From contig JBIOWP010000090.1 in assembly GCA_044868695.1 (NCBI GenBank), forward strand, positions 1-12,421: a stretch of 12,421 bases of DNA, written 5' to 3'. The notes under the pieces were generated by a model. That model was not told the origin of the DNA. It ran no database searches and saw only the letters and a list, made by a program, of their open reading frames with translations. The translations under genes were made by a program, and so were the position numbers. This DNA is from a bacterium. Its GTDB lineage: Bacteria; Sysuimicrobiota; Sysuimicrobiia; Sysuimicrobiales; Kaftiobacteriaceae. This document shows positions 1 to 12,421 of the stretch, piece by piece (the stretch's first letter is position 1; the number at the start of each line of letters is the position of its first letter).

Positions 1-150
1 GGGGCCGGCATTGTGGCCGACTCCGTCCCGGAACGCGAGTACGTGGAGACGGTCAACAAAGCGAAGGCCTTGGTTCGCGCCTTGGAGCGCGTCAATCGCG
101 CGAACCAGGGAACGCGGGAACGAGGGAACACGGGAGCGCGAACGCCGTGA
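1..150 (+). CDS. trpE: Anthranilate synthase component I, C-terminal end (partial; absent from ORF track)
   Basis: Frame 1 reads [62 protein letters not shown] is the C-terminal signature of chorismate-binding enzymes (TrpE/PabB). Stop TGA 148-150 overlaps the trpG GTG (GTGA). Operon context favours trpE over pabB. Confidence 0.9.
99..138 (+). repeat. Degenerate 8-bp tandem repeat, core (A/C)GGGAAC(G/A), in the trpE 3' tail
   Basis: Units: CGCGAACC 99-106, AGGGAACG 107-114, CGGGAACG 115-122, AGGGAACA 123-130, CGGGAGCG 131-138. GGG tracts at 108, 116, 124 and 132. Confidence 0.75.
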
Positions 151-725
151 TTGTCGTCATCGACAACTATGATTCGTTCACCTACAACCTCGTGCAATAC
201 CTGGGCGAGCTCACGGGAGACGTGCGGGTGTTCCGCAACGATCAGACGAGAGTGGGGGAAATTCTGGCGCTGGCCCCGGCCGCGGTGGTGATCTCTCCTG
301 GGCCGTGTACACCCAACGAGGCGGGGATTTCGACGGAGTTGGTCATGGCGCTTGTCGATCGCGTCCCCGTCCTGGGCGTCTGCCTGGGGCACCAGTGCAT
401 CGGCGCCGCGTTCGGCGGCCGGATCGTGCGGGCCCCGGTGCCGGTGCACGGCAAGGTCTCGGCGGTCCGCCACGACGGCCGCACGATCTACGCGGGGCTG
501 CCCAACCCCCTGGTCGGGACCCGCTACCACTCGCTCGTGATCGACCGCGACACATTGCCGGAGGCGCTCGAAGTCTCGGCTGAGTTACCGGACGGCACCA
601 TCATGGGCGTACGGCACAAGCGGGCGCTGCTGGAAGGAGTGCAGTTTCATCCCGAGTCGGTGCTGACCGCCGCGGGGAAGGATCTGCTGCGCAACTTCCT
701 CACGCTGGCGGCCGACGGGAGGTAA
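147..725 (+). CDS. trpG: Anthranilate synthase component II (class I glutamine amidotransferase, TrpG/PabA family)
   Basis: Motifs [25 protein letters not shown] (catalytic Cys), RYHSL and QFHPES (His-Glu of the triad). GTG start overlaps the trpE stop; GGGAG at 132-136. Confidence 0.95.
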
Positions 726-730
726 GCCGG

Positions 731-1750
731 GTGGCCATCAAAGAGGCGCTAAGGCGCGTCATCGATCGTGTGGATCTCACCGAGCAAGAGGCGTGGGCCG
801 CCATGGGTGAGGTCATGGACGGGCAGGCCACGCCGGCGCAGATCGCCGCGCTGGTGACCGCGCTCCGAATGAAGGGCGAGACGGTGCAGGAAATTGCCGG
901 GTTTGCGCGGGCGATGCGCGAGCGCGCTCAGCGGATTACCCCCAAAGCGGACACGCTGATCGACGTCGTCGGCACAGGCGGCGACCGGATGAGCACGTTC
1001 AACATCAGCACGACCAGCGCGTTCGTCGTCGCCGCGGCGGGTGGCTACGTGGCCAAGCACGGGAACCGGGCGGTCTCGCGGCTGTCCGGCGCTGCGGACG
1101 TGCTCGAGGCGCTCGGCGTGCAGATTCAGGTGGCCCCCGACGTGGTACGGCGGGCCATCGAGGACATCGGCATCGGCTTCATGTTCGCGCCGATCTACCA
1201 CTCGGCGATGAAGCACGCGGTCGGGCCCCGAAAGGAGATCGGGATCCGGACGGTGTTCAACATCCTCGGCCCTCTGACGAATCCAGCCAACGCCAGCGCC
1301 CTCGTCGTCGGCACATACGATCCGGCGCTGACCGAGGTGATGGCGCACGTCCTGGGCGAGATGGGGGCGCGCCGGGCGATGGTCGTGCATGGACTCGACG
1401 GGATCGACGAAGTCTCGACTGTCGGGCCGACGCGGATCTCCGAGGTGCGCAACGGGGCCGTGCGGACGTACACGATTACGCCGGAGGATCTGGGGCTGCC
1501 CGGCGCGTCGCCCGAGGCGATCGCCGGCGGCCGGCCCGAGGAAAACGCAGCGATTACGAGCTCCGTGCTGCAGGGAGAACGCGGTCCGCGCGGCGACATC
1601 GTGCGGGCGAACGCCGGCGCGGCGTTGATCGTCGCGGGGCTGGCCGGCGACTGGAAAGACGGGATCGAGCTGGCGGGGCGCGCGATCACGTCCGGCGCTG
1701 CGTACGAGAAGCTGGAAGCGCTCCGGGCGCACTCGCGGGCGGCGGCGTGA
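731..1750 (+). CDS. trpD: Anthranilate phosphoribosyltransferase
   Basis: LRMKGET, GTGGD..STFNIST, AKHGNRAVS..SGAADVLEALG, RTVFNILGPLTNP, HGLDGIDE. GGGAGG SD at 717-722 before GTG 731. Confidence 0.97.
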   Translation: MAIKEALRRVIDRVDLTEQEAWAAMGEVMDGQATPAQIAALVTALRMKGETVQEIAGFARAMRERAQRITPKADTLIDVVGTGGDRMSTFNISTTSAFVVAAAGGYVAKHGNRAVSRLSGAADVLEALGVQIQVAPDVVRRAIEDIGIGFMFAPIYHSAMKHAVGPRKEIGIRTVFNILGPLTNPANASALVVGTYDPALTEVMAHVLGEMGARRAMVVHGLDGIDEVSTVGPTRISEVRNGAVRTYTITPEDLGLPGASPEAIAGGRPEENAAITSSVLQGERGPRGDIVRANAGAALIVAGLAGDWKDGIELAGRAITSGAAYEKLEALRAHSRAAA

Positions 1751-2523
1751 TTCTCGACGAGATCGTCGCCGACAAGCGCGCGGAAGTGGCCTCGCGCATG
1801 GCGCGGCGGCCCGCCGCAGACATAGCGGCGGCCGCGAACCGTGCGGAGCCGCCGGAGGGGTTTCGCAAGGCGCTGTCGGGCCCGGGGCTGGCCGTCATCG
1901 CCGAGATCAAGGGCGCGTCGCCATCGGCCGGAGTGATCCGGAACTGGTTTGATCCCGCCGCCGTGGCGCGGGCGTACGAGGCGGGCGGCGCGGCCGCACT
2001 GTCGGTACTGACCGATGCAAAATATTTCGGCGGATCATGGGAGGCGCTGGCGCTGGTGCGCCGCGCCACGCGGCTGCCGGTGCTGTGCAAGGAGTTTGTC
2101 GTGGACGGCTATCAAATCGATGAGGCTCGGGAGTCGGGCGCGTCGGCCGTGCTCCTGATCGCGGCGATCCTTACCGGGGCGCGGCTGGCTCAGTTTCTGG
2201 ACCATGTCCGCCGCCGTGGGATGGACGCGCTAGTGGAAGTGCACACGCCGGACGAGGCCGCGGTGGCGGTCGACGCCGGCGCCGACCTCATCGGCATTAA
2301 CAACCGCGATCTGCGGACGCTGCGCGTGGATCTGGGGACCACGCCGCGGCTGCGGCCGATGATCCCGCCCGGGATCGTGGTGGTCAGCGAAAGCGGGTTT
2401 GAGACGAGAGAGCAGGTGGCCGGCGCCCAGCGGGCGGGAGCCCACGCGGTGCTGGTCGGCACCAGTCTGATGGCCAGCCCGGATCCGGCCGCCAAGCTCC
2501 GCGAGCTCAGAGGTATTCGGTAG
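1747..2523 (+). CDS. trpC: Indole-3-glycerol phosphate synthase
   Basis: ILDEIVADK, IAEIKGASPSAG, LSVLTD..YFGGS, LVEVH, IGINNRDL, VSESG, LVGTSLM. GTGA overlap with the trpD stop. Confidence 0.96.
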   Translation: MILDEIVADKRAEVASRMARRPAADIAAAANRAEPPEGFRKALSGPGLAVIAEIKGASPSAGVIRNWFDPAAVARAYEAGGAAALSVLTDAKYFGGSWEALALVRRATRLPVLCKEFVVDGYQIDEARESGASAVLLIAAILTGARLAQFLDHVRRRGMDALVEVHTPDEAAVAVDAGADLIGINNRDLRTLRVDLGTTPRLRPMIPPGIVVVSESGFETREQVAGAQRAGAHAVLVGTSLMASPDPAAKLRELRGIR

Positions 2524-2545
2524 GCAGAGGGTTGGTGAGGGACGA

Positions 2546-3589
2546 ATGGCGCAGCGAACAGACGTCCGGCAACGCCCAGCCCCGACGAGTACCACGCGGG
2601 TGCCGGTGCGCGTATTCTCCGGGATCCAGCCGACCGGCGTCGTGCACATCGGCAATTACGTCGGTGCGATCCGGCAGTGGGCCCAACTGCAGCGGGAGTT
2701 CGAGTCCTACTTCTGCATCGTCGATCTGCACGCGGTCACGGTGCCGTACGATCCGCCCGAATTCCCGCAGCGGGTGCTGGAAGCGGCCGCGGCCAACGTC
2801 GCCGCCGGGATCGATCCTGCGCAGTCGGTGCTGTTCGTGCAGTCTCACGTTCCCGAGCACTGCGAGTTGATGTGGCTGCTCAACGTCCTGACGCCCGTGG
2901 GGCAGCTCGAGCGCATGACCCAGTTCAAAGAAAAGAGCCGCCGGGCCAAGACCGGGGTGATGGCCGGGTTGCTCAACTATCCAGTCCTACAGGCTGCGGA
3001 CGTGCTGCTGTACAAGGCGTCGCTCGTGCCGGTGGGGGAGGACCAGGTGCAGCACGTCGAGCTGATGCGGGACATCGCCGAGCGTTTCAACAAGCAGTAC
3101 GGCGAGACGTTTCCGCTGCCGGCGGTGCGGCTGACCAAGGGCGCGCGCATCATGGCCCTCAACGATCCCAAGGCCAAGATGAGCAAGAGCGTGGCGGGCA
3201 GCTACATCGCGCTGGTGGAAGATCCCGAGTCGATCCGCAAGAAGGTGCGGGCGGCGGTGACCGATCCCGGTCCGCCGGCGAAGGGATCGAAGCTGGACGA
3301 CGCGAGTCCCGGCGTGGCGAACCTGTTCACGCTGCTGGAGGTGTTCGCGCCGCAACGCTACCAGGAGTTTGCGGAGGCGTACCGCCAGGGGACGATCCGG
3401 TACAGCGAGCTGAAGCAGGCGCTGGCCGACGCGATCGTAAACACGTTTGCGCCGGTGCGCGAGCGGTACCGGCAGCTGGTGGGCCGCCCGGACGACGTCC
3501 GGGATATCCTGACCGACGGCGCGCGCCGCGCCCGCCCTGTGGCGGAAACGACCATGGACGAAGTCAGAAGGAGAATGGGGTTGCGATGA
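2546..3589 (+). CDS. trpS: Tryptophanyl-tRNA synthetase
   Basis: FSGIQPTG.VHIGNY (HIGH motif), FCIVDLHAVT, FVQSHVPEH, RMTQFKEK, YPVLQAADVLLY, VPVGEDQ.QH.EL.RDIA.RFN, KMSKS. The start could be somewhat later because the first ~18 aa are low complexity. Confidence 0.97.
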   Translation: MAQRTDVRQRPAPTSTTRVPVRVFSGIQPTGVVHIGNYVGAIRQWAQLQREFESYFCIVDLHAVTVPYDPPEFPQRVLEAAAANVAAGIDPAQSVLFVQSHVPEHCELMWLLNVLTPVGQLERMTQFKEKSRRAKTGVMAGLLNYPVLQAADVLLYKASLVPVGEDQVQHVELMRDIAERFNKQYGETFPLPAVRLTKGARIMALNDPKAKMSKSVAGSYIALVEDPESIRKKVRAAVTDPGPPAKGSKLDDASPGVANLFTLLEVFAPQRYQEFAEAYRQGTIRYSELKQALADAIVNTFAPVRERYRQLVGRPDDVRDILTDGARRARPVAETTMDEVRRRMGLR

Positions 3590-3705
3590 GGCTAAACCGG
3601 GGGACCAGGGACCAGGGACCGGGGACCGGACCGTGCGGTGGCGATTCACAGAGTATTTCCTGGTCCCGGGTCCCGGGTCCCCGGTCCCGCAGCGTCGTAT
3701 CATGA
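3586..3705 (+). CDS. Putative 39-aa bridging mini-ORF between trpS and trpF (translation unproven)
   Basis: ATG 3586 overlaps the trpS TGA and TGA 3703-3705 overlaps the trpF ATG 3702. Reads [45 protein letters not shown] at 3568-3573. The peptide is repeat-derived with no recognisable family. Confidence 0.4.
   Translation: MRLNRGTRDQGPGTGPCGGDSQSISWSRVPGPRSRSVVS
3601..3688. repeat. Inverted pair of heptamer tandem arrays, (GGGACCR)x4 ... (NGGTCCC)x4, forming a long hairpin
   Basis: Left arm GGGACCA GGGACCA GGGACCG GGGACCG (3601-3628). Right arm TGGTCCC GGGTCCC GGGTCCC CGGTCCC (3661-3688). Four GGGACC/GGTCCC 6-bp blocks pair; spacer about 30 nt. Confidence 0.92.
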
Positions 3706-4331
3706 CCCGGATCAAGATCTGTGGTATCGCGGATGTCGACTCCGCGCTCGTGGCCGCCGAGGCCGGCGCGGACGCGGTCGGTCTGATCTTTGCTCCGAGC
3801 CGGCGGCAGGTGCCCCCCGAGCGGGCGGCCGAGATCGCGGCCTCCCTGCCGCCGTTCGTATCCAAAGTGGGCGTGTTTGTCGACGAAGCGCCGGCCAGAA
3901 TCGAGGAGCTCGTGGCCGCCTGCGGCCTGGATGCCGTGCAGCTCCACGGCAGCGAGCCGGCGGAGGCGTGCGAGGCGTTTCGTGTTCCGGTGATCAAGGC
4001 GATCCGCGTGAAGGACGCGTCATCGCTTGCATTGATGGACGGGTTTCGGGTGGGCGCGTTCCTGCTGGACACGTACGATGCCTCTGCCCTGGGTGGGACG
4101 GGAAAGATCTTCGACTGGTCCCTGGCTGCCCGCGCGGCGCAAATCCGCCGCATCATCCTCTCCGGCGGGCTCACCGTTGACACTGTGGCCGGTGGGCTCG
4201 ACCGTGTGCGTCCTTACGGGGTGGATGTCAGCAGCGGCGTGGAGACCGGCGGGCGCAAGGATCACGCGAAGATTCGAGCGTTCGTCCGGCGTGTGCGGGA
4301 GTGGGATGCTGCACAGGTGCGCGATGAGTAG
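3702..4331 (+). CDS. trpF: Phosphoribosylanthranilate isomerase
   Basis: MTRIKICGI (canonical TrpF N-terminus with catalytic Cys), [30 protein letters not shown]...[23 protein letters not shown]. Start placed at ATG 3702 rather than the track's GTG 3633. Confidence 0.95.
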
Positions 4332-5508
4332 CGTGACCGAGAAGGGCCGCTTCGGCAAGTACGGTGGGCGCTACGTTCCCGAAACGCTCATCCCCGCGCT
4401 GGAAGAGCTTGAGCGCGAATACGATCGTTACCGGCAGGACCAGAAGTTCCAGGAGGAGCTGACCTATTATCTGCGCCGGTACTGCGGCCGGCCCACACCC
4501 CTGTACTTTGCCGAGCGCCTCACCGAGCGGCTGGGAGGCGCCGCCGTCTACCTCAAGCGAGAAGACCTCCTGCACACCGGCGCGCACAAGATCAACAACA
4601 CCATGGGCCAGGTGCTGCTCGCGCGGCGCATGGGGAGACGGCGGGTGATCGCCGAAACCGGCGCCGGCCAGCACGGGGTGGCCACCGCGACGGCCGCGGC
4701 GATGTTCGGCCTCGAGTGCGAGGTGTACATGGGCTCCGAGGACATGATCCGCCAGGAGCTCAACGTATTCCGGATGCGGCTGCTCGGCGCGCGGGTGATC
4801 CCCGTGGAGAGCGGCAGCCGGACGCTCAAGGATGCGATCAACGAGGCGCTCCGCGATTGGGTGACCAACGTCCGGACGACCTTCTATGTCATCGGCTCGG
4901 TGGTCGGCCCCCACCCGTACCCGACGATGGTCCGTGATTTTCAGTCCGTCATCGGCAGGGAGGCCCGCGCGCAGATCCAGGAGGAGCGGGGGCGGCTTCC
5001 CGAGTACCTGGTCGCCTGCGTCGGGGGCGGCAGCAACGCCATGGGTCTGTTCTATCCTTTCAAGGACGATGCGGGCGTGAAGATGGTCGGCGTTGAGGCC
5101 GGCGGGCTGGGGCTCGCCACCGGACAGCACGCGGCGACCCTCGGCGTGGGAAGGCCGGGCGTGCTTCACGGCGCGTTTTCGTACCTGCTCCAAGACGGGG
5201 GTGGGCAGGTCGCGTCCACGCACTCTGTGTCCGCGGGGTTGGACTATCCCGGGGTGGGACCGGAGCACAGCTACTTCAAAGATACAGGCCGGGCGCAGTA
5301 CGTCGCCGTGACCGACCAGGAAGCGCTGGCCGGGTTCCGGCTCCTGGCCGAGACCGAAGGCATTATTCCCGCGCTTGAGCCAGCCCACGCGATCGCCCAC
5401 CTGCGCACACTGGCGCCGGCGCTCGGCCGGGAGCAGGCCATCGTCGTCGGGTTGTCCGGCCGCGGCGACAAGGACGTCCAGCATGTGTCCAGGATCCTCA
5501 GGCCATGA
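4324..5508 (+). CDS. trpB: Tryptophan synthase beta chain
   Basis: [30 protein letters not shown] (PLP lysine), [40 protein letters not shown]. Start ATG 4324 overlaps the trpF end by 8 nt; the track start at 4078 lies inside trpF. Confidence 0.98.
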
Positions 5509-6314
5509 GCCGGCTCGCGGCCACCTTCGACCGGCTGCGCCAGGCGCCGCGGACGGCGCTCATGCCGTTCGTCGTGGCCGGTGATCCCGATCTCATGACG
5601 ACGGCTCAGGCCATCGGCGCGCTGGTCCGCGCAGGCGCTGACGTCATTGAGCTTGGCGTCCCGTTCTCGGATCCCGTCGCAGATGGTCCCGTCAACCAGC
5701 GGGCGTACCAGCGGGCGCTGGCCGGCGGCACAACCCTCGGGATGGTGCTCGGCGCGCTGGAGCGCGAACGACCGCCGGTGCCCGTAGTCCTGCTCTCCTA
5801 CTACAACCCGATCGTGCAGTACGGGGTGGCCCGCTTCTGCGCGGATGCTGCGCGCGGCGGCGTCGACGGCGTGGTGATCCCCGACCTGCCCGCCGACGAG
5901 GCCGACGAACTGATCGCCGCGGCACGCCCGGCCGGGCTGGACACAATCTTCCTGCTGGCCCCGACCAGCACCGATGCCCGCATCGCCCTGGCTGCCGCCC
6001 GGTCGAGCGGGTTCATCTACTGCGTTTCGGTCACCGGTGTGACGGGGACGCGTGACCGGCTTCCGGAAGAGCTCACAGGGTTCGCCCGGAAAGTGAAAAG
6101 CCTCACCGGGCTGCCGGTGTGCGTGGGGTTCGGCGTGTCGACAGCGGACCACGCCCGCGCGGTCGCGGAGTGCGCCGACGGCGTCATAGTCGGCAGCGCC
6201 CTGGTGGCGATGCTCGAGCCGGGCGGTGGGGGCGTCGCAGGAATGGAGAAGTTCGTGGGTGAACTCCGCCGCGCGATCGACACTGTCGCGGCACGGGGAA
6301 CCGGATCGCCCTGA
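5505..6314 (+). CDS. trpA: Tryptophan synthase alpha chain
   Basis: [24 protein letters not shown] (catalytic Glu/Asp), [39 protein letters not shown] overlap with trpB. Confidence 0.97.
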
Positions 6315-6748
6315 TCTCCCTCCGCACCCTGTGCTTCCTGCGGCGAGATACTCGCGTCCTGCTGATCCACGGCCGCAACCCCCCCAATGCCGGGCTGTGG
6401 AACGGGATCGGCGGCAAGCTTGAGGGCGGAGAGGACCCTTACACCGCGTGCCTGCGTGAGATCCGCGAGGAGACCGGCCTTTCGGTCGACCATCCCGTCC
6501 TGCGCGCGCTGCTCGTCGTGACGATGAAGGCGACCGGAGACGTCCAGGTGGTCTTCGTCTTTGTGGCCGACGCTCCGGGGGGAGACCTCGTCCCTTCGAG
6601 CGAGGGCGATCTGGAGTGGGTGGAGGTCGACCGGGTCGCGGCGAGGCCGGTGCCCGGCGACCTTCCGGGGATGCTGTCCCGCATCCTTGACGGCGGTGAT
6701 GTCTACGTGACGCGCGTGGAGGACGAGTCGGACCCTGCCCCATCATGA
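6311..6748 (+). CDS. Nudix hydrolase, MutT/MutX-like (probable 8-oxo-dGTP diphosphatase), about 145 aa, apparent CTG start
   Basis: The frame of track ORF 6518..6748 is open upstream: [57 protein letters not shown], a perfect Nudix box GX5EX7REUXEEXGU, with a later SSEGDLEW. CTG 6311 overlaps the trpA TGA. Substrate is inferred from family resemblance. Confidence 0.85.
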   Translation: MISLRTLCFLRRDTRVLLIHGRNPPNAGLWNGIGGKLEGGEDPYTACLREIREETGLSVDHPVLRALLVVTMKATGDVQVVFVFVADAPGGDLVPSSEGDLEWVEVDRVAARPVPGDLPGMLSRILDGGDVYVTRVEDESDPAPS

Positions 6749-7764
6749 ATACCGTCATCGTCGCCGACCTCCTCATCCTGACGCTCGTGCTTGCGCTGCC
6801 CCTCGCGTCCCACCGCGTCGAGCAGAACCTGGAGGCGTTTCTCTTCATCATGGGAGTGCTGTCGGCCCTCGCCGCCGGGGTACTCTCCGGCACATTGGTC
6901 CGGGACGCGTTGACTCATCCCGTCCCCATTACGCTGGCGGTGCTGGCGTCCGGCTTCCTCTTCAAGTGGACCCGCCACCGTATCGGTCCCGCCCTCGTAC
7001 AATTGAGGCTCGTCATCCCGATGCGGGTGATGCTCGGCGTGCTGGTCACCGTCCTGGCACTGTTGAGCAGCGTCATCACGGTGATTATCGCCTCGCTGGT
7101 CCTGGTCGAGGTGATCAGCGCCCTGCGTTTCCAGAGCGAGGACGAGTCCCGTCTGGTGGTCGTCGCCTGCATGGCTCTTGGGCTGGGGGCGGCGTTGACC
7201 CCCATCGGCGAGCCTCTGTCCACCATCGCCACCGCCAAATTGCATGAGGACTTCTGGTTCCTCATGCGGCTGCTGGGGCCGTGGGTGATTCCCGGGATCG
7301 TCTTGCTCGGCGTGTGGACAGGGTTTCAACCGCTGCGGTACGCCGGCGAGACGCTCACAGAACCCGAGGAGCAGGAGACGACTCGCGGTGTGGTGACCCG
7401 CGCGCTGCGCGTGTACTTGTTCGTCATGGCCCTGACACTGCTCGGGGAAGGATTCAAGCCGGTCATCGACCGTTTTGTGATCGCCCTGGACGCCAGGTCG
7501 TTGTACTGGATCAACCTGGTGTCCGCGATCCTCGACAACGCGACCCTGACGGCAGCGGAGATCAGCCCCAAGATGCACGTGGATCAGGTGCGCGCGGTGC
7601 TGATGGGCCTGCTTATCAGCGGCGGGATGCTGATTCCGGGGAACATCCCCAACATCATCGCCGCGAGTAAGCTCAAAATCCGCAGCCGGACCTGGGCCCG
7701 GTACGGCATCCCGCTCGGACTCGTCCTGCTCATTGCATACTTCATCGCCCTCTTCGTGATCTAG
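6745..7764 (+). CDS. DUF1646-family multi-pass membrane protein (predicted cation transporter)
   Basis: Many hydrophobic segments. Motifs VEQNLEAFLFIMG, LGAALTPIGEPLSTIA, SAILDNATLTAAEI and GGMLIPGNIPNIIAA, recognised from memory as DUF1646. ATGA overlap with the Nudix stop. Confidence 0.82.
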   Translation: MNTVIVADLLILTLVLALPLASHRVEQNLEAFLFIMGVLSALAAGVLSGTLVRDALTHPVPITLAVLASGFLFKWTRHRIGPALVQLRLVIPMRVMLGVLVTVLALLSSVITVIIASLVLVEVISALRFQSEDESRLVVVACMALGLGAALTPIGEPLSTIATAKLHEDFWFLMRLLGPWVIPGIVLLGVWTGFQPLRYAGETLTEPEEQETTRGVVTRALRVYLFVMALTLLGEGFKPVIDRFVIALDARSLYWINLVSAILDNATLTAAEISPKMHVDQVRAVLMGLLISGGMLIPGNIPNIIAASKLKIRSRTWARYGIPLGLVLLIAYFIALFVI

Positions 7765-7767
7765 TCG

Positions 7768-7794
7768 GCAGGGTATCCTCGCACCCGCCCGAAG
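7768..7794 (+). promoter_or_regulatory. Possible sigma-H-like promoter (GCAGGGTAT-N14-GAAG)
   Basis: Lies in the 39-bp gap 7765-7803. Resembles the Bacillus sigma-H consensus (RNAGGAWWW...GAAT) with compatible spacing but several mismatches. The downstream GTG has no SD. Confidence 0.25.
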
Positions 7795-7803
7795 TCCCAA
7801 CGC

Positions 7804-8370
7804 GTGCTCCTTGACGAGGTGATGCCGCACTACGACGTGCGCGAGGTGCACTCGATTGTAATCCGCGCCTCTCCCGCCGAAGTCGATGCTGCGATCAGAG
7901 CGGTGACGCCTGCGGAGATGCCGGTGGTGGGGATGCTGTTCGCCCTCCGGGCCCTTCCGAACCGCCTGCTGGGACGGGGTCCTGGGATTCGTCCGGCGGC
8001 GGGGACGCCGCTGATGGACCAGGCGCTGCAGGCCGGGTTCGTCCTGCTGGCCGAGGCGCCGCAGCGGGAGATCGTACTCGGCACGGTGGGGATCTTCTGG
8101 TCGCTTCGCGGCGGGCCGTCGGACAGGCTCGCCTCCCCCGGTGCGTTCACCGCTTTCGTGACGCCCGGGCATGCGAAGGCGGCGATGAACTTTCTGCTGG
8201 AACCGCTCGACGGGGGCCACACCCGTCTACGGACTGAGACGCGGATCGAGGCAACCGATCCTCCCTCCCGCCGTCGATTCGGCCGATACTGGCGTGTGAT
8301 TCATCCGGGGAGCGCGTTGATTCGCCGGATGTGGCTGCGCGCCATCAAGGCTCGTGCGGAGACTACCTGA
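7804..8370 (+). CDS. Conserved hypothetical protein (DUF2867/SRPBCC-like by resemblance)
   Basis: 188-aa ORF collinear with its neighbours. LLDEVMPHYDVREVHSIVI, EIVLGTVGIFW, AKAAMNF, TRLRTETRIEATD and RRFGRYWRVIHPGSALIRRMWLRAIK match a hypothetical family recalled from memory; family name is uncertain. Confidence 0.75.
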   Translation: MLLDEVMPHYDVREVHSIVIRASPAEVDAAIRAVTPAEMPVVGMLFALRALPNRLLGRGPGIRPAAGTPLMDQALQAGFVLLAEAPQREIVLGTVGIFWSLRGGPSDRLASPGAFTAFVTPGHAKAAMNFLLEPLDGGHTRLRTETRIEATDPPSRRRFGRYWRVIHPGSALIRRMWLRAIKARAETT

Positions 8371-8379
8371 GGAGATCCT

Positions 8380-9630
8380 GTGCACGTCGAACACTCTCAA
8401 CTCCTCCAGTTCCTCCTGCTCCTCGCGCTGATCATCGCTGCGGCCAAGATCAGTGGGTGGGCCAGCCTGCGCATCGGACAGCCGGCGGTATTTGGCGAGA
8501 TCCTGGTCGGCGTCCTGCTGGGCCCATCGCTGTTGAACGTGCTGGCTTGGCCGCCGTTTCAGGGGGCGGGTCTGGACGCCGTCGTCGCGCATCTGGCCAA
8601 CATCGGCGTCATCTTCCTCATGTTCATCGCCGGGCTGGAGACCGACCTTGGACAGATGCGCCGCGTGGGAAAGGTCGCCGCGGTCGCCGGTGTGGCCGGC
8701 GTGTTCATGCCCCTCGCACTGGGGGTGGGGGTGGCCCTGTCGTTTGGCTACGCGAGCGAGCAGGCGGTCTTCATCGGCATCGTCCTGACGGCGACGAGCG
8801 TGAGCATCACGGTGCAAACCCTGATCGAACTGCGTCAGCTGGAGTCCAAGGAGGGCACGACCCTGCTCGCGGCGGCTGTGATCGACGATGTCATCGCCCT
8901 CATCGTGCTGTCGGCGTTCGTCGCGTTCAGCGCTGGCGGGGGCGGCGGGGCCGGGCGGGTGGGCGCCGTTGCGCTGAGGATGCTGGTGTACTTTACACTG
9001 TTTGTGTGGGCAGGGGCATGGTTCATGCGGCGCGTGTTGAAGCAGGCCGAACGCCTGCCCGTCAGCGAGGGGCTCCTGGCCCTCGTCGTGGTGGTCACTC
9101 TGCTGTACTCCTGGGCGGCAGAAGCCTTCGGTCAGGTGGCGTCCATCACGGGCGCCTACCTGGCAGGCGTGTTGGTGGCGCGGGCCGGATTCCGAGAAGA
9201 GATTGAACACCGGCTCCGCGCGTTCACCTATGCCGTGCTGGTTCCTGTGTTCTTCATCAGTATTGGGCTGCAGACGAATGCGCGTCTCATGGCCGCCGCG
9301 GACATCCCGTTTGCGCTGCTGATCATCGTGGCGGCGGTCGCGGGGAAAGTTCTTGGATGCGGCGGCGGCGCCCTGGCTGCCGGATTCACCAGGCCGGAAG
9401 CGCTGCGCGTCGGCGTGGGGATGGTCAGCCGCGGCGAGGTGGGGCTGATCGTCGCCGCCATCGGGCTGCAGGCGGGACTGCTGGCCGAACAAGGATTCGC
9501 GGTGATGGTCATCATGGTGCTGGCCAGCACCATCGTGACCCCGGTGCTCTTGCGGATGACGTTCCCCCGGCCCGCCCGGGCGCCGACGGAGGCAGAGGCC
9601 GTCGCCGCCGTCATGGGCAAAGAGAAGTGA
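8380..9630 (+). CDS. Cation:proton antiporter, CPA2 family (NapA/GerN-like Na+/H+ exchanger)
   Basis: About 12-13 hydrophobic segments. GQPAVFGEILVGVLLGP, LMFIAGLETD, LTATSVSIT, AAAVIDDV (DD motif), PVFFISIG, GMVSRGEVGL. GAGGAG SD before GTG 8380. Confidence 0.92.
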   Translation: MHVEHSQLLQFLLLLALIIAAAKISGWASLRIGQPAVFGEILVGVLLGPSLLNVLAWPPFQGAGLDAVVAHLANIGVIFLMFIAGLETDLGQMRRVGKVAAVAGVAGVFMPLALGVGVALSFGYASEQAVFIGIVLTATSVSITVQTLIELRQLESKEGTTLLAAAVIDDVIALIVLSAFVAFSAGGGGGAGRVGAVALRMLVYFTLFVWAGAWFMRRVLKQAERLPVSEGLLALVVVVTLLYSWAAEAFGQVASITGAYLAGVLVARAGFREEIEHRLRAFTYAVLVPVFFISIGLQTNARLMAAADIPFALLIIVAAVAGKVLGCGGGALAAGFTRPEALRVGVGMVSRGEVGLIVAAIGLQAGLLAEQGFAVMVIMVLASTIVTPVLLRMTFPRPARAPTEAEAVAAVMGKEK

Positions 9631-11594
9631 CAGCGGTGCCGGAAGTCCGTTTCTTCATCGACCTGGGTCTGCTTTTTCTGGCCGCGCTGGGCGGAGGACT
9701 GCTCGCGCAGGCGGTGCACCAGCCCCTGATCGTCGGCTATATCCTCGCGGGAGTGCTCATCGGCCCGTTCACGCCAGGCCCGACGATCTCCGATCCCCAC
9801 ACATTCCAGTTGTTCGCGGACATCGGCGTCGTGCTCCTGATGTTTACCATCGGCGTCGAGTTTTCGGTCGAGGAACTGCTGCGGGTCCGCAAGGTCGCGC
9901 TCCTGGGCGCGCCGGCGGGGATTGCGTTGATCGTCCTCCTGACCATCCCGGTGGGGACGCTTCTGGGATGGACGGTCACACAGAGCCTGCTGGCCGGTGC
10001 GGCCATCAGCGTGGCCAGCACGATGGTGCTCCTAAAATTTCTCCTCGAGCGAGGCGAACTGGCGACGCTGCACGGGCGCGTCGTGGTTGGGATCACGCTC
10101 GCAGAGGACCTCGCGGTGGTGGCGCTGACCGTGCTGATTCCGGCCCTCGCCTCGCCGGGCGAACAGCGCGTAGCCGTGTTCGGGCGGGCCCTGCTGGAGG
10201 CCGCGGTGCTGCTGGGCCCGCTGCTGTGGCTGGCGCGGCGGGCCGTTCCTCAGTTTCTGGCCAGGGTGGCCCACACGCGCAACATGGAACTGTTCTTGCT
10301 GGTGGCGATGGCCATCGCCATCGGCACCGCCGCGTTGACGGCCGGGTTGGGCCTCTCGATCGCGTTGGGGGCGTTCCTGGCCGGGCTGGTCATCAGCGAA
10401 TCGGAGTTTGCGCACGAAGCGCTGGCGCGCGTGTTGCCGGTGCGCGACATCTTCGTCGCGATCTTCTTTGTGTCCATCGGAACCCTGATCCGCCCCACTC
10501 CGCTGCTGTCGGAGATGCCGGCGGTGGTGGCGCTCGTCCTCCTGGTCGTAGCCGGCAAGTTCGCGGTATGGACCCTGGTCGTCCGCGGTGCAGGCTATCC
10601 CGCGTCCACGGCCCGCGCCGCGGCGTTGGGACTGACCCAGATCGGAGAATTCTCGTACATCTTGGCGAGCGTGGCGCGGACTCACGGTCTCATCACCTCC
10701 GCCATCTACGACGCCGTGCTGGCCACGTCGCTGCTGACCATTCTCATCAACGCGGTAATCTTCCGGCGGACCCCGGTGTGGTTGCAGCGGTTGGTCAGGG
10801 GAACAGAGCCCGCGCCACAGTCTTCGGCCGAGGCGACCTCAACGGAGGGACGGGTGATCATCTGCGGATTCGGGCGCGTGGGCAGAGAGGTGGCCGACGC
10901 ACTTGACGCCTTCCACATTTCCTACACCATCGTCGACCTGGATCCGGAGGCGACGCGCGCCGCCAGGGCGCGACACGCCGATGCGATTTTTGGTGACGCC
11001 GGCAAGGAGTCGATCCTGCGCCACGCCGGAGCGGATCGTGCGCGCCTGGCGGTGGTCGCGGTCCCGGAGTTCGAGGCGGCGCGCCGGGCTGTCACAGCCC
11101 TCCGGGCGATCAGGCGAGACCTGCCGATTCTGGTGCGGGTGCATCAGCAGCGCCATCACGCGGAGCTGATCGAAGCCGGTGCGACCGAAGTGATTCAGCC
11201 CGAGGTGGAGGCTGCCCTGACCATCGTCCGGCACAGCCTGGACCTGCTCGGTGTGGACCACCGCCTGTCCCGCCGCCATATGGAAGGAGCGCGGGCGCAC
11301 TGGCCGGAGGCCGCGCGCACCGAAGGCATGGCGGCGGAGGCGCTGGGGGTGCAGGAGGTCACGGTGCGGGACCCGGCCCTGATCGGGCAGTCGATCGAGG
11401 TGGCGCGCATCCGCGAGCGCAGCGGCGCCGCGGTCGTCAGCATCACCCGGGCCGACGGGCATGAAGTTGTGAATCCCCGTGCCGAAGAAAAGCTCCGGGT
11501 AGGCGACCGGCTCCTGGCAATCGGAAGCCAGGAGCAGCTCGAGGTCCTGCGCCGCATGTGTGGAGAACATGGAGACCCCGACTATCCTGGATAG
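9627..11594 (+). CDS. Cation:proton antiporter, CPA2 family (YbaL/Kef-like) with C-terminal TrkA-N and TrkA-C (RCK) domains
   Basis: QPLIVGYILAGVLIGP, LLMFTIGVEFS, SVASTMV, LAEDL, LGAFLAG..ISESEF, RDIFVAIFFVSIG, LTQIGEFS. Then IICGFGRVG (TrkA-N) and LIGQSI...IRERSGAAVVSITR...NP....L.VGDRLL (TrkA-C). Start is GTG 9627 (GTGA overlap) or GTG 9636; the track start at 9357 lies inside the upstream gene. Confidence 0.92.
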   Translation: MTAVPEVRFFIDLGLLFLAALGGGLLAQAVHQPLIVGYILAGVLIGPFTPGPTISDPHTFQLFADIGVVLLMFTIGVEFSVEELLRVRKVALLGAPAGIALIVLLTIPVGTLLGWTVTQSLLAGAAISVASTMVLLKFLLERGELATLHGRVVVGITLAEDLAVVALTVLIPALASPGEQRVAVFGRALLEAAVLLGPLLWLARRAVPQFLARVAHTRNMELFLLVAMAIAIGTAALTAGLGLSIALGAFLAGLVISESEFAHEALARVLPVRDIFVAIFFVSIGTLIRPTPLLSEMPAVVALVLLVVAGKFAVWTLVVRGAGYPASTARAAALGLTQIGEFSYILASVARTHGLITSAIYDAVLATSLLTILINAVIFRRTPVWLQRLVRGTEPAPQSSAEATSTEGRVIICGFGRVGREVADALDAFHISYTIVDLDPEATRAARARHADAIFGDAGKESILRHAGADRARLAVVAVPEFEAARRAVTALRAIRRDLPILVRVHQQRHHAELIEAGATEVIQPEVEAALTIVRHSLDLLGVDHRLSRRHMEGARAHWPEAARTEGMAAEALGVQEVTVRDPALIGQSIEVARIRERSGAAVVSITRADGHEVVNPRAEEKLRVGDRLLAIGSQEQLEVLRRMCGEHGDPDYPG

Positions 11595-12183
11595 CGACGA
11601 GGAGATCCTCGTCGTGCCCCGGCACCTGCTGCTGGCGGGCCCGCTGGCCGGATTCACTGCGATCGGGGTCGATCGCTACCTGCACGCGGTTCGACAACAC
11701 GGGGAGTTCCGACCGCGCCGGGAGATGGAATCGAACCCCTCGATGAAGCAGGTCATCCCGTACCTTATTGTGCGGCACGGCGCCCGCCTGTTTTTGTTCC
11801 AGCGCTCCGCTGCCGGCGGTGAGCCGAGGCTCCACGGAAAGTACAGCATCGGCGTCGGAGGCCACGTCAACAAAAAGGACGTCACGGATGCCCGCGACGC
11901 GGTGACCGAGGGCATGCGCAGAGAGCTGGAAGAAGAGTTGCGCCTTGAAGGGGCGTGGCGCGCGCGGCCCGTAGGCGTCCTCAACGATGACACGAATCCC
12001 GTGGGTCGCGTCCACTTCGGGCTGGTCCACGTGGTTGAGGTGGAACGGCCCGGTATCGCAGTGCGCGAGGCGGAGACGCTGTCGGGACGCTTGGCCTCGC
12101 TGGCAGAGGTGCGCGCCGTACGCGGGCAGATGGAGACGTGGTCCCAGCTGATCCTGGACTCCGCGGATCCGACGGCGCTGTAG
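11560..12183 (+). CDS. Nudix-family predicted phosphoesterase (YmaB-like)
   Basis: EEILVVPR, KQVIPY, GGEPRLHGKYSIGVGGHVN, GMRRELEEE, GVLNDDTNPVGRVHFGLV, METWSQL. Start GTG 11560 or ATG 11569; overlaps the end of the upstream antiporter. Confidence 0.85.
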   Translation: MENMETPTILDSDEEILVVPRHLLLAGPLAGFTAIGVDRYLHAVRQHGEFRPRREMESNPSMKQVIPYLIVRHGARLFLFQRSAAGGEPRLHGKYSIGVGGHVNKKDVTDARDAVTEGMRRELEEELRLEGAWRARPVGVLNDDTNPVGRVHFGLVHVVEVERPGIAVREAETLSGRLASLAEVRAVRGQMETWSQLILDSADPTAL

Positions 12184-12185
12184 CC

Positions 12186-12421
12186 GTGGCCGACTCGTCC
12201 GGCCACCCCATCGCCGGCATCGTGGCGCACACAATTCCGGTCCGCCCCCCGTACGACCTCATCCGCACGCTGCGCTGCGGACAGGCATTCGGCTGGCGCC
12301 TGGATCACGCCGGCGCCACCGGCCAGTGGGACGGCCGGCCCATCCGGGTGCGCCAGACGCCAACGGGTATCATCGTCGAGGGGCTGGGCCATGACGACGA
12401 TCTGGGTCGCCTGCGCCTGTT
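12186..12421 (+). CDS. 8-oxoguanine DNA glycosylase (OGG1-type), N-terminal part, truncated by the window end (absent from ORF track)
   Basis: GTG 12186 opens a stop-free frame: MADSSGHPIAGIVAHTIPVRPPYDLIRTLRCGQAFGWRLDHAG... DL..TL.CGQAF.W is the OGG_N domain signature. Exact start uncertain (alternative GTG 12222). Confidence 0.78.
   Translation, partial: MADSSGHPIAGIVAHTIPVRPPYDLIRTLRCGQAFGWRLDHAGATGQWDGRPIRVRQTPTGIIVEGLGHDDDLGRLRL

Follow-up and report, generated by a model that had tools for sequence, protein, structure and literature searches.

A GGGACCN heptamer hairpin that very probably entered an overlapping stop/start junction between trpS and trpF

The window analysed here is the whole 12,421-nt contig C90 of the draft genome of a soil bacterium (G000; 2.59 Mb in 162 contigs, 66.9% G+C), and its operon genes were identified by Pfam as trpG, trpD, trpC, trpS, trpF, trpB and trpA. 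The gene for tryptophanyl-tRNA synthetase, trpS, occupies positions 2546..3589 of the forward strand within this trp operon (an ORF matching Pfam tRNA-synt_1b at 9.5e-76) and ends in a TGA at 3587-3589. It is followed on the same strand by trpF, encoding PRA isomerase, at 3702..4331 (Pfam PRAI, 6.2e-44), whose start at 3702 agrees with the N-termini of relatives (MTR[VI]KICG). NTGA overlaps join other genes of the operon too, with GTGA at 147-150 and 1747-1750 and ATGA at 5505-5508, as an earlier note on this DNA had claimed; across G000, a -4 NTGA overlap of this kind is found at 19.7% of co-directional junctions. Between trpS and trpF lies a spacer of 112 bases, which holds an inverted pair of four-heptamer arms.

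An ATGA stands on each side of this spacer. In the left one (3586-3589, forward strand; ...TTG CGA TGA) the trpS stop overlaps an ATG, and in the right one (3702-3705, forward strand) the trpF start, ATG ACC CGG, overlaps the stop codon of a mini-ORF that runs from ATG 3586 to TGA 3703-3705 (3586..3705, forward strand; 39 residues plus stop in translation). The frame is open throughout, and both of its ends overlap genes, the start with the trpS stop and the stop with the trpF start. The earlier note had described the two ATGAs as joined by a 39-codon frame, and had proposed that removing 116 nt would restore a trpS/trpF overlap; sequence and translation confirm the first claim, and the deletion does recreate the overlap with both proteins intact. 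Both ATGAs are dictated by conserved codons, namely Arg-stop in TrpS and Met-Thr in TrpF; the feature to be accounted for is the presence of these four bases in two places. The mini-ORF shares its frame with a long spurious ORF (2677-3705).

The 3' end of trpS contains an AAGGAG (3568-3573) and a GGGG (3577-3580) on the forward strand, together spanning 3568..3580, with the AAGGAG placed 12 nt ahead of ATG 3586. A scan of the 5-18 nt upstream of the trpF ATG at 3702 found no 4-mer of AAGGAGGTG, so that both halves of the earlier description, a Shine-Dalgarno sequence before the mini-ORF and none before trpF, hold true. The context ...ATGGGGYTGCG-ATGA also precedes the overlapping trpF start in a relative, L019. 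Judged by its sequence, the AAGGAG/GGGG region at 3568..3580 is likely to be the ancestral ribosome-binding context of trpF, which would now serve the left ATGA.

The element itself has a simple anatomy. Reading along the forward strand, a left outer flank of 11 nt (3590..3600) is followed by a G-rich arm, the tandem repeat (GGGACCN)4 found by pattern scan at 3601..3628, then by a unique loop of 32-34 nt (3629..3660) without significant match in the genome outside the locus, by a C-rich arm (NGGTCCC)4 at 3661..3688 that is the inverted complement of the G-rich arm, and by a right outer flank of 13 nt (3689..3701) that holds no Shine-Dalgarno match. Tandem Repeats Finder (TRF) likewise reports a period of 7 at 3601-3627 and 3662-3689. 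In this arm pair all four seventh positions are unpaired or wobble pairs, and the predicted stem has arms of 27-28 nt that form 4 x 6 bp with bulges. The predicted fold of 3570-3720 reaches -82.5 kcal/mol (z -4.05; 1 of 200 shuffles was equally good), and that of the element alone -67.4 kcal/mol. In the operon mRNA the element would thus be predicted to form a hairpin with 28-nt arms and a bulge at each seventh base.

No Rfam family matched at gathering score anywhere in the window, and no promoter-like or terminator-like site was found at the element (3590-3701). We considered and rejected an intrinsic terminator, since the GC-rich stem is not followed by a U-run, the sequence after it being GCAGCGTCGTATC. 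A tandem duplication of the junction sequence was rejected as well, as the flanks, checked by eye, are unlike the ends of trpS or trpF.

The gene order trpC-trpS-trpF is conserved in 18 of 19 loci of relatives. The junction was compared in 12 relatives of the same TrpRS type and in six others with a divergent TrpRS; no conclusion given here depends on the unpublished genome G033. Looking for an empty site, as the earlier note had suggested, we found it: L019, which belongs to a different family within the same taxonomic order, carries a single ATGA overlap at trpS-trpF, and L002-L004 carry a GTGA overlap there. Eight of the 12 relatives with the same TrpRS have other palindromic inserts at exactly this junction, comprising GGGATCN arrays, GGGATTA/GGGAGTA inverted arrays and one different palindromic repeat. 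In the six relatives with a divergent TrpRS the junction consists of short overlaps or spacers.

Contigs from four soil-metagenome runs, aligned to positions 3300-4000, contain both states of the junction. The filled form is present in a 3,960-nt contig of run X2 and in 225-nt contigs of runs X4 and X5 (0-1 differences). A 109-nt contig, likewise present in X4 and X5, links 3561 to 3703 via 25 other letters. The TrpS C-terminus encoded by these 25 letters is unchanged, and at their end AGG TGA overlaps GTG ACC. This form, shorter by 116 nt, thus has its stop and start in a GTGA overlap. It differs from the window at 6 of 54 upstream bases, so that it represents a sister lineage rather than the same strain, and the presence of filled and empty forms in X4 and X5 implies that both coexist among close relatives. 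When contigs were aligned in the same way on three other pairs, at C107:59500-64300, no clean empty site was found; the joints there arose where further copies of the family matched the arms.

From these comparisons we conclude that the element very probably inserted into an ancestral overlapping stop/start. It would have entered a 4-nt NTGA overlap and left an NTGA on both sides, with both genes whole.

Six further junctions of G000 were each set against five relatives. At C139:2110 the layout is GTGA...GTGA in G000, an overlap in G009 and a 13-nt spacer in G004; at C62:14399 it is GTGA...ATGA in G000, and overlaps in G004 and G029. Counting the window's copy, NTGA thus flanks the element on either side in 3 of 3 G000 cases for which relatives have an overlap. 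The distances from NTGA to arm vary among these three (11/13, 4/7 and 11/5 nt), and across the family, in a test of low power, flanking 4-mer direct repeats were found in 10 of 23 pairs, against 10.0 in a control with mismatched partners. The earlier note's proposal that the insertion duplicated the ATGA is thus upheld in part: the doubled NTGA recurs at split overlaps, but the varying distances and the negative family-wide test give no sign of a fixed transposon end. A short duplication upon insertion appears plausible.

At the remaining four junctions, relatives have hairpins of GGGAACA, TGACTCG, GGGATCN or 8-/9-mers, or plain spacers with a Shine-Dalgarno sequence. Such differing hairpin units or spacers imply that the junctions were either repeatedly colonised or rewritten in place.

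The spacer is almost certainly a copy of a GGGACCN heptamer hairpin family. A relaxed scan of the genome found 76 GGGACCN arms at 53 loci, made up of 23 inverted pairs and 30 solo arrays, which bears out the suggestion of a dispersed small repeat element. Exactly four units are present in 58 of the 76 arms. The three-unit GGGACCN pattern occurs 113 times in G000, compared with 2 for a reversed control and 0-12 per genome in 21 relatives of the same family, so the GGGACCN expansion is specific to this lineage. All 23 pairs have the same orientation, with the G-rich arm 5', then the loop, then the C-rich arm 3', and their loops are 19-113 nt long. No similarity was found among the loops, nor between them and other parts of the genome, the lone exception being one locus present on two contig ends; accordingly, no source was found in the genome for the window's 34-nt loop or for the other 22. 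The outer flanks are weakly conserved across the family (0.64 bits for the A at -6 and -5, followed by a C at -1). Within the pairs, the seventh bases are Watson-Crick paired at 6 of 86 positions, against 25.4 +/- 3.8 expected.

We assigned the 53 loci to gene junctions with our own crude codon-usage gene caller, in which stops are exact and starts approximate: 36 lie at co-directional stop-to-start junctions, 4 at convergent junctions and 1 at a divergent one, and the remaining 12 fall within called genes, border a single gene end, or lie where a contig stops. Co-directional junctions make up 82% of all junctions in G000 (median gap 13 nt), so that the only notable feature of this distribution is the avoidance of divergent spacers, which account for 25% of intergenic bases. 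Where a solo array occupies a co-directional junction, its G-rich strand is the sense strand in 13 cases versus 3. Arrays of 7-9-nt units of all types number 359 in G000.

Taken as a whole, we think it probable that the trpS-trpF spacer is a heptamer hairpin without an ORF that inserted into an NTGA overlap, persists as a neutral passenger, and carries its open frame passively. The element would then be read as a selfish or neutral passenger and not as a trp regulator. It is an ordinary member of a known repeat class in an unusually informative position, splitting an overlap whose empty form persists in relatives and in the same soils. The filled and empty junctions form a clean before-and-after pair for the entry of hairpins into the tightest junctions and for their effect on coupled translation.

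The passive character of the frame would follow from the composition of the arms. In none of the six frames can a GGGACCN array include a stop, and only about 60 nt of the window's element could hold one; when the bases outside the arrays were shuffled, the mini-ORF frame stayed open in 0.59 or 0.53 of shuffles (two runs), the required frame relation being a further 1 in 3. The open frame by itself is therefore unremarkable, and most likely the 39-codon frame is a passive by-product of arms unable to hold stops.

A passive frame may still be used. Restart at the left ATGA is expected because this ATGA keeps the old initiation context of trpF, and in the available part of PMC12548453 coupling is described as dropping with distance and with structure after the stop, which together make a passive relay reasonable at this locus. 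Ribosomes leaving trpS would probably restart at the left ATGA, traverse the hairpin and restart at trpF. The layout resembles the NTGA coupling covered in that part of PMC12548453, in that the mini-ORF begins and ends in a -4 overlap, the arrangement most often seen in coupling; it differs from standard coupling in having two couplings in series via a 39-codon filler ORF inside a repeat, and a limited literature search found no described example of two couplings in series through such a filler ORF. That such a relay actually carries trpF translation we hold to be somewhat less likely than not, and that it is an evolved property of the element seems improbable to us.

The strongest competing explanation makes precisely this last claim, namely that the family is adapted so that translation can pass through it: in line with the earlier note's reading, it would colonise coupled junctions by doubling the NTGA and would provide a bridging ORF that delivers ribosomes to the next gene, perhaps serving as a control point. 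We regard it as unlikely, although several observations fit it. The window's copy has the exact double-NTGA layout ahead of a trpF without a Shine-Dalgarno sequence, C62:14399 repeats that layout, the ORF at C139:2110 terminates 6 nt ahead of the downstream start, and the quick drop of coupling with distance and post-stop structure, as given in the accessible text of PMC12548453, would provide a reason for it. Among the 36 co-directional junctions, the upstream ORF enters the element in 14 and stops ahead of the array in 22. A start codon is found at the upstream stop in 14 of these 22, and 12 of the 14 resulting ORFs reach the downstream start, as against 8.5 expected (P=0.035); at 12 of 22 elements the neighbouring upstream stop reads [AGT]TGA, compared with a genome-wide fraction of 0.337 (P=0.035). 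These P values are marginal, and the bridging and NTGA rules were chosen after the data had been seen.

Several results argue against such an adaptation. Nineteen of the 36 junctions are translated through and 10 downstream genes have a Shine-Dalgarno sequence, but 12 junctions have neither; bridging shows no association with a missing Shine-Dalgarno sequence across the 36 junctions (Fisher P=1.0), and 2 of the 14 ORFs end in the loop. At the trpS-trpF junction across genomes, bridging is found in 5 of 9 filled cases. Moreover, other unit types in relatives, such as GGGATTA, can hold stops, and nothing ties the element to tryptophan control. The excess of bridging frames and of [AGT]TGA stops is suggestive at best, and with a third of the junctions having neither frame nor Shine-Dalgarno sequence a relay is not generally required: it is not a family rule.

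G-rich heptamer repeats are known from Xanthomonas (GGGAATC) and Nostoc (Rehm et al. 2015, PMC4692102), and, as far as the available part of that paper goes, they share with the present family the GGG heptamers, the preference for four units, the convergent pairs, the aligned-ORF position and the strand rule. The differences are that our family belongs to a different phylum, that its seventh positions are almost never complementary, and that the window's copy splits a stop/start overlap. The accessible text of PMC4692102 contains no occurrence of S23p, IVS or RNase III. In the species collection, (GGGACCN)4 is present in about 2,100 stretches across phyla, carriers including Xanthomonas translucens, Pseudoxanthomonas, Rhodanobacteraceae, Acidobacteriota and Gemmatimonadota, and both orientations were found in 41 of 124 fetched loci.

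Heptamer arms of this kind also surround genes. In the bacterial family of the window, inverted 7-9-nt arrays flank 19 of 33 loci of Pfam 23S_rRNA_IVP genes (counted at 30 bits or more), versus 1 of 66 offset controls. This link to IVP genes was first met by chance at a G009 locus. Three of the four IVP genes in G000 are flanked by arms of other units, and none of the four lies in a GGGACCN-armed cassette. In five Xanthomonadales genomes, by our own reading, 6 of 7 IVP genes are flanked by inverted arrays; four of them occupy the carA-carB interval, their arms being built of GGGACCN or GGGACTC units, and GGGACCN arms flank IVP genes in Pseudoxanthomonas wuyuanensis and Xanthomonas translucens. 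A paper linking dispersed heptamer pairs to IVP genes was not found in the literature searched, subscription journals being outside its reach.

The intervening sequence (IVS) that Coxiella burnetii carries in its 23S rRNA is described, in the part of PMC4990558 available to us, as containing an IVP gene, a 28-bp terminal stem and heptamer repeats varying in number, as being excised by RNase III, and as being considered selfish. Intervening sequences of 23S rRNA occur both with an S23p/IVP ORF and lacking one. The window's element resembles the Coxiella IVS in its terminal inverted repeats, its stem of about 28 bp and its tandem heptamers. It differs in lying between two protein genes rather than in helix 25 or 45 of 23S rRNA, and it is unlike the IVP cassettes in having no S23p/IVP ORF in its loop; with 32-34 nt of loop and no IVP ORF, it can only be an ORF-less sibling. 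The element is best filed as a member of the heptamer-repeat class described in Xanthomonas and as the cargo-less form of IVP-carrying, heptamer-armed cassettes.

This analogy raises the second alternative, in which the element would behave as an intervening sequence of mRNA: RNase III would cut the stem and split the trp transcript, and translation of trpF would begin from the 5' end so produced, without depending on trpS. Its arms of 27-28 nt match the 28-bp stem that RNase III excises in Coxiella, according to the accessible text of PMC4990558; the same arm design flanks IVP genes; a gene with an RNase III domain is present in G000 (122.8 bits); and the 12 downstream genes with neither Shine-Dalgarno sequence nor bridging frame would be accommodated. 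However, the helix is bulged, with far fewer paired seventh positions than expected, and the window's copy is outside rRNA and has no ORF. We hold this reading to be unlikely.

A broader version would treat heptamer-armed hairpins in general as mRNA intervening sequences, whose stop-free bulged arms settle in zero-length coupled junctions, rebuild NTGA on both sides, and then have one of two fates: translation across them, in the form of relay ORFs or of tails at protein ends, or excision by RNase III. We offer this as a speculative idea with a small chance of being right; if true, it would mean that an operon tolerates hairpins as rRNA tolerates its intervening sequences. Should either the relay or the RNase III reading prove true, it would account for the ability of a very common class of repeats to be spread through operons that nevertheless keep working.

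Structure of another kind seems very improbable as the explanation. The four GGG tracts of each arm could make the element a G-quadruplex or other structure that regulates the trp operon, whether by attenuation, by termination or through mRNA stability. An isolated arm is indeed predicted by ViennaRNA to form a G-quadruplex (-15.3 vs -12.2 kcal/mol), and the available part of PMC4692102 reports that Xanthomonas units have been demonstrated to form G-quadruplexes in vitro. But the whole element is predicted as a hairpin with the same energy whether or not G-quadruplexes are allowed, it lacks a U-run, a terminator-like site and an Rfam match, and the same element recurs at dozens of unrelated junctions. 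Relatives also use units other than GGG heptamers, such as TGACTCG, likewise with four per arm, and about 4 copies are present in 210 of the 359 arrays of G000 whatever the unit; this four-copy preference regardless of unit argues against G-quadruplexes as the unifying principle.

REP, BIME and REPIN elements are short extragenic palindromes that follow the 3' ends of genes inside operons and come either singly or as inverted doublets. REPs near stop codons are reportedly the subject of Liang, Rudd and Deutscher (2015). The GGGACCN family is like these elements in comprising singlets and inverted doublets, in its position at gene 3' ends and in its presence within operons. It is unlike them in that each arm is a tandem array where those elements have a single imperfect palindrome, its spacers are unique, and it flanks no RAYT gene.

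That the element is a classical MITE, or a REP/REPIN moved by a RAYT transposase, is least credible of all: the terminal inverted arms, the singlets and doublets, the GTAG or GCAG beside some arms and the two Y1_Tnp genes of G000 (54 and 35.8 bits) are suggestive, but the low-power test above gave no family-wide target-site duplication, loops that share nothing retain no conserved internal sequence from a parent element, and CTAC directly adjoins only 7 of the 76 arms. With scores of 76.7 and 65.9, the two RAYT-like genes do not reach the NCBIfam cut-off of 80, and the two Y1_Tnp genes are flanked by GGTGCCAGGCACC-type repeats rather than by GGGACCN arms.

Tandem arrays of 7-9-nt units, set in inverted orientation, bracket a particular class of genes in this bacterial family. 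Such arrays flank both sides of 23S_rRNA_IVP (bAvd-like) genes, which are of the 23S-rRNA-IVS-protein type, at 19 of 33 loci in the family, compared with 1 of 66 controls. In the source draft genome (G000), array-bracketed loci are found on contigs C150 (3820-4137), C29 (16118-16438) and C157 (172-465), and another lies in the relative G009 (locus L172, contig C30, 780-1300). The right arm of an IVP-bracketing array in G009 is read through by the guaA open reading frame. An IVP cassette also occupies the carA-carB junction of Xanthomonas translucens, Xanthomonas sp. and Pseudoxanthomonas wuyuanensis (loci L222-L225), with arms made of GGGACCN units in two genomes and of GGGACTC units in two others. 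At this one junction, therefore, the arm unit varies while the position of the IVP cassette is constant.

The source genome carries two genes for RAYT-like Y1 transposases, a type linked to REP/REPIN repeats, each near a contig end (C2:12513-12839 and C20:15880-16206; the L021/L022 pair). On their flanks lie GGTGCCAGGCACC palindromes together with a 15-nt tandem array, rather than GGGACCN arrays.

Across the whole source genome we counted 359 tandem arrays (unit length 7-9 nt, at least 2.8 copies), belonging to dozens of unit families; about four copies are present in 210 of them, whatever their base composition. Within the GGGACCN family, the seventh (spacer) bases of the 23 inverted pairs are Watson-Crick complementary at only 6 of 86 positions, where 25.4 +/- 3.8 are expected, leaving the stems mismatched or wobble-paired at seven-base intervals. 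G never faces G at these positions in any of the pairs. One locus is represented on two contig ends (C36:13075-13140 and C127:200-293), with two units per arm on one of them and four on the other; the difference is due either to collapse during assembly or to a unit number that varies in the population. A further (GGGACCN)4 array (C87:18953-18979) is located within a called gene, 250 nt in, and, being 27 nt long, is in frame; it has the look of an insertion that a protein has tolerated.

At the trpS-trpF junction itself, four relatives from two genera (L005, L006, L016 and L020) have a different palindromic repeat (…CATTGCGAG…GAAGCAATC… plus complement). The placement of trpS (window 2546-3589) between trpC and trpF, inside the trp operon, is kept throughout the family. 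In six relatives (L007-L010, L013 and L018), the TrpRS encoded at this position is only 34-37% identical, which suggests gene replacement at a fixed operon position.

The trp operon harbours a second repeat array besides the trpS-trpF element, a GGGAAC-type tandem array with an 8-nt unit detected by TRF at window positions 97-140. This array is read through as a protein tail, encoding the last ~17 residues of TrpE, whose open reading frame overlaps trpG by a terminal GTGA (window 147-150).
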